Below are positions 1-64,000 of a stretch of DNA of 64,000 nt, in pieces. The stretch is from contig JAGCJH010000017.1 in the NCBI GenBank assembly GCA_017648105.1, positions 788 to 64,787 on the forward strand. The letters run 5' to 3'. The DNA comes from Tidjanibacter sp. (GTDB lineage Bacteria > Bacteroidota > Bacteroidia > Bacteroidales > Rikenellaceae). Both the position numbers and the translations under genes were made by a program. How positions within the stretch are numbered: the first letter of the stretch is position 1; the number at the start of each line of letters is the position of its first letter. Below the pieces are notes generated by a model that worked only from the letters and a program-made list of their open reading frames with translations, did no database searches and was not told the origin of the DNA.

Positions 1-995
1 ATTCGTTCCAGCCTATCCATACCCCCTATGAGGGCGAGGAGTTCTTGCTCAAACCTATGAACTGCCCCCACCACTGCGAGATTTTCAAATTCAAACCTCG
101 TTCCTACAAGGATCTTCCCTTGCGCTTTGCAGAGTTCGGTACCGTATATCGCTATGAGCAGAGTGGCGAGCTTCACGGTCTTACCCGTGTGAGGGGCTTC
201 ACCCAAGATGATGCACACCTCTTCGTGCGCCCCGACCAGCTCTTGCAGGAGTTTGAGAATGTTATCGACATCGTGCTCTATATCTTCAAGACCTTGAAGT
301 TCGATGAGTTCACTGCGCAGATTTCGCTCCGTGACCCCAACAACAAGGAGAAATATATCGGCTCCGATGAAAACTGGGAGCGTGCAGAGCAGGCTATCAT
401 CAAGGCTTCGGCAGAGAAGGGTTTGAAGACTGTTGTTGAGTATGGCGAGGCAGCATTCTATGGTCCTAAGTTGGACTTTATGGTCAAAGACGCTATCGGT
501 CGCAAGTGGCAGCTCGGTACCATTCAGGTGGACTACAACTTGCCCGAGAGGTTCGATTTGACCTACACTGGCGCAGATGACAAGCCCCACCGCCCCATTA
601 TGATTCACCGTGCCCCCTTCGGCTCGATGGAGCGTTTTGTGGCAGTATTGTTGGAGCACACTGGCGGTAAGTTCCCCTTGTGGCTCTCGCCTGCACAGTG
701 CGTGGTGTTGCCCATTAGCGAAAAATTCAACGATTACGCAGAAAAAGTTTCAAAATATCTGAATAATTGCGATATTCGCAGCGAGATAGACTTGCGTAAC
801 GAGAAGATTGGTCGCAAGATTCGTGACAACGAGCTCAAGCGTGTGCCCTTCCTGCTCATCGTGGGCGAGAAGGAGGAGAACGACAACCTCGTGTCCGTAC
901 GCCAGCAGGGCGTGGGCGACAAGGGTCAGATGACCTGCGAGGCGTTTGCCGAGATGATCCAGAAGCTCGTGGCAGAGGAGATCGACAATCAATAA
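1..995 (+). CDS. thrS: threonyl-tRNA synthetase (5' truncated by window edge)
   Basis: [40 protein letters not shown] and [11 protein letters not shown] motifs; frame is open to the window start. Confidence 0.98.
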
Positions 996-1020
996 AATTC
1001 TAACACATAGTAAAAAACGA

Positions 1021-1611
1021 ATGGCAGTACCTTACAAACCAAAACCAACCTATCCACCCAAGCCCCGCCCACAGCAGGGTCCACAGGGCAACAAACAGCA
1101 GGGTGAGCACCGCATCAACTCGCAGATTACAGCACCTCAGGTGAGGGTTGTGAGCGATGAGTTGGAGGGCGCACAGGTTATGTCTATCCGTGAAGCAATC
1201 GCTTTGGCAGACCAGATGGAGATGGATCTCATCGAGATCTCCCCTAAGGCAGATCCACCAGTGTGCCGCATTGCCGACTACCAAAAGTTCCTCTACCAGC
1301 AGAAGAAAAAGGCAAAGGAGATTAAGGCTAAGCAGGCAAAGGTTGTTATCAAAGAGATCCGTTTCGGACCTCAGACCGACGACCACGACTACAACTTCAA
1401 GCTCCGTCACGCCCAGAACTTCTTGCAAGAGGGTGCAAAGGTGAAGGCTTATGTCTTCTTCCGTGGTCGCTCTATCGTGTTCAGTGAGCAGGGTCAGATT
1501 CTTCTTCTGCGCTTTGCCACCGACCTCGAAGAGTATGGCAAGGTGGAGATGATGCCTAAGTTGGAGGGTAAGCGAATGACGATGATGCTCGCCCCCAAAC
1601 CTAAAAAATAA
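1021..1611 (+). CDS. infC: translation initiation factor IF-3
   Basis: [39 protein letters not shown] and VFFRGR motifs; follows thrS. Confidence 0.97.
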
Positions 1612-1687
1612 CGGGCGATTTGGTCGTTATACTTCGATAAGCGGAGTCCGCATTTACGATTAGTAAAGTGCGGGCTCCGCTTTCTTA
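1612..1687 (+). repeat. truncated copy of ~125-bp structured intergenic element (family C)
   Basis: Shares TCGTTATACTTCGATAAGCGGAGT...TTTAC-N5-GTAAA...CTCCGCTTTCT with copies at 16135 and 31256. Confidence 0.8.
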
Positions 1688-1704
1688 TTTTTTTGGGGTA
1701 GGGG

Positions 1705-1766
1705 TTTTAGGGTCATTAGGGTCATTAAGGGCTTTAAGGGCATTAAGGGCATTAGGGGCTTTTAGG
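1705..1766. repeat. degenerate 9-bp tandem repeat (TTAAGGGCA-like, family A)
   Basis: ttagggtca ttagggtca ttaagggct ttaagggca ttaagggca ttaggggct. Confidence 0.85.
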
Positions 1767-1853
1767 TTGAGGGGGGGGCGGCGACAGCCTTTTACGAAGG
1801 GAGGGCGAAGGAAGAGCGAAGAAGGGGTGGGAGGGGTTTGCACCCTTGCAACT

Positions 1854-1890
1854 AAAAACCCCCAGCAGCATTTGCGACTGGGGGTTTTGT
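1854..1890. terminator. bidirectional intrinsic terminator
   Basis: AAAAACCCCCAG...CTGGGGGTTTT hairpin between convergent infC and M3 peptidase. Confidence 0.8.
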
Positions 1891-1896
1891 TGTGCA

Positions 1897-4176
1897 TTAT
1901 TTATTTTCGCCTCGGGGGAGGGGTTTGCCCTTAGGGTTACCAATCTTAGGTGCGCCCTTGTGGCGTTTGGAGGGGGCTGGTTTTGCCTTCGCTTCCTCCT
2001 TCTTTTCGGATTCGGGGGCTGCAACCTTTGCCTCCGCTTTCACCTCCTTCTCCTCGATATCCTCCTTGGTCATAAGACCACGAGCAATCATCAGGGGCTC
2101 ACGCTTGGGCTCGGCACCTCGGAAGTCACGATAGAGCTCCATACCATCCTTTGTGCCACCTGCTGCGAGGAGTGTGCGGAAGCGTTTTGCAGTGGTGCGG
2201 TCGAACAGGTCGCCACTCTCCACGAATGCCTGATAGGCATCCTTATCCAGTACCTCTGCCCACAGGTAGCTATAATAGCCCGACGAGTAGCCGCCATCGA
2301 AGATGTGCGAGAAATAGGGGTAGCGGTAGCGGGGTGCAATCTGCTCAATGAGCCCACGCTCCTCGGAGAGCACCCTCTTCTCAAAGGCATTCACATCGAA
2401 ATCCTCGGGTACCTCGGAGAGGGTGTGGATGTCGAGGTCGCTGAGCGAAGCGGCAATGAGTTCGGTGGTCATAAAGCCCTGATTGAAAAGAGAACTCTTC
2501 TGTATGCGTTTTATGAGGTGGTCGGGGATGACGGCACCTGTCTGGTGGTGGATGGCGTAGGTTTTGAGCATTGCAGGCTCCATTGCCCAGTTCTCCATAA
2601 TTTGGCTGGGGAGCTCCACGAAGTCCCTCTCAACGCCCGCCAAGCCCTTATAGGGCACCTCCGCAAAGAGGTTGTGGAGTGCGTGACCGAACTCGTGGAA
2701 GAAGGTTTCGGTTTCATCGACGGTCAGGAGCGAGGGGGTGTTGCCTGTGGGGCGTGAGAAGTTGCACACAACGGTCACAACGGGGGTTACACGCTTGCCA
2801 TCCTTCATACTCATCGATACAAACTCGCCACACCAAGCACCGCCACTCTTACCCGCACGGGGGAAGAAGTCGAAGATGACAACGCCAAGCAGTGTGCCGT
2901 CGGTGTCCTCCACCTTATAGGTAGAGCACTCGGAGTTGTAGGCAACGACATTGATGGGGGAGAAGGTTATGCCGTAGAGCCTATTGCAGAGTCCGAAGAT
3001 GCCCTGACGCACATTGTCGAGCGAGAAGTAGGGGCGCAGAGCCTGCTCGTCGAGGTTGTAACGCTGTTTGCGGAGGCGCTCCGAGAAGTACCACCAGTCC
3101 CACGCTGCAAACTCTACACTCTTGGTTTCACGCTTCTTGATAATCTTCATATCATCCATCTCCCTCTTTGCGCAGCTAAGAGCAGGCTCCCAGAGGTCGC
3201 CGAGGAGTTCATATACAGCCTTAGGCTCGCCAGCCATCACATCGTCGAGGACATAGTGTGCGTGGGATTTGTAACCCAAAAGTTGCGCACGACGAGCACG
3301 CAGAGAGATAATCTCACGGATAATCTCCGTGTTGTCATACTTACCACCATTGCAACGCTCCGTATAGGCGGTGTAAATTTCCTGACGCAACTCACGATTG
3401 TTGGAGTAGGAGAGGAAGGGGAAGATGCTGGGGCTGGAAAGTGTGAAGAGATACTTACCATTGTGACCCGCAGCCTTTGCCGCCTCCTTTGCTGAATTTT
3501 TCACGGAGTTGGGCAGACCGCCAAGCTGGTCGCTCGAAAGCAGAAGCTCGTAGTCGGCATTTGCCGAGAGGAGGTTTTGCGAATAGGCGACGGTTGCAGC
3601 CGAGAGTTTGCGGTTAATCTCAGCAAGCTCTGCTTGCTCCTCTGTGGAGAGGTTGGCACCCGAACGCTCGAAATCCTTGTAGGTCTTCTCTGTGAGGCGC
3701 AACTGCATCTTGTCGAGTTTTGCCTTTTTACGACCGAGATATACCTTCTTAACTCGCTGGAAGAGAGCGTTGTTCATCATAATCTCATCCGAGTGGCTCG
3801 CAAGTAGGGGGCTAACCTCTGCCTCCACTTTCTGCATCTTCTCGTTGGTGTCTGCGGCTGCCACGAGGAAGAAGGTGTTGGCAATGTCGTTGAGTTTTGC
3901 GCCCGCATTGTCCAGTGCGAGGATGGTGTTCTCAAAGGTGGGCTCGTCGGGGTTGCTTACGATAGCCTCCACCTCTGCTTTGTGCTCTGCCATTGCAGCC
4001 TCAAAGGCGGGCATATAGTCCTCCACCTCGATAAGTTCAAAGGGTGGAATTCCATAGGGCGTGTTCCACTCGGAGAGCAGAGGGTTTGTACGCTCCTCGG
4101 TAGGGGCGTTGTTTTTACAAGCGATAGTCGTCATTGTAAGTGCAATTAACGGGATGATAAATCTTCTCTGTTTCAT
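1897..4176 (-). CDS. M3 family metallopeptidase (peptidyl-dipeptidase Dcp-like), lipoprotein
   Basis: FHEFGHALH zinc motif, DFVELPSQIMENWA, YYSYLWAEVLD; start moved to MKQRRF..TIAC lipoprotein signal. Confidence 0.93.
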   Translation of the reverse strand: MKQRRFIIPLIALTMTTIACKNNAPTEERTNPLLSEWNTPYGIPPFELIEVEDYMPAFEAAMAEHKAEVEAIVSNPDEPTFENTILALDNAGAKLNDIANTFFLVAAADTNEKMQKVEAEVSPLLASHSDEIMMNNALFQRVKKVYLGRKKAKLDKMQLRLTEKTYKDFERSGANLSTEEQAELAEINRKLSAATVAYSQNLLSANADYELLLSSDQLGGLPNSVKNSAKEAAKAAGHNGKYLFTLSSPSIFPFLSYSNNRELRQEIYTAYTERCNGGKYDNTEIIREIISLRARRAQLLGYKSHAHYVLDDVMAGEPKAVYELLGDLWEPALSCAKREMDDMKIIKKRETKSVEFAAWDWWYFSERLRKQRYNLDEQALRPYFSLDNVRQGIFGLCNRLYGITFSPINVVAYNSECSTYKVEDTDGTLLGVVIFDFFPRAGKSGGAWCGEFVSMSMKDGKRVTPVVTVVCNFSRPTGNTPSLLTVDETETFFHEFGHALHNLFAEVPYKGLAGVERDFVELPSQIMENWAMEPAMLKTYAIHHQTGAVIPDHLIKRIQKSSLFNQGFMTTELIAASLSDLDIHTLSEVPEDFDVNAFEKRVLSEERGLIEQIAPRYRYPYFSHIFDGGYSSGYYSYLWAEVLDKDAYQAFVESGDLFDRTTAKRFRTLLAAGGTKDGMELYRDFRGAEPKREPLMIARGLMTKEDIEEKEVKAEAKVAAPESEKKEEAKAKPAPSKRHKGAPKIGNPKGKPLPRGENK

Positions 4177-4208
4177 AACTTTATATGCTTTTTTTGTTCT
4201 TTCCCCAA

Positions 4209-5063
4209 TTATGCTTTGATTTTGCCGATAAGCCCTGTGAGTACCGACCCGGGTCCGCACTCCACAAACTCCTCGGCACCATCCGCCAACATAGCCCTCA
4301 CGCTCTGTGTCCACCTTACGGGGCTTGTGAGTTGCGCTATGAGGTTGCTCTTTATCTCCTCGGGATTGGTGTGGGGCTTGCCATCGACATTCTGATAGAT
4401 GGGGCATCGGGGAGTGTGAAATTCGGTGGTGGCAATAGCCTCCGCCAACTCCTCACGAGCTGACTCCATACAGGGGGAGTGAAAACCACCTCCCACGGCA
4501 AGGGGTAGAGCCCTTTTGGCACCTGCCTCTTTGAGTGCAACGCACGCAGTGGCTACGGCATCCTTTGTGCCCGAGATTACAACCTGTCCTGGGCAGTTGT
4601 AGTTGGCGGCAACGACACCCTCAATTTTGCTACACACCTCCTCGACCCTCTCGTCGGCAAGGGCGAGTACGGCTGCCATTGTGGAGGGCACCTTTTCACA
4701 CGCCTTTTGCATTGCCAGTGCACGGGCATAGACCAGTCGAAGACCACTCTCAAAAGTGAGCGCCCCAGATGCTACAAGCGCACTGAATTCGCCAAGTGAA
4801 TGACCTGCAACCATCTGAGGGTCAAACTCCTCGCCGAGCGCAAGGGCTGCCGATACGGAGTGGATGAAGACCGCAGGCTGGGTCACTTTTGTCTGTCGGA
4901 GCTCCTCGTCTGTGCCCTCAAACATAATCTTTGAGATCTCAAAACCAAGTATGCGGTCTGCTTCATCGAAGAGCGCACGAGCCACCTCGGAACTCTCATA
5001 AAGTTCCCTACCCATACCGCTAAATTGACTTCCCTGACCAGGGAAAACAAATGCTTTTTTCAT
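4209..5063 (-). CDS. fabD: malonyl-CoA-ACP transacylase
   Basis: FVFPGQGSQ, TQPA, GHSLGE, GGFHS and PVRW motifs. Confidence 0.97.
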   Translation of the reverse strand: MKKAFVFPGQGSQFSGMGRELYESSEVARALFDEADRILGFEISKIMFEGTDEELRQTKVTQPAVFIHSVSAALALGEEFDPQMVAGHSLGEFSALVASGALTFESGLRLVYARALAMQKACEKVPSTMAAVLALADERVEEVCSKIEGVVAANYNCPGQVVISGTKDAVATACVALKEAGAKRALPLAVGGGFHSPCMESAREELAEAIATTEFHTPRCPIYQNVDGKPHTNPEEIKSNLIAQLTSPVRWTQSVRAMLADGAEEFVECGPGSVLTGLIGKIKA

Positions 5064-5086
5064 AGTGTGAATGTTGGTTTCTTGGA

Positions 5087-5094
5087 CAAATATA
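5087..5094 (-). promoter_or_regulatory. Bacteroidota -7 promoter element for fabD
   Basis: TATATTTG (TAnnTTTG) on minus strand ~25 bp upstream of the start. Confidence 0.6.
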
Positions 5095-5100
5095 GTTAAA

Positions 5101-5132
5101 AATTGAGAATTGAGAATTGAGAATTGAGAATT
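5101..5132. repeat. heptamer tandem repeat (AATTGAG)n (family B)
   Basis: aattgag x4 plus aatt. Confidence 0.9.
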
Positions 5133-5266
5133 TGTGTCCCAAGAGGGGCGCTCGGAGCCTTTGAATTTTGCAGATTGTTAATAAAATCCGAGGTGGTTTT
5201 TGGGGCGGATAGGAAAATTATTCGTAAAATTGCACCTTAAATAATAAATTAAGGTATAAACTCACT

Positions 5267-6001
5267 ATGCGCTTCCTATTTTTGGTCATATATCTCCTGC
5301 TGATACTCCTCTGGGCAGTAATTTCGCTCATTGTGATGGGTGTCGCAACACTTCTCTCGCTCCCCTTTGACAAGGAACGAAAGATGGTGCTGGCACTCTC
5401 TCGTGTGGTTGCACGAGTGGTATATATCGCCTCGCCTCTGTGGAGTGTGAGGGTCGAGGGAGAGGAGAATGTTGATCCAACGAAGCGCTATGTGATTACC
5501 TCCAACCACCAATCCTTCTTCGACATCCCCTTGCTCTTCTTCCTCCCTATTTGGAAGTTCAAGTTTGTGTCGAAGATTGAGGTTAGAAAGATTCCTGCTA
5601 TTGGTTGGATGCTTGGTATGAGGGGTGATATTGTCATCCGTCGAGGTACGGCAAGCGCTGCAACAACTCTTATGGAGGAGGGTTCGGAGCATCTGCAAGC
5701 GGGCACAAGTGTGGCAATCTTCCCTGAGGGAACACGCACTCGTGATGGCGAGATTCATCGCTTCAAGGAGGGTGCTTTTCGCTTGGCGCAGGAGAATGGT
5801 GTGGCTGTGCTCCCTTGCGTGATTGACGATACGAAAAAGCTCTTCACGGCACGAGGACTCAACCCACGCAAGTTGGTGGTTAAGATTCTGCCCGCCATCA
5901 GCGAACAGGAGGTGCAGCAGACTCCCACAAAGGAGTTGGCAAAGAGGGTGGAGGAGATGACCCGCACAACCCTTGCGGAGATTAGGGGTGTGGGTAAGTA
6001 A
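5267..6001 (+). CDS. plsC: 1-acyl-sn-glycerol-3-phosphate acyltransferase (PlsC family)
   Basis: NHQSFFD and FPEGTR motifs; N-terminal membrane segment. Confidence 0.9.
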   Translation: MRFLFLVIYLLLILLWAVISLIVMGVATLLSLPFDKERKMVLALSRVVARVVYIASPLWSVRVEGEENVDPTKRYVITSNHQSFFDIPLLFFLPIWKFKFVSKIEVRKIPAIGWMLGMRGDIVIRRGTASAATTLMEEGSEHLQAGTSVAIFPEGTRTRDGEIHRFKEGAFRLAQENGVAVLPCVIDDTKKLFTARGLNPRKLVVKILPAISEQEVQQTPTKELAKRVEEMTRTTLAEIRGVGK

Positions 6002-6055
6002 TCCACTCCGACCCAAAGAGAGAAGAATAAACGAAGAAAAAAAGAGATAATAACA

Positions 6056-7930
6056 GTGGCAAACGAAACAAAAAAACAGGTGTCGCAATATACCGACGAG
6101 GATATCAAAAAACTTCCCCCTCGTGAGCAGGTGCGACTGCGCCCAGGTATGTGGATTGGTAAGCTCGGCGATGGTACGCTTGCCGAGGATGGTATCTACA
6201 CCCTCATCAAAGAGGTTGTGGATAACTCGGTCGATGAGTTTACTATGGGTCACGGCTCGCAGATAGACATTACAATCGAGGATAAATGGGTGACCATTCG
6301 TGACTATGGTCGTGGTATTCCCCTCAATATGCTCGATGCGTGTGTGGGTGAGATGAATGTGAGTGGTAAGTACAACGGCTCGGGCTACAAGAAGACCGTG
6401 GGTCTGAATGGTGTGGGTTTGAAGGCGGTGAACTACCTCTCGACCCACTTCGAGGCACGAAGCGTTCGTGATGGTATGTCCCGCACAGTGACCTTCGAGC
6501 AGGGTGTGCTCAAAAGCGATGTGCGTGAGGATAATGTGACCGACAAGGCGGGCACTATGGTGCGCTACTATGTGGATGAGGAGATATTCGGCATCTACAA
6601 CTACAATATGGAGTATGTGGAGCAGAAGGTTAAGAACTACACATACCTCAATACCGGTTTGGCGTTTGTGCTCAACGGCAAAAAGTATGTGTCCAAGAAT
6701 GGTCTTCTCGACCTTCTGAATGAGAATCTCGATGATGAGCCTCTCTATGCTCCCATCCACTTGAAGGGTAAGGATATTGAGATTGCCTTCACACACGGCA
6801 CAAGCTATGGCGAAACCTATTTTTCGTTTGTGAACTCCCAGCACACCACGCAGGGTGGTACCCATCAAGCGGCATTCAAGGAGGCGGTGGCAAAGACCAT
6901 CAAAGAGTTCTTCAAGAAGGACTACGACCCCTCGGATGTGCGTGGCTCGATTATCGCCGCAGTGAGCGTGAGTGTTGAGGAGCCCGAGTTTGAGAGCCAG
7001 ACGAAGATTAAACTCTCCTCGAAGAATATGGGTCCCGGTCTGCTCTCGGTGCGTCAGTTCATTGGCGACTATGTGAAGCAGGAGCTCGACGACTACCTCC
7101 ATATGCACTCCGAAACAGCCACCATCCTCAATAAGAAGATTGTGGATAATGAGAAGGAGCGCAAGGCTATCTCTACGGTGCAGAAAAAATCCCGTGAGAT
7201 TGCCAAAAAGGTAAGCCTTAATAACAAAAAACTCCGTGACTGCAAGATTCACTACTGCGACGACAAAAACCCCCGCAAGGAGGAGTCTATGATTTTCATC
7301 ACAGAGGGTCTTTCGGCAAGCGGCTCGATTACTGCATCGAGGGATGTGCAGACACAGGCGGTCTTCTCCCTGCGTGGTAAGCCCAAGAACTGCTATGGCG
7401 AGAGCAAAACTTTCGTCTATAAGAACGAGGAGTTCAACCTTTTGCAGGCGGCGCTCGACATTGAGGAGAGCATCGACAATCTGCGCTACAACAAAATCAT
7501 CATAGCAACCGATGCCGATGTGGATGGTATGCACATTAGGCTCCTGATGATGACCTTCTTCTTGCAGTTCTTCCCCGAGGTTATCCGTCAAAACCACCTC
7601 TTTGTTTTGCAGACCCCTCTGTTCCGTGTGCAGAACAAGCAGCAGACAAAGGTTATCTACTGCTATAATGAGGAGGAGAAACAGAAGGCTATGGATGAGA
7701 TTGGTGCCTCCTATGAGGTTACCCGATTCAAAGGTCTTGGTGAGATTTCGAGCGAGGAGTTCAAGGAGTTCATCGGTCCTAAGATGAGGCTCGAACCTGT
7801 GAAGATTTCGAGCGAGGAGCCTATCCACACAATGTTGGAGTTCTATATGGGTAGCAATACCCCCGAGCGACAGGGTTTCATTGTGGATAATCTTCGCATC
7901 GAGGCGGATTATGTGGAGGATTTGTTGTAA
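6056..7930 (+). CDS. parE: DNA topoisomerase IV subunit B
   Basis: VRLRPGMWIG, EVVDNSVDE, GLNGVG, ITEGLSA, TDADVDG and TRFKGLGE motifs; paired with parC. Confidence 0.92.
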   Translation: MANETKKQVSQYTDEDIKKLPPREQVRLRPGMWIGKLGDGTLAEDGIYTLIKEVVDNSVDEFTMGHGSQIDITIEDKWVTIRDYGRGIPLNMLDACVGEMNVSGKYNGSGYKKTVGLNGVGLKAVNYLSTHFEARSVRDGMSRTVTFEQGVLKSDVREDNVTDKAGTMVRYYVDEEIFGIYNYNMEYVEQKVKNYTYLNTGLAFVLNGKKYVSKNGLLDLLNENLDDEPLYAPIHLKGKDIEIAFTHGTSYGETYFSFVNSQHTTQGGTHQAAFKEAVAKTIKEFFKKDYDPSDVRGSIIAAVSVSVEEPEFESQTKIKLSSKNMGPGLLSVRQFIGDYVKQELDDYLHMHSETATILNKKIVDNEKERKAISTVQKKSREIAKKVSLNNKKLRDCKIHYCDDKNPRKEESMIFITEGLSASGSITASRDVQTQAVFSLRGKPKNCYGESKTFVYKNEEFNLLQAALDIEESIDNLRYNKIIIATDADVDGMHIRLLMMTFFLQFFPEVIRQNHLFVLQTPLFRVQNKQQTKVIYCYNEEEKQKAMDEIGASYEVTRFKGLGEISSEEFKEFIGPKMRLEPVKISSEEPIHTMLEFYMGSNTPERQGFIVDNLRIEADYVEDLL

Positions 7931-8025
7931 CTCGCCTCACAAAACCCACTCACAGGAAAAACTGACTATTATCGCCAAGGTCCTTAGAGCCATTAAAGCC
8001 CTTGACGACGAGTAAAGTCAAACAG

Positions 8026-8081
8026 CGATACAGAGTATCGACTTAAAAGTTTTTGGAGAAGCTTTTTGCAAAAAGCAAAAG
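8026..8081 (+). repeat. pre-start intergenic motif (family D)
   Basis: CGATACAGAGTATCG hairpin plus AAAAGTTTTTGG..GCTTTTTGCAAAAAGC; similar at 18635, 26123 and 48988. Confidence 0.65.
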
Positions 8082-8085
8082 AAAT

Positions 8086-10938
8086 ATGGAAGAGAACAAA
8101 AATATAGAGCAAGAGGTTGTTGAGAACACCGAGGTGGAGGCTGCTGCCGAGGAGGTAGTGGTGCCTGCCAAGGAGGTGGATTCTCGCAAACTTTCGGACA
8201 AGTATGTGAAATTGATGGGCGAGGGCGGTAAGGCTCGCACACGCCTCACGGGTCTTTATCGTGATTGGTTTCTGGACTACGCTTCGTATGTTATCTTGGA
8301 GCGTGCCGTGCCCTACATCGACGATGGTCTGAAACCCGTGCAGAGGCGCATCCTCCACTCGATGCGTAGGATGTATGATGGTAGCCGTATCAAGGTCGCC
8401 AACATTGTGGGTCACACTATGCAGTTCCACCCTCACGGTGACGCCTCCATTGGCGATGCGCTCGTGCAGCTCGGTCAGAAAAACCTGCTCATTGATACGC
8501 AGGGTAACTGGGGTAACATCCTCACTGGCGACGGTGCGGCGGCTCCTCGTTACATCGAGGCACGACTCTCGAAGTTTGCCTTGGAGGTGGTATTTAGCCC
8601 CAAGATTACCGAGTGGATGCTCTCCTATGACGGTAGGAACAAAGAGCCTGTGACGCTCCCTGTGAAATTCCCCCTTCTGCTTGCGCAGGGTGTGGAGGGT
8701 ATCGCTGTGGGCTTGGCGTCGAAGATTTTGCCCCACAACTTCAACGAACTCTTGGATGGCTGTATTGCCCATCTCAAAGGCGAGGATTTTGAACTCTACC
8801 CCGACTTCCCCACAGGTGGTCTGATGGATGTGAGTCGCTATAATGATGGTTTGAGGGGTGGCTCGGTGAAGATTCGTGCCCGCATCAATAAGGTCGATAA
8901 GCGTACCCTTGCTATCACAGAGATTCCCTACTCGACGACCTCGGAGAGTGTCAAGGAGTCTATCGTGAAGGCGTCGGAGGGAGGCAAGATTAAAATCAGG
9001 AATGTGGATGACAACACCGCATCCACTGTGGAACTCTTGGTGCATGTGGCAGCTGGCGAGAGTATCGACAAGACCATCGACGCACTCTATGCTTTCACGG
9101 ATTGTGAGATTTCCATCTCGCCCAACTCGTGTGTGATTCGTGACGGCAAACCCTGCTTCCTCGGCGTGAAGGATATCCTTCGCCACAATGCCGAGCACAC
9201 TCGTGACCTGCTGGCTCAGGAGTTGCAGGTTAGGCTTTCGGAACTTGCCGAGGAGTGGCATATGGCGTCGCTCGAAAGGATTTTCATCCAGAATAAGATA
9301 TATCAGGTACTCGAAAAGTGCAAGTCGCCCGAGGAGGCATACGAGGCTGTGGATGCAGCTCTTAATCCCTTCAAGGCACTCCTCAAAAGGGAGGTTACAA
9401 GGGAGGATGTTGTAAGACTTACGGAGCTGAAATTCATCCGCATCACTCGCTATGACCTCGATAAAGCCGACAATCACATCAAGGCTATCGAGAAGGAGAC
9501 CAAGCAGGTTAAGTATGACTTGGCACACATCACCGACTTTGCAATCAACTACTTCGAGGGCATCAAGGAGCGTTATGGTAAGGGTCGTGACCGTAAGACC
9601 GAGATTCGCTCGTTCGACACCATCGCACAGGCTAAGGTGGCGGTTGTGAACTCCAAACTCTATGTAGATAGGGAGGCTGGCTTCTTCGGTATCGGTGCGC
9701 AGATGCGTCAGGCGGAGTATGTCTGCGACTGCTCCGATATGGACGATATCATCATCTTCCTTGAAGATGGTCGCTATGTCATCCGCAAGGTGCTCGACAA
9801 GGACTTCTATGGCGCAGGCATTGTCCATATCGGTGTGTTCCGTAGGGGCGACGAGAGGACTATCTACAATGTGCTCTATCGTGATGGCGATAAGGGTGCA
9901 AATATGATGAAGCGTTGCGCTATCAGTGCAATCACTCGTGATAAGGAGTACAACATCACGAAGGGTACGCCCAAGAGTAGGATTCTCTATATGAGTGTCA
10001 ATCCCAATGGCGAGGCTGAGATTTTGAAAATCATCTTCCGCCAGAGGGCAAAACTCAAAAAGGCTATCGTGGATCTCGATTTTAGCACCCTCGCAATCAA
10101 GGGGCGTGCATCGCAGGGTAATATCTTCTCACGCTATCCCATCCATAAGATTCTCTTGAAGGCGAAGGGAGCATCGACACTCGCAGGTCAGCAGATTTGG
10201 TATGACGAGGATGTCAAACGCCTCAATGATAGTGGTCACGGTCGATTGCTTGGCGAATTTGCAGGTGGCGATAAGATTATTGTCTTCACTGCCAAAGACC
10301 AATACTACACCACAGGTTATGATGTGGGTCACCACTTCCCCGAGGATACCGTGAGGGTCGAGAAGTATGACTCCTCGAAGGTTTATAGCGTGGCATACTG
10401 GGATGAGAATGCACAATTCTACTACCTGAAACGCTTTATGGCGGAGGATACCGATAGGATGCTCTCGTTTGTGGATGAGGAGAATCCTAAGTCCAAGTCG
10501 GTGGGTATCTCGGATGAGGCACAGCCTGCTTTGGAGGTAATCTATGGTGGCGCACACGCAACCAAACCCTCGGATATCATCAATGTCGCTGAGTTTATTG
10601 GCGTGAAGGGCTATAAGGCGAAGGGTAAGAGGGTGACAACCTATATCGTAGAGAAGTTGAGGTTCATACCCCAGCACTTCGCACTTACTCCTGAGCCCGA
10701 GGAGGAACCCTCGGAGGAGATGGTGGAAGAGGGCGTAGCAGTGGAGGAGGTTGTGGAGCAGAGTGCTCCCCAGACTTCCGCTGAGGTTGTGGAAACTCCC
10801 ACAGAGGAGCCTGTGGCTGAGGAGCCTGTGGCTGAGGAGGAGCCCACCCTTGCTGATGATGTGGAACTCGAAATCATCATCCCCAAAGACGAGGATGAGG
10901 AACACCACGCTGACTCGCAGCAGTTAAATCTCTTTTAG
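8086..10938 (+). CDS. parC: DNA topoisomerase IV subunit A
   Basis: ERAVPYIDDGLKPVQRRIL, FHPHGD and AAPRYIE (catalytic Tyr) motifs; acidic C-terminal tail. Confidence 0.92.
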   Translation: MEENKNIEQEVVENTEVEAAAEEVVVPAKEVDSRKLSDKYVKLMGEGGKARTRLTGLYRDWFLDYASYVILERAVPYIDDGLKPVQRRILHSMRRMYDGSRIKVANIVGHTMQFHPHGDASIGDALVQLGQKNLLIDTQGNWGNILTGDGAAAPRYIEARLSKFALEVVFSPKITEWMLSYDGRNKEPVTLPVKFPLLLAQGVEGIAVGLASKILPHNFNELLDGCIAHLKGEDFELYPDFPTGGLMDVSRYNDGLRGGSVKIRARINKVDKRTLAITEIPYSTTSESVKESIVKASEGGKIKIRNVDDNTASTVELLVHVAAGESIDKTIDALYAFTDCEISISPNSCVIRDGKPCFLGVKDILRHNAEHTRDLLAQELQVRLSELAEEWHMASLERIFIQNKIYQVLEKCKSPEEAYEAVDAALNPFKALLKREVTREDVVRLTELKFIRITRYDLDKADNHIKAIEKETKQVKYDLAHITDFAINYFEGIKERYGKGRDRKTEIRSFDTIAQAKVAVVNSKLYVDREAGFFGIGAQMRQAEYVCDCSDMDDIIIFLEDGRYVIRKVLDKDFYGAGIVHIGVFRRGDERTIYNVLYRDGDKGANMMKRCAISAITRDKEYNITKGTPKSRILYMSVNPNGEAEILKIIFRQRAKLKKAIVDLDFSTLAIKGRASQGNIFSRYPIHKILLKAKGASTLAGQQIWYDEDVKRLNDSGHGRLLGEFAGGDKIIVFTAKDQYYTTGYDVGHHFPEDTVRVEKYDSSKVYSVAYWDENAQFYYLKRFMAEDTDRMLSFVDEENPKSKSVGISDEAQPALEVIYGGAHATKPSDIINVAEFIGVKGYKAKGKRVTTYIVEKLRFIPQHFALTPEPEEEPSEEMVEEGVAVEEVVEQSAPQTSAEVVETPTEEPVAEEPVAEEEPTLADDVELEIIIPKDEDEEHHADSQQLNLF

Positions 10939-10962
10939 GCTCGAAGCCTAAAAGAGATTTTT
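10926..10962 (+). terminator. hairpin/terminator overlapping the parC stop
   Basis: Perfect inverted repeat AAATCTCTTTTAGGC-TCGAA-GCCTAAAAGAGATTT. Confidence 0.65.
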
Positions 10963-10990
10963 AACTCTCAATTCTCAATTCTCAATTCCC
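10963..10990. repeat. heptamer tandem repeat (AATTCTC)n (family B)
   Basis: aactctc aattctc aattctc aattccc immediately before aroK. Confidence 0.85.
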
Positions 10991-10992
10991 CT

Positions 10993-11505
10993 ATGCCTAT
11001 TTTCCTTGTCGGTTTTATGGGGTGCGGAAAGAGCACCGTTGCACGAGGGCTTGCGAAGTTCTCGGGTTGGGAGTTTGTTGACTTGGATGCAAGGGTGTGT
11101 GAGCTGGCAGGCGCAGAGAGCGTAGCCGAGATTTTTGAGAAGAGTGGCGAGGAGGAGTTTCGTAGGCTGGAACGACAGGCGGTGGATATGCTGTCGCCCA
11201 CGAGTAGGACTATTGTGGCGACGGGTGGCGGTGCCCCCTGCTATGGCGATAATATGGAACGCTTTATGGCTCTTGGTACGACCGTCTATCTGAAAATGTC
11301 GCCACTTGCACTGCGTGATAGACTGCTCCGTGTTAGGGTTGTGCGCCCTAAGATTGTTGGTATGAGCCCCGAGGAACTCCTCGACTATGTGACTACACTG
11401 CTTGCGGAGAGGGAAAAGTTCTACTCTCGCGCGCGTGTTATTATAGATTGTGATGATGTGCCCAGTGGGAGTGTTGTTGCACGCCTGCGCTACCTCACCC
11501 GATAG
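10993..11505 (+). CDS. aroK: shikimate kinase
   Basis: LVGFMGCGKST P-loop, DLD, GEEEFRRLE and ATGGG motifs. Confidence 0.95.
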   Translation: MPIFLVGFMGCGKSTVARGLAKFSGWEFVDLDARVCELAGAESVAEIFEKSGEEEFRRLERQAVDMLSPTSRTIVATGGGAPCYGDNMERFMALGTTVYLKMSPLALRDRLLRVRVVRPKIVGMSPEELLDYVTTLLAEREKFYSRARVIIDCDDVPSGSVVARLRYLTR

Positions 11506-11583
11506 CGCTCTTGCACGCAGAGTCACAATGTTTTAGGGTAAAATTATTTTCGCCCAGATGTTTCCACTTTACAAATAAATGTG

Positions 11584-11591
11584 TATCTTTG
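11584..11591 (+). promoter_or_regulatory. Bacteroidota -7 promoter element for rpsP-rimM
   Basis: TATCTTTG followed by C. Confidence 0.65.
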
Positions 11592-11682
11592 CGGGCTCAT
11601 TGGGCTCTCGTGAAGGGCTTGGAGTGAATTAACAGACCCTCGGGAAGGGTCGCAACAGATTAACAATCAAAACTTTACACAA

Positions 11683-12210
11683 ATGGCTGTAAAAATTCGT
11701 TTGGCTCGTCACGGTAAGAAAGGTTATGCTTTCTACCACATCGTAGCTGCTGACAGTAGGGCACCCCGTGATGGTAAATTCATCGAGAAACTCGGTACCT
11801 ACAACCCCAACACCAATCCTGCTTCTATCGAGTTGGATTTCAACAAAGCACTTGATTGGTTGCAGAAAGGTGCTCAACCCACCGACACTTGCCGTGCAAT
11901 CCTTTCGTACAAAGGCGTACTCTACAAAAAACACCTTATGGGTGGTGTAGCAAAAGGCGCATTTGACGAGGCTACCGCAGAGGCTAAATTCAACAAATGG
12001 TTGGGCGAGAAAGAGGCTAAGATCGCTGCTAAAAGCGGTAAGATTGCTGCCGACAAAGTAGCTGCTCAGAAGGCTGCTGTTGCAGAGGAGACCAAAACAA
12101 AAGAGGCTATCGCTGCAAAAATCGCTGAGAAAAAAGCTGCTGCTGCCGCTGCTGAGGCTGAGGCTGCTGCCGAGGAGAACGCAGAGGAGGCTGCTGTTGA
12201 GGAGGCATAG
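11683..12210 (+). CDS. rpsP: 30S ribosomal protein S16 with Bacteroidota C-terminal extension
   Basis: [32 protein letters not shown] and [11 protein letters not shown] motifs. Confidence 0.98.
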
Positions 12211-12248
12211 TTCTGCCGCCTGAAAAACAAGTCGGAAAGGGTGTGCAA

Positions 12249-12794
12249 ATGAAGGGATTTGCAGTTGCCAAAATCGGTAAGAGTTTCGGTACTCACGGCG
12301 AGGTGACCATCAATCTCTATGACACTTTCCCTTCGGACTTCACACAAGAGGAACCGCTGTTTGTCTATATAGACAACTTGGCGGTTCCTCTATTTTTTGA
12401 CCACTTCGAGCGCCGAGGTAAGAGTGGCGGCGTGGTGAGGGTTGCGGACTTCGATACCCCCTACCGTGCGGCAGAACTCATCGGCAAGGAACTCTATATG
12501 GGGTTGGAGGAGGAACTTCTCGGCATTGAGCCCGAAGAGGTGGAGGATGAGTACGATGAGGATGATGAACTCTACTTGGAGGACTTTGTGGGCTTCAAGG
12601 CGACCTTCGAGGGCACAGCACTCACGGGTGAGATTGTGGACTTCGAGGATGACGAGTGGAATCCGCTGTTCATCATCGAGATAGAGGGCAAGGAGGCGAT
12701 GATACCTGCCACGGATGACTTCATTGTGGAGTATTCGCCCACAGGAAAGACCATCCACTTCGACCTCCCCGAAGGTCTTTTAGACCTTAACTAA
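12249..12794 (+). CDS. rimM: 16S rRNA processing factor RimM
   Basis: KIGKSFGTHGEV, MIPATDDFI and DLPEGLLDL motifs; follows rpsP. Confidence 0.92.
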   Translation: MKGFAVAKIGKSFGTHGEVTINLYDTFPSDFTQEEPLFVYIDNLAVPLFFDHFERRGKSGGVVRVADFDTPYRAAELIGKELYMGLEEELLGIEPEEVEDEYDEDDELYLEDFVGFKATFEGTALTGEIVDFEDDEWNPLFIIEIEGKEAMIPATDDFIVEYSPTGKTIHFDLPEGLLDLN

Positions 12795-12833
12795 AAAGAG
12801 CATTTCGCCGTAGTACGAAATGCTCTTTTTTTT
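12793..12833. terminator. bidirectional intrinsic terminator
   Basis: AAAAAGAGCATTTCG...CGAAATGCTCTTTTTTTT between convergent rimM and feoB. Confidence 0.9.
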
Positions 12834-12834
12834 C

Positions 12835-12897
12835 TTTAAGGGCTTTAAGGACATTAAGGGCTTTAAGGACTTTAATGCCTTTAATGCCTTTAAGGGG
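12835..12897. repeat. 9-bp tandem repeat (family A), forward then reverse units
   Basis: ttaagggct ttaaggaca ttaagggct ttaaggact ttaatgcct ttaatgcct. Confidence 0.85.
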
Positions 12898-12926
12898 AAT
12901 TTTTTACTCATTTCCCCAATACTCAT

Positions 12927-15329
12927 TTATAATATAAGGTATGCCAACCAGGCAAGGAGCCACGCAATAGCGGTGTTGTAGATTGCTGTGAACCACATCC
13001 ATTTTCTGCTGCCCGTCTCGGTGCGGATGGTTGCAAGGGTGCCGATGCAGGGGAAGAAGAGCAGGATGAATATCATAAATGCCACAGCCGAGGCGGGCGT
13101 TAAGCCACTATTGCGCACGATGTTCTTCGAGAGTGAGGCGATGTCGTCGCCACCATAGAGCACTGCCATTGTGCTCACCACAAGTTCCTTGGCAGGGATG
13201 CTGGTGAGAAGGGCAATGCCAGCCCTCCAATCCAACCCCAATGGGCGCATCACGGGCTCAATAAACTTACCCACACGACCAATGTAGGAGTTCTCGTACT
13301 GCACTGCCTGAGTGCTTACATTCTCGGTCGCCATATCCGCTACGACCTCCACGCTGGGTGTTGCCACCTCCTCTTTGGGGCGGGGGTAGTAGGAGAGTGC
13401 CCAGATGACAATGGTTGCAAGGAGTATGGTGGTGCCAATCTTGCGGATATACTGCGCACACTTATCCCACATATGCCTCAGAGTTGCACGCACGGTAGGT
13501 ATGCGGTAGGGGGGGAGCTCCATAACGAAGGGTGTTTCATCCTTGTGGAACTTCGTGGCACGCAACAGGTGGGCAGTGAGGAACGCTACGAGGATGCCGA
13601 GTAGGTAGAGCCCAATGAGCACCGTTGCTGCGTGGCGAGGGAAGAAGGTGCCTGCGAGGAGTATGAACACGGGCAGGCGTGCGCTACACGACATAAAGGG
13701 TGTCACGAGGATGGTTATGAGTCTTGAAGAGCGACTCTCAATGGTGCGTGTCGCCATAATGGCTGGCACATTGCAACCAAAGCCCATCAACAGAGGTATG
13801 AACGACTTGCCGTGCAGACCCATACGGTGCATCAGTTTGTCCATAATGAATGCCGCACGAGCCATATAGCCAGTATCCTCCATTAGTGAGATGAAGAGAT
13901 AGAGAATCAGGATGTTGGGCAGGAACACGGCGACGCTACCCACACCGCTGACAATGCCCCCCACGACCATATCTCGCAGAGTCCCCTCGGGCATCACACG
14001 CCACAGTAGGTCGCTGAGCCACCCGAAGCCCATCTCAATCCACTCTTGTGGGTAGCTGCCGAGCGTGAAGGTCGCCCAGAACATCAGCCACATAAGGAGT
14101 ATGAAGAGTGGAAAGCCGAGCCACTTGTTTGCCACAAGGCGGTCTATGCGCCTCGAACGGCGATTGATGTCACTCTGACCCTCTTTCAGGGTCTCTTCCA
14201 AAGCACCCGCAATGAAACCATATTTATAGTCGCCAAGTAGCGTTTCTACATCGCTATCCACCTCCGAGGCTATGCGTGCGGCAGCCTCCTTTGCGAGTTT
14301 CTCCCAGCGAGGGAAGTCGCCACAGCGGGAGAGGATGGTTGTTGCCTCTTTGTCGCCCTCGATGAGTTTTATTGCCCAGTAGCGCACGGGGAATTGGCGA
14401 GGGAGGTCGTTGGAGAGTCGGATCTCATCCGAGATTTTCTGTATTGCACGCTCCATTGCCGAGCCGTAGTTGATGTGTACATGGCGTGACACCTCACAGC
14501 GCCCCTCAAACAACTCGATGACAGCATCCAAAAGTGCATCTATGCCATAGCCAATCTTGGCAATCGTGGGTATCATTGGCACACCAATCATCGCACCGAG
14601 CGCCTCGTAGTCGAGTTCCGAGCCACTCTGTTGCAACTCGTCATACATATTGAGAGCTACAACGGTGCGCTGGTTGAGGTCGATAAGTTCGGTTGTGAGG
14701 TAGAGGTTGCGCTCCAAGTTGGACGCTACAACAGCATTTATGATTACATCGGGCATCTGGGTGTAGATGTGCCCCCTCACATAGACCTCCTCAGGGGTGT
14801 AGGCAGAGAGCGAATAGGTGCCGGGCAGATCGGTAATGTTTATGCGGTAGCCCTTATAGGTCAGCTTGCCGAGTTTGGCATCGACGGTCACGCCGCTGTA
14901 ATTGCCCACGTGCTCACTACTGCCCGAGAGGACATTGAATAGCGAAGTCTTGCCACTATTGGGGTTACCCACGAGTGCCACATTGATTTCGTTTTTGCGC
15001 AGGGGATTGGTGTGACCCCTGAGGGCACAATCGAGGAGCGAGCACCCCTCGCAGGAGGCATCACAACGCCTGCCACCAACACCCTCCAATGGGAGGTTGG
15101 CATCGCCTTGTGACATCACCTCAATCATCTCCGCCTCACTGCGACGCAGGGATACATCATACCCCATCACTGTATATTTCACAGGGTCGTGCATCGGGGA
15201 GTCCTGAACGCTTCGGACCTCCACACCTCGCACAAATCCCATCTCCATAATGCGCTTGCGGAAGCCGCCGTGTCCTGCCACACGCACGATGACCGCTTTT
15301 TCGCCATTTTTGAGTTCCGAGAGTTTCAT
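12927..15329 (-). CDS. feoB: ferrous iron transporter, FeoA-FeoB fusion
   Basis: N-terminal FeoA (RKRIMEMGF, DPVKY, SLRRSEA), GNPNSGKT, DLPGTYSL, GFGCNVPA and PFMSCSARLP motifs. Confidence 0.95.
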   Translation of the reverse strand: MKLSELKNGEKAVIVRVAGHGGFRKRIMEMGFVRGVEVRSVQDSPMHDPVKYTVMGYDVSLRRSEAEMIEVMSQGDANLPLEGVGGRRCDASCEGCSLLDCALRGHTNPLRKNEINVALVGNPNSGKTSLFNVLSGSSEHVGNYSGVTVDAKLGKLTYKGYRINITDLPGTYSLSAYTPEEVYVRGHIYTQMPDVIINAVVASNLERNLYLTTELIDLNQRTVVALNMYDELQQSGSELDYEALGAMIGVPMIPTIAKIGYGIDALLDAVIELFEGRCEVSRHVHINYGSAMERAIQKISDEIRLSNDLPRQFPVRYWAIKLIEGDKEATTILSRCGDFPRWEKLAKEAAARIASEVDSDVETLLGDYKYGFIAGALEETLKEGQSDINRRSRRIDRLVANKWLGFPLFILLMWLMFWATFTLGSYPQEWIEMGFGWLSDLLWRVMPEGTLRDMVVGGIVSGVGSVAVFLPNILILYLFISLMEDTGYMARAAFIMDKLMHRMGLHGKSFIPLLMGFGCNVPAIMATRTIESRSSRLITILVTPFMSCSARLPVFILLAGTFFPRHAATVLIGLYLLGILVAFLTAHLLRATKFHKDETPFVMELPPYRIPTVRATLRHMWDKCAQYIRKIGTTILLATIVIWALSYYPRPKEEVATPSVEVVADMATENVSTQAVQYENSYIGRVGKFIEPVMRPLGLDWRAGIALLTSIPAKELVVSTMAVLYGGDDIASLSKNIVRNSGLTPASAVAFMIFILLFFPCIGTLATIRTETGSRKWMWFTAIYNTAIAWLLAWLAYLIL

Positions 15330-15354
15330 TTTCCTGTTGTTATTTTTGCAACCG

Positions 15355-15362
15355 CAAAAATA
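15355..15362 (-). promoter_or_regulatory. Bacteroidota -7 element for feoB
   Basis: TATTTTTG on minus strand just upstream of the start. Confidence 0.55.
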
Positions 15363-15443
15363 ACCCAATACTACTCGATAGTCAATACCCACAATTAGGT
15401 ATTTATGCCCCCCTAAACATCACATACCCCTTGAAAATCAAAA

Positions 15444-15477
15444 AATTCTCAATTCTCAATTTTCAATTCTCAAATTT
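15444..15477. repeat. heptamer tandem repeat (family B)
   Basis: aattctc aattctc aattttc aattctc, abutting the rplY -7 box. Confidence 0.85.
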
Positions 15478-15482
15478 TGTTG

Positions 15483-15490
15483 TACCTTTG
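15483..15490 (+). promoter_or_regulatory. Bacteroidota -7 element for rplY
   Basis: TACCTTTG-CA. Confidence 0.7.
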
Positions 15491-15582
15491 CACCCGCAAG
15501 TGATTATGGGATGCGGTGAGATTGCATGAGCCGTGTTGAGTGTCACCCAAGTAACATTATTAACTTTAACTTTTTTACAATT

Positions 15583-16137
15583 ATGCAAACTATTCAGATT
15601 AAAGGCGTTAAGCGTGAGAACTTCGGTAAGAAGAGCACTAAGGACATCCGTCGTGAGAACCTCATTCCCTGCGTACTCTACGGTAACGGTGGCGAGACCA
15701 TCCACTTCTCCGTTGAGACCGCTGAGGCAAAGAAACTCATCTACACCCCCAAATCGTACATCGTAGAGCTCGATATCGATGGCACCATCGAGAAAGCAGT
15801 TATGCGTGAGACTCAGTTCCACCCTGTTAAGGACTACTGCCAGCACATCGACTTCTACCGTGTAGTAGCAGGTAAGCCCGTTGCTATCGAGATTCCTGTT
15901 GCTATCGTTGGTAACTCGGAGGGTGTTAAAGCCGGTGGTAAACTTCAAGTACTCCGTCGCAAACTCGCAGTTTCGGGTCTTGAAGAGAACCTCCTCGACG
16001 AGCTCGTAGTAGATATCACCACCCTCGGCGTGGGCAAAGCTATCAATGTAGGCGACCTCAAATATGAGGGTCTTACTATGTTGCAGCCTGCAAGTTTGAG
16101 CGTTGTGACTGTATTGGCTACTCGTCAGTCCAAATAA
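15583..16137 (+). CDS. rplY: 50S ribosomal protein L25/Ctc
   Basis: IPCVLYG, QFHPV..HIDF and GVKAGG motifs; ATG after an AT-rich leader. Confidence 0.96.
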   Translation: MQTIQIKGVKRENFGKKSTKDIRRENLIPCVLYGNGGETIHFSVETAEAKKLIYTPKSYIVELDIDGTIEKAVMRETQFHPVKDYCQHIDFYRVVAGKPVAIEIPVAIVGNSEGVKAGGKLQVLRRKLAVSGLEENLLDELVVDITTLGVGKAINVGDLKYEGLTMLQPASLSVVTVLATRQSK

Positions 16138-16261
16138 AAACGCATATAGCGAGCGACTGCTTCGTTATACATCGACAAGCGGAGTTCCTCATTTACGAAA
16201 AGTAAACTGCGGACTCCGCTTTCTCGTATGCCTTGCATTCATCTCGTTCTATGCGTTTTTA
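16135..16261 (+). repeat. ~127-bp structured palindromic element with terminal inverted repeats (family C; MITE/REP-like)
   Basis: TAAAAACGCATA...TATGCGTTTTTA ends; closely similar to 31256-31383. Confidence 0.9.
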
Positions 16262-16328
16262 CCGCTACCGACCAATAAACTATGGCGGGGATTTTCTTGT
16301 GCGCCTACTGTTCGCCGTATGAGCGATG

Positions 16329-16362
16329 TTTTAAGGGCTTTAAGGACTCTAAGGGCATTAAG
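16329..16362. repeat. 9-bp tandem repeat (family A)
   Basis: ttaagggct ttaaggact ctaagggca ttaagg. Confidence 0.8.
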
Positions 16363-16465
16363 GAAAGATAATAATAAGACTTTGCCAAATTTCCACTCTC
16401 AACTCCCCACAAGTGGTCGGCACACAATTTGAACACCTATTATATAGAAACAAACAATAATAGAT

Positions 16466-17053
16466 ATGACCAAGTGTAAAAAGGAACAAACTGCCGCTGA
16501 AAATCAGCAGGTTAAGGAAGAAAATGTAGATGTAAAAAATCAGGAGCAAGAAACTCCTGAGAGTACCGATACTGACAAAGTGGCAGAGGATGTCGTGGCA
16601 GAGTCTGCCAAAACGACACCCCGCAATGACGAGGCGGAGGAGTGGAAGGATAAATATGTGCGCCTTTCGGCTGAGTTTGACAACTACCGCAAGCGTACCC
16701 TTCGTGAGAAGATGGATCTGATTGAGAGTGGTGGCGAGGATGTTATCAAGGCTATGCTCGGTGTGATGGATGACTTCGACCGTGCGTTGGGTGCTATGCA
16801 GAGCGCTACCGATGTGGCATCTGTGCGTGAGGGCGTGGAGCTCATCTCCCAGAAGATGCGTGATGCTCTCAAAGCAAAAGGTGTTGCCGAGATTGAGGCA
16901 GTGGGCGAGGCTCTCGACACCGACCTCCACGAGGCTGTTGCCCAGTTCCCCGCAGGCGAGGATAAGAAAGGTAAAGTTATTGATGTTGTCCAGAAGGGCT
17001 ACAAACTCAAAGAGAAGGTTATTCGCTACGCAAAGGTTGTCGTAGGAGAGTAG
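16466..17053 (+). CDS. grpE: nucleotide exchange factor GrpE
   Basis: RLSAEFDNYRKRT, DDFDRA, LHEAV and QKGYKLKEKVIRYAKVVV motifs. Confidence 0.97.
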   Translation: MTKCKKEQTAAENQQVKEENVDVKNQEQETPESTDTDKVAEDVVAESAKTTPRNDEAEEWKDKYVRLSAEFDNYRKRTLREKMDLIESGGEDVIKAMLGVMDDFDRALGAMQSATDVASVREGVELISQKMRDALKAKGVAEIEAVGEALDTDLHEAVAQFPAGEDKKGKVIDVVQKGYKLKEKVIRYAKVVVGE

Positions 17054-17074
17054 GATTCTCAAAACAATCGGTAT

Positions 17075-18238
17075 ATGGCAAAGAGAGATTACTATGAGGT
17101 GCTGGGCGTTGAGAAGAACGCTAGTGCCGATGACATAAAGAAGGCATACCGCAAGGCTGCCGTGAAGTACCACCCCGATAAGAACCCTGGGGATAAGGAG
17201 GCGGAGGAGAAGTTCAAGGAGGCTGCTGAGGCTTACGATGTGCTCTCCAATGCCGACAAAAGGGCTCGCTACGACCAGTTTGGTCACGCAGGTATGGAGG
17301 GTGGCGCCGGCGGCTTCGGCGGTGGCTTCTCGGGAGGCTTCTCTATGGAGGATATCTTCCGCAACTTTGGCGACATCTTCGGTGGTCACTTTGGCGGAGG
17401 CTTTGGTGGCTTTGGCGGTGGCTCACGAGGTGGCAGGAGTGTCAATCGTGGTAGCGACCTGAGGGTCAAGGTGCGCCTCACGCTCAAAGAGGTTGCTGAG
17501 GGTTGTACCAAGAAGATTAAGATTGCCAAACAGGTGGCGTGTGATGAGTGTGGTGGCTCGGGTGCTAAGGACTCCCACAGCTACTCCACCTGCCCCAACT
17601 GTAATGGTGCTGGCTATACCATCGAAACGGTCAATAGTTTCTTCGGTCGTGCCCAGACTCAGCGCCAGTGTCCTACTTGCGGTGGCGAGGGTAAGGTTAT
17701 CACATCGCCCTGCTCGAAGTGTCGTGGCGAGGGTGTAGTGCGTGGCGAGGAAGTTGTGGAGATTCGCATTCCCGCAGGTGTTGCCGAGGGTATGCAGCTC
17801 TCCGTGAGTGGCAAGGGTAATGCAGCACGCAGGGGTGGCATCAATGGCGACCTTCTGGTGGTTATCGAGGAGGAGAAAAACCCCGACCTGCTGAGGGATG
17901 GTAGCGACTTGTTGCACAACTTGAAAATCCCCGTAACGACCGCCATTCTCGGTGGCGAGGTGGAGGTGCCAACCATCGACTCCAAGGCACGCATCAAAAT
18001 CGCTGCGGGCACACAGGCGGGTAAGGTTCTGAGGCTCAAAGGCAAGGGTCTGCCCGAGTTGAATGGCTACGGTAGGGGCGACATTCTGGCTATTGTGGAT
18101 GTCATCATCCCCACGAAGCTTACGAGTGAGGAGAAGAAACTTCTCGAAAAGCTCGCCGATCAGCCCAACTTCAAAAAGGTGGAGACTCCTCGTGGTGAGC
18201 AGAACATTTTTGATAGGATGCGCAATTTTTTCGGATAA
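17075..18238 (+). CDS. dnaJ: chaperone DnaJ
   Basis: J domain with HPD, G/F-rich region, four CxxCxGxG repeats. Confidence 0.98.
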
Positions 18239-18307
18239 AAAATCGTATTTTTGTGGGTGGCTAAATGAGGTCACCCACAAATGTAAACAATATAAAAACT
18301 CGAAACT

Positions 18308-18607
18308 ATGTTCGGAATAGGTCAATCACTCAGGCGCAAGCCTCGCCAGTTTAGCTACAACCCCCGCTACTACGATGCCGAAAAGGAGGCACGCAACCAG
18401 CGTCGTATAGAGCTCGGTCACGCCCCCATTGAGGATGAAAGCAAGGAACGCAAACCTGGCGACCTGCTCCGTGCTCGCTCCGAACAGCGTTTGCAGATGG
18501 CGGAGAGGGAGAAGGCAGCCCGCAGGAATAGCAGCAAGATGAAGTTGCTGTTTGTGGTACTTCTGATTGTCGGTTTCTATCTGCTGTTGAAGAGTATTGC
18601 TTTCTAA
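18308..18607 (+). CDS. small hypothetical membrane-anchored protein
   Basis: RKPRQFSYNPRYYD and C-terminal hydrophobic helix; ATG in AT-rich context. Confidence 0.75.
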   Translation: MFGIGQSLRRKPRQFSYNPRYYDAEKEARNQRRIELGHAPIEDESKERKPGDLLRARSEQRLQMAEREKAARRNSSKMKLLFVVLLIVGFYLLLKSIAF

Positions 18608-18634
18608 GGTCTTTAAGGCTGAGTGGAGATAGAT

Positions 18635-18692
18635 GAGATACGGAGTATCTCGCTCAAAATTTTTGGGCGACTTTCAATGAAAAGTCGCAAAG
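18635..18692 (+). repeat. pre-start intergenic motif (family D)
   Basis: GAGATACGGAGTATCTC hairpin plus AAAATTTTTGG-GCGACTTT..AAAGTCGC. Confidence 0.6.
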
Positions 18693-18711
18693 AAAAAAGA
18701 AAAACAAACAA

Positions 18712-20580
18712 ATGAAAATCAAAGTACTACCCGATAGTGTTGCCAATCAGATTGCCGCTGGTGAGGTTGTTGGTTCTCCTTCGTCGGTTGTGAAGGAGAT
18801 GACCGAGAACGCCATTGATGCGGGCGCTACGCAGGTGACTGTGAATTTCCGTGCCGATGGTAGGGAGTTGGTGCAGGTTATCGACAATGGCTCGGGTATG
18901 ACCCCTGCCGATGCGAGACTCGCCTTCGATAAGCACGCAACCAGCAAGATTACCTCTTTGGAGGATATCTACGCCCTCTCGACCTTTGGTTTTAGGGGCG
19001 AGGCTCTACCCTCAATTGCTGCGGTTTCGCAGGTGGAGCTCACAACTCGCACGGAGGATGAAGCACTCGCTACAAGGATTGTGATTGAGGGCGGAGAGTT
19101 CCGTTCGCAAGAGACGGTTGTGGGTGCCAAGGGTAGTAACTTCAAGGTTAGCAACCTCTTCTACAATGTGCCAGCAAGGCGCAAGTTCCTTGAAAGTAGC
19201 GAGAGGGAATCCAATAAGATAAAGTGCGAATTTCGCCGTGTGGCACTCTGCCACCCCGAAGTGTCGTTCCTGCTCTACAAGGACGACGCTCCTCTCTACA
19301 ACCTTCCCGCAACAACTCTGAGGGGTAGGATTGCGGGCATTATGGGTAGGAGCATCACGGCACAACTGCTCGATGTATCGACCACCACTTCGATTGTGAA
19401 TGTCGAGGGCTTTGTGGGTCGCCCCGAGTGTGCCAAGAAGCGCAAGGAGGAGCAGTATTTCTTCGTAAATGGTCGTTTCTTCAAGAGCCCCTATCTGCAT
19501 AAAGCAGTGATGGCAGCATACGAAAAACTCATACCCGCAGGATTGACCCCCTCATATTTTCTCTACCTCACGGTCGATACGAGCAAGGTGGATGTGAATG
19601 TTCACCCTCAGAAAACGGAGGTTAAGTTCAGTGAGGACTCGGAGATTTGGCAGATTGTCAATGCAGCAGTCAGGGAGGCTCTTGCCAAAACTGGTGCCAT
19701 TCCAATGATGGACTTTGAGGATGAGGGCGAGGTGCAGATACCCGTCTTCGATAACGCTCGTGAGCGTGCATTTATGGAGCCAAGCACCACAGCCAATCCC
19801 TTCTATAATCCCTTTACGGCAACCCTTAAAAGTGAGGGCGGTGGAGCCTCGGAGGGGGGAGCAAGGAGCGCTCGTTCGTTCCTCTCGGATGATGTTGTGC
19901 CCTATCCTGCAAGCCCCATAAGCGAACAGGAGAGGGAGTATGAAAGTTCCATCTTGGAGTTCGTTGAGGGCGACAGCGAGGGGATGATGCAGGGCGAATT
20001 GGAACTTGGTGGTGGCGAGGAGTCGTTCAGTGGCGCACTGACCCTCTCGGGCGGCTTTGCGGTGACAACCCTCGGAGGTAGGCTTGCCATTGTGGATTTG
20101 GCAAGGGCTCGTGAGGCGCTCCTCTATGAGAGATATATGATGATGCTCGGTAGTGGTAACTCTATGAGTCAGACCCTTTTGTTTCCCGAGAGGATGGTCT
20201 TCTCGCACGATGATGTGGAGATGCTCAGGGAGAACTACGACTACTTTGCAACCTTCGGCTTCGACTACACCATAGCCGACAGTAATACGGTGGATTTTTC
20301 GGCTCTTCCTGCCGAGTTGGAGCACTCCGAGATGGAGGATACGCTCTATGATATGCTCGACTCGCTGAGGGATGGAGTGGAGCTCAGTGAACTGAAACGC
20401 AAAGAGCGACTTGCGGAGATTCTCTCTCGCACGAGGGGTGTGAAAAATCTCTCACAGGGGGAGGTTGAGGCTGTTGTGGATTCCCTTGCTGGGGGTCGGA
20501 AGTGTAGCCTCACGCCCGACGGTAGGGCTGTTGTGAGGGTGCTCACGCCTCAGGAGGTTAGGGCGCTCTTCAATAAATAG
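18712..20580 (+). CDS. mutL: DNA mismatch repair protein MutL
   Basis: NQIAAGEVV, ENAIDAGA, HATSK, GFRGEAL, NVPARRKFL and DVNVHPQK motifs. Confidence 0.97.
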   Translation: MKIKVLPDSVANQIAAGEVVGSPSSVVKEMTENAIDAGATQVTVNFRADGRELVQVIDNGSGMTPADARLAFDKHATSKITSLEDIYALSTFGFRGEALPSIAAVSQVELTTRTEDEALATRIVIEGGEFRSQETVVGAKGSNFKVSNLFYNVPARRKFLESSERESNKIKCEFRRVALCHPEVSFLLYKDDAPLYNLPATTLRGRIAGIMGRSITAQLLDVSTTTSIVNVEGFVGRPECAKKRKEEQYFFVNGRFFKSPYLHKAVMAAYEKLIPAGLTPSYFLYLTVDTSKVDVNVHPQKTEVKFSEDSEIWQIVNAAVREALAKTGAIPMMDFEDEGEVQIPVFDNARERAFMEPSTTANPFYNPFTATLKSEGGGASEGGARSARSFLSDDVVPYPASPISEQEREYESSILEFVEGDSEGMMQGELELGGGEESFSGALTLSGGFAVTTLGGRLAIVDLARAREALLYERYMMMLGSGNSMSQTLLFPERMVFSHDDVEMLRENYDYFATFGFDYTIADSNTVDFSALPAELEHSEMEDTLYDMLDSLRDGVELSELKRKERLAEILSRTRGVKNLSQGEVEAVVDSLAGGRKCSLTPDGRAVVRVLTPQEVRALFNK

Positions 20581-20603
20581 TATCAAAACAGAGAGAAAAA
20601 ACA

Positions 20604-21257
20604 ATGAACGGATATTACCGACCACAGATACAGATTCCCCCCGTTGTGAAGAACTTGCTCATTGTCAATGTGCTTGTCTTCCTGACGCAGAATCTTCTGC
20701 CTGCGGGTATGAAGGGATGGTTCTATGAAACCTTCGCCCTCCACTTCCCGTTGCGCCTGCAAACCGCCTATCAAGCGGTGAGCTATATGTTTATGCACGC
20801 CAACTTTACCCACCTGCTGTTCAATATGTTTGCTCTGTGGATGTTTGGTAGGGTTATCGAGTATGACTTGGGCTCTAAGCGCTTTTTGACCTACTTCTTG
20901 ATTTGTGGCGTGGGTGCAGGTCTTATCCAACTTGCGGTCAATTACTTCGAACTCTCGTCGCTCGTTGCGCAGGGCTACACACGCCTGCCTCGAATGACTA
21001 CGGTGGGTGCGTCGGGTGCAGTCTTCGGACTTCTGCTGGCGTATGGTATGCTCCATCCCAATAATATTGTGATGCTTATGTTCCCTCCCATTGCGCTGAA
21101 AGCCAAATGGTTTGTGGTAATATATGGCGTGCTGGAATTGATGGGTGGCGTAGCGTCGAGTGGCTCCAATGTGGCACACTTCGCCCACTTGGGTGGTATG
21201 CTCTTTGGCTTTGTGCTGTTGCGCTATTGGAAGAAGAAAAATAAAATTTGGTATTAG
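20604..21257 (+). CDS. rhomboid family intramembrane serine protease
   Basis: HLLFNM, GASG and AHLGG motifs. Confidence 0.95.
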   Translation: MNGYYRPQIQIPPVVKNLLIVNVLVFLTQNLLPAGMKGWFYETFALHFPLRLQTAYQAVSYMFMHANFTHLLFNMFALWMFGRVIEYDLGSKRFLTYFLICGVGAGLIQLAVNYFELSSLVAQGYTRLPRMTTVGASGAVFGLLLAYGMLHPNNIVMLMFPPIALKAKWFVVIYGVLELMGGVASSGSNVAHFAHLGGMLFGFVLLRYWKKKNKIWY

Positions 21258-21266
21258 AAGATAACA

Positions 21267-22454
21267 ATGGCAAGAAACCGAGCAGACTACTACCACGACG
21301 AAAATCGTCGAGTACGCCGTGTGCGACCCGAAGGTGCGGGGCGCAGGATGGCGCTACTCCTCATTGATGTGGTTATGGTCGTTGTGTCGGTGTTTGCTGC
21401 TGTGGCGTTGCTGGGCGGTCTGCTCGCAAAGGTGGTCAATCCCGAATCTACGACGCTTTTTGTCTTTGCGGGTCTTTTCTATCAGATTATCTACCTTGTG
21501 AATATCGCCTGCGCCCTTTGGTGGGTTGTGAGGTGGAAGAGGTGGTTTCTGCTCTCGCTGGCGATGCTCCTTGTGGGCAGTGGAAACATCGGGCTCTTCT
21601 ATCGTTCGGATATCAGGCAGAAGAGCGAAGAGGTTGTGCGTACGAGGGAGGATGTGAAACTTGTGACCTACAATGTGATGAACTTCCAAAATGGCGAGTC
21701 TGGCGAGGACAACTTCGAGCGTGTGTCGGAGTGGCTCAATAAAGAGGGCGCACAGATTGTCTGCTTGCAGGAGGCATTCTTCTCGTCGAGCAAGAGCTTT
21801 GGTGACTTCAAGGATAGACTCAAAAAACTCGGCTACGGATTTTTTACAAATGCAGACCCCAATAATGGAGATAGTAAGAGTGGCTCGGGGTATGCGATGT
21901 TCAGCACCTATCCGATTGTGCGCCACCGTGTGGCGGATGCCGATAGCCAGAATGTCAATGGTGTGTGGGCAGATGTGAAGATTGGTAGGGATACGGTGAG
22001 GATTTTCAACCTCCACCTCCAATCCACAGGTATCTCAAATGAGGAGCGCAAAGGAACGCTCTCGCATCGCATAATTGACGACTCGCTCGCCTATACAAAA
22101 CTCTCGCAGATAGCCCATAAGGTGGTGGATAACTATCGTGTGAGGGCAGGGGAGGCACGCAATGTGGCGTCGCTCGTGGAGGGTTCGCCCTACCCGGTGG
22201 TGGTGTGTGGCGACTTCAACGATACGCCCGTTTCGTACACCTACGGACACCTGCGCTCCCGAGAACTGCTCGATGCCTATGTTGAGAAGGGCAGGGGTAC
22301 GGAGTTTACCTTCCAGGGGCTCTACAACCTCTTCCGCATCGACTATATCCTGCCACAGAAGGATGTCTTTGAGGTCAAAACCTATGACTCCTACGACCTC
22401 GACTACTCCGACCATAAACCGATAGTCGCAACGATTAGACCAATAGAAAAATAG
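21267..22454 (+). CDS. membrane-anchored endonuclease/exonuclease/phosphatase (EEP) family protein
   Basis: TYNV, CLQE, HLQS, GDFND, RIDYI and SDH motifs. Confidence 0.92.
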   Translation: MARNRADYYHDENRRVRRVRPEGAGRRMALLLIDVVMVVVSVFAAVALLGGLLAKVVNPESTTLFVFAGLFYQIIYLVNIACALWWVVRWKRWFLLSLAMLLVGSGNIGLFYRSDIRQKSEEVVRTREDVKLVTYNVMNFQNGESGEDNFERVSEWLNKEGAQIVCLQEAFFSSSKSFGDFKDRLKKLGYGFFTNADPNNGDSKSGSGYAMFSTYPIVRHRVADADSQNVNGVWADVKIGRDTVRIFNLHLQSTGISNEERKGTLSHRIIDDSLAYTKLSQIAHKVVDNYRVRAGEARNVASLVEGSPYPVVVCGDFNDTPVSYTYGHLRSRELLDAYVEKGRGTEFTFQGLYNLFRIDYILPQKDVFEVKTYDSYDLDYSDHKPIVATIRPIEK

Positions 22455-22486
22455 CAAAACCTTGATTTGGTTTTGCTATTTTTTTT
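22447..22486. terminator. bidirectional intrinsic terminator
   Basis: AAAAATAGCAAAACC...GGTTTTGCTATTTTTTTT. Confidence 0.88.
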
Positions 22487-22499
22487 ATGTCAATCGTTT

Positions 22500-23315
22500 T
22501 TACAGTTGGCAAATGAATACCTCCTCGCCGGCGAAGATGGGGGAGTAGTCGGGGCGGTGGTCGAAAAGACCATACATTGCCGAGCCCGAGCCCGAGAGCG
22601 AGGCATAGAAGGCTCCTCGGCGTTGGAGCTCACGCTTGATGTTGGGGAGGGCTGTGTGGCTGCCGAAGAGGGAGCCCTCAAAGTCATTCACAATGGCACT
22701 CTGCCACTCGCTACGGGGTAGGCGCAGACGCTCTTCGAGCGATACCTCGGGGATGTGGGGCACAACACCAGCATAAGCCTCGGCAGTGGATATTCCAAAG
22801 GCGGGCTTTGAGATTACACACCATACGCCCGAAAGGTCTATATCTGCGGGAGTCATAACCTCGCCCCTGCCACGACAAAATGTGGGTGTGGAGTGGATGA
22901 AGAAGGGGATGTCGCTACCGAGGCGGGCGGCAATATCGACCATCTCGTCGGTTGTGAGCCCGAGGGAAAATATCTCATTGAAGCCCTTGATTGCAGCGGC
23001 TGCGTCGGCACTGCCCCCACCCAATCCTGCACCGAAAGGGATGCGTTTGTCGAGGCGCATCTCCACGCCACCGATGCCATATTTCTCCTTCATAAGCATC
23101 CACGCCTTGACAACAAGATTTCTGTCCGAGGCGCAATCCACCGCCAGACCCTCAATTTGCAGATGGCAACCGCCACCCTCCGAGGGGAGAATTTCGAGCG
23201 TGTCGCAGACACCACCTACGGGCAACATCAGGGTGTCGATATCGTGGTAACCGTCGGCACGACGACGAAGGATGTCGAGTCCGAGGTTGATTTTGGGATA
23301 GGCTTTGAGTATCAT
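22500..23315 (-). CDS. ispE: 4-diphosphocytidyl-2-C-methyl-D-erythritol kinase
   Basis: PKINLGL, DGYH, IPFGAGLGGGSADAA, GSDIPFF, NDFE and SGSGS motifs. Confidence 0.96.
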   Translation of the reverse strand: MILKAYPKINLGLDILRRRADGYHDIDTLMLPVGGVCDTLEILPSEGGGCHLQIEGLAVDCASDRNLVVKAWMLMKEKYGIGGVEMRLDKRIPFGAGLGGGSADAAAAIKGFNEIFSLGLTTDEMVDIAARLGSDIPFFIHSTPTFCRGRGEVMTPADIDLSGVWCVISKPAFGISTAEAYAGVVPHIPEVSLEERLRLPRSEWQSAIVNDFEGSLFGSHTALPNIKRELQRRGAFYASLSGSGSAMYGLFDHRPDYSPIFAGEEVFICQL

Positions 23316-23339
23316 TTTCTTTTCGGTTTATTAGCAATA

Positions 23340-23362
23340 CAAATATAAAACAATTATCTTTG
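23340..23362. promoter_or_regulatory. back-to-back -7 elements for ispE and the GSCFA gene
   Basis: TATATTTG on minus (23340-23347) and TATCTTTG on plus (23355-23362). Confidence 0.6.
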
Positions 23363-23380
23363 TAGGAAAAGAGAAAGAGT

Positions 23381-24352
23381 ATGAAAATCCGCACAGAAAT
23401 TTCCATCGCTCCATCTATCAATAAGATAGATCAGCGAAAAAGAGTCTTCTCGGTGGGCTCGTGCTTTGCCGAGGAGATTGCCCAACGACTCGTGGAAGTC
23501 GGTATCCCAACCCTCTCTAACCCCTTGGGTGTACTCTACAATCCACTCTCCATTGAGGAGTGTGTGGAGCGAGCCTGCTCGGAGCGAGGCGTGTGCCGAG
23601 GAGAGCTGATGTGCAGGGGCGATATGTGGTTTTCGCTCTCCACTCACGGGGTGTTCGATAATCCCAATCCCAAGGAGGTGGAGAAGGGTATAAACGACGC
23701 TATTTGCCACGCCCACACGGAGCTCGAAAAGTCAGAGTGGGTAATCCTTACGCTCGGCACAGCGTGGGTCTATGAGCACAAAGGTCAGGTGGTTGCCAAT
23801 TGTCATAAATTGCCCGCCAAGGAGTTCTCTCGTAGGCTTATGACGGTGGAAGAGGTGGTGCGCACGCTTTGGCGCACGATTGCTCATCTTTCGGGTAAGA
23901 AGATTATCCTCACAATCAGCCCCGTACGCTATGTTGGCGACGGCTTGGAGGGCAATGCCGTGTCGAAGGCTATTCTGCGCCTTGCGGTGGAGGAGGTTGT
24001 GGCTTCGGCGAAGGCTTCGGGTGAGTGTGTTGGTTACTTCCCCTCCTATGAGATTTTTATCGACGATTTGCGTGATTACCGCTACTATGGCGACGATATG
24101 GTACACCCCTCAAAGGTGGGTGTGGAGTATGTTTGGGAGAAGTTCTGCGAAACATTCCTCACTCGTGAGGCGCTGGCAAATGGCGAACTCTTTGCTCGCC
24201 TTAGAAGTGCTTGTGAGCACCGCCCCTTACACCCCGAGAGTGAGGAGTATCGCACCTTCCGCTACTCAACACTCCAAAAGGCGCTTTCGCTCCAAAAACT
24301 CTTCCCAAATAATGAGATTGCGGAGTCCTATGTGAAATATTTTGCTCAATAG
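23381..24352 (+). CDS. GSCFA domain protein
   Basis: GSCFA, NPLGVLYNP, TLGTAW, ANCHK, TISPVR, YFPSYE and DMVHP motifs. Confidence 0.92.
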   Translation: MKIRTEISIAPSINKIDQRKRVFSVGSCFAEEIAQRLVEVGIPTLSNPLGVLYNPLSIEECVERACSERGVCRGELMCRGDMWFSLSTHGVFDNPNPKEVEKGINDAICHAHTELEKSEWVILTLGTAWVYEHKGQVVANCHKLPAKEFSRRLMTVEEVVRTLWRTIAHLSGKKIILTISPVRYVGDGLEGNAVSKAILRLAVEEVVASAKASGECVGYFPSYEIFIDDLRDYRYYGDDMVHPSKVGVEYVWEKFCETFLTREALANGELFARLRSACEHRPLHPESEEYRTFRYSTLQKALSLQKLFPNNEIAESYVKYFAQ

Positions 24353-24486
24353 AATGAGCCCGAAAAAGGGTGCAATAATCCAATGGTGCGGGGATAAAAT
24401 CTCCGCACTTTTTATTTTTGATGGCTCGGAGTGGTTAAATATCATAGATATTTACTATCTTTACCCGATATTTTGGAATTTAACGA

Positions 24487-26037
24487 ATGAAACACCGAAT
24501 TATAACACTCCTTGCTGCGATGCTTGCAACCCTCTCGGTTGCAGGTGTGGAGCCTGTGCGCCTTGTGGTCAATGTGGTCATCTCGGGTGCGAGGGCTGTG
24601 GATTTGGAGCGCTATGAGGAGGGCTTTGGAGAGGGTGGTTTTGTGCGCCTGCTTGCGGGCGAGAGATACACCTCGGCAAGTTATTCGTTCGTTCCTACAA
24701 CACCCTCGGCACTCGCAACGCTCTCCACTGGCTCGCTCCCCTCGATGCACGGCATTGTGGGCGATGGTTGGTGGAACTATACAAGCGGTGCCTATACCTC
24801 CTCGGTGGCAGATGGTGCATACAGCACCTTTGGTGCGGATAGCAATGAGAGTAGAGTGGCAAATGGCAACTTGATTTTTGAAACTATTGGCGATGTTGTG
24901 GTGCGTAGCGCAAAGGGCGCACAGAGTGTGTCGGTGGCAACAACACCCTCGTCGGCAATCATCCTCGGAGGTTTGGAGCCCTCGGAGGTGTGGTGGATAG
25001 ATTCGCTGAGTGGCAGATGGACAACCTCCACACGCTATAAGAATTCGCTTCCCAAGTGGGTTACGAAGTTCAACGCCTCGGGATATCATATCTCGCAGCT
25101 CGGTCAGCCTTGGGTGCTCTCTCGCCCCGATAAGGAGTTTGTTAATGAGAGTGCAGTGGTGGCAAAACCCTACGGCTACAAGATGACAAAGGAGGAGCGC
25201 AAGAGGGGTGTGACAAGTGGCGATATCGCCTCGCTCGACTACTCCTATGTGGCAAATAGTATGGTTGCAGAGTTTGCAAAGGAGGCAATCATCTACAATC
25301 GCTTGGGTGGCGACGGAGTGGTGGATGTGCTCAATGTCTGCTTCGACTCTCCCCGCAAGATTGCCGAGCGCTATGGGCTCTCCTCACGAGAAGTGGAGGA
25401 TATGTACTACCGCTTGGACGAACTTCTTGCCGACTTTCTGACCTTCGCTTCGGCGCAAGCAAGCGGTAAGGTTCTCTTCACGCTCACGACCGATGGCGGT
25501 GTGAGAGAGGTGAGGGATGAGAGTAAGGTTTTCAATGTTTCGCAGGCTCGATTCTTGATAAATAGTTTTCTCTCTGCCACATACGGCAAGGGAGATTGGG
25601 TGCTCGGATATAGCGGTGGCGGTTTGTGGCTCAACCACACCCTCATCTTCTCCCGAGGCTTGGAGGTTGAGAATCTGCAACGACAGGTGGCAACCTTTGC
25701 ACTCGGTCTGCGAGGTGTGAGCCACGCAGTGGTCGCTACGGATATGATGGCAGGCGATGTGAAGGAGGGCGTTGTTGCCGTTGTGCAGAGGGGCTTCCAC
25801 CCCAAACGCTCGGCAGATGTGACACTCGTGTTGATGCCCGATTGGTGCGTGAGCGAGAGTGGCGAGATACCCAATATCTCCACCTCCCAACCCTACACCC
25901 CCTACCGCAGGGCTATTATGGCACTTAGTGGTACGGGTGTGGAGAGTAGGCTTGTTAGGGAGAGCGTGGATATGAAGTCGCTGGTGGTGTTGCTTGCCGA
26001 ACGACTTGGTGTTGAGTTGCCGCTGGGAGCAGAGTGA
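24487..26037 (+). CDS. alkaline phosphatase superfamily (PafA-like) protein with degenerate active site
   Basis: Signal peptide; GEGGFVRL, STG..PSMHGIVG and EVEDMYYRLD motifs; metal ligands substituted. Confidence 0.8.
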   Translation: MKHRIITLLAAMLATLSVAGVEPVRLVVNVVISGARAVDLERYEEGFGEGGFVRLLAGERYTSASYSFVPTTPSALATLSTGSLPSMHGIVGDGWWNYTSGAYTSSVADGAYSTFGADSNESRVANGNLIFETIGDVVVRSAKGAQSVSVATTPSSAIILGGLEPSEVWWIDSLSGRWTTSTRYKNSLPKWVTKFNASGYHISQLGQPWVLSRPDKEFVNESAVVAKPYGYKMTKEERKRGVTSGDIASLDYSYVANSMVAEFAKEAIIYNRLGGDGVVDVLNVCFDSPRKIAERYGLSSREVEDMYYRLDELLADFLTFASAQASGKVLFTLTTDGGVREVRDESKVFNVSQARFLINSFLSATYGKGDWVLGYSGGGLWLNHTLIFSRGLEVENLQRQVATFALGLRGVSHAVVATDMMAGDVKEGVVAVVQRGFHPKRSADVTLVLMPDWCVSESGEIPNISTSQPYTPYRRAIMALSGTGVESRLVRESVDMKSLVVLLAERLGVELPLGAE

Positions 26038-26042
26038 TGGTT

Positions 26043-26107
26043 TTTTAGGGGCATTAAGGACATTAAGGACATTAAGGGCTTTAAGGGCATTAAGGGTGGA
26101 TTTAAGG
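26043..26107. repeat. 9-bp tandem repeat (family A)
   Basis: ttaaggaca ttaaggaca ttaagggct ttaagggca ttaagggt. Confidence 0.85.
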
Positions 26108-26178
26108 CAAGGCAAAGTCAGTCTTAAAAGTTTTTGGTTTCGCTTTTTGGGAAAAGCAGAGAAAAAAGAGAAAGAAAA

Positions 26179-26592
26179 ATGGATAAAATTCAGGAGGAGA
26201 TTATTGCGGACTTCGAGATGTTTGATGATCCCGATGATAAGTTGCAGTATCTGATAGATATGGCGGATGAGTGTGTGGAAATCGACCCTCATCACAAGAC
26301 CGAGGAGTACCTCATTGACGGTTGTCAGTCGAGGGTGTGGATAGATGCCGAGTTGAGGGATGGAAAGGTCTATTTCTCGACCGATGCCGATGCACTCATT
26401 GTGAAGGGCATTGCAGGTCTGCTCACAAGGGCGCTTGGTGGTCGCACCCCCGAGGAGATTCTCGCTACGGAGCTCTACTTCATCGACCGCATAGGTATTC
26501 GCTCCTACCTCTCGCCTACGAGGGCAAATGGTCTGGGCGAGATGCTGAAACAGATGCGTCGCTATGCATTGGCGTTCTCGGCAAAGAAGTAA
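26179..26592 (+). CDS. sufE: Fe-S cluster assembly sulfur acceptor SufE
   Basis: IDGCQSRVW, DADALIVKG and LSPTRANGL motifs. Confidence 0.95.
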   Translation: MDKIQEEIIADFEMFDDPDDKLQYLIDMADECVEIDPHHKTEEYLIDGCQSRVWIDAELRDGKVYFSTDADALIVKGIAGLLTRALGGRTPEEILATELYFIDRIGIRSYLSPTRANGLGEMLKQMRRYALAFSAKK

Positions 26593-26622
26593 ATATATAC
26601 GAAAGAGAGGAAAAGAGATAGT

Positions 26623-26943
26623 ATGACACCGGCAGAGATTCAGAGCGTGGAGAGGGATATTATTGATACGCTCAAAAATATATATGACCCCGAGATTCCT
26701 GTGAATATCTACGACCTCGGCTTGGTCTATGATGTGGACTACACGCCCGACGGCAATGTCCATATTCGTATGACCCTGACGGCTCCCAACTGCCCTATGG
26801 CGGACTTTTTGGTTGAGGAGGTACACACGCAGGTTATGAAAGTAAGGGGTGTGAAGGAGGTTGTCGTGGAGATAGTCTTCGACCCACCGTGGGATAAGAA
26901 TATGATGAGCGAGGAGGCTCTGATGGAGCTCAATATGTTGTAA
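26623..26943 (+). CDS. DUF59/SufT-like Fe-S assembly protein
   Basis: YDPEIPVNIYDLGL, MTLTAPNCP and FDPPW motifs. Confidence 0.93.
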   Translation: MTPAEIQSVERDIIDTLKNIYDPEIPVNIYDLGLVYDVDYTPDGNVHIRMTLTAPNCPMADFLVEEVHTQVMKVRGVKEVVVEIVFDPPWDKNMMSEEALMELNML

Positions 26944-26970
26944 CGAGCACCTCGCCACAAAGATGTAGAG

Positions 26971-27861
26971 ATGGAGAAGCCTATGAGTAGGATGTGTGGC
27001 GCAGAGCTCGCCACTATGGAGCCACTTCACCGCACCCGTGTGATGGAGAGCCTGCTTGTGGGTCGCTTCCTCCGTAAGTGCGGAAGGGTGCGTGAGGTGT
27101 GGGAGTCCGCCGAGAGGGATTGGAACCAGACACTCTACACAATGACCGCCTATGCAATGGGTGCTCCCCGTAATTCGGCACCCTTTGAGGAGCTCTCCCG
27201 ACGAGCCACCTACCTTATGTGCTTGCGTGAGAGGGCATCGCTCCGCAGGGTGGAGGCTCTGCTTTTGGGCACCTCGGGACTGATGCACGGCGAGTTCTAC
27301 AATGATAGGGTTGTGGGCTTGCAGGAGGAGTTCGACTACTTGGCTAATAAGTATGGGGTGCGTGCGATGAATGCTTCATCTTGGAATCGTAGGAGTAGCT
27401 ACCCCGCAGGAAACCCTATTGTGAGGGTTGCGCAGATGGCAGCACTCATCACGAAGGACGACTATTCGGTGGATGCACTCTTGGAGGCTAAGAGTCTGGC
27501 GGATGTCGAGAGGATGTTTGATATAACAACTACGAGCCAGTGGCTTAGCGTGGAGGACGGCACTAAACAGTCGCTACGCTTGGGCAAGGAGAAGATACAC
27601 ACGCTGGCTATCAACCTTGTTGCGCCTATGCAGTTCGCCTATGGCGAGGTTATGCGCAATGAAGAGTTGAAGGAGAGGGCTCTGGCACTCTTGGAGGAGA
27701 TACCTACGGAGCACAATAGACTTGTGGCTCGTTGGACTGGCGAGGGTGTTCCCTCGGTGAATGCTTGCGACTCGCAGGCGCTGATTGAACTCTCCCACCT
27801 GTGCGATGAGGGAAGATGTGCGGAGTGTCCGCTTGGTAGGCTTTTGGCGAGGAAAAAATAG
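26971..27861 (+). CDS. DUF2851-like protein (short form)
   Basis: N..PFEEL, EALLLG.SGL, PAG.P..R.AQ and SQALIEL...C....C..C motifs. Confidence 0.7.
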   Translation: MEKPMSRMCGAELATMEPLHRTRVMESLLVGRFLRKCGRVREVWESAERDWNQTLYTMTAYAMGAPRNSAPFEELSRRATYLMCLRERASLRRVEALLLGTSGLMHGEFYNDRVVGLQEEFDYLANKYGVRAMNASSWNRRSSYPAGNPIVRVAQMAALITKDDYSVDALLEAKSLADVERMFDITTTSQWLSVEDGTKQSLRLGKEKIHTLAINLVAPMQFAYGEVMRNEELKERALALLEEIPTEHNRLVARWTGEGVPSVNACDSQALIELSHLCDEGRCAECPLGRLLARKK

Positions 27862-27871
27862 TTCGTGTTTT

Positions 27872-27916
27872 TTTAAGGGCTCTAAGGACTTTAAGGGCAT
27901 TAAGGTCTTGAAGGCT
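27872..27916. repeat. 9-bp tandem repeat (family A)
   Basis: ttaagggct ctaaggact ttaagggca ttaaggtct. Confidence 0.8.
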
Positions 27917-27976
27917 TAGCGAAGTATTGGAAGAAAAACAGAAAACAAATAAATAACAAAATAATAAACAGACAAA

Positions 27977-30900
27977 ATGAGTGTAGTACAGTCAATCTTG
28001 AAACTCTTTTTTGGTACGAAGAGTGACAAGGATAGGAAAGAGATTCAGCCTTATGTGGATAAGATACTTGCCCTCTATCCCACTATCGACGCCCTCTCGA
28101 ATGATGAGTTGAGGGCTCGTTCGCAGGCGTTGCGTGAGGGCATTGCAGCCTACATTCTCCCCGAGGAGGAGCGCATTGCGGCTTTGAAGGTGGAGATTGA
28201 GGGCGATATTGAGATTGATAGGAAGAGCGACCTCTCGAAGGAGATTGAAAAACTCACGGAGAAAATCGACGAGAAGATTGAGGAGAGGTTGGACGCAATT
28301 TTGCCCGAGGCATTTGCTATTATGAAATCTACGGCAAGGAGGTTTGCCGAGAACGAAACCGTGGAGGTTACCGCTTCGCAGTTTGATAGGGATTTGGCTT
28401 CGGTTAGGGAGTATGTCAATATTGAGGGCGACAAGGCTATTTGGCAGACCACTTGGGCTGCTGGTGGCAATGAGATTAAGTGGGATATGATCCACTATGA
28501 TGTTCAGCTCTTCGGTGGTGTTGTGCTCCATAAGGGTAAAATTGCCGAGATGGCTACTGGTGAGGGTAAAACCCTGGTTGCAACCTTGCCTGTGTTCCTC
28601 AATGCGCTGGCTGGTAAGGGTGTGCACGTTGTGACTGTCAATGACTATTTGGCAAAGCGTGACTGCGAGTGGATGGGTCCTATGTACCAGTTCCACGGCT
28701 TGTCGGTAGAGTGTATCGACAACTACCGCCCCAACTCGGCAGAGCGTCGCAAGGCATACGATGCAAACATTACCTTCGGTACGAACAATGAGTTCGGCTT
28801 CGACTACCTGAGGGACAATATGTCCATTCAGGGCAAGGAACTTGTGCAGAAGAAACACCACTACGCCATTGTCGATGAGGTCGATTCGGTGCTTATTGAC
28901 GACGCTCGTACCCCTCTGATTATCTCGGGTCCCGTGCCTAAGGGCGACGACCAACTCTTCGATGAGTATCGTGATATCGTGGAGAGGGTCTATACTATGC
29001 AGCGCAACTATGCAAACGACTGCTTGGTGAAGGCTCGCAACCTCATTGCGGCTGGTAATAGCGAGGAGGGCGGTATCTGGTTGCTTCGTTCGCATAAGGG
29101 TCATCCCAAAAATAAGGGTCTGATTAAGTTCCTATCGGAGCAGGGTATGAAGGTGCTCTTGCAGAAGACCGAGGCTATCTATATGGCAAATAAGAACGAG
29201 CGTATGCACGAGATTACCGATGAACTCTTCTTTGTCATCGACGAGAAGATGCACTCGGTGGAACTTACCGATAAGGGTCACGAGATGTTGGCTAAGTCGG
29301 TGGGCGAGGATAGGTTCTTTGTGTTGCCCGACATCGGTACGGAGATTGCTGCTTTGGAGAAGAGCGACCTCTCGGCTGAGGAAAAGGCTACTAAGAAGGA
29401 TGCTGTGCTCGCAGACTACGCCATCAAGAGCGAAAGGGTACACACTGTCAATCAGCTCCTGAAAGCATACAGTATGTTCGAGAAGGATGTGGAGTATGTC
29501 TTGATGGACGGCAAGGTTAAGATTGTTGATGAGCAGACAGGTCGTATTATGGAGGGTCGCCGTTACTCGGATGGCTTGCATCAGGCAATCGAGGCAAAGG
29601 AGCGTGTGAAGGTGGAGGCTGCAACCCAGACCTTTGCGACCATCACTCTGCAAAACTACTTCCGTATGTACCACAAGCTCGCAGGTATGACCGGTACCGC
29701 AGAGACCGAGGCAAGCGAGTTTTGGAGCATCTATAAACTCGATGTTGTTGTTATTCCCACCAACCGCCCCATCGCTCGTGAGGATAGGGACGACCTTGTC
29801 TATAAGACCAAGAGGGAGAAATACAACGCTGTGGTTGAAGAGATCGTAAGGCTCGTGAATGAGGAGAAGCGCCCCGTATTGGTGGGTACCACCTCGGTGG
29901 AGGTTTCGGAGCTTCTGAGCCGCATCTTGAAGATTCGCCACATCCCCCACAATGTCCTCAATGCAAAACAGCACGCCCTTGAAGCGCAGGTTGTTGCTGA
30001 GGCAGGTAGGGCTGGTCAGGTAACCATCGCAACCAATATGGCAGGTCGTGGTACCGATATCAAGCTCTCGCCCGAGGTTAAGGCTGCGGGTGGTCTTGCA
30101 ATCATCGGTACGGAGCGCCACGAGAGCCGGCGTGTGGATAGGCAGCTGCGTGGTCGTTCGGGTCGTCAGGGCGACCCAGGTTCTTCGCAGTTCTTCGTGT
30201 CGTTGGAGGACGACCTGATGCGTCTGTTTGGTAGCGACCGCATCGCTGCAATGATGGACAGGATGGGTCTTGAAGAGGGCGAGGTTATTCAGGCGAAGAT
30301 TATGAGCAACGCCATCGAGAAGGCTCAAAAGAAGGTTGAGGAGAACAACTTTGGTATCCGTAAGCGCCTCTTGGAGTATGACGATGTGATGAACAAACAG
30401 CGTACGGCTATCTACACTATGCGTCGCCACGCACTGCACGGCGAGGGTGTGGATATCGACCTTAACAATATGATTCTCTCCTTTGCCGACACATTTGTGG
30501 CAACGATGGCAGGTGCCTCCTTTGAGGACTTCTCCTTCGAGCTTATCCGTCAGGTGGCTGTTCAGCCCACCTTCGATGAGGCAACCTACAATAGTGCAAA
30601 GGACGAGGCTCTCGCAGAACTTATCATTGCCGACATCCGTAACGCCTACGCACGCCGTGCGCAGAGCGTAGCGCAGACAGCAATGCCTGTCATCAAAAAC
30701 CTTGTGGAGAGCAATCCTCAGGCGGAGAATATGTACATCCCCATCACAAATGGTACCCTTGTGTATAATGTGCTCGTAAACCTCAAAAAGTGTGTGGCGA
30801 GCGAGGGTATGGAGATCTACAAGATGTTCACCAAGATTGCAATGCTCACAACCATTGACGACAACTGGCGTGAGCACCTCCGTGAGATGGACGACCTGAA

Positions 30901-31258
30901 ACAGAGCGTGCAGAATGCAACATACGAGCAGAAAGATCCCCTCTTGATTTACAAGGGTGAGAGTTACAACCTCTTTGAGAGTATGATCGACAAAATCAAC
31001 TCGGAGGTTATCTCCATCCTTATGAAGGGCTTTATCCCCACCAAGGAGCAGGCAGATAGTCGCCTCTCCCGTCGCAAACAGCAGGAACAGAAGGTTGATG
31101 TCAATAAGTTGCAGGCATCCCGAATGGCGGCTGCTGCTCAGGCAGGTCAGGGCGAGAAGAGCAAACCTATGCCCGTGCATGTGGAGAAGAAGGTGCGCCC
31201 CAATGACCCCTGTCCCTGTGGGTCGGGGAAGAAGTATAAGCACTGCCACGGCGCTTAA
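27977..31258 (+). CDS. secA: preprotein translocase SecA
   Basis: [42 protein letters not shown] and C-terminal [17 protein letters not shown]. Confidence 0.99.
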
Positions 31259-31383
31259 AAAACGCATATAACGAGCGACTGCTTCGTTATACTTCGATAA
31301 GCGGAGTTCCTCATTTGCGATGAGCAAACTGCGGACTCCGCTTTCTCGTATGCCTTGTACTCATCTCGTTCTATGCGTTTTTA
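31256..31383 (+). repeat. ~128-bp structured palindromic element (family C)
   Basis: Near-identical to 16135-16261, with a compensatory stem change. Confidence 0.9.
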
Positions 31384-31396
31384 CAGCTATCTACTT

Positions 31397-31462
31397 TTAT
31401 GCCCTTAATGCCCTTAATGCCTTTAATGCCTTTAAGGTCTTTTATGCCCTTAATGTCCCTAA
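31397..31462. repeat. 9-bp tandem repeat (family A, reverse orientation)
   Basis: tgcccttaa tgcccttaa tgcctttaa tgcctttaa. Confidence 0.85.
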
Positions 31463-31475
31463 AAAACTACTGACT

Positions 31476-31518
31476 AAAAAAAGACTACCAACCCACTCGG
31501 GTTGGTAGTCTTTTTTTT
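31476..31518. terminator. bidirectional intrinsic terminator
   Basis: AAAAAAAGACTACCAACCC-ACTC-GGGTTGGTAGTCTTTTTTTT. Confidence 0.92.
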
Positions 31519-31532
31519 ATAATTCCTCAGCT

Positions 31533-33005
31533 CTATGCCTGTTCCCAGTCCATTGAGCCGTCTTTATTGTCCTTCACACGGATGCCGATTTCGGCGAGGC
31601 GGTTGCGGATAAGGTCGCTGGTCGCCCAATCCTTATTAGCCTTTGCGGTGCGACGCACCTCCAAAATCATATCCATAAGGGGCGCAAGTTGGCTCTCGCC
31701 ACCCTCACTCTTTTCGTTATGAAGACCCAAGATGTCAAATACATAGAGATTGACAACTCGTTTGAGTTCCTCCAAGTCGGCAGCGGTAATCTGCTCCTTG
31801 CCGTCTGCCAAAGAGTTGATAATCCTCACCCAGTCGAACAGAGCCGAGATGGCCATAGGCGATGAGAGGTCATCGTTCATTGCATCCTCACAGCGGGTTG
31901 CAAGATCGCTGACATCCACGCTCGATTTGTCGCCATTGGCTTTGAGTTTGCCGAGGGTATCCACAGCCTTCATAAGCCTATCGTAGCCCTTCTCTGCCGC
32001 TTTGAGAGCCTCGTTGGAGAAGTCCAAAGTGGAGCGATAGTGTGCCTGCAAGATGAAGAACCTCACGGTCATAGGCGAGTATGCCTGTTCGAGCTTATCG
32101 TGTGTGCCACCGAAGAGTTGTTCGAGGGTAATGAAGTTGCCGAGCGACTTGCCCATCTTCTGACCACCAATGGTAATCATATTGTTGTGTACCCAATAGC
32201 GTGCCGAGTCGTGACCGAGCGAGGCGCACGACTGCGCAATCTCGCACTCGTGGTGGGGGAACATAAGGTCCATACCGCCACCGTGGATGTCGAACTGCTC
32301 GCCGAGGTACTTGGTGCTCATAGCCGTACATTCGAGGTGCCAACCGGGGAAGCCGTCGCTCCAAGGCGAGGGCCAGCGCATAATGTGCTCGGGCTGTGCC
32401 TTCTTCCAAAGGGCAAAGTCGTAGGAGTTGAGTTTGTCGCTCTGACCGTCGATGTCACGAGTACCCACAAGCACATCGTCGAGGTTGCGACCCGAGAGTT
32501 TGCCATAGTGGAACTTCTCGTTGTATTTGGTAACATCGAAGTAGATGGAGCCGTTGCTCTCATAGGCGTAGCCTGCGTCGAGAATACTCTTCACGAGCTC
32601 AATCTGCTCGATGATGTGACCGCTTGCGTGGGGCTCAATCGAGGGGGGCAATACGCCGAGCTTCTCCATAAAGGTGTGGTAGCGGTTGGTGTAGAACTGC
32701 GCAACCTCCATAGGTTCGAGCTGTTCGAGGCGTGCCTTCTTTGAGATTTTGTCCTCGCCCTCATCGGCATCGTGCTCCAAGTGACCCACATCGGTAATGT
32801 TTCTTACATAGCGCACCTTATAGCCCAAAGCCTTCAAGTAGCGGAAGAGCAAATCGAAGGTAATAGCGGGGCGTGTGTGTCCGAGGTGTGGGTCGCCATA
32901 GACGGTAGGACCGCACACATACATACCCACGTGCTCGGGATTTATGGGCTGAAAAACCTCTTTCCTGCGGGAAAGGGTGTTGTATAGCATCAACTTTGTA
33001 GCCAT
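31533..33005 (-). CDS. cysS: cysteinyl-tRNA synthetase
   Basis: [31 protein letters not shown] and KMGKS motifs. Confidence 0.98.
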
Positions 33006-33097
33006 AGTCTTTTAATTGGTCTGGTTTGAGGTTGTAAAAATACTCATTATTTTCTTAACTTTGCAAAATAATTGACACAATAGAGAGTTATTTATCT

Positions 33098-36000
33098 ATG
33101 AAAACATACAATAGAATCAACAACCTCGTCGGATGGGGAACTTTTCTCCTCTCGGCGCTTGTCTATATCCTGACCACCGAGCCCTCGGCAAGTTTCTGGG
33201 ATTGCGGTGAGTTTATCCCCACATCATACAAATTGGAGGTCGGACACCCCCCCGGTGCGCCTCTCTTTATGATGATTGCCAACTTCTTTTCGCAGTTCGC
33301 CTTTGGCGATGTGTCGAAGGTGGCGCTGATGGTCAATATTATGTCCTGCTTGGCGGCTGCGGCAACCATTATGTTCCTCTTTTGGAGCATCACACACATT
33401 GCCCGTCGTATGATTGTGGGTCGCAATGGCGAGCCCTCAAAGGGTCAGACTATTGCCATTATGGGCGCAGGTTTGGTGGGCGCTCTCGCCTATACCTTCA
33501 CGGACACCTTCTGGTTTTCGGCTGTCGAGGCGGAGGTTTATGCCCTCTCCTCGCTGATGACTGCGGTGGTCGTGTGGGCAATCTTGAAGTGGGAGAGTGT
33601 TGCCGACCAGAAGGGTAACGAACGCTGGATTGTCTTTATTGCCTATATGATGGGTCTTTCCATTGGCGTACATATCCTTAATCTGCTGACAATTCCCGCA
33701 CTTGTCTTTGTCTATTATTTCCGTAAGACAGAGAAGGTTACAACCAAAGGACTCATCTATTCCACACTCATAAGCGGAGGGCTGATTCTGTTCCTCAATA
33801 GCATCGTGATACCCTATACCACACAGATTGGTGCTTGGTTTGATAGGGTGCTCAACTCGATGGGTGCGGCGGTCAATGTGGGCTTTGCAATCTATGCTGT
33901 GCTGCTCTTTGTGGCGCTCGGTTGGGGCGTGTGGTTCACCCAGAAGAGGGGCAAGAGGCTCGCAAACCTCATTGTCACTTGCCTCACGGTGGTGCTCATC
34001 GGTTATTCGTCGTATGGCTCCATCATCATCCGTGCGGCGGCAAATCCCCCAATGAACTCCAATGACCCAGACAACCCATACGCACTGCTCTATCTGCTGA
34101 ACCGTGAGCAGTATGAGGCGCAACCAATCCTCTCGGGTGTGTCGTATGCAGCCCCTGTGACGGATGTCAATTATCGCACCAAATACTATGTCGATGATAA
34201 TGGAAAGTATGTGGGTGAAAAGACCATTGCGGGCTATGAGTACCCCTCGGAGTTCAAGATGCTCTTCCCCCGTATGTGGTCGAGTCAGGAGCGTCATATC
34301 GAGGGTTACAAGTCGTGGGGTAGAGTGAAGGGACGCAAGGTGCGCTACGGGGGTGAGGCTTACACTGTGCCCACTTTTGGCGAGAATTTGCGCTATTTCT
34401 TTGACTACCAGCTCAACTTTATGTACTGGCGCTACTTCCTTTGGAACTTTGTGGGTCGCCAGAGCGACAATCAGAGTGTGGGAGAGATTACCGATGGTAA
34501 TTGGCTCTCGGGCATCAAACCCATAGACGAGGCGATGCTCGGTCCCCAAGATAACCTGCCCGATGAGATGGCAAACAACAAGGCACGCAACCGCTACTTC
34601 TTCCTGCCATTCATCTTGGGACTCATTGGTCTTGTGTGGCAACTCGGCAAGAATCCCCGCTACTTCTCGGTAGTTGTGTGGTTGTTTGTGATGATGGGTG
34701 TGGCACTCGTGGTCTATTTCAACTCGCCCCCAGGGGAGCCCCGAGAGAGGGATTATGTCTATGCCGGTTCGTTCTATGCCTTCTGTATGTGGATAGGCTT
34801 TGGTGTGCTTGCTGTGGCAGAGTGGTTGAGAAAAATTTTCAAGAAGAACGAGCTCCTCGCTCCCGTTGTGGCAACTGTCGTGTGCCTCTCGGTGCCCACA
34901 ATTCTCTGTGCCGAGAACTGGGATGACCACGACCGCAGCGGTAGGTATGTAATGCGAGATATGGGCTATAACTACCTCTCAACCGTACTGCCCAACTCCA
35001 TCGTAATCAACTATGGCGATAACGACACCTATCCTATGTGGTATAATCAGGAGGTGGAGGGTGTGCGACCCGATGTGAGGATTATGAACCAGAGCTACTT
35101 GGGTGGCGGTTGGTATGTCGAGGAGATGAAGCAGACCTACAATGAGAGTGCTCCCGTGCCTTTCTCGTTCCCCAAGAGTAAGTATATGTATGCCAACGAC
35201 TACATCTTTATTGAGGATGTGGTGGACTATCGTGTGGATTTGAAGCAAGCGATGGATGTGGTGCGTAGCGAGCGCCCCGCAACCAAACTCTCCTACTCGG
35301 ATGACCTCACTTTCGACTTCCTGCCCCAGCACAAAATCTCCATCCCAGTGAATAAGGAGAATGTCCTCAAAGCGGGTATCGTTAAGCCCGAGGATGCCCA
35401 CCTGATTCTCGATGCTGTGGAGCTCGATATCAAGGGTACCACTCTCGAAAAGCCACAAGTGATGATTCTCGATATGTTGGCAGAGCTCGATTGGAGCCGT
35501 CCTGTTTATTTCGTGCAGCCCAACCTGCTGAAAAACCTCGGTCTGAACGACTACCTCCAATATGATGGCTATGCCTATCGCTTTGTCCCCATCAAAACTC
35601 CTGCGGAGAGTGTGGCAACGCTGGGTCGCATAGATACCGAATACCTCTATAATAATATAATGAATGTCTATCGCTACGGCAATGTGAAGGATGAGAGCGT
35701 CTATGTGGATAACTTCTCACGCTACAACATCAACTCGACACAGATTCGTGGTGGCTTTGCACGACTTGCTGAGGCACTCGTGGCAGAGGGCGACACTCAG
35801 AGAGCTATTGAGGTACTCGATAGGGGAGTGGAGGAGTTGCCATTCTCGCAGGTGCCCCACGGCTACCAGTCCTTCCCCTACATCGACGCCTACTATGCCG
35901 CAGGTGCTGTGGAGAAGGGTGATGCGCTGGCTCGTGACTTCGCAAAGGATATTACACAGAGGCTCTACTATTTCTTCACCTTCCCCGATGCTAAGCAGGA

Positions 36001-36247
36001 CTTCGTGAGCGATGCGCTCGTTGATGAATTCCAATACTTGGAACACCTTATCTACTCGGTGCTTTTGCCCCACGAACGCTTTGAGCTGATGAATGAGCTC
36101 GACCGCAGCTTGGAGATTGCTGAACTCTTCTTTGGTATGACTCGCAATGAGCAGGGACAGCCCGAGAGTACTGTTGCACCCGTCAATGACCGCACAAGAG
36201 CAGAGTTCCTCAAAAGCATTGAAGGCTACTTCGTGATTAAAAATTAG
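33098..36247 (+). CDS. DUF2723 membrane protein (putative GT-C glycosyltransferase)
   Basis: FWDCGEF, VGHPPG, AVEAEVY, RERDY and GDNDTYP motifs; many TM helices; TAACTTTG -7 box at 33056. Confidence 0.9.
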   Translation: MKTYNRINNLVGWGTFLLSALVYILTTEPSASFWDCGEFIPTSYKLEVGHPPGAPLFMMIANFFSQFAFGDVSKVALMVNIMSCLAAAATIMFLFWSITHIARRMIVGRNGEPSKGQTIAIMGAGLVGALAYTFTDTFWFSAVEAEVYALSSLMTAVVVWAILKWESVADQKGNERWIVFIAYMMGLSIGVHILNLLTIPALVFVYYFRKTEKVTTKGLIYSTLISGGLILFLNSIVIPYTTQIGAWFDRVLNSMGAAVNVGFAIYAVLLFVALGWGVWFTQKRGKRLANLIVTCLTVVLIGYSSYGSIIIRAAANPPMNSNDPDNPYALLYLLNREQYEAQPILSGVSYAAPVTDVNYRTKYYVDDNGKYVGEKTIAGYEYPSEFKMLFPRMWSSQERHIEGYKSWGRVKGRKVRYGGEAYTVPTFGENLRYFFDYQLNFMYWRYFLWNFVGRQSDNQSVGEITDGNWLSGIKPIDEAMLGPQDNLPDEMANNKARNRYFFLPFILGLIGLVWQLGKNPRYFSVVVWLFVMMGVALVVYFNSPPGEPRERDYVYAGSFYAFCMWIGFGVLAVAEWLRKIFKKNELLAPVVATVVCLSVPTILCAENWDDHDRSGRYVMRDMGYNYLSTVLPNSIVINYGDNDTYPMWYNQEVEGVRPDVRIMNQSYLGGGWYVEEMKQTYNESAPVPFSFPKSKYMYANDYIFIEDVVDYRVDLKQAMDVVRSERPATKLSYSDDLTFDFLPQHKISIPVNKENVLKAGIVKPEDAHLILDAVELDIKGTTLEKPQVMILDMLAELDWSRPVYFVQPNLLKNLGLNDYLQYDGYAYRFVPIKTPAESVATLGRIDTEYLYNNIMNVYRYGNVKDESVYVDNFSRYNINSTQIRGGFARLAEALVAEGDTQRAIEVLDRGVEELPFSQVPHGYQSFPYIDAYYAAGAVEKGDALARDFAKDITQRLYYFFTFPDAKQDFVSDALVDEFQYLEHLIYSVLLPHERFELMNELDRSLEIAELFFGMTRNEQGQPESTVAPVNDRTRAEFLKSIEGYFVIKN

Positions 36248-36272
36248 TATTTTCGACCCCAAAGGTCAAGAT

Positions 36273-36309
36273 AAAACTCCTTCCCTAAGGCTTAGGGGAG
36301 GAGTTTTTT
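36273..36309 (+). terminator. intrinsic terminator
   Basis: AAAACTCCTTCCCTAAG..CTTAGGGGAGGAGTTTTTT. Confidence 0.88.
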
Positions 36310-36337
36310 GTGGGAGAAGTGTGGCTTTGCGGAAAAT

Positions 36338-36370
36338 AATTCTCAATTCCCAATTTTCAATTCTCAATTC
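36338..36370. repeat. heptamer tandem repeat (family B)
   Basis: aattctc aattccc aattttc aattctc, abutting the metK -7 box. Confidence 0.85.
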
Positions 36371-36377
36371 TTTGTTG

Positions 36378-36385
36378 TACTTTTG
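36378..36385 (+). promoter_or_regulatory. Bacteroidota -7 element for metK
   Basis: TACTTTTG directly ahead of the riboswitch. Confidence 0.65.
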
Positions 36386-36387
36386 TG

Positions 36388-36463
36388 GCGTGGAAAGATT
36401 TGGCTGCTTGCAAACCACGCTGGGAGGGCTGTGCGCCACCCGAGCAAAAAAGTGCTAAAAGGC
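36388..36463 (+). promoter_or_regulatory. SAM-II (long-loop type) riboswitch candidate
   Basis: P1 GCGTGG/CCACGC encloses GATTT..GCT..TTGC, with a downstream GCTAAAAGGC pseudoknot partner; lies upstream of metK. Confidence 0.75.
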
Positions 36464-36620
36464 AAACAAAGAGCATCTTGTGCCCCCAAGTAGGGGCGTG
36501 AAATCCCAGCCAAACTATCCACCAAGAAATAGGAGTATAACCGAGTTGAAAGGTTGTGCGTGTTGTGTCTTTCGGAAACACTCAACGCTCAACTATCGAC
36601 TCCCAATTTTAAGGTAAGAT

Positions 36621-37874
36621 ATGGCATTTTTGTTTACATCGGAGTCGGTGTCGGAGGGACACCCCGATAAAGTGTCCGACCAGATTTCGGACGCAATTCT
36701 TGATGAATTTTTGCGCAAAGACCCCACAAGTAAGGTCGCTTGCGAGACACTCTGCACCACAGGTCTTGTGGTAGTTTCGGGCGAGGTGCGCTCGGACGCC
36801 TATGTGGATATTCAGGGTGTGGCTCGTAGAGTTGTGAAACAGATTGGCTACAACCGTAGCGAGTTGCAGTTCGATGGCGACTCGTGTGGTATCCTTTCGG
36901 CTATCCACGAGCAGTCGGGCGATATCAATCAGGGAGTGGTGCGTGCTACCGAGGAGGAGCAGGGCGCAGGCGATCAGGGTATTATGTTCGGCTACGCTTG
37001 TACCGAGACTCGTGAGTTGATGCCCGCAACACTCATCCTCTCGCACGTTATCCTCAAAGAACTTGCAGACATCCGTCGTGAGGGTAAGGTTATGTGCTAC
37101 TTGCGCCCCGACTCGAAGAGTCAGGTTACTATTGAGTATAGCGAGGATGGCACCCCTCTCAGGGTACATACTATCGTCGTATCGACGCAGCACGACGACT
37201 TCGAGGATTGCCAGAGAATTATTGCTGAGGATGTTCGCAACATCCTTATCCCTCGTGTGAAGGCTCGCTTGGAGAAGGCTGGCGACCACTTGGCAGAGCT
37301 CATTGGCGACGACTATATCCTCTATGTAAACCCCACGGGTAAGTTTGTAATCGGAGGTCCTCACGGAGATACTGGCTTGACTGGTAGGAAGATTATCGTT
37401 GATACATATGGTGGTCGTGGCGCACACGGTGGTGGCGCATTCTCGGGTAAGGACTCCTCGAAGGTGGATCGTTCGGCAGCCTACGCAGCACGCCACATCG
37501 CAAAGAATATGGTCGCAGCGGGTATTGCAGAAAGGCTTATGGTGCAGGTGAGCTATGCTATTGGCGTAGCACACCCCATCAACATCTTCGTAGATACCTT
37601 CGGCACCTCGAAGGTTGATGTGAGCGATAGTAGGATTGCAGAGATTGTGGGCGAGATGTTCGATCTTCGTCCTGCAAGCATTGTGCGTCGCTTTGGTCTG
37701 ACCAACCCCATCTTTGAGCCCACAGCATCCTATGGTCACTTTGGTCGCCGACCCTACACCGAGGAGATGGAGCTCACAAGGAATGGTAAAACTACCACTG
37801 AGGTTGTAAAATTCTTCGGCTGGGAGGAACTCGACGAGGTGGAGAACATCAAAAAAATATTTAACATTGCTTAA
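36621..37874 (+). CDS. metK: S-adenosylmethionine synthetase
   Basis: [19 protein letters not shown] and GGGAFSGKD motifs. Confidence 0.99.
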
Positions 37875-37915
37875 AATCAGTCCAATCCAAAATTCAAAAT
37901 CCCAAAATCAGAATT

Positions 37916-38707
37916 ATGGATAAATTTATCATTTCCAACGGTTGCGCACTTCGCATCACCGACACCCGCAAGGGCGACAAGACAATCCTCCTGCTTCACG
38001 GCTATCTTGAAAGTCTGGATGTGTGGGAGGACTTCACAAAACTCCTCTCCAAAGAGTATCGTGTGGTGGCTATGGATATCCCTGGTCACGGCATCTCGCA
38101 GGTTATGGGCGAGAAACATTCGATGAGCTTCTTGGCGGAGACTGTTGTGGGTGTGCTCGATGAGTTGGAGATTGAGAAGGCAACCATTGTGGGTCACTCG
38201 ATGGGTGGCTATGTGGCTTTGCAGACACTCCGCCTCCACCCCGAGCGTATGGATGGTATTGTACTCCTGAGCTCCACGCCCAACCCCGACAGCCCCGAGA
38301 AGATTGCCGATAGGGACAAAGAGATTGCACTCGTAGAGGGCGGACACAAAGATTTGTTGGCAACAACCGCTGCCAAGAATGGCTTTGCAACCGAAAATCT
38401 CAAAAAGATGCAGGATGAGATTATCTTCCTCGAAGAGCAGGTACTCGTGACCGAGCCCGAAGGTGTGATTGCACTCCTGCGTGGTATGAAGGAGAGGGAG
38501 GATAGCAATGAACTTTTGCAGAATTCGGCACTTCCCCAGCTCTTCATCCTCGGCAAGAAGGACAACTACATACCTCTCGACAAGGCAGAGGCTATGGTTG
38601 CAGCCCACCCCCAAGCAAAGGTTGTGTGGCTCGAAAATTCGGGACACCTCGGCTACTTTGAGGAGCCCGAGGCGTGCGCAGAGGCAATAAAGGAGTTTAT
38701 TAAGTAA
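37916..38707 (+). CDS. alpha/beta hydrolase
   Basis: LLHG, DIPGHG, GHSMGG, GKKD and SGH motifs. Confidence 0.93.
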   Translation: MDKFIISNGCALRITDTRKGDKTILLLHGYLESLDVWEDFTKLLSKEYRVVAMDIPGHGISQVMGEKHSMSFLAETVVGVLDELEIEKATIVGHSMGGYVALQTLRLHPERMDGIVLLSSTPNPDSPEKIADRDKEIALVEGGHKDLLATTAAKNGFATENLKKMQDEIIFLEEQVLVTEPEGVIALLRGMKEREDSNELLQNSALPQLFILGKKDNYIPLDKAEAMVAAHPQAKVVWLENSGHLGYFEEPEACAEAIKEFIK

Positions 38708-38719
38708 GTGTTAGGTAAT

Positions 38720-40141
38720 ATGAAGCACCTGAAACAGATTCTCTTGGCTTGCGTGGTACTCCTCTCGGCGATGGCTTGTTCGCCCCGCAAGGAGAATATC
38801 ATCATCATCTCCACGAGCGACATTCACGCCAAGATTGAGGAGTTGCCCCGTCTTGCTGCCTTCGTTGAGGAGGCTCGCAGTCAGGATACGGCTCGTGTGT
38901 TCCTTGTGGATGCTGGCGATAGATGGACAGGTAATCCCTATGTGGATAAGGCGTCACACGCAGGTCGCCCCATCATCGAGCAGATGAATAAGATGGGCTA
39001 CGATGTGGCGACTATCGGTAATCACGAGTTCGATATGGGTCTTGATACGCTCCAAAGGCGTCTTGGCGAGGCTGAGTTCGACATTGTGCTTGCCAATATC
39101 GACACCAAAGAGAGCGCCCTCAAACAGCCCAAACCCTATGTTATCAAGCGTGCGGGTGGTGTGAAGGTTGGTTTCCTCGGTATTGTGACCAATAATGCCA
39201 ATGGTCATCCCGACGGTAAGGATGTAATCTTCGAGGGTACGGAGTTCTTCTCGCCCGACTGGGTGGCAGAGAGGTATGGCTCCACGGTGCGTCGCAAAAG
39301 TGACCTTATGGTCGTAATCTCCCACTGCGGTCTGGATCGTGACACGGTGGATTTGGTCAAGGCGTTCCCCTATGCCGACCTTATTGTCAGTGGTCACACC
39401 CACGAGCAGTATTCGGGTAAGGTGGAGGGCGTTGCTGTCGTTCAAGGCAATAGTAAATTGCGTGCCGTGGGCGTGACAACAGCGACACTCTTGGGCGGTA
39501 AGGTTGTGGATATCCAAACCAAATATATGACTCTCCCCGAGGAGGAGTGCGAGGCGACCAAAGAGAGCGTGGAGGAGTATTTCAACGACCCCTATTTCAA
39601 TGAGTCGGTGGGCACCTTCACTGCGGAGGCTACGAAGATGGGTCTTGCCCACTTTATGGCAGATGAGGGTCGCAGGGTCGCAGGTGCCGACATCGGCTTC
39701 TACCACATTGGCGGCACTCGCATATCGTCACTCGCAGAGGGTGATGTGGCAAGAGCCAGAATCTTTGAGCTCGAACCATTCAATAGCGATATGGTCATTA
39801 CCACAATGAGCTATAAGGAGATTGAGGAGATGATTTTCCAGAAGTTCAACGACAAGGTAAACTATAAGGAGTCGCACCGTGTGGATTTGATACCTTCGGG
39901 TCTTAGCTATACCATTGTGACCGATAAGTCGGGCGATGCTGTGGCTGTACGCCTCAACCCCGATGTGAAGAAAGAGCTCTATAAGGTGGCGGTGAGTAAC
40001 TATGTCTATGAGAATAAGACCTACCCATACACCCGTCGCCCCGAGGAGGGTCGCACACCACTCGTTACGACCTATCTCATAAATCGCCTTGCAGAGGGTC
40101 CCTATACCCCCGACAATGCCCCCCGAGGAGTGATTGAGTAG
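38720..40141 (+). CDS. bifunctional metallophosphatase/5'-nucleotidase lipoprotein
   Basis: SAMAC lipobox; SDIH, DAGD, GNHEFD, SHCG and SGHTH motifs. Confidence 0.9.
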   Translation: MKHLKQILLACVVLLSAMACSPRKENIIIISTSDIHAKIEELPRLAAFVEEARSQDTARVFLVDAGDRWTGNPYVDKASHAGRPIIEQMNKMGYDVATIGNHEFDMGLDTLQRRLGEAEFDIVLANIDTKESALKQPKPYVIKRAGGVKVGFLGIVTNNANGHPDGKDVIFEGTEFFSPDWVAERYGSTVRRKSDLMVVISHCGLDRDTVDLVKAFPYADLIVSGHTHEQYSGKVEGVAVVQGNSKLRAVGVTTATLLGGKVVDIQTKYMTLPEEECEATKESVEEYFNDPYFNESVGTFTAEATKMGLAHFMADEGRRVAGADIGFYHIGGTRISSLAEGDVARARIFELEPFNSDMVITTMSYKEIEEMIFQKFNDKVNYKESHRVDLIPSGLSYTIVTDKSGDAVAVRLNPDVKKELYKVAVSNYVYENKTYPYTRRPEEGRTPLVTTYLINRLAEGPYTPDNAPRGVIE

Positions 40142-40187
40142 TTGGTAAAGAGCAATTTTACGATAAGACTTATTGTTCCTATATGAT

Positions 40188-40221
40188 AAAAAAGTGAGCC
40201 CTCGAAAGGCTCACTTTTTTT
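40188..40221. terminator. bidirectional intrinsic terminator
   Basis: AAAAAAGTGAGCC...GGCTCACTTTTTTT. Confidence 0.9.
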
Positions 40222-42703
40222 ATTTGAACTTCACAAGTGTGATACCTGCACCACCACGATCGGGGTGGTCGTCGGTAGCAGAGGCTACTTGGGGAATATA
40301 GCGCAGGTAGCGTCGCACCTCCTCTTTGAGTGCGCCCGTGCCCTTGCCGTGAAGGATGCTCACGGAGCCGATACCCACCATTATGGCATCGTCGATGAAG
40401 TCCTGAACAACATCCATAGCCTCCGCAGCCCTCATACCTCGGATGTCGATGTTATCCTTGAAGGCGAGCTTGCGGCTCGAAATATCGACGCTCACAACGG
40501 TGCGTGCCGTCGTGGGGCGTGTCTGTTTCTTGTATTCGCTCTGCGAGATGGCTTCGAGGCGCTCGATAGCGATGGTGGTGGTAATCTGACCGATAGCAAC
40601 CGTAGCCTTTTTGCCTTTGATGCTCATAACCTCGCCCACGCCATCCTGACCAGTGATGCGCACCTTAGCACCCACAATGACGGGCAATTTCTCGGGTACG
40701 ACAACCTTCGATTCCTCGACCTGCTCGCCACGCTGAGCCTTACGCTCGGCACGCTTCTGGCGACGACGCTCAATCTTCTCCATCTCACGAGCCACCTTCT
40801 CGCTCTCGGCGGAGAGGTAGTCCATCTCGCTCTCCACCATCTCACGCATAGAGTCGAGCTCACGGCGTGCGAGGCGTGTGGTCTCCTTTTCGGCTTGTGA
40901 CTCTCGGATGACACGCACGGTATTCTCAATTGTGCGATTGGTCTGGTTGAGAATCTCTTTGGCATCCTCTTTTGCTTGGCGGATGATTGCTGCACGCTCC
41001 TCTTTGAGCGCTGCAAGGCGGTCGGCATACTCGCTCTCCATCTCCTCCACACGCTTGTCGGCAATGCGTATGCGCTCACGCTTCTGCTCCCAGTAGTTGC
41101 GGTTGCGGGCAACCTCACGGAGTTGTCGTTCGAGGCTTATGACCTCCGAGCCTGCCTTCTCCGAGGCGCTCTTGATGATTGACTCGGGGAGTCCAATCTT
41201 ACGGGCAATCTCAATAGCAAAGGAGCTGCCTGGCTCGCCCATCTCCAAGCGGAATAGGGGACGGATGTTCTGCACATCAAAGAGCATTGCGCCATTTGCT
41301 ACACCTCGGTGGTTGGAGGCGAAATACTTGATGTTGGTATAGTGTGTTGTGATGATTCCATAGGTGCCCGATTCCACAAACCTTTCGAGCATAGCCTCCG
41401 CCATAGCGCCACCAATTGTGGGCTCCGTACCGCTACCAAACTCGTCAATCAGAATGAGGGTTTTGCTACCTGCTCCCGCCAACATCTCTTTCATATTCGT
41501 AAGGTGCGAGGAGTAGGTACTCAGGTCGTTCTCGATGCTCTGCTGGTCGCCAATGTCGATGAAGATATGGTCGAAGAGAGGTAGTTCACTCACGCTCGAT
41601 GCGGGGATTGCTACGCCACATTGGAACATATATTGGAGCAGACCGACGGTTTTCAGGCATACCGACTTGCCGCCCGCATTGGGACCCGAAATTACGAGTA
41701 TGCGTCTATCTTCACGCAGGAGCAAGTCGAGAGGTACAACCTCTTTTTTCTCCCTTGCGTGGCTCTGTTGCAGAAGAGGGTGGCGTGCGTCGCTAAGACG
41801 CAGGGTGCCACTGTCGGAGAGGATTGCCTTCCAAGCGCCATTGTCCATAGCCCAACGAGCTTTTGCACGCAGGAAGTCGAAGTGTGTGAGGTATTTACGA
41901 CTCTCGCTAATGCCTTTGCTCTCGGGACGCAGATTGTCTGTGAGGGCTGTGAGGATGCGGATGACCTCCCTACGCTCGGCATACTCCGCCTCACGCAGCG
42001 CATTGTTGATTTCGACGACCTCTACGGGCTCGATATAGACGGTCTTACCGGTTGCGGATTCGTCGTGTACGAAGCCTTTGAGCTTGCGCTTGTTGCCCGC
42101 AGCAACTGGAATTACGGGGCGACCCTCTCTCACGGAGAGTGTCGTGTCGGGTTCGACGATGCCCTGTCGTATAGCCTCCGCAAGTACGGCTTGCAAGCGG
42201 CGTGCAGCCTGACCTTCGTGAGCCCTAATGGTGCGACGAATCTCATAGAGTTCCACCGAGGCACTATCCCTCACCTCTCCGTGACGATCGATGATGCTCT
42301 CGATGTGACTTATCACCTCGGGGTAGGCATTCACACGCTTGGAGCGTGCAGCCATCAGGGGGTAGTGTTGTTCGCCCGAGAGGAAGAGTTTGGTCGCCTC
42401 GCTCACGCATTTCAGACCATCTTTGAGTGCCAAGAGTTCCTCTGCCTCCAAGAAGGTGCCCTCCACGGAGAGTTTTGCAACCACAGGAGCAAACTCCACG
42501 AGTTCCCCTTTTGGGAAGTATTGCTCCATCATCAGAGCAACCCTCACCTCCTCTGCCGTTGCCTGCATCTCCTCCACCTCGCTGGCGAGGGTGCAGAACG
42601 CCATATCCGCAACCAAACTCCTACCGCCCTCCGTAGAGCAGCGTTCGGCAATCTGCTTGCGAATCTTATCAAATCCTAACTTTATTTCGAGTTTTGTGTA
42701 CAT
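40220..42703 (-). CDS. mutS2: MutS2 endonuclease (Smr domain)
   Basis: SGPNAGGKS, DIGDQQSIENDLSTYSSH, DEFGSGT and Smr HGKGTG motifs. Confidence 0.96.
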   Translation of the reverse strand: MYTKLEIKLGFDKIRKQIAERCSTEGGRSLVADMAFCTLASEVEEMQATAEEVRVALMMEQYFPKGELVEFAPVVAKLSVEGTFLEAEELLALKDGLKCVSEATKLFLSGEQHYPLMAARSKRVNAYPEVISHIESIIDRHGEVRDSASVELYEIRRTIRAHEGQAARRLQAVLAEAIRQGIVEPDTTLSVREGRPVIPVAAGNKRKLKGFVHDESATGKTVYIEPVEVVEINNALREAEYAERREVIRILTALTDNLRPESKGISESRKYLTHFDFLRAKARWAMDNGAWKAILSDSGTLRLSDARHPLLQQSHAREKKEVVPLDLLLREDRRILVISGPNAGGKSVCLKTVGLLQYMFQCGVAIPASSVSELPLFDHIFIDIGDQQSIENDLSTYSSHLTNMKEMLAGAGSKTLILIDEFGSGTEPTIGGAMAEAMLERFVESGTYGIITTHYTNIKYFASNHRGVANGAMLFDVQNIRPLFRLEMGEPGSSFAIEIARKIGLPESIIKSASEKAGSEVISLERQLREVARNRNYWEQKRERIRIADKRVEEMESEYADRLAALKEERAAIIRQAKEDAKEILNQTNRTIENTVRVIRESQAEKETTRLARRELDSMREMVESEMDYLSAESEKVAREMEKIERRRQKRAERKAQRGEQVEESKVVVPEKLPVIVGAKVRITGQDGVGEVMSIKGKKATVAIGQITTTIAIERLEAISQSEYKKQTRPTTARTVVSVDISSRKLAFKDNIDIRGMRAAEAMDVVQDFIDDAIMVGIGSVSILHGKGTGALKEEVRRYLRYIPQVASATDDHPDRGGAGITLVKFK

Positions 42704-42756
42704 ACTTTTCGTTTGCCGTCTTTTCGAGTAAAAAAATACTCTTTACTCACTGCTCG

Positions 42757-45453
42757 TTAGTCATCGTACATATTGTCGTAGTGCGAGGAGCTCTTCTCGT
42801 ATTTGAGGTCTTGGAGCAGTGAGGACTTCACGCTGATGTTGAAGCTCCAACTCTTACGATAACCAAACGGCACGCACGAGAAGTTCATCTGCCAACAGTG
42901 CAAATCCCTGACAAGTGTTACAACGCCCGGGGTTAGTTCCTTGTTGTCGAAGTCGTAACCACCCGTATATGTGATTGCCCATTTCTTGTCCTTGTCGAGA
43001 GTCAGTGAGCCGTTGAAACCGAGCGTATTGACAATCTTCGGTTTTACACCATTGTTGGTGTAGTTGATAGAGTAGTTGAACGAGAAGTTCCACGGCATCG
43101 AGAAGTCGTAGTACTGCGAGGTCATCAGCTGGCGACGCAGAGCAGGGTCAAGCGGGTCGTTCGGGTCGTAAAAATAGGGGTTGGAGTACTCGGGGTACTG
43201 CTTGGAGATGTCGTTGATGGTCGCCTCGGTGTAGAGGTCGGAGGAACGGAAGGTGTAGCCACACGACCAACCAGTCGATGCGATACGACCGGGGAGTCCT
43301 CGACGCCACATAAGTTTGTCATAGCGCAGACCTGTGGTCTTATCAACCTCGTAGGGGTCGAGGGTCATCGAGAGGTTGATACCGAAGTTCTTGATGATAT
43401 TGGAGCGAATACGCACGGGAATTGTCGAGAGTTTCATTGAGTCCGCAAGGAAGTTGTAGTTCAATGAGAAGGAGAAGTTGTCGATAATCTTCACTTTCTT
43501 CACACCCGTCGTATCCTGATCGCTGGCAATCTTCGCTTCAAGGGTTTGATCTACCGAGAGCGAGAGGCTCGCACTCTTACCGCTACCAGGCACGCCATAC
43601 ATCTCCGACGAGTAGGGCGAGTAGCGCTTGGTTCTGGTACCATCCTCATTTGCCTGAATGGTTTTCCAGTAGCCATATTTCTCCGAGCCAAAGTCGGGCG
43701 ATACGGATGCCGAGGCGGAGAGGTTGATGGTGTGGCGTACCGCTTTGAGCCAACTCTCGGGGTTCTTGAACTGATACATACCATAGAGTGTGGTGTTGGC
43801 AGAAACCGATGCCGAGTAGTCATAGACACGATAGAAGCCCCTCGTGGTGTCCTGCACAATGGCGCCTGCCTCGGGGTCCCAGTTCTGGTTGATGCGACGG
43901 AAGTACCACCTCTCGTTGTAGTTCACAGAGGGCGAAAGGTTGATAAAACCGAGGATGTTGAACGAGGCACTCACGGGGAGGGTGTGCTTCACACCATTCT
44001 TGAACTGACCGAGCGTTTCGGGCTTCATCAGTTCATCGTATGTGGTGCTGATGCTGTTCTGCAACTGCGCCTTGTAGGTCATTGCAATCTTCTCATACCA
44101 ACGCTCCTTACCCACCATAACTTTGCGCTTGAAGGGGAAGAAACGGCTGACATTGAAGTTCATATTGGGAAGACCGAGCGATACAGCTCCGGTGTTGAAG
44201 TTCTGCGAATAGTTGAGGTTGGCAGACATACTAATAGGCGTACCTTTCCACGAGTGGGAGTAGGCAATAGATGAGGTGGTCTGTGCCGAGAGGTAGTCAG
44301 TCAGATTATTTGAGGCGTTCTTGTTGTAACCGGGCGTCGAGAAATTGACATTTGCCGAGAAGGTCGAGTTGGGGTTGAATTTGGCATCCTGCGAGTGGGT
44401 CCAAGTGAGCCTGATGTTACTCTGGTTTACATAGTCTGCCGAGCCCTTGTCGCCCGAGATTGTCTTGGCATAGTTGAAGCCGAGTGAGCCGTTGAACTTA
44501 TAGCGCACACGATAGGATGACGAAGCGTTGATTTCCCACGAGCCGAGTGTGTAGATACCACCCGTGATTTTGAAGTCGAGGTAGTCGTTGATGTGGAAGT
44601 AGTAACCGCCATTTTTCAGGTAGAAACCTCGCAAGTTCTCCTCACCATAGGAGGGCATAATGAAACCCGTCTTGCGCTCCATATTCATCGGGAAGAAAAT
44701 CTCGGGAATCATCACGGGGAGGGGCACATCGGCAATCACGAGGTAGAGAGGACCCGACACGATTTTCTTGCCAGGGATAAACTTAGCCTTCGACATACTG
44801 ATGAAGAAGTGGGGGTGGTTGGTGTCCTCGCAGGTGGTATAAACACCGCCCTTGATGTTGAACGACTTGTCCGCCATCATCTTTACCTCTTTACCCGTCA
44901 GGTAACCCTCGCCATCCTTAGTCACCACACCCTTGATTTTTGCCTTCTTGGTGTTGATGTTGTAGGTCACGGTGTCCATCGTGTAGGTCGAGCCCGCCTC
45001 GGTAAATTCGGGGCGAGTGTGTCCATAGGCGGAGGTGTCTGCCTTTCCATAGGCAAGAATCTCCTTGTCCTCCATCGACACACGCATATAGTCCGCCTTG
45101 ATGTTCATATTGCCATAGGTTACATCGCCCTGCTCGTAGATGTGTACCATCTTGCCTCGCACATCATAGTAGAGCGAGTCCTTGTTTTTGCCGTCGATAA
45201 CCTCATCGAGGAAGTTGCGCTGCTTGCGCTTGCCTGCGGTGTCGGCAGGGAGCACCAACAATGAGTCAATAGTCCTATTTTCTGCCCTATGCAACAATTC
45301 TTCGTTTGCCCTCGAAGCGCCCATTGAGTGGAGGCTATCGGCAGTTGGGCGCACAAAATTTTCTCCCGTAGGGAGAGTTTGTGCACCGAGGGTGGTTACA
45401 CAGAGTAGTGCCACCAACGAAAAAAGAGTGTATTTTATGCTTTTCCGTGTCAA
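42757..45453 (-). CDS. putative LPS assembly outer-membrane protein (LptD-like); start codon uncertain (45453/45471/45495)
   Basis: Signal peptide, YTTC..HPHF, aromatic beta-barrel pattern, RDLHCW; divergent from the amidase as is usual in Bacteroidota. Confidence 0.85.
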   Translation of the reverse strand: MTRKSIKYTLFSLVALLCVTTLGAQTLPTGENFVRPTADSLHSMGASRANEELLHRAENRTIDSLLVLPADTAGKRKQRNFLDEVIDGKNKDSLYYDVRGKMVHIYEQGDVTYGNMNIKADYMRVSMEDKEILAYGKADTSAYGHTRPEFTEAGSTYTMDTVTYNINTKKAKIKGVVTKDGEGYLTGKEVKMMADKSFNIKGGVYTTCEDTNHPHFFISMSKAKFIPGKKIVSGPLYLVIADVPLPVMIPEIFFPMNMERKTGFIMPSYGEENLRGFYLKNGGYYFHINDYLDFKITGGIYTLGSWEINASSSYRVRYKFNGSLGFNYAKTISGDKGSADYVNQSNIRLTWTHSQDAKFNPNSTFSANVNFSTPGYNKNASNNLTDYLSAQTTSSIAYSHSWKGTPISMSANLNYSQNFNTGAVSLGLPNMNFNVSRFFPFKRKVMVGKERWYEKIAMTYKAQLQNSISTTYDELMKPETLGQFKNGVKHTLPVSASFNILGFINLSPSVNYNERWYFRRINQNWDPEAGAIVQDTTRGFYRVYDYSASVSANTTLYGMYQFKNPESWLKAVRHTINLSASASVSPDFGSEKYGYWKTIQANEDGTRTKRYSPYSSEMYGVPGSGKSASLSLSVDQTLEAKIASDQDTTGVKKVKIIDNFSFSLNYNFLADSMKLSTIPVRIRSNIIKNFGINLSMTLDPYEVDKTTGLRYDKLMWRRGLPGRIASTGWSCGYTFRSSDLYTEATINDISKQYPEYSNPYFYDPNDPLDPALRRQLMTSQYYDFSMPWNFSFNYSINYTNNGVKPKIVNTLGFNGSLTLDKDKKWAITYTGGYDFDNKELTPGVVTLVRDLHCWQMNFSCVPFGYRKSWSFNISVKSSLLQDLKYEKSSSHYDNMYDD

Positions 45454-45563
45454 AATATCGCAAAAAATCATTAACTTTGCCGACAGAGTCGGCAAAAAAA
45501 CCTAAAACCTTGATTGTTAGCACCCTTGTGGGTGTAATCAATCAGCAAAAATAGTAAAAAACA

Positions 45564-46688
45564 ATGAAATTTACAACTCGTGTACTACTCATATTAACGC
45601 TCCTTCTTCCCACGCTCGTATGCGCGCAAGGAAAAATCGACTCGGCAGAGAGGCGACTCTCTACCGTTGTTATCGATGCAGGTCACGGAGGTAAGGATCC
45701 GGGTTGCACTTGGGGTAAGCACACCGAGAAGGAGTTGAACTTGAAGGTTGCGCTTCTGTTGGGTGGTATGATTGAGGATGCCTATAACGATGTGACGGTC
45801 ATCTACACCCGTAGTGATGATAGGTTTGTGGAACTCCACACGAGGGGTGATATTGCCAATAAAGCAAATGCCGACCTCTTTATCTCAATTCACACCGATG
45901 CGGTGGGTAACAATGAGGCGCACGGTAGCAGTACCTACATTATGGGTAATGACAAGAGTGAGAAAAACCTCGCCGTGGCGCAGAGGGAAAACTCGGTAAT
46001 CGTGATGGAGGGCGACTATGAGGAGAAATATGAGGGATACGACCCTTCGAGTGCTGAGAGTTTCATCATCTTCTCGCTGATGCAGTATGCCTACTCGGAG
46101 CAGAGTATGGTTTTTGCGGAGATGATACAGAAGCATTACAAGCTCAATACCCCCATTGTGGATCGTGGTGCAAGGCAGGGTCCCTATCTTGTTTTGTGGC
46201 GCACAGCGATGCCTGCGGTGCTCACCGAGATGGGTTTTATGACACACAAGGGCGATCGTGACTATCTCCACAGTGAGGTTGGTCAGAAGCAGATTGCAAA
46301 GGCTCTCTTTGACGCTTTCAGCGAGTATCGCACAAGGTGCAATGCAAAGGCTGAGCAGTCGGGCATTGCAAAACCTACGGAGGTGGTACAGACCGCAGCC
46401 CCCGCCCCCAAGCAGGAGGTAAAACCTGCGCCCACCCCTAAGCAGGAGTCGAAACCTGCGGTTAAGCAGTCGAGCGCCCCTATGTGTTATGTGCAAATTT
46501 GCACCCTATCCAAGAAGAGCGACCCCAATGACCGTAAGTTCGGCAAGTGGGCAGGCAAGATTGTGCAGAAGCAGACCTCCTCGGGTAAGTGGCGTTGCCT
46601 GATTCCTGCATCCTCCACAGAGGAGGCAAGGGCTATTAAGGCAGAAGCCGAGAAGAGTTTTGCAGGGGCGTATATAGTCAAGGAGTAG
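45564..46688 (+). CDS. N-acetylmuramoyl-L-alanine amidase (Amidase_3) with SPOR-like C-terminus
   Basis: IDAGHGGKDPG, EKELNL, FISIH and PAVLTEMGF motifs. Confidence 0.95.
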   Translation: MKFTTRVLLILTLLLPTLVCAQGKIDSAERRLSTVVIDAGHGGKDPGCTWGKHTEKELNLKVALLLGGMIEDAYNDVTVIYTRSDDRFVELHTRGDIANKANADLFISIHTDAVGNNEAHGSSTYIMGNDKSEKNLAVAQRENSVIVMEGDYEEKYEGYDPSSAESFIIFSLMQYAYSEQSMVFAEMIQKHYKLNTPIVDRGARQGPYLVLWRTAMPAVLTEMGFMTHKGDRDYLHSEVGQKQIAKALFDAFSEYRTRCNAKAEQSGIAKPTEVVQTAAPAPKQEVKPAPTPKQESKPAVKQSSAPMCYVQICTLSKKSDPNDRKFGKWAGKIVQKQTSSGKWRCLIPASSTEEARAIKAEAEKSFAGAYIVKE

Positions 46689-46719
46689 TGGGCATCTGGA
46701 TGGCAAAGGGTCGTTGTCT

Positions 46720-46793
46720 TTAACGCCATTAAAGTCCTTAAAGCCCTTAATGCCCTTACTTAGTGCCCTTAGTGCCATTAAAGCCTTTAAGGC
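46720..46793. repeat. 9-bp tandem repeat (family A, reverse)
   Basis: cgccattaa agtccttaa agcccttaa tgcccttac. Confidence 0.8.
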
Positions 46794-46861
46794 ATAGCAA
46801 GTTCAGTCTTGAAGGCTTCAAGAAAAGAGGAAAAACAAAACAAACTAAATAAAGAAGAAAA

Positions 46862-48949
46862 ATGAAAACGAAAATTTTGACAGCAATTATGGCAACAGCA
46901 ATGCTTTGCGGCTGCGGTGATTCTATGAGGAATAATCCGCTTATCAATCAGGGCGATACCCCCTATGGTACGCCCGAGTTCTCGAAGATTAAGATGGAGC
47001 ACTATATGCCCGCTTTTGACTACGCTTTGGCGGAGGCTCGTGCGGAGATGGATGCTATCATCTACAATGAGGAGGAGCCTACATTTGAAAATACCATTGT
47101 GGCTATGGAGCGCAGTGGCGCACTTTTGGATAGGGTCTCGACCATCTTCTTTGTGCTTAATAGCAACGAGACCAGCGATGAGATGCAGGCTCTCGCCCTT
47201 GAAGTGCAGCCTAAACTTATCGCCTACTCGAATGATATCAACCTCAATCCTACGCTCTGGGAGAGGGTGAAGAAGGTGTATGAGCAGAGGGAAAGCCTCA
47301 ATCTGAATGAGGAGGATGCACGCCTCTTGGAGGATACCTATAAGGGCTTTGTGCGCAATGGTGCAAACCTTGCCGAGGAGCAGAAGGAGGAGTACAGGAA
47401 GATTTCCGAGGAGCTCTCGTCGCTCTCATTGCAGTTTGAGCAGAATGTGCTTGCGGCTACCAATGCTTTCAGCCTGAACATTACCGACGAGTCGCAGGTT
47501 GCCGAGCTTCCCGCCTTTGTGCGTGATGCAATGGCTTCGGAGGCGAAGGCTCGTGGCGAGGAGGGTTGGACCGTGACACTCCAATATGCAAGTATGTTTC
47601 CCTTTATGACCTACTCGTCCAATCGTGAGCTTAAAGAGAAAGTGTGGATGGCGTCGAATAGCCGCTGCGTGGGCGATGAGTACAATAACCTTGATATTGT
47701 TAAGCGCATCACCGAGCTCCGCTTGCAGAATGCCCGCTTGTTTGGCTACAACAACTTCGCAGAGTATGTGCTCGAAGAGCGTATGGCAGAGAATACCACT
47801 ACCGTAAATAACTTCCTCGAAGAACTGAGGGGTGCGACTATCAGGTATGCAAAGAAGGACTACCAGACCGTATCTCGCTTTGCTCGTCGCAATGGTGCAG
47901 ACTATGAGTTGATGCCTTGGGACTGGTCGTACTGGAACGAAAAATATAAAGTTGCAACCTTCGACTACAATGAGGAGGATGTGAAACCCTATTTCGAGCT
48001 CGAAAATGTCAAGAAGGGTATCTTTGAACTCGCAGAGAGGCTCTATGGTATTCGTTTTGTTGAGAATTCGGAGATTGAGGTATATCACCCCGATGTGAAG
48101 GCTTACGATGTTTTGGAGGAGAATGGCGACTTCCTCGGCGTTCTCTATATGGACTTCTTCCCCCGTGCGACCAAGCGTGGTGGTGCGTGGATGACCGCAT
48201 TCCGTGAGATGTACACCGAGGATGGCAAAGAGGTGCGTCCCTTCATCTCGCTCTGTGGCAACTTCACAAAGCCCACCGAGACCTCGCCTTCGCTCCTTAC
48301 CTTCGATGAGTTTGAGACCTTCCTCCACGAGTTTGGTCACTGCTTGCACGGACTCTTTGCAAAGGGCACATACAAGTCGCTCACTGGTACAAATGTATAT
48401 CGTGACTTCGTGGAGCTTCCCAGTCAGGTGTTGGAGAACTGGGCAATCCGCCCCGAGTTCCTCGACATTGTAGCTGTTCACTACCAGACTGGCGAGAAGA
48501 TGCCCGCAGAGTTGCGCAATAAAATTATCGACTCCAAGAAATACCTCGCAGCCTATATGAACATCCGTCAGGTGTCGTTCGGTATGATTGATATGGCATA
48601 CCACACCATCACTGAGCCTATTGAGGATGTTATGGCATTCGAGAAGAAGGCAGCGGCTCCCGCACAGGTGCTCCCCGTAGTTGATGGTACACATATGGGT
48701 TGCTCCTTCACACACATCTTCTCGGGAGGTTATGCGGCTGGTTACTACGGTTACAAGTGGGCAGAGGTGCTCGATGCAGACGCCTTTGAGCTCTTCAAGG
48801 AGATGGGTATCTTCTCTCGTGAGTGTGGCAATCGTTTCCGTGAGGAGGTGCTCTCCAAAGGTGGCATCCGTCATCCTATGGAGCTCTATGTTGCCTTCCG
48901 AGGTCATAAGCCCGAGACTCAGGCACTTATTGATGAGATTTTGAGGTAG
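46862..48949 (+). CDS. M3 family metallopeptidase (Dcp-like), second paralog
   Basis: LHEFGHCLH, DFVELPSQ and YYGYKWAEVLDAD motifs; lipoprotein-like signal. Confidence 0.94.
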   Translation: MKTKILTAIMATAMLCGCGDSMRNNPLINQGDTPYGTPEFSKIKMEHYMPAFDYALAEARAEMDAIIYNEEEPTFENTIVAMERSGALLDRVSTIFFVLNSNETSDEMQALALEVQPKLIAYSNDINLNPTLWERVKKVYEQRESLNLNEEDARLLEDTYKGFVRNGANLAEEQKEEYRKISEELSSLSLQFEQNVLAATNAFSLNITDESQVAELPAFVRDAMASEAKARGEEGWTVTLQYASMFPFMTYSSNRELKEKVWMASNSRCVGDEYNNLDIVKRITELRLQNARLFGYNNFAEYVLEERMAENTTTVNNFLEELRGATIRYAKKDYQTVSRFARRNGADYELMPWDWSYWNEKYKVATFDYNEEDVKPYFELENVKKGIFELAERLYGIRFVENSEIEVYHPDVKAYDVLEENGDFLGVLYMDFFPRATKRGGAWMTAFREMYTEDGKEVRPFISLCGNFTKPTETSPSLLTFDEFETFLHEFGHCLHGLFAKGTYKSLTGTNVYRDFVELPSQVLENWAIRPEFLDIVAVHYQTGEKMPAELRNKIIDSKKYLAAYMNIRQVSFGMIDMAYHTITEPIEDVMAFEKKAAAPAQVLPVVDGTHMGCSFTHIFSGGYAAGYYGYKWAEVLDADAFELFKEMGIFSRECGNRFREEVLSKGGIRHPMELYVAFRGHKPETQALIDEILR

Positions 48950-49029
48950 CGATAGCGAGTTTGCCTTGTGGGCAATTTCGTCGTTGTGTTTTTGGTGTGG
49001 CTTTTTACAAAAAGTCACAAAAGAAAAAA

Positions 49030-49092
49030 TCGGTCGTCGGTCGTCGGTTGTCGGCAGGCAAATCGTTAGACCTTGGACCTTAGATGTTAGAC
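49030..49092. repeat. two adjacent heptamer tandem repeats, (TCGGTCG)n and (TTAGACC)n
   Basis: tcggtcg tcggtcg tcggttg tcggcag ... ttagacc ttggacc ttagatg ttagac. Confidence 0.75.
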
Positions 49093-49105
49093 AATAAATC
49101 AAAGT

Positions 49106-51421
49106 ATGAAGTATAGACTATCGGAGATTGCGGACATCGTGTCGAGGGGTAGGCTCCTCGGGGCAGATGTGGAGGTGGGGAGTGTTATGACCGACTCACG
49201 CCACAGCTTTGCTGTGGAGAGTGCGCCCCTCTTTGTGGCTATTGCGGGCGAAAATCACGATGGTCACAACTTCATTGGCGACTTGTATCGCCGAGGCGTT
49301 AGGGCGTTCTTGGTGGAGAGGGAGGTTGCCGTCGAGGAGTTCCCCGAGGCGGGCTTTGTGGTAGTTGGGCGCTCGTTGCGTGCTTTGCAGGAGTTGGCAG
49401 CAGACTATCGCTCGAAGTTCGGGGGTGTGATGGTTGCTGTCACAGGCTCGACGGGTAAGACCACCGTCAAGGAGTGGATAGTGCAGTCGGCACCTGCGGG
49501 TGTGAGGGTCTTCCGTTCGCCGAGGAGTTTCAACTCCCAACTGGGCGTGGCGCTCTCACTCCTGATGATGGAGGGCAACGAGGATATTGCAGTCATTGAG
49601 GCGGGAATCTCTCGCCCCGATGAGATGGCACGCCTCGAAAGTATCATCCGCCCCGATATCGGTATCTTCACATCCTTGGAGTCGCAGCACGATGAAAACT
49701 TCATAGATAGGGCACATAAGGCAGCTGAGAAGGCGGTGCTTTTTGCTCGTACTCGCAAGGTTATCTACAACGCCTCCAATCGCTACATCCGTGAGGCGCT
49801 TGCGGCTGTGAGGTGCAAAGTGGGCGTGGAGAGTATGAGGGCTATGGTGGGCGAGTTGTATGCACAGCTCGGCTATGATAGGGCAGAGGTGGAGAGTAGG
49901 CTCTCGGCAAGTGAGCCCGTAAGGTTGCACCTCTCGCTTGCGGAGGGTCTTGGTGGTTCGCTGATATTGAGCGACACGCACAACTCGGACATCAACTCCA
50001 TAGCTATTGCTCTCGACTCACTCGCAGAGGTGGCGGGCGGTCGCAGGAGAGTAGTGGTGCTCTCGGATATGCTTTATAGCACCCTGCCAGACGAGGAAAT
50101 ATACTCCCGTGTGGCGCAGGCTACCGTAGCTGCTGGGGTCGATATGGTCATTGGCATTGGTCGCTACATCGCTGCACACAAACACTTCTTTGCCGATACG
50201 GACGAATTCTACTCCTCGGCAGACGAATTTCTGAAAATACTCACACAGGACCGCTTTGAGGGGGCAGCAGTGCTCATCAAGGGAGGTCCAATGTCGGGCT
50301 TCGATAGGATTGTTCACACACTCTCTCGCAGGAGCCATACGACGGTCTTGGAGGTAAATCTTACGGCTATGGTTGCCAACCTTAACCGCTATCGCTCACG
50401 CTTGCCCAAGGGTACGAGGATGATGACGATGGTTAAGGCGTCGGGCTATGGTCACGGCGACTATGAGATAGCCGCAGCATTGCAACACGAGGGTGTGGAC
50501 TATCTCGCAGTGGCGTTTGCTGACGAGGGCGTGCTCCTCAGGCAGAAGGGTATCACGATGCCCATCGTGGTGCTCAATGCCGATGCGGATAGCTTCTCGC
50601 TGATGTGCTCCTACCGCTTGGAGCCCGAGATATACAATTTCTCCTCGCTCGAAGCCTTTGCAATGGCAGTGGAGGGTGCGGGCGAGAGCGACTACCCCAT
50701 ACATCTGAAAATTGATAGCGGTATGCACCGTCTCGGTTTCCAGAGAGAGGATGTGGGGAGGCTTACAGAGCGACTTGCCCAGATGAAGGGTCTTCTTACT
50801 GTGAGGAGTATCTTCTCCCACTTCGCAACAGCCGATATGGCAGAGGAGGTGGGGTTTGTGAAGACTCAACAGAGTACATTCGAGGAGATTTCGGGAGCTA
50901 TCATTCAGTCGCTCCCCTACAAACCCCTCAGACACATCAACAATACGGCAGGTATGGAGCACTATGCCTCCTCGACCTACGATATGTGCCGTCTTGGTAT
51001 TGGACTCTATGGTGTGGGCGAGGGTGTGACTCCCATTTCGAGGCTCACAACACGCATCGTGCAGGTCAAAACACTCACAGAGGGCGAGAGCGTAGGCTAC
51101 GGTAGGGCTGGGAAGATTGAGTGCCCCACGAGGGTGGCAACAATCCCCATAGGCTATGCCGACGGCTTGGATCGTAGGCTCGGATGTGGCGTGTGGTCTG
51201 TGGGCGTGGCGGGCGTGATGTGCCCCATCATCGGCAGAGTATGTATGGATAGCTGTATGGTCGATGTGAGCGCCGTGGAGTGCAAGGAGGGCGATGAGGT
51301 TGTAATCTTCGGTGGCGAGGGTAGGGCGCTGTGCGATATGGCAGCGGTGCTCGACACAATCCCCTATGAAGTGATGACCTCCATTTCCGCACGAGTGAAA
51401 CGCATATATGTAAAGGAGTAA
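49106..51421 (+). CDS. alr: bifunctional MurF-like ligase/alanine racemase fusion
   Basis: TDSR, VTGSTGKT and SFNSQLG (MurF); MVKASGYGHG, HLKIDSGMHRLG, GYADG and GRVCMD (Alr). Confidence 0.93.
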   Translation: MKYRLSEIADIVSRGRLLGADVEVGSVMTDSRHSFAVESAPLFVAIAGENHDGHNFIGDLYRRGVRAFLVEREVAVEEFPEAGFVVVGRSLRALQELAADYRSKFGGVMVAVTGSTGKTTVKEWIVQSAPAGVRVFRSPRSFNSQLGVALSLLMMEGNEDIAVIEAGISRPDEMARLESIIRPDIGIFTSLESQHDENFIDRAHKAAEKAVLFARTRKVIYNASNRYIREALAAVRCKVGVESMRAMVGELYAQLGYDRAEVESRLSASEPVRLHLSLAEGLGGSLILSDTHNSDINSIAIALDSLAEVAGGRRRVVVLSDMLYSTLPDEEIYSRVAQATVAAGVDMVIGIGRYIAAHKHFFADTDEFYSSADEFLKILTQDRFEGAAVLIKGGPMSGFDRIVHTLSRRSHTTVLEVNLTAMVANLNRYRSRLPKGTRMMTMVKASGYGHGDYEIAAALQHEGVDYLAVAFADEGVLLRQKGITMPIVVLNADADSFSLMCSYRLEPEIYNFSSLEAFAMAVEGAGESDYPIHLKIDSGMHRLGFQREDVGRLTERLAQMKGLLTVRSIFSHFATADMAEEVGFVKTQQSTFEEISGAIIQSLPYKPLRHINNTAGMEHYASSTYDMCRLGIGLYGVGEGVTPISRLTTRIVQVKTLTEGESVGYGRAGKIECPTRVATIPIGYADGLDRRLGCGVWSVGVAGVMCPIIGRVCMDSCMVDVSAVECKEGDEVVIFGGEGRALCDMAAVLDTIPYEVMTSISARVKRIYVKE

Positions 51422-51422
51422 G

Positions 51423-52136
51423 ATGAAACCCTACGGTAAGATATATATGATTCCCTGCCCCATAAGTGAGGGTAATCCCTACGATGTGCTGCCTGAGGCT
51501 AATAGGGCTGTGATGGCGAGTATCGACTATTTCATTGTGGAGAATATACGCACGGCAAGGCGCTTTCTCTCGGCGGCGAAGATTGGACGCCCCATCGAGG
51601 AGTTGGAGTTTGCCGAGTGCAATGAGCACACATCCGAAATGGAGATTGCACCCCTGCTGAAACCTGTCTTGGAGGGGCGTGATTGTGGAATTATCAGCGA
51701 GGCAGGGCTCCCTGGTGTTGCCGACCCGGGTGCAGGTGTGGTCGCTGTGGCGCAGAGTAAAGGTGTTGAGATTGTGCCACTTGTGGGTCCTTCGTCGATA
51801 CTTATGGCTCTGATGGCAAGCGGTCAGAATGGGCAGAGCTTCGCTTTCAATGGCTATCTACCCATAAAACCCGCCGATAGGGCTAAGGCGATTAAGAACT
51901 TCGAGCGAAGGGCTGTGCAGGAGGGGCAGAGCCAGATTTTCATCGAGGCACCCTACCGCAACGATAAACTCTTTGCCGACTTCCTTGCGATGCTTGCACC
52001 CGCAGTGCGACTCACGGTGGCGGTGGATATCACCTCCCCTTCGCAGGTTATCCGCACCCTTCCCGTTGCGGAGTGGCGCAAGGTCCCCAAACCCGAAATG
52101 CATAAGAAACCGACTATATTTATTATAGGTCGCTAA
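51423..52136 (+). CDS. SAM-dependent tetrapyrrole-methylase/RsmI-like methyltransferase
   Basis: ENIRTARRFL, SEAGLPGVADPG, GPSS and FIEAPYRN motifs. Confidence 0.92.
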   Translation: MKPYGKIYMIPCPISEGNPYDVLPEANRAVMASIDYFIVENIRTARRFLSAAKIGRPIEELEFAECNEHTSEMEIAPLLKPVLEGRDCGIISEAGLPGVADPGAGVVAVAQSKGVEIVPLVGPSSILMALMASGQNGQSFAFNGYLPIKPADRAKAIKNFERRAVQEGQSQIFIEAPYRNDKLFADFLAMLAPAVRLTVAVDITSPSQVIRTLPVAEWRKVPKPEMHKKPTIFIIGR

Positions 52137-52174
52137 AAAAAAGCACACTCAAAATTTTTGAGTGTGCTTTTTTT
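52135..52174 (+). terminator. intrinsic terminator insulating the phage-like cluster
   Basis: AAAAAAAAGCACACTCAAAA-TTTTGAGTGTGCTTTTTTT. Confidence 0.9.
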
Positions 52175-52177
52175 ATA

Positions 52178-52248
52178 CCCTTAACGCCCTTAGAGTCCTT
52201 AGAGTCCTTAGGGCCCTTAGAGCCTTTAATGCCCTTAAAGCCAATAAG
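52178..52248. repeat. 9-bp tandem repeat (family A, reverse)
   Basis: cgcccttag agtccttag agtccttag ggcccttag agcctttaa tgcccttaa. Confidence 0.85.
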
Positions 52249-52390
52249 GACACTCACCCCTCTTTTTTTTCTAAAAATCGCAGAAAAGTTCAAAAATCAC
52301 ACTTTTCTTATCTCGCTATTTGTGTGGATGTTGGGTGGCATAGGAGCGAGAGTTTGTGGAAAAAGTGACATCCCAAGAGAAATGCTGCTA

Positions 52391-52444
52391 TTGACAATAG
52401 GTGCGTTTTGCTATACTTTTGTTCAGAAATTGAACGCAAAAGTA
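52391..52444 (+). promoter_or_regulatory. promoter of the phage-like cluster with overlapping inverted repeat (candidate operator)
   Basis: TTG at 52391 and TACTTTTG at 52414-52421 (20-bp spacing); dyad TACTTTTG-TTCA-GAAAT-TGAA-CG-CAAAAGTA. Confidence 0.65.
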
Positions 52445-52465
52445 CAACAATAAAACAGACTACCT

Positions 52466-52873
52466 ATGAATTATCAGGCACTATTTGAGGCGCTCGGCTC
52501 GCACGCCACAGCCATCGGTTATCATCCTACGGTGGCGGACAGACTCCATCAAACGCTCCGTCACGAAGGCTTCCCCTTAGCCATTATATCCTATCCACAG
52601 CAGACCGCATCGGATGGTGTTCGGGAGGTTGAAAAGGAGTTTTCTGTGGAACTTAAACTATTGAGAGAAAACGAAGTAACACCTTCGGCAAGGGCAGAGG
52701 CTTTGTCGTTACTTATGGAGGATGCCGAGAGGCTTGCCGCAGCGCTTGCGGAGGAGAGTGCAGTGCGTGAGGTTGCTGTTATGGAACTCTCCCCTGTGGA
52801 GCGTATGCTCACGATTGTTGGCGAAGTTGCCGTTGCCTTGAAACTAAGAATCAAAACGGTAGAGTGTTGTTAA
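52466..52873 (+). CDS. hypothetical protein, putative tail terminator/completion protein
   Basis: 135 aa; FPLAIISYP strand then strand/helix pattern; size and context fit a tail terminator (inference). Confidence 0.45.
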   Translation: MNYQALFEALGSHATAIGYHPTVADRLHQTLRHEGFPLAIISYPQQTASDGVREVEKEFSVELKLLRENEVTPSARAEALSLLMEDAERLAAALAEESAVREVAVMELSPVERMLTIVGEVAVALKLRIKTVECC

Positions 52874-52936
52874 GTGGCTGAACTCACGCCTCCCCTACAC
52901 TCCCTCATCATTACTCATTACAAACTAATAACTAAT

Positions 52937-53923
52937 ATGGTACTTACTTCTACCCCTGCCGATTACTCCTCGGCATACGACCCCAATAATGAATTTCGCT
53001 TCGATGGCGTAGATCCCTCGGTGCCCACCGAGATTGTCTTCTATGATGGTTCGGGTGCTGTGGTGGGTGCTCGTCGCTACGCCCACCGTGAGAGCATCAC
53101 GACCTCGCCCCAGAACTTCCTCCAAAGGATGCTCAACCCCAAGCCCTACAACACCTCGGGATGTAAGATTGTCCTCGCCAACGACCGCCAAGCAATCCTC
53201 TCGGTGGGCTATAATGACGGGGCAAATCGCACCTCAAATATCCACTTCACGGCTGCGCAGGGCAGGGTTCCCAATCCTACGGCTTTCGGTGGCTATGAGC
53301 AGTGGCGCACAATCTCGGCAGGCGAGTGCGATGAGATAGCATTCAGGCTCCCTAATGGATGTACGCTTTCTGTGGAGTGCCGACTGAATGGCGAACAGAA
53401 GGGTGTAGTGCTCTGCTCCTCGGCAATCACAACCTCGGGTATCTATGTCGTGACCATTGATGCCGACCAGATTCTTGCCCTCAGTCCTGATGTGGAGCAG
53501 TTCGACTTTGTGGTCTTGATGTCGGGCGGTGTGGTTGGTGTTATTCACTTTGAAGTTGCCCCTGCGCCTACGGAGGGTGTGAGGCTTGCGTGGCTCAACG
53601 ATGAGGGCTACATCTCCTACCACACTTTCCGAGGTGCCCCTACCGAGCAACTCCACACTTTGCGCTCGGAGTGCGAAACGCCCAATGGTACGCAGACTCT
53701 CGGTGTGGAGAGCTGGCGTGAGAGTTCGCTTCGCAGTGGCTACCTGTCGACTGAGGGGGTTGAACGCCTTTCGGGTATTGCCACCTCGCCCCGAGTGTGG
53801 AGGGTTACGAAGGAACACTCCGAGCCCCAAATCCTTCTCTCTCACACCATCTCGACGCTCGGCAGTGGTGCCCGACAAGTGGAACTCACCATCCGTCCTG
53901 CTGGTAAGGTTTTTCGCTATTAA
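52937..53923 (+). CDS. phage structural protein, putative distal-tail/tail-tip component
   Basis: Beta-rich; LAWLNDEGYISYHTF and SGYLS..IATSPRVW resemble Bacteroidota phage proteins that precede the hub gene. Confidence 0.55.
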   Translation: MVLTSTPADYSSAYDPNNEFRFDGVDPSVPTEIVFYDGSGAVVGARRYAHRESITTSPQNFLQRMLNPKPYNTSGCKIVLANDRQAILSVGYNDGANRTSNIHFTAAQGRVPNPTAFGGYEQWRTISAGECDEIAFRLPNGCTLSVECRLNGEQKGVVLCSSAITTSGIYVVTIDADQILALSPDVEQFDFVVLMSGGVVGVIHFEVAPAPTEGVRLAWLNDEGYISYHTFRGAPTEQLHTLRSECETPNGTQTLGVESWRESSLRSGYLSTEGVERLSGIATSPRVWRVTKEHSEPQILLSHTISTLGSGARQVELTIRPAGKVFRY

Positions 53924-53952
53924 CCCTTCGCCCTTTGCACTTTGCTGTTAAT

Positions 53953-53988
53953 AATTCTCAATTCTCAATTCTCAATTCCCAATTCCCA
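53953..53988. repeat. host heptamer repeat (family B) inside the phage-like cluster
   Basis: aattctc aattctc aattctc aattccc aattccc directly before the ATG. Confidence 0.9.
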
Positions 53989-56340
53989 ATGGTAAGGCTT
54001 TATATAGACAATGAGGTTGCAGACCTCGACCCCAACTCGTCGCTCTCTATTTCGCTCTCCATTGCCTCACTCACATCCACATCGTGGGGCAGGGCGAGCT
54101 ACTCCAAGAGCATTACAATTCCTGCGACACCCCACAACCGTCGCCTGATGGGGGACTGCGAACAGCCCCTCGCATCCCAGATGTTCAACCACAAGGAGCA
54201 CACTGCACGAGTGGAGGTGCGTGGTAGTGTCATCATCGAGGGCACAATCTACCTCACAGCCTCACGACTCGGAAGGGAGGGCTACTATCGCTTCAATATT
54301 ATCGGCAATGCCCGCCAGTGGGTCAAGGGGGCAGAGGGAGCAATCTCCTCGCTGGTGGATGATTGGGGTGGCGAATACTCCGAGGAGATGATTGCCGAGA
54401 GTCTTGCGGAGGAGGGTACGCCTCTGGTGAGATTTCTGCCCGTAAGGCGAGAGGGCGGTGAGGGGTTGAAAAACTATGCAGGAAGAATTCTGCCCGAGAA
54501 CTACCATCCATTCCTCCACATCGGCACTCTCGTAGAGCGCATCTTCGCCAAGGCAGGCTATGCTGTGGAGTCCGAGTTCTTCGCCTCCGATTTTTTCCAG
54601 TCGCTCTATATGAGTGGTAGGTGGAGGGAGATGGATTGGAGTGGCTGGGCAGAGAGTATGGACTTCCGAGCCGAGAAAAGGGAGGATTCGGAGGAGGCAA
54701 ATGGTAATATCTTCGGTATGGTCTATGCCGACCCCCTCGCCAATTATAGTACGGTTGGTAACCTTGTGGATCTGCCCGCAGGGGAGGAGGGGACTTTCAA
54801 TGGTGGTGCCTTCACGCAGGAGTATTCGGGGCGTGTGAAATTCACACCCACGAGGGAGATGATGGTTGCCTTTGAGTATTTTCTCCGCTGGCGCACGGAG
54901 TATCGCATCCAATCTCGTGATAAGCTCAAAGGATTCTTCAAGATTCGCCCCTACTATGGCGATGAGTTCTCCGCATCAATGGCAAATACCTTCAAAGACC
55001 GCAGGGAGGAGGGGCTGCGCCCCAATTTTCAGTACACCTTCATCATCTTTGAGCCTATCGAGGGGGCAACCTACAAACTGATGGCAACCGAGAGGGATGA
55101 GAATGGTATTGTCAGCGGTCGAGAGCTCCTTTCGACAACCTCACGCTCGACGAAGTTCTACCACACCGAGGCAGACACCATCTATGAACTCTATGTGGAG
55201 ATGCACCACAATGGCTTCATCTCAATTCCTGCGTCGGACTGGGCGGTCTATGATGGCAATGTGAATGAGTATGGCAAAAAGGAGGTGTCGATATCGTTCC
55301 GTAGTGAGCCACGAGTTTACTCCCCGTCGGTGTCCAAGTATTTCGACCTCTTCTACTTCGGTGGTGCGGAGGAGAATATGAAGATGCAGCTCCTTGCGGG
55401 CACTTCGGTGCGCCCCGTGCTCTATCCCCACCCGATGTTGGAGCAAGAGATTGGTTGGAAGGATGTTGCGGACTACTCCTTCTCGGGGCTCGACCTGCTG
55501 GGGGCTCTGAGAGAACTCTTCGACCTGCAAATCTACACCGACCCCCTCGAACGCAAAGTCTGCATCGAGCCTCGCAGGGAGTTCTGTGACCCCGAGGTGG
55601 TTATTGACCTTTCGGAGCGAATGGATGCCTCACAGCCCATCCTCGTGGAGGAGCTCGGTGCCGACCACCCCAAGCGCCTTACACTCCGCTACCACTTGGG
55701 CGATAAGGCTTCGGAGGAGTCGAGTGCGGCAGAGGGTGTGCCCTATGGCGAGTGGAGCGCCGAGGTGGATAACATCTTCGCCTCGGAGGGAGTTAATCTC
55801 ATCTCCAACCGCCTCTTTGCCCCCTCGTGTTCCACGCTTGGTGCTGTGCGTGATGCCCCCTCAGCAAGCCTCATAGTGGCGAGCGATAGCGACGAGAGTA
55901 GCCCACGATGTGTGGCAAGGTGCAATTTCCTGCCTAAGATTGTGTCGTATAGAGGTATGCGCACTCTACCCGAGGGCGAGGTGTGGAACTACCCAACGGA
56001 GAAGGCTACCGAGTACCCTCTTGTGACCTTTTTCGATGATGGGTCGGTAGGTGGCGAGAAGATGTCGCTACTCTTTGAGGATAGAGAGGCTGTGGAGGGT
56101 TTGCACCGCTGGTGGGACGGCAGAGTGGAGGCTCTCAACCACTCACGACGCATCACACTCTACATCTCTCTCCACCCCGAGGAGATCGAACAGTTTGTCG
56201 TTCCCAACTCTACAAAGCACGATTTCAGGGCGCACTACCTGCTCACGATTGCGGGCGAAAAGGTGCTCTGTCGAATGGAAGAGATTGTGGACTACAACCC
56301 CGCCGCCCCATCGACAAAAGTGGTCTTCGTAACTGTGTAA
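53989..56340 (+). CDS. large phage tail/baseplate-hub-like protein
   Basis: N-terminal RLYIDNEVADL...SYSKSITIPATPHN and C-terminal EEIVDYNP...TKV resemble Bacteroidota phage tail proteins. Confidence 0.62.
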   Translation: MVRLYIDNEVADLDPNSSLSISLSIASLTSTSWGRASYSKSITIPATPHNRRLMGDCEQPLASQMFNHKEHTARVEVRGSVIIEGTIYLTASRLGREGYYRFNIIGNARQWVKGAEGAISSLVDDWGGEYSEEMIAESLAEEGTPLVRFLPVRREGGEGLKNYAGRILPENYHPFLHIGTLVERIFAKAGYAVESEFFASDFFQSLYMSGRWREMDWSGWAESMDFRAEKREDSEEANGNIFGMVYADPLANYSTVGNLVDLPAGEEGTFNGGAFTQEYSGRVKFTPTREMMVAFEYFLRWRTEYRIQSRDKLKGFFKIRPYYGDEFSASMANTFKDRREEGLRPNFQYTFIIFEPIEGATYKLMATERDENGIVSGRELLSTTSRSTKFYHTEADTIYELYVEMHHNGFISIPASDWAVYDGNVNEYGKKEVSISFRSEPRVYSPSVSKYFDLFYFGGAEENMKMQLLAGTSVRPVLYPHPMLEQEIGWKDVADYSFSGLDLLGALRELFDLQIYTDPLERKVCIEPRREFCDPEVVIDLSERMDASQPILVEELGADHPKRLTLRYHLGDKASEESSAAEGVPYGEWSAEVDNIFASEGVNLISNRLFAPSCSTLGAVRDAPSASLIVASDSDESSPRCVARCNFLPKIVSYRGMRTLPEGEVWNYPTEKATEYPLVTFFDDGSVGGEKMSLLFEDREAVEGLHRWWDGRVEALNHSRRITLYISLHPEEIEQFVVPNSTKHDFRAHYLLTIAGEKVLCRMEEIVDYNPAAPSTKVVFVTV

Positions 56341-56366
56341 AACTTAATTCTCAACTTGAAGAAGGT

Positions 56367-56540
56367 ATGGCAAACTATGATACAACAACAGGTGTGGTGA
56401 GCATCACTTTGGAGGAGCTTGCCTCAGCGATTGCCTCGGCGCTTAAAGAGGTGAAAATTTATGTTTTGGAGAGTGAAATTTCTGCTGCGCAGAGTGCCGT
56501 GAGGGCGGTGGTGGAGCAGGCAAATATTGTGGAACAATGA
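56367..56540 (+). CDS. 57-aa protein resembling the C-terminus of a Bacteroidota phage tape measure protein
   Basis: KIYVLESEISAAQSAVRAVVEQA; own ATG; stop overlaps the next start (ATGA). Confidence 0.5.
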   Translation: MANYDTTTGVVSITLEELASAIASALKEVKIYVLESEISAAQSAVRAVVEQANIVEQ

Positions 56541-56803
56541 GCCTCGGGAGTCGTCAGCAGGAAGAGCTAATGGAACTCCTAATGTGGGAGTGCCGAGGCT
56601 TCTCGGCAGGGCGTACCATAGCCCACCTTATGGAACGAGGACTCATCTCGGAGCCCTCCTCACGAGCCTACATCGCACGCCATAGAGTGGAGGCAAAGAT
56701 GCGACAAGGGCTCTCGAAGGTTGCAGCAATGGAGTCCGTAGCCGAGGATATTGGGAGCTCGTTTGCTTCCGTGAGAAACTACATCTACCACCAGTACAAA
56801 TAA
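56537..56803 (+). CDS. small putative helix-turn-helix protein
   Basis: C-terminal KVAAMESVAEDIGSSFASVRNYIY HTH pattern. Confidence 0.6.
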   Translation: MSLGSRQQEELMELLMWECRGFSAGRTIAHLMERGLISEPSSRAYIARHRVEAKMRQGLSKVAAMESVAEDIGSSFASVRNYIYHQYK

Positions 56804-56843
56804 AGTAACCTAAGTGACCTAAACAAGAACAAAACAAAAGATT

Positions 56844-57788
56844 ATGAACACAACGAAAAACAAAATCGCCTCCTCGCTGCGCATTGCAACCATCGATATT
56901 GATGGTATTCTCGGCACTCCCGAGCAAGAGCAGTTCGGTACGCTCGATGCTCGTGTGGCGACCTACGAACGCTTCGAGGAGGCTCTCGCCGAGATTCGTG
57001 AGGAGGGCGAAATCGACCGCCTCGTGCTCAACATCCGTTCGACGGGCGGCTGTCTGGCAGATGCACTCCTGATCTACGATACCGTGCGCTCGTTGGGTGT
57101 GGAGGTGGTTACTCGCTGCTATGGCTATGTTGCCTCGGCAGCGACCATCATCGCACAAGCGGCATCGAAGGGTTGCAGGGAGATTTCCGCCAATGCCCTC
57201 TACCTTATTCACTGCTGTGAGAGCGCCGTGGAGGGTAACACCCACTCCCTCTCTGCCACCAAAGAGCTCCTCGACAAGAGCGACGAGCGACTTGCCGAAA
57301 TCTACGCCCTCGCCTCGGGTCGTACCCCTGAGGAGTATCGTGAGCTGATGAATCGCAATAGCGGTAAGGGTGTGTGGCTCTCGCCTGAGGAGTGTGTGAA
57401 GGCAGGTCTTGCCGACAGTATCATCGCCTCCTCGCCCATCACAGATTCGGCTCGTGGGCAGATATTCGCCTTGGGACTCACTCCACTCCCTGCAAAGAGC
57501 CTCGGCGAGCGCATCCGAGAGGCGTGGGGGCAGTTGCTCTCTCAGGTGGGGCTTGGTGGAGAGGAAACCTCCGCTATTGCCCAAGCCCCAGTGGATGTGT
57601 CGGCATCCAAAGCAGAGGATAGGGTGGCAGGCGAACCCCCAGTGCCCCCTTCGAGGCTCCACACGGCACGCCCCACGCTTACAAAGGAGTGCGACGACCC
57701 CGCACCCAATGGCACCCACTCGCTCACAGCCAATCAGGCAGCCTATGAGAGCGATGTTGCGGAGCTTAAACGAGTGATGAGTAAATAG
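56844..57788 (+). CDS. ClpP-type prohead maturation protease with C-terminal scaffold-like extension
   Basis: LNIRSTGG, VASAAT (Ser), LIH (His) and WLSPEECVKAGLAD motifs; directly upstream of the capsid-like gene. Confidence 0.88.
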   Translation: MNTTKNKIASSLRIATIDIDGILGTPEQEQFGTLDARVATYERFEEALAEIREEGEIDRLVLNIRSTGGCLADALLIYDTVRSLGVEVVTRCYGYVASAATIIAQAASKGCREISANALYLIHCCESAVEGNTHSLSATKELLDKSDERLAEIYALASGRTPEEYRELMNRNSGKGVWLSPEECVKAGLADSIIASSPITDSARGQIFALGLTPLPAKSLGERIREAWGQLLSQVGLGGEETSAIAQAPVDVSASKAEDRVAGEPPVPPSRLHTARPTLTKECDDPAPNGTHSLTANQAAYESDVAELKRVMSK

Positions 57789-57836
57789 TAAATATTTCTC
57801 TATTCAAACAAATTAACCTTAAAACACAAAAACATT

Positions 57837-59066
57837 ATGGGAAAAATTGAAAACATTAAGACCTACAATGGTCAGGTATTGGACAACATCTTCTTCCGCC
57901 CTATGCTTACAGGTAAGAATGCCGAAGAGTTGGGCATCAAAGTGATGTACAATGTGCCCGTGCCCACAACCCTCCATTTCTGGAAGCGCAATGGTGATGT
58001 GCTCAAAAAGTTCACTGAGGCAGGTTGGAATGGCGGTGGCGCTGCCGACAAATACCAGAAGACCATCAACCTCGACAAGGTGAAGGCGGAGATGGCATAC
58101 TCGGCAGAGGACTACTTCTCGACCGTCTATGAGCTCATCACTGGTCGTGCGGATGTCAATCTCGATGACCTGTCGGGCACCGAGCTCGAAGATGCCGAGA
58201 CCTCACTCTTCCGTGCGTCGATTGCCGAGGGTATCCGTGCAACGATGTGGTATGGCGACAAGGAGCGCACCACAACTCTCAATACCTTCGACGGCTTTGT
58301 GAAACATCTGTGTAGGGATGTCGAGGATGGTGAGATTGTACAGCTCGGCTACATCCCCAAGAAGAACTCCTATGAGTGGGCAGAGGCACTCTTGAAGAAG
58401 ATGTGGGATGACTCCACAGATGAGCTCCACGCCTTGCGCTCGGAGGGCAACCTTGTCTATTTCGTTAGTAGCGATGTCTATAATGCCTACGAGGAGTCGC
58501 TCGACAATGTAGCAATCGAGGCTGCATATTTGGCAAAGCAGACTGGTCGTGAGGGTCTGTTCTACCGTGGTATTCCTGTGGTGGATGTGCAGATGAACGG
58601 CTACAAAGACGCAGCCTCCAACTTGCCCCAGTCTTTTGCAATCCTCACAGATCGTCGCAACCTCGCATTGGCGGTCAATACCAACGACTTCCCCGGTACC
58701 GAGGTGCGTATGTGGTATAACCCAGATATGATGGAGAATCGCCAGAGGGCAATCTTTATGGCGGGTTGCGACTACCTCTTGCCCGAGCTTGTGACCTTTG
58801 CAGTCGGTATGCCCTTGAAGAGTTATGAGGTCTGCGTCGATGACGATGTCCTCACTGTCTTCGCAAAAGTGGAAGGCGACGCAATGGGTTGGGTGGAGGA
58901 GATCCAGTTCTCAACCGAGGATGTGAATGGTGAGGTTGGACTCAACCGCACCGTGCTCGATGTTATTGATGGCTCCATCGAAAACACCTTCCGCATCACA
59001 ACCTGCTCCAAACACTGGTTTACCATCGTAACGGTGGATGGTTACACCCTTAATTTTGAGTCCTAA
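57837..59066 (+). CDS. putative major capsid protein (HK97-like)
   Basis: Follows the protease; strong A-rich translation initiation region; MWYGD..FDGF, YRGIPVV and ILTDRRNL motifs. Confidence 0.75.
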   Translation: MGKIENIKTYNGQVLDNIFFRPMLTGKNAEELGIKVMYNVPVPTTLHFWKRNGDVLKKFTEAGWNGGGAADKYQKTINLDKVKAEMAYSAEDYFSTVYELITGRADVNLDDLSGTELEDAETSLFRASIAEGIRATMWYGDKERTTTLNTFDGFVKHLCRDVEDGEIVQLGYIPKKNSYEWAEALLKKMWDDSTDELHALRSEGNLVYFVSSDVYNAYEESLDNVAIEAAYLAKQTGREGLFYRGIPVVDVQMNGYKDAASNLPQSFAILTDRRNLALAVNTNDFPGTEVRMWYNPDMMENRQRAIFMAGCDYLLPELVTFAVGMPLKSYEVCVDDDVLTVFAKVEGDAMGWVEEIQFSTEDVNGEVGLNRTVLDVIDGSIENTFRITTCSKHWFTIVTVDGYTLNFES

Positions 59067-59548
59067 TGGAACTCTCGCAGACTCTCTGTGGTAAGCACCT
59101 CGGAGGTATTGCTCGCCTCTATCTCTACGATGCTACGAAAATCCTCTCCGCCACCTACAACTCCCACTTGGGAGCCTACACCTCGGTGGCGGTGGAGGAG
59201 GGCGAGGAGCCTATGGAGGTAGTCTTTGCGGAGGGTAGCGCCTCGTGGAGCGAGAAGCGTCGGGGTGAAGATGGTGTGGAACACCGTGTGGCATTCTCGC
59301 TGCGGGGTGTGCGCCCCCAAGCGCTCACAACCCTCACAAGGCTCTCCGAGAGAGGCATTGTCGCCGAGGTGGAGAGTGAGGAGGGTGTGAAATGCTTGGT
59401 TGGCTACTCTCCCCAAGCACACGCCGACTATCCCCTAAGGCTAACCTCGGCAGAGATAGTTACGGGGTGTGAGCGTGGCGACAGACCCACAACCCACATA
59501 ACCCTCACTTCCACCGACGGGTGGTTTTCGCACGAGGTGGTAGGGTAG
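59066..59548 (+). CDS. putative tail tube (major tail) protein
   Basis: 160 aa; N-terminal C..LGGIARLYL pattern; beta-rich; coupled to the capsid stop (TAATG). Confidence 0.5.
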   Translation: MELSQTLCGKHLGGIARLYLYDATKILSATYNSHLGAYTSVAVEEGEEPMEVVFAEGSASWSEKRRGEDGVEHRVAFSLRGVRPQALTTLTRLSERGIVAEVESEEGVKCLVGYSPQAHADYPLRLTSAEIVTGCERGDRPTTHITLTSTDGWFSHEVVG

Positions 59549-59570
59549 TGGAAGAGTAATCACTTTTTTC

Positions 59571-59622
59571 GGGGGGAGGCGGTGGAGTTGCAACAAAACT
59601 CCTCTCTCCCCCTCTTTTTTTT
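59571..59622 (+). terminator. internal imperfect terminator between tube-like and portal genes
   Basis: GGGGGGAG..GGAGTT-loop-AACTCC..CTCCCCC followed by T8. Confidence 0.7.
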
Positions 59623-59647
59623 CAAACCCAAGAAACTTTCAAACGCA

Positions 59648-60892
59648 ATGAACAAAGACAAAAAATACTATACCCCCAAAATCTTCACTCCCCGTGCCTC
59701 CTCTGCACTCTCCTCGGGAGGTTTCCCCTTTGGTGTGGCGAGTGGTGTGAGTGGCGCAGGTGATGTGTGGCGCTGGGGTAGCGACAACCTCTTCCCCTAT
59801 GCTCTTTCGCTCCTTGCTCGTCGTTCGACAACCCACCGCAGAATCATCAACGACAAGGCGGACTACATCTCGGGTAAGGGTTTTAGTGTGGCGGAGGAGG
59901 CTGTGAGGACAAAGCAGTTTGTGCGTGAGGCAAACTCTTTTGGCGAGTCGCTCCGTGAGGTGCTCAACAAACTCGCCTTCGACAAGGCGCTCTTCGGAAA
60001 CGCCTTTGCGGAGATTGTGACCGATGCCCAAAACTCCTTCCTTGCAATCTTCCATCAGGACGCCTCACGATGCCGTCTGGCAAAGGATGGTTGCCATATC
60101 GTGCTCCACCACAACTGGGCGCAGTACAACCCCTCGGAGGGGCGTTCGCTCCCTCTCTTCCCACTCTTTGAGGAGGGCGAGGATGGCAATCTCCACGCCA
60201 TTATCCACTACAAAGACTACGAACCTATGTTCTCCCACTATGGTGTGCCCCCCTATATTGCTGGCTTGGATGTCTCAACCATCGCCTATAAGACCGACAC
60301 TTGGAACATCTCACGCCTTGACAACTCCTTCCAACTTTCGGGTGTGATGTTGCTCGATGGTGGCGTGGAGAGCGAAGCAGAGGCTGAGGAGTTGGTGCAG
60401 AGTGCCCAGCGCAAATTTGCGGGTAATCCAGGACAGGTGCTCTTCGTTGTGAAGGATTGCGAGGAGGGCGACTCCTCACGATTTATCCCCATCACAGCCT
60501 CCAATGAGGGCGACTGGCGAGAGTTGCACGATCAGGCAACTACCGACATCGTGATTGCCCACTCGTGGTTCCGTTCGCTCAGCGGTTTGGACTACTCTGG
60601 TGGCTTCTCCTCGGAGCGCATCCTCCACGAATGGGAGGTGGCTCTCAACACCGTAATTATTGGCGAGCAGGAGGAACTCCTCGAACCTATCCGCACCCTC
60701 ATTGCCAAGATTCTCGGCGAGGATGCCTCGACGCTTGCGGTTGTCAATCGTCCGCCCTCACGCTCCAAGCCCCTCTATATGCGTGTGTGGGAGGCGAGGA
60801 AGGCGGATGGTTTGGACTATAACCCAGACGACCCTGAGGAGCAACTCTTTGTTGCACAGGTAACTAAGTATGGACTCAAAAATGTTGATTGA
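59648..60892 (+). CDS. phage portal protein
   Basis: WGSDNLFP, STTHRRIINDKADYISGKG, DKALFGNAFAEI, HYGVPPY and NSFQLSG motifs. Confidence 0.85.
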   Translation: MNKDKKYYTPKIFTPRASSALSSGGFPFGVASGVSGAGDVWRWGSDNLFPYALSLLARRSTTHRRIINDKADYISGKGFSVAEEAVRTKQFVREANSFGESLREVLNKLAFDKALFGNAFAEIVTDAQNSFLAIFHQDASRCRLAKDGCHIVLHHNWAQYNPSEGRSLPLFPLFEEGEDGNLHAIIHYKDYEPMFSHYGVPPYIAGLDVSTIAYKTDTWNISRLDNSFQLSGVMLLDGGVESEAEAEELVQSAQRKFAGNPGQVLFVVKDCEEGDSSRFIPITASNEGDWRELHDQATTDIVIAHSWFRSLSGLDYSGGFSSERILHEWEVALNTVIIGEQEELLEPIRTLIAKILGEDASTLAVVNRPPSRSKPLYMRVWEARKADGLDYNPDDPEEQLFVAQVTKYGLKNVD

Positions 60893-60898
60893 TAGCCT

Positions 60899-61384
60899 AT
60901 GAAGACAATTCTCACACCTGCCGAGGTGCTCACAATAGCCTTTGGCACGACACATACGCTCCGAGAGGGCGATGTGCCTGAGCACACAATTCTCGCTACT
61001 CAGCGCAAATTCCTACGCCCTGTGTTGGGCGAGGCAATGTTTGAGGAGGTGGTGGGTGACAGCCCCTCTGCCGACATTCAGGAGCTGACGGCTCGCTACC
61101 TCAAAACCCCTCTGGCGCTCTATACCGCTTCGCTACTGCTGCCCACCATTGCAATGCAGGTGGGTGCTGCGGGTGTTGTGAGGGTTGCGGGCGAGAGCTT
61201 CCGTGCGGTGGATAATAGGGCGCTCTCACGCCTCAGCCGTCGCCTGCGCTCAGATGCCTCCGCACTGCTCGATAGTGCCACCGATTACCTCGCCTCCCAC
61301 CCCGATCGCTATCCACTCTATGACCCTAAGGAGAATATCCGTGAGCGCATACTGCTCAAAGGTGGCATTGTGGTGAGCGAGTAG
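60899..61384 (+). CDS. putative head-tail adaptor/connector
   Basis: Helical 161-aa protein after the portal; Q..FLRPVLGEAMFE and YL......YPLY motifs. Confidence 0.6.
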   Translation: MKTILTPAEVLTIAFGTTHTLREGDVPEHTILATQRKFLRPVLGEAMFEEVVGDSPSADIQELTARYLKTPLALYTASLLLPTIAMQVGAAGVVRVAGESFRAVDNRALSRLSRRLRSDASALLDSATDYLASHPDRYPLYDPKENIRERILLKGGIVVSE

Positions 61385-61466
61385 TGACGAACGAGTAATG
61401 TTTTTACTTAGGTCATTAAAGATTTTAGGAAACTAATTCTCAATTGACCAGACTCTGTCTGCTCTA

Positions 61467-61523
61467 AAATGCTCACGCTCGGCATAATGCGCAAGCGCCT
61501 TCTGCCCTCGCTTACTCGCATTT
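61467..61523. repeat. small structured intergenic element
   Basis: Nested stems AAATGC/GCATTT, GGCA/TGCC and GCGC-AA-GCGC. Confidence 0.4.
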
Positions 61524-61525
61524 GC

Positions 61526-61554
61526 CTCAATTCTCAATTCTCAATTCTCAATTT
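61526..61554. repeat. host heptamer repeat (family B) before the holin gene
   Basis: ctc aattctc aattctc aattctc aattt. Confidence 0.88.
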
Positions 61555-61556
61555 TA

Positions 61557-61973
61557 ATGAAGTATTTTTCCGGACTTATCGCTGGGGTTTTGTCGTTTTT
61601 TGCCCCAGTAGAGCCATTGCTCATTATGGCGGTGGCTTTCGTGGCGGTGGACTTCCTTACGGGAGTGCTCGCCGATAGACATAGGGCACACGCTGAGGGA
61701 GGAAAGTGGCGCTTCGAGAGCCGTAAGGCGTGGCGCACAATCTCGAAACTCTCCTTCGTGATGGCGGGCATACTGCTTGCGTGGATGCTCGATGCTCTGC
61801 TCCTGCCCCTTGTAAATCTTCGCCTTGCCAACCTCTTCACGGGCTTTGTGTGTGGCGTGGAGTTTTGGAGCTACCTCGAAAATGCTACGACCATCACTGG
61901 CGAGAGCCGCTTTGCGGATGTCGTCGAGGCGCTCAAAAAACGCCTCACACCACTCTTTGGGGGCGGGAAATAG
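61557..61973 (+). CDS. phage holin family protein (holin_4_1-like)
   Basis: Three hydrophobic segments; DFLTGV, S.K..RTISK and EFWSYLEN motifs. Confidence 0.85.
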   Translation: MKYFSGLIAGVLSFFAPVEPLLIMAVAFVAVDFLTGVLADRHRAHAEGGKWRFESRKAWRTISKLSFVMAGILLAWMLDALLLPLVNLRLANLFTGFVCGVEFWSYLENATTITGESRFADVVEALKKRLTPLFGGGK

Positions 61974-62003
61974 GGCGTTACCCTATATTTATATTAAGAA
62001 AAA

Positions 62004-62034
62004 TTTGGAGATTGGCGCAAATGTCGTATATTTG
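62004..62034 (+). promoter_or_regulatory. Bacteroidota housekeeping promoter for rimP-nusA
   Basis: TTTG (62004) - 19 bp - TATATTTG (62027). Confidence 0.8.
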
Positions 62035-62051
62035 CACCAACGAAAAATGTG

Positions 62052-62076
62052 TTCGGGGACCAGTTGAGTCCCCGAA
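62052..62076 (+). promoter_or_regulatory. rimP leader hairpin
   Basis: TTCGGGGAC-CAGTTGA-GTCCCCGAA upstream of rimP, matching the known GGG...CCC rimP leader pattern. Confidence 0.7.
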
Positions 62077-62109
62077 TTTCGTAGTATAAAGGCAAGTAAC
62101 TTGTTGAGT

Positions 62110-62577
62110 ATGATTGATGTAGTGAAGATTAGAGAGGTCGCAGAGGCGGCTTTGGAGGGCACCGATCGCTTCGTTGTGGATGTGAAGTGCTCGCCCGCAA
62201 ATGAGATTGAGATTGTAATTGATGCCGATAGTGCTGTGGATTTGGATGCCTGTGTGGATCTGAGCCGCAAGGTGGAGGGTGCCTTTGACCGAGAGGTTGA
62301 GGATTTTGAACTCTCCGTATTCTCGGCAGGTGTTGGTCAGCCCCTGAAACTCCTGCGTCAGTATCAGAAACTCATAGGTGGCACCGTTGAGGTGTTGCTC
62401 ACAAGTGGTGTGAAGGTGCTCGCAACTCTCAAAGAGGCGTCGCACGAGGGCATCACTATCGCCTACACCGAGCGCCGAGTTGTCGAAGGCAAGAAGCGCA
62501 AAGTTGAGGTGGAGGTTGAGGAGTGCTACACATTCGACCAAATTAAGAGCGTCAAAGAGTACCTCGACTTCAAGTAG
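62110..62577 (+). CDS. rimP: ribosome maturation factor RimP
   Basis: DLDACVDLSR and DFELSVFSAGVGQPL..RQY motifs; precedes nusA. Confidence 0.95.
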   Translation: MIDVVKIREVAEAALEGTDRFVVDVKCSPANEIEIVIDADSAVDLDACVDLSRKVEGAFDREVEDFELSVFSAGVGQPLKLLRQYQKLIGGTVEVLLTSGVKVLATLKEASHEGITIAYTERRVVEGKKRKVEVEVEECYTFDQIKSVKEYLDFK

Positions 62578-62699
62578 CTAGTACATCTTTCGGGCGATTT
62601 CGTCGTTATGCTTTTGATTTTGCTCCTCTTTTACGCCTTGTAAACTGCGTCGCAAAATCAAAACCAAGCATAGAACTCGCCTCGCAATATGCACTCGCT
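62576..62699 (+). repeat. diverged ~124-bp member of structured element family C
   Basis: CGGGCGATTTCGTCGTTAT, central TTTAC-N5-GTAAACTGCG, long stem TTTTGATTTTGC/GCAAAATCAAAA. Confidence 0.7.
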
Positions 62700-62773
62700 G
62701 GGGGAGAGTGATCTGGGACCACTAGGAAAACAAAGACAAAACAAAGACAAAACAAAATATAAAAAACAAAGCA

Positions 62774-63997
62774 ATGGAGAATTTGATTAGCAATTTTGCA
62801 GAGTTCAAAGAACTGAAAAACATCGACAAGAGTACGATGATTGGTGTGTTGGAGGATGTCTTCCGCCACCACTTGCAGAAGACCTACGAGACTGATGAGA
62901 ACTTCGATGTGATCATCAACCCCGAGAAGGGCGACTTGGAGATTTGGCGCAACCGTGTAATCGTGGAGGATGACGCTGTGGAGAATCCCAACCAGCAGAT
63001 TGCTCTCTCGGAGGCACGCAAACTCGACGCTACCTACGAGGTAGGCGAGGAGGTATCCGATCAGATTGATATGGCATCCTTCGGTCGTCGTGCAGTGCTC
63101 TCGCTTCGTCAGAACCTCGCATCCCGCATCCTCGACTTGGAGAAGGCAAACCTCTTCGAGAAGTATAGCGAGAGGGTTGGCGAGATTATCTCGGGTGAAG
63201 TGTATCAGGTATGGAAAAAGGAGATTTTGGTGCTCGACGATGAGAACAACGAACTCGTACTCCCCAAAGCAGAGCAGATTCCCAGCGACTTCTTCCGCAA
63301 GGGCGACAATATCAAAGCTATCGTGTCGAAGGTGGAGATGCGCAACAATAACCCCGTGATTATCCTCTCTCGTACAGCTCCTGAGTTCTTGCAGAGGCTC
63401 TTTGAGGCTGAGGTACCCGAGATTTTCGATGGTCTTATCACCATCAAGAAGATTGTCCGCATCCCCGGCGAGAGGGCAAAGGTTGCTGTTGAGTCCTACG
63501 ACGATAGGGTTGATCCCGTAGGTGCTTGCGTGGGCGTTAAGGGCTCTCGCATCTACTCCATCGTTAGGGAGCTCCGCAATGAGAATATCGATGTTGTGAA
63601 CTGGACTTCCAACACCTCGCTTCTCATTCAGAGGGCTCTCAATCCCGCAAAGATTACCTCTATTACTCTCGACGAAGCAAAGAAGACCGCTTCCGTATAT
63701 CTCAAACCCCAAGAGGTGTCGCTCGCAATCGGTAAGGGTGGTTTGAACATCCGCCTTGCAACTATGCTCACAGGCTACGATATCGATGTCTTCCGTGATG
63801 CAGACGAGGAGGATGTGGATCTCGAAGAGTTCAACGATGAGATCGAGCAGTGGATTATCGACACCTTCAAACGCATCGGTTGTGATACCGCAAAGAGCGT
63901 ACTCGAACTCTCCAAAGAGGAACTCGTGAAGCGTACAGACCTCGAAGAGGAGACTATTGAGGAGGTTGTGCGTATTCTTCGTGCCGAATTTGAATAG
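62774..63997 (+). CDS. nusA: transcription termination/antitermination factor NusA
   Basis: FGRRAV, S1 domain, RIPGERAKVAV, DPVGACVG and SLAIGKGGLN motifs. Confidence 0.98.
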   Translation: MENLISNFAEFKELKNIDKSTMIGVLEDVFRHHLQKTYETDENFDVIINPEKGDLEIWRNRVIVEDDAVENPNQQIALSEARKLDATYEVGEEVSDQIDMASFGRRAVLSLRQNLASRILDLEKANLFEKYSERVGEIISGEVYQVWKKEILVLDDENNELVLPKAEQIPSDFFRKGDNIKAIVSKVEMRNNNPVIILSRTAPEFLQRLFEAEVPEIFDGLITIKKIVRIPGERAKVAVESYDDRVDPVGACVGVKGSRIYSIVRELRNENIDVVNWTSNTSLLIQRALNPAKITSITLDEAKKTASVYLKPQEVSLAIGKGGLNIRLATMLTGYDIDVFRDADEEDVDLEEFNDEIEQWIIDTFKRIGCDTAKSVLELSKEELVKRTDLEEETIEEVVRILRAEFE

Positions 63998-64000
63998 CGA

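Follow-up and report, generated by a model that had tools for sequence, protein, structure and literature searches.

A free-standing homologue of the siphophage tape measure C-terminus in an apparently GTA-like operon of Rikenellaceae

A small gene of Tidjanibacter sp., here called g57, encodes 57 residues that are shown by sequence comparison to be homologous to the extreme C-terminal module of the tape measure proteins (TMPs) of Bacteroidota phages. We consider it probable (roughly 0.6) that g57 is the remainder of a siphophage TMP in a vertically inherited, GTA-like virion operon of the Rikenellaceae, whose particles seem, judging from the genes, to have lost the tail-length ruler and to have kept its end piece only. 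A free-standing tape measure end module with a graded series leading to its loss appears to be new. The GTA-like particle system itself, widespread in a major gut family, is apparently undescribed: a full-text search of the literature on GTAs and domesticated particles in Alistipes, Rikenellaceae and Bacteroidales, and on truncated tape measures, returned no description of this operon.

TMPs are the textbook example of a molecular ruler. The separate roles of their ends and of their middle part are poorly resolved, and the nucleation of tail assembly has been listed as an open question (PMC9022992). g57 is a naturally occurring protein under selection that comprises no more than the tip-proximal module, and sister genera hold graded longer forms or none. 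Thus, the family could serve as a comparative system for the role of the end module without a ruler and for the minimum length of a siphophage-type tail; the carriers include a named strain, Alistipes hominis New-7.

Organization of the virion operon

The window, that is, the whole stretch of DNA analysed, comprises 64,000 nucleotides of a source genome that is 83% complete. In it, g57 belongs to a 9.5-kb block of co-oriented genes (52466-61973), flanked by a murF-alr fusion and a methylase-like gene on one side and by rimP-nusA on the other. The genes of the block, in order, are:

52466..52873, + strand: g135, the first gene of the cluster, conserved in relatives
52934..53923, + strand: g349, putative tail-tip protein in the position of a distal tail protein, a role inferred from position only (ORF listed from GTG 52874)
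53986..56340, + strand: g801, predicted central tail hub (gp27/Mu gp44/lambda gpJ/T5 pb3-like), from its AF2 fold
56367..56540, + strand: g57, free-standing homologue of the TMP C-terminal module (mini tape measure), from profile search, reciprocal HMM and selection
56537..56803, + strand: g88, small helix-rich protein coupled to g57 by an ATGA overlap, with Tidjanibacter orthologues
56844..57788, + strand: ClpP-like prohead maturation protease (Pfam CLP_protease, 1.6e-26; PHROG head maturation protease, 5.6e-32)
57837..59066, + strand: major capsid protein (phrog_1623 virion structural protein, 2e-10)
59066..59548, + strand: g160, predicted tail tube protein (tube/Hcp fold), from its AF2 fold and family HMM
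59582..60892, + strand: portal protein (Pfam Phage_portal, 5.1e-10; phrog_11226, 3.3e-21)
60899..61384, + strand: DUF6712 protein (Pfam DUF6712, 3.9e-15), likely head-tail adaptor by position only
61557..61973, + strand: holin (Pfam Phage_holin_4_1, 6.8e-12)

All ORFs between 52466 and 61973 could be accounted for and a long tape measure was absent, as the original prediction had stated for the cluster. The murF-alr fusion beside the block (49106-51421) is a single ORF of 771 aa, in which Mur ligase (MurF-like) domains are joined to a complete alanine racemase.

The hub and tube assignments are based on structure models. The g801 ORF was listed from a TTG at 53935, and the conserved start is the Met at 53986. 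Its AF2 model (pLDDT 84.6, pTM 0.78) was matched by Foldseek to lambda gpJ (E 2.8e-6) and also to T5 pb3 and Mu gp44, and VIA Z scores of 11-13 over about 300 residues were obtained with the Milano hub, Mu gp44, the PVC/AFP spike, VgrG, 80alpha Tal and T4 gp27. An insert at residues about 217-485 is predicted to be a TNF/C1q-like jelly roll (VIA Z about 8, C1q/4-1BBL) and plausibly represents the receptor-binding part of the particle. VIA matches of this jelly roll included 4-1BBL, the C1q domain of Caprin-2 and the short-fibre binding domain of cyanophage A-1(L). The g160 model (pLDDT 88.5, pTM 0.83) gave VIA Z scores of 8-9.6 over residues 12-160 with lambda gpV and with the tube proteins of Mu, 80alpha, SPP1 and RcGTA; nearly all of the top 50 entries were phage-tail, tailocin, contractile-injection or Hcp structures. 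On the basis of these models, the operon would specify the tip of a siphophage-type tail together with a tube protein, and it lacks a ruler.

g349 was syntenic in all relatives and had no match in Pfam, PHROG or PDB sequences, and ESM Atlas searches with g801 and g349 returned only phage and Bacteroidota clusters, without structures. g135, which had no family or PDB sequence match, is possibly a tail terminator or completion protein. g88, also without a family match, is possibly DNA-binding and could be a regulator or a small terminase-like DNA-binding protein. It carries a conserved C-terminal motif, S[FY]..[VI]R.Y.Y..YK, which also occurs in G011 (a Tidjanibacter genome lacking g57) and in the scaffold MT838736.1 described below; among Alistipes-labelled loci, tblastn detected g88 in L075 alone (31% identity). 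PDB profile searches with g57, g160, g135, g349 and g801 gave chance-level matches only.

The g57 reading frame

Translation of the window at 56367-56540 gives an ATG, 57 codons and a TGA, with the product MANYDTTTGVVSITLEELASAIASALKEVKIYVLESEISAAQSAVRAVVEQANIVEQ. The peptide quoted in the original prediction is present in this product, but the real protein extends six residues further. The TGA overlaps the ATG of g88 as ATGA, and a stop-start overlap (ATGA, TGATG or TAATG) was found in 12 of 15 orthologous loci. In the ORF list g57 appears only as the tail of a 142-aa ORF that begins with GTG (56112-56540), as had been observed before; the additional N-terminal part of this ORF runs over the 3' end of the preceding gene and is unconserved in relatives. 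Open frames in relatives range from 59 to 127 aa, yet the ATG located 55-57 codons before the stop is conserved. Thus, both the separate ATG and the translational coupling to the next gene that were originally proposed are present and conserved.

Two kinds of fusion protein were considered and rejected. A frameshift fusion of the hub to g57 was rejected on the grounds that relatives differ in the length of the upstream open frame and share a fixed ATG. A g57-g88 fusion of the gpG/gpGT type was ruled out by the lack of a visible slippery site, by the variable spacing of the two genes (+25 and +31 nt in two loci) and by the near-absence of g88 from Alistipes-type loci in tblastn searches. No tail-assembly chaperone pair with a frameshift could be recognised by position and family search between 52466 and 56367; in Bacteroidota phages such as EMB1, other genes precede the TMP. 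Searches of g57 against Pfam, NCBIfam and PHROGs gave no match except phrog_11075 (unknown function, E 0.005), which was not used.

Homology to the C-termini of tape measure proteins

An HMM built from 17 g57 orthologues was searched against 1.84 billion (1.84e9) representative proteins and gave 146 matches at E<=1e-3. With the exception of P0188, P0117 and P0207, the matches end a few residues from the C-terminus of the protein; P0188 has 1331 aa and contains nine short repeated stretches. Most of the matched proteins were 41-130 aa long, about 25 were 140-275 aa and three were 326-371 aa, and 12 were 614-1018 aa, the last with moderate library-wide E values (3e-5 to 9e-4) and with a match that spans only about 28-45 residues. 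Eight of the 10 long proteins scanned matched PHROG families annotated as 'tail length tape measure protein'; the TMP PHROGs of Bacteroidota siphophages include PHROG 1538, 167, 1506 and 20660. The five long proteins inspected in full all had the classical architecture of a TMP. A coiled coil at the N-terminus is followed by hydrophobic Gly/Ala segments, by another, long coiled coil and by a further hydrophobic stretch, and a Ser/Thr-rich linker leads to the motif. The C-termini of the long proteins follow the pattern [KR]VYV[LV]ESDIT.AQ..V[KR]..V...[ST]F, to which KIYVLESEISAAQSAVRAVVEQ corresponds in g57.

The relationship also held in the reverse direction. An HMM was built from the C-terminal 45 residues of the 12 long proteins, and among the 1377 stop-to-stop frames of the window it picked the g57 frame alone (E 1.3e-11; next best, 0.27). 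The original prediction that the 57-aa motif resembles the C-terminus of Bacteroidota siphophage TMPs is therefore borne out by profile matches in both directions, including matches to TMP C-termini in the 12 long proteins. Over their other parts, the long proteins are related to the TMPs of roughly 100 phages in culture, with hosts in Bacteroides, Phocaeicola, Parabacteroides and Flavobacterium, and some of these records carry the annotation tape measure protein. P0215, P0216 and P0220 matched GenBank phages; P0219 and the TMP of the viral contig L043 had no match among GenBank phages, and nothing was found for P0219 among viral contigs. The tape measures of phages EMB1 and BV737P3 end in a similar but diverged helix-strand-helix (...QLASVVIDAV...PIVSVQDIDNGQNNVQVIQ), which the g57 profile did not detect.

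What g57 retains of a TMP is the C-terminal module of about 45 residues, with about 9-12 residues before it. The long helical or coiled-coil ruler of hundreds of residues is absent from its 57 aa, as are the hydrophobic Gly/Ala-rich segments that are present in the long homologues.

The same module could in principle belong to the head rather than to the tail. SaPI CpmB has a C-terminal capsid-binding helix in common with the 80alpha scaffold, and g57 could likewise be a scaffold-like tag for head assembly or for interaction with the protease. The genes for the prohead protease and the capsid protein come shortly after g57, a separate scaffold gene is missing from the cluster, and in L043 a 690-aa protein with the motif is directly followed by an XkdF-type protease. 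Nevertheless, the long proteins that end in the motif have TMP architecture, fall into TMP PHROGs and are related to annotated siphophage TMPs; a protein of 600-1000 aa that contains hydrophobic segments is no scaffold, and the immediate upstream neighbour in 36 loci is the hub gene. We thus regard a function of g57 in capsid assembly as improbable, with about one chance in ten, and retain its origin from a TMP as the preferred reading.

The tape measure slot and collinearity with phage EMB1

In 36 loci g57 is located directly 3' of the gp27-like hub gene, which is the slot of the TMP. The order g349, g801, g57, g88, protease, capsid and g160 in the window is collinear with that of Bacteroides phage EMB1 (ON721384.1), whose proteins compare as follows:

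339 aa: related to the g349 family (HMM 5.8e-5, hhalign 2.9e-4); upstream of the hub-like gene
534 aa: N-terminus aligns to the g801 family, weakly (hhalign 2.6e-3, HMM 0.06)
835 aa: tape measure, in the slot equivalent to g57
305 aa: no relation detected
314 aa: phrog_1623, the PHROG of the capsid protein in the window
173 aa: no relation detected
179 aa: related to the g160 family (HMM 6.8e-8); tube-like

The single similarities are weak, and the argument from collinearity rests on the common order, which suggests correspondence of the two blocks. Another EMB1 protein, of 203 aa and encoded after TerL, was considered as a relative of g160 and rejected, having no relation to the g160 profile. 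In L043 the order is TerS, TerL, a 213-aa protein, the 690-aa motif protein and the XkdF-type protease. This contig (IMGVR_UViG_3300031867_000276) represents a free phage, and its 690-aa tape measure ends in the motif. In the same phage (L043:9591-14485) a diversity-generating retroelement (an Avd-like protein and a reverse transcriptase) adjoins a tail-fibre gene and a 533-aa unknown protein.

Since the module is common to the TMPs of free phages of the phylum, one might also imagine that the host keeps g57 as a mimic of the TMP end, which would poison tail-tip assembly of infecting Bacteroidota siphophages and thereby act in superinfection defence. A small gene of variable length that is dispensable in some lineages would suit such a decoy. 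However, g57 occupies the exact TMP slot of a structural operon and is translationally coupled within it, and a structural role is simpler and accounts for all of those facts; we consider the decoy the most remote of the explanations weighed here. A structural part derived from a TMP is still our preferred reading of g57.

Conservation, selection and the length series

Orthologues of g57 were found in 19-20 of the 24 same-genus species, with one match per genome. When one genome per species was scanned, 36 loci carried an ORF with the g57-type motif, all of them in Rikenellaceae (Tidjanibacter, Alistipes including A. hominis New-7, and other members of the family), and wherever both flanks were present the ORF lay between the g801 homologue and the protease. 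Six positions (L26, Y32, E35, I38, A41 and V45) were invariant in the alignment of 17 orthologues, each from a different species. Over the 44-codon core, comparison with the nearest relative gave dN 0.063 vs dS 1.46, and the median dN/dS over 164 unsaturated pairs was 0.19, a dN/dS of about 0.04-0.2 in all. Because orthologues occupy one fixed slot and dN/dS is low, g57 is more than chance; judged from these alignments, it is a real gene under purifying selection and no chance ORF.

The content of the slot varies greatly within the Rikenellaceae, from proteins of 115-227 aa in Alistipes through 55-100 aa in Tidjanibacter to nothing in two Tidjanibacter lineages. A full-length tape measure occupies the slot in no relative. 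The Alistipes proteins fill the slot completely. They carry a short conserved motif at the N-terminus (for example, PYRIFWDD or YSIRV; Y[RS]I.[WF]-like) and the common module at the C-terminus, joined by a disordered linker that is rich in Ser/Thr/Pro/Glu and highly variable in length. Examples of this design with two anchors, which differs from a coiled-coil ruler, are L071:8482-9087, L074:8506-9126 and L079:4977-5657; A. hominis New-7 (NZ_JACOOK010000003.1) has a form of 202 aa. Within Tidjanibacter, the slot protein of one clade is about 57-100 aa long with a Gly/Ala/Glu-rich N-terminus, and in the core clade it is 55-57 aa, residues 10-57 of g57 aligning with the module and only ~9 residues preceding it. 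The expectation that orthologous clusters all carry a similarly short ORF thus holds for Tidjanibacter where the gene is present (55-100 aa), but not for the four of 24 species without g57 or for Alistipes. On the other hand, the short form is conserved and selected across the genus and is not a strain-specific deletion scar.

The gene is absent from G012, G015 and G018, in which 56-68 bp separate the hub gene and g88, and from G011, in which the hub gene overlaps the g88-like gene (g57-less loci, L034:7279-7344, L035, L036 and L037:7130-7133). All four species keep the hub, tube, capsid and portal. On the hub tree, G012, G015 and G018 group together as a single clade inside the 55-57 aa group, which argues for secondary loss there. 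Retention of tube and hub in the absence of g57 implies that g57 is not essential for the role of the particle in these four of 24 species.

Such clean absences with the remaining operon intact, together with the highly variable length across the family, are what one would expect if g57 were a mere vestige, the leftover end of a deleted TMP gene that is translated through coupling and has no role in the particle. In contrast, a vestige would hardly be under the strong purifying selection described above (dN 0.063 vs dS 1.46; median omega 0.19), with Y32, E35, I38, A41 and V45 invariant in 17 species and with ATG and length conserved in the core clade, nor would the module be expected to persist since the divergence of Alistipes and Tidjanibacter. 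We consider this explanation unlikely, if slightly less so than a function in capsid assembly, and a TMP remainder with a role in the particle is preferred.

The two-anchor forms of Alistipes and the losses in Tidjanibacter suggest a stepwise loss of the ruler. It is conceivable, although we put this forward tentatively and think it rather less probable than the alternative, that phage TMPs (614-1018 aa), the Alistipes forms (115-227 aa), the bare module (55-57 aa) and its absence make up a natural series along which tube, hub and capsid remained under selection throughout. If so, the family would hold a living record of a long-tailed particle becoming short-tailed and podovirus-like, and the TMP end module would have an independent function, that of an initiator or a plug, separable from length measurement.

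A possible role in tail assembly

In the mechanism that we propose, the ruler and the hydrophobic segments would be gone and the last ~45 residues would survive as a separate small protein, predicted to have a beta-strand (KIYVLES) between a short helix and a terminal one. In lambda the ruler amounts to 0.15 nm per residue, and at this value the ~10 residues ahead of the g57 module span <2 nm. In long-tailed phages, one end of the TMP is attached to the tip complex and tube subunits polymerise until the other end is reached (PMC9022992), and in RcGTA a trimer of the 216-aa TMP fills and blocks the five-ring tail channel and helps to retain DNA (PMC7296036). By analogy with the TMP C-termini of lambda, T5, 80alpha and RcGTA, g57 is probably trimeric and would sit inside the complex of hub and distal tail protein, with g801 as its presumed docking partner. 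Once docked, g57 might finish the tail initiator complex and close off the channel. Since hardly any ruler precedes the docking module, polymerisation of the tube would be capped after about one ring, which would leave a siphophage-derived particle with a very short, non-contractile tail; upon opening of the hub, g57 would be expelled first. We therefore infer, as originally proposed, a stub-tailed particle, an idea backed by the predicted tube-fold and hub proteins in the cluster.

Comparison with known systems

Like g57, the TMPs of Bacteroidota siphophages have the homologous C-terminal module (~28-45 residues) and an equivalent slot. They differ in that g57 lacks the coiled coil, the Gly/Ala segments and the AEGG-type region and is 10-18 times shorter, and in that g57 is encoded in a chromosomal, vertically inherited operon whereas the siphophage TMPs are encoded in phage genomes. 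A parallel may also be seen in g11 of RcGTA (Rcc01694, Rhodobacter capsulatus; PMC7296036), likewise a shortened TMP in a host-domesticated phage-like system. The RcGTA tail is short and non-contractile, as is proposed for the Rikenellaceae particle, and the g11 trimer closes its channel above the baseplate. g11 has 216 aa and a 113-residue ruler helix that spans five tube rings, whereas g57 is essentially rulerless, and no sequence relationship between the two was found. The Alistipes forms are near g11 in size, but a disordered linker replaces the helix.

The principle that removal of ruler residues gives a shorter tail while the protein ends are kept may be shared with lambda gpH, in which engineered in-frame deletions reportedly shorten the tail in proportion (Katsura and Hendrix). 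The gpH deletions were made in the laboratory and removed part of the ruler; in Rikenellaceae the whole ruler is gone, and in two lineages the end piece too. A further analogy may exist with the tail needle gp26 of P22 among podophages: both could be small trimeric channel plugs that are expelled at infection, g57 being far shorter than gp26. A common origin for TMPs and needles has been proposed by the authors of the RcGTA study (PMC7296036).

GTA-like context and terminase

The operon is vertically inherited, flanked by housekeeping genes and without replication or integration genes, and it also occurs in Alistipes and other Rikenellaceae. The capsid gene was present in 23 of 24 same-genus genomes, and the whole block was syntenic in the 15 loci fetched, next to rimP-nusA. 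Terminase_6N (PF03237) gave one match per genome in all five genomes searched, at a locus separate from the cluster; searches with the L043 TerL and with PF03354 found nothing in the genus. The terminase in the source genome (G000; contig C61, L085:7161-9194, outside the window) is the only large subunit of that genome and has 677 aa, comprising a Terminase_6N ATPase, a T7-type RNaseH-like nuclease and a C-terminal PF11860 N-acetylmuramidase. Such a terminase-lysin fusion would supply the endolysin that is missing beside the holin of the cluster. In another genome (G006) the terminase, of 488 aa, has no muramidase domain, and its gene is at a distance of about 5 kb from the cluster. The G000 terminase is flanked by host genes (PAP2, peptidase U32, methyltransferase and HD), and a tape measure was not found nearby. 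Supply of a TMP from elsewhere in the genome was rejected on the grounds that there is one g57 match per genome and that host genes alone surround the terminase.

Finally, a high-GC copy of the operon was encountered in MT838736.1 (L040), a 7414-bp 'Bacteriophage sp.' scaffold from human faeces in Mexico that was deposited as unverified. It has no g57 match and contains g349, the hub, a g88-like gene, the protease, capsid and tube genes and the start of the portal gene. Either DNA of the operon finds its way into virome samples, or a bacterial contig has been misfiled under this record.
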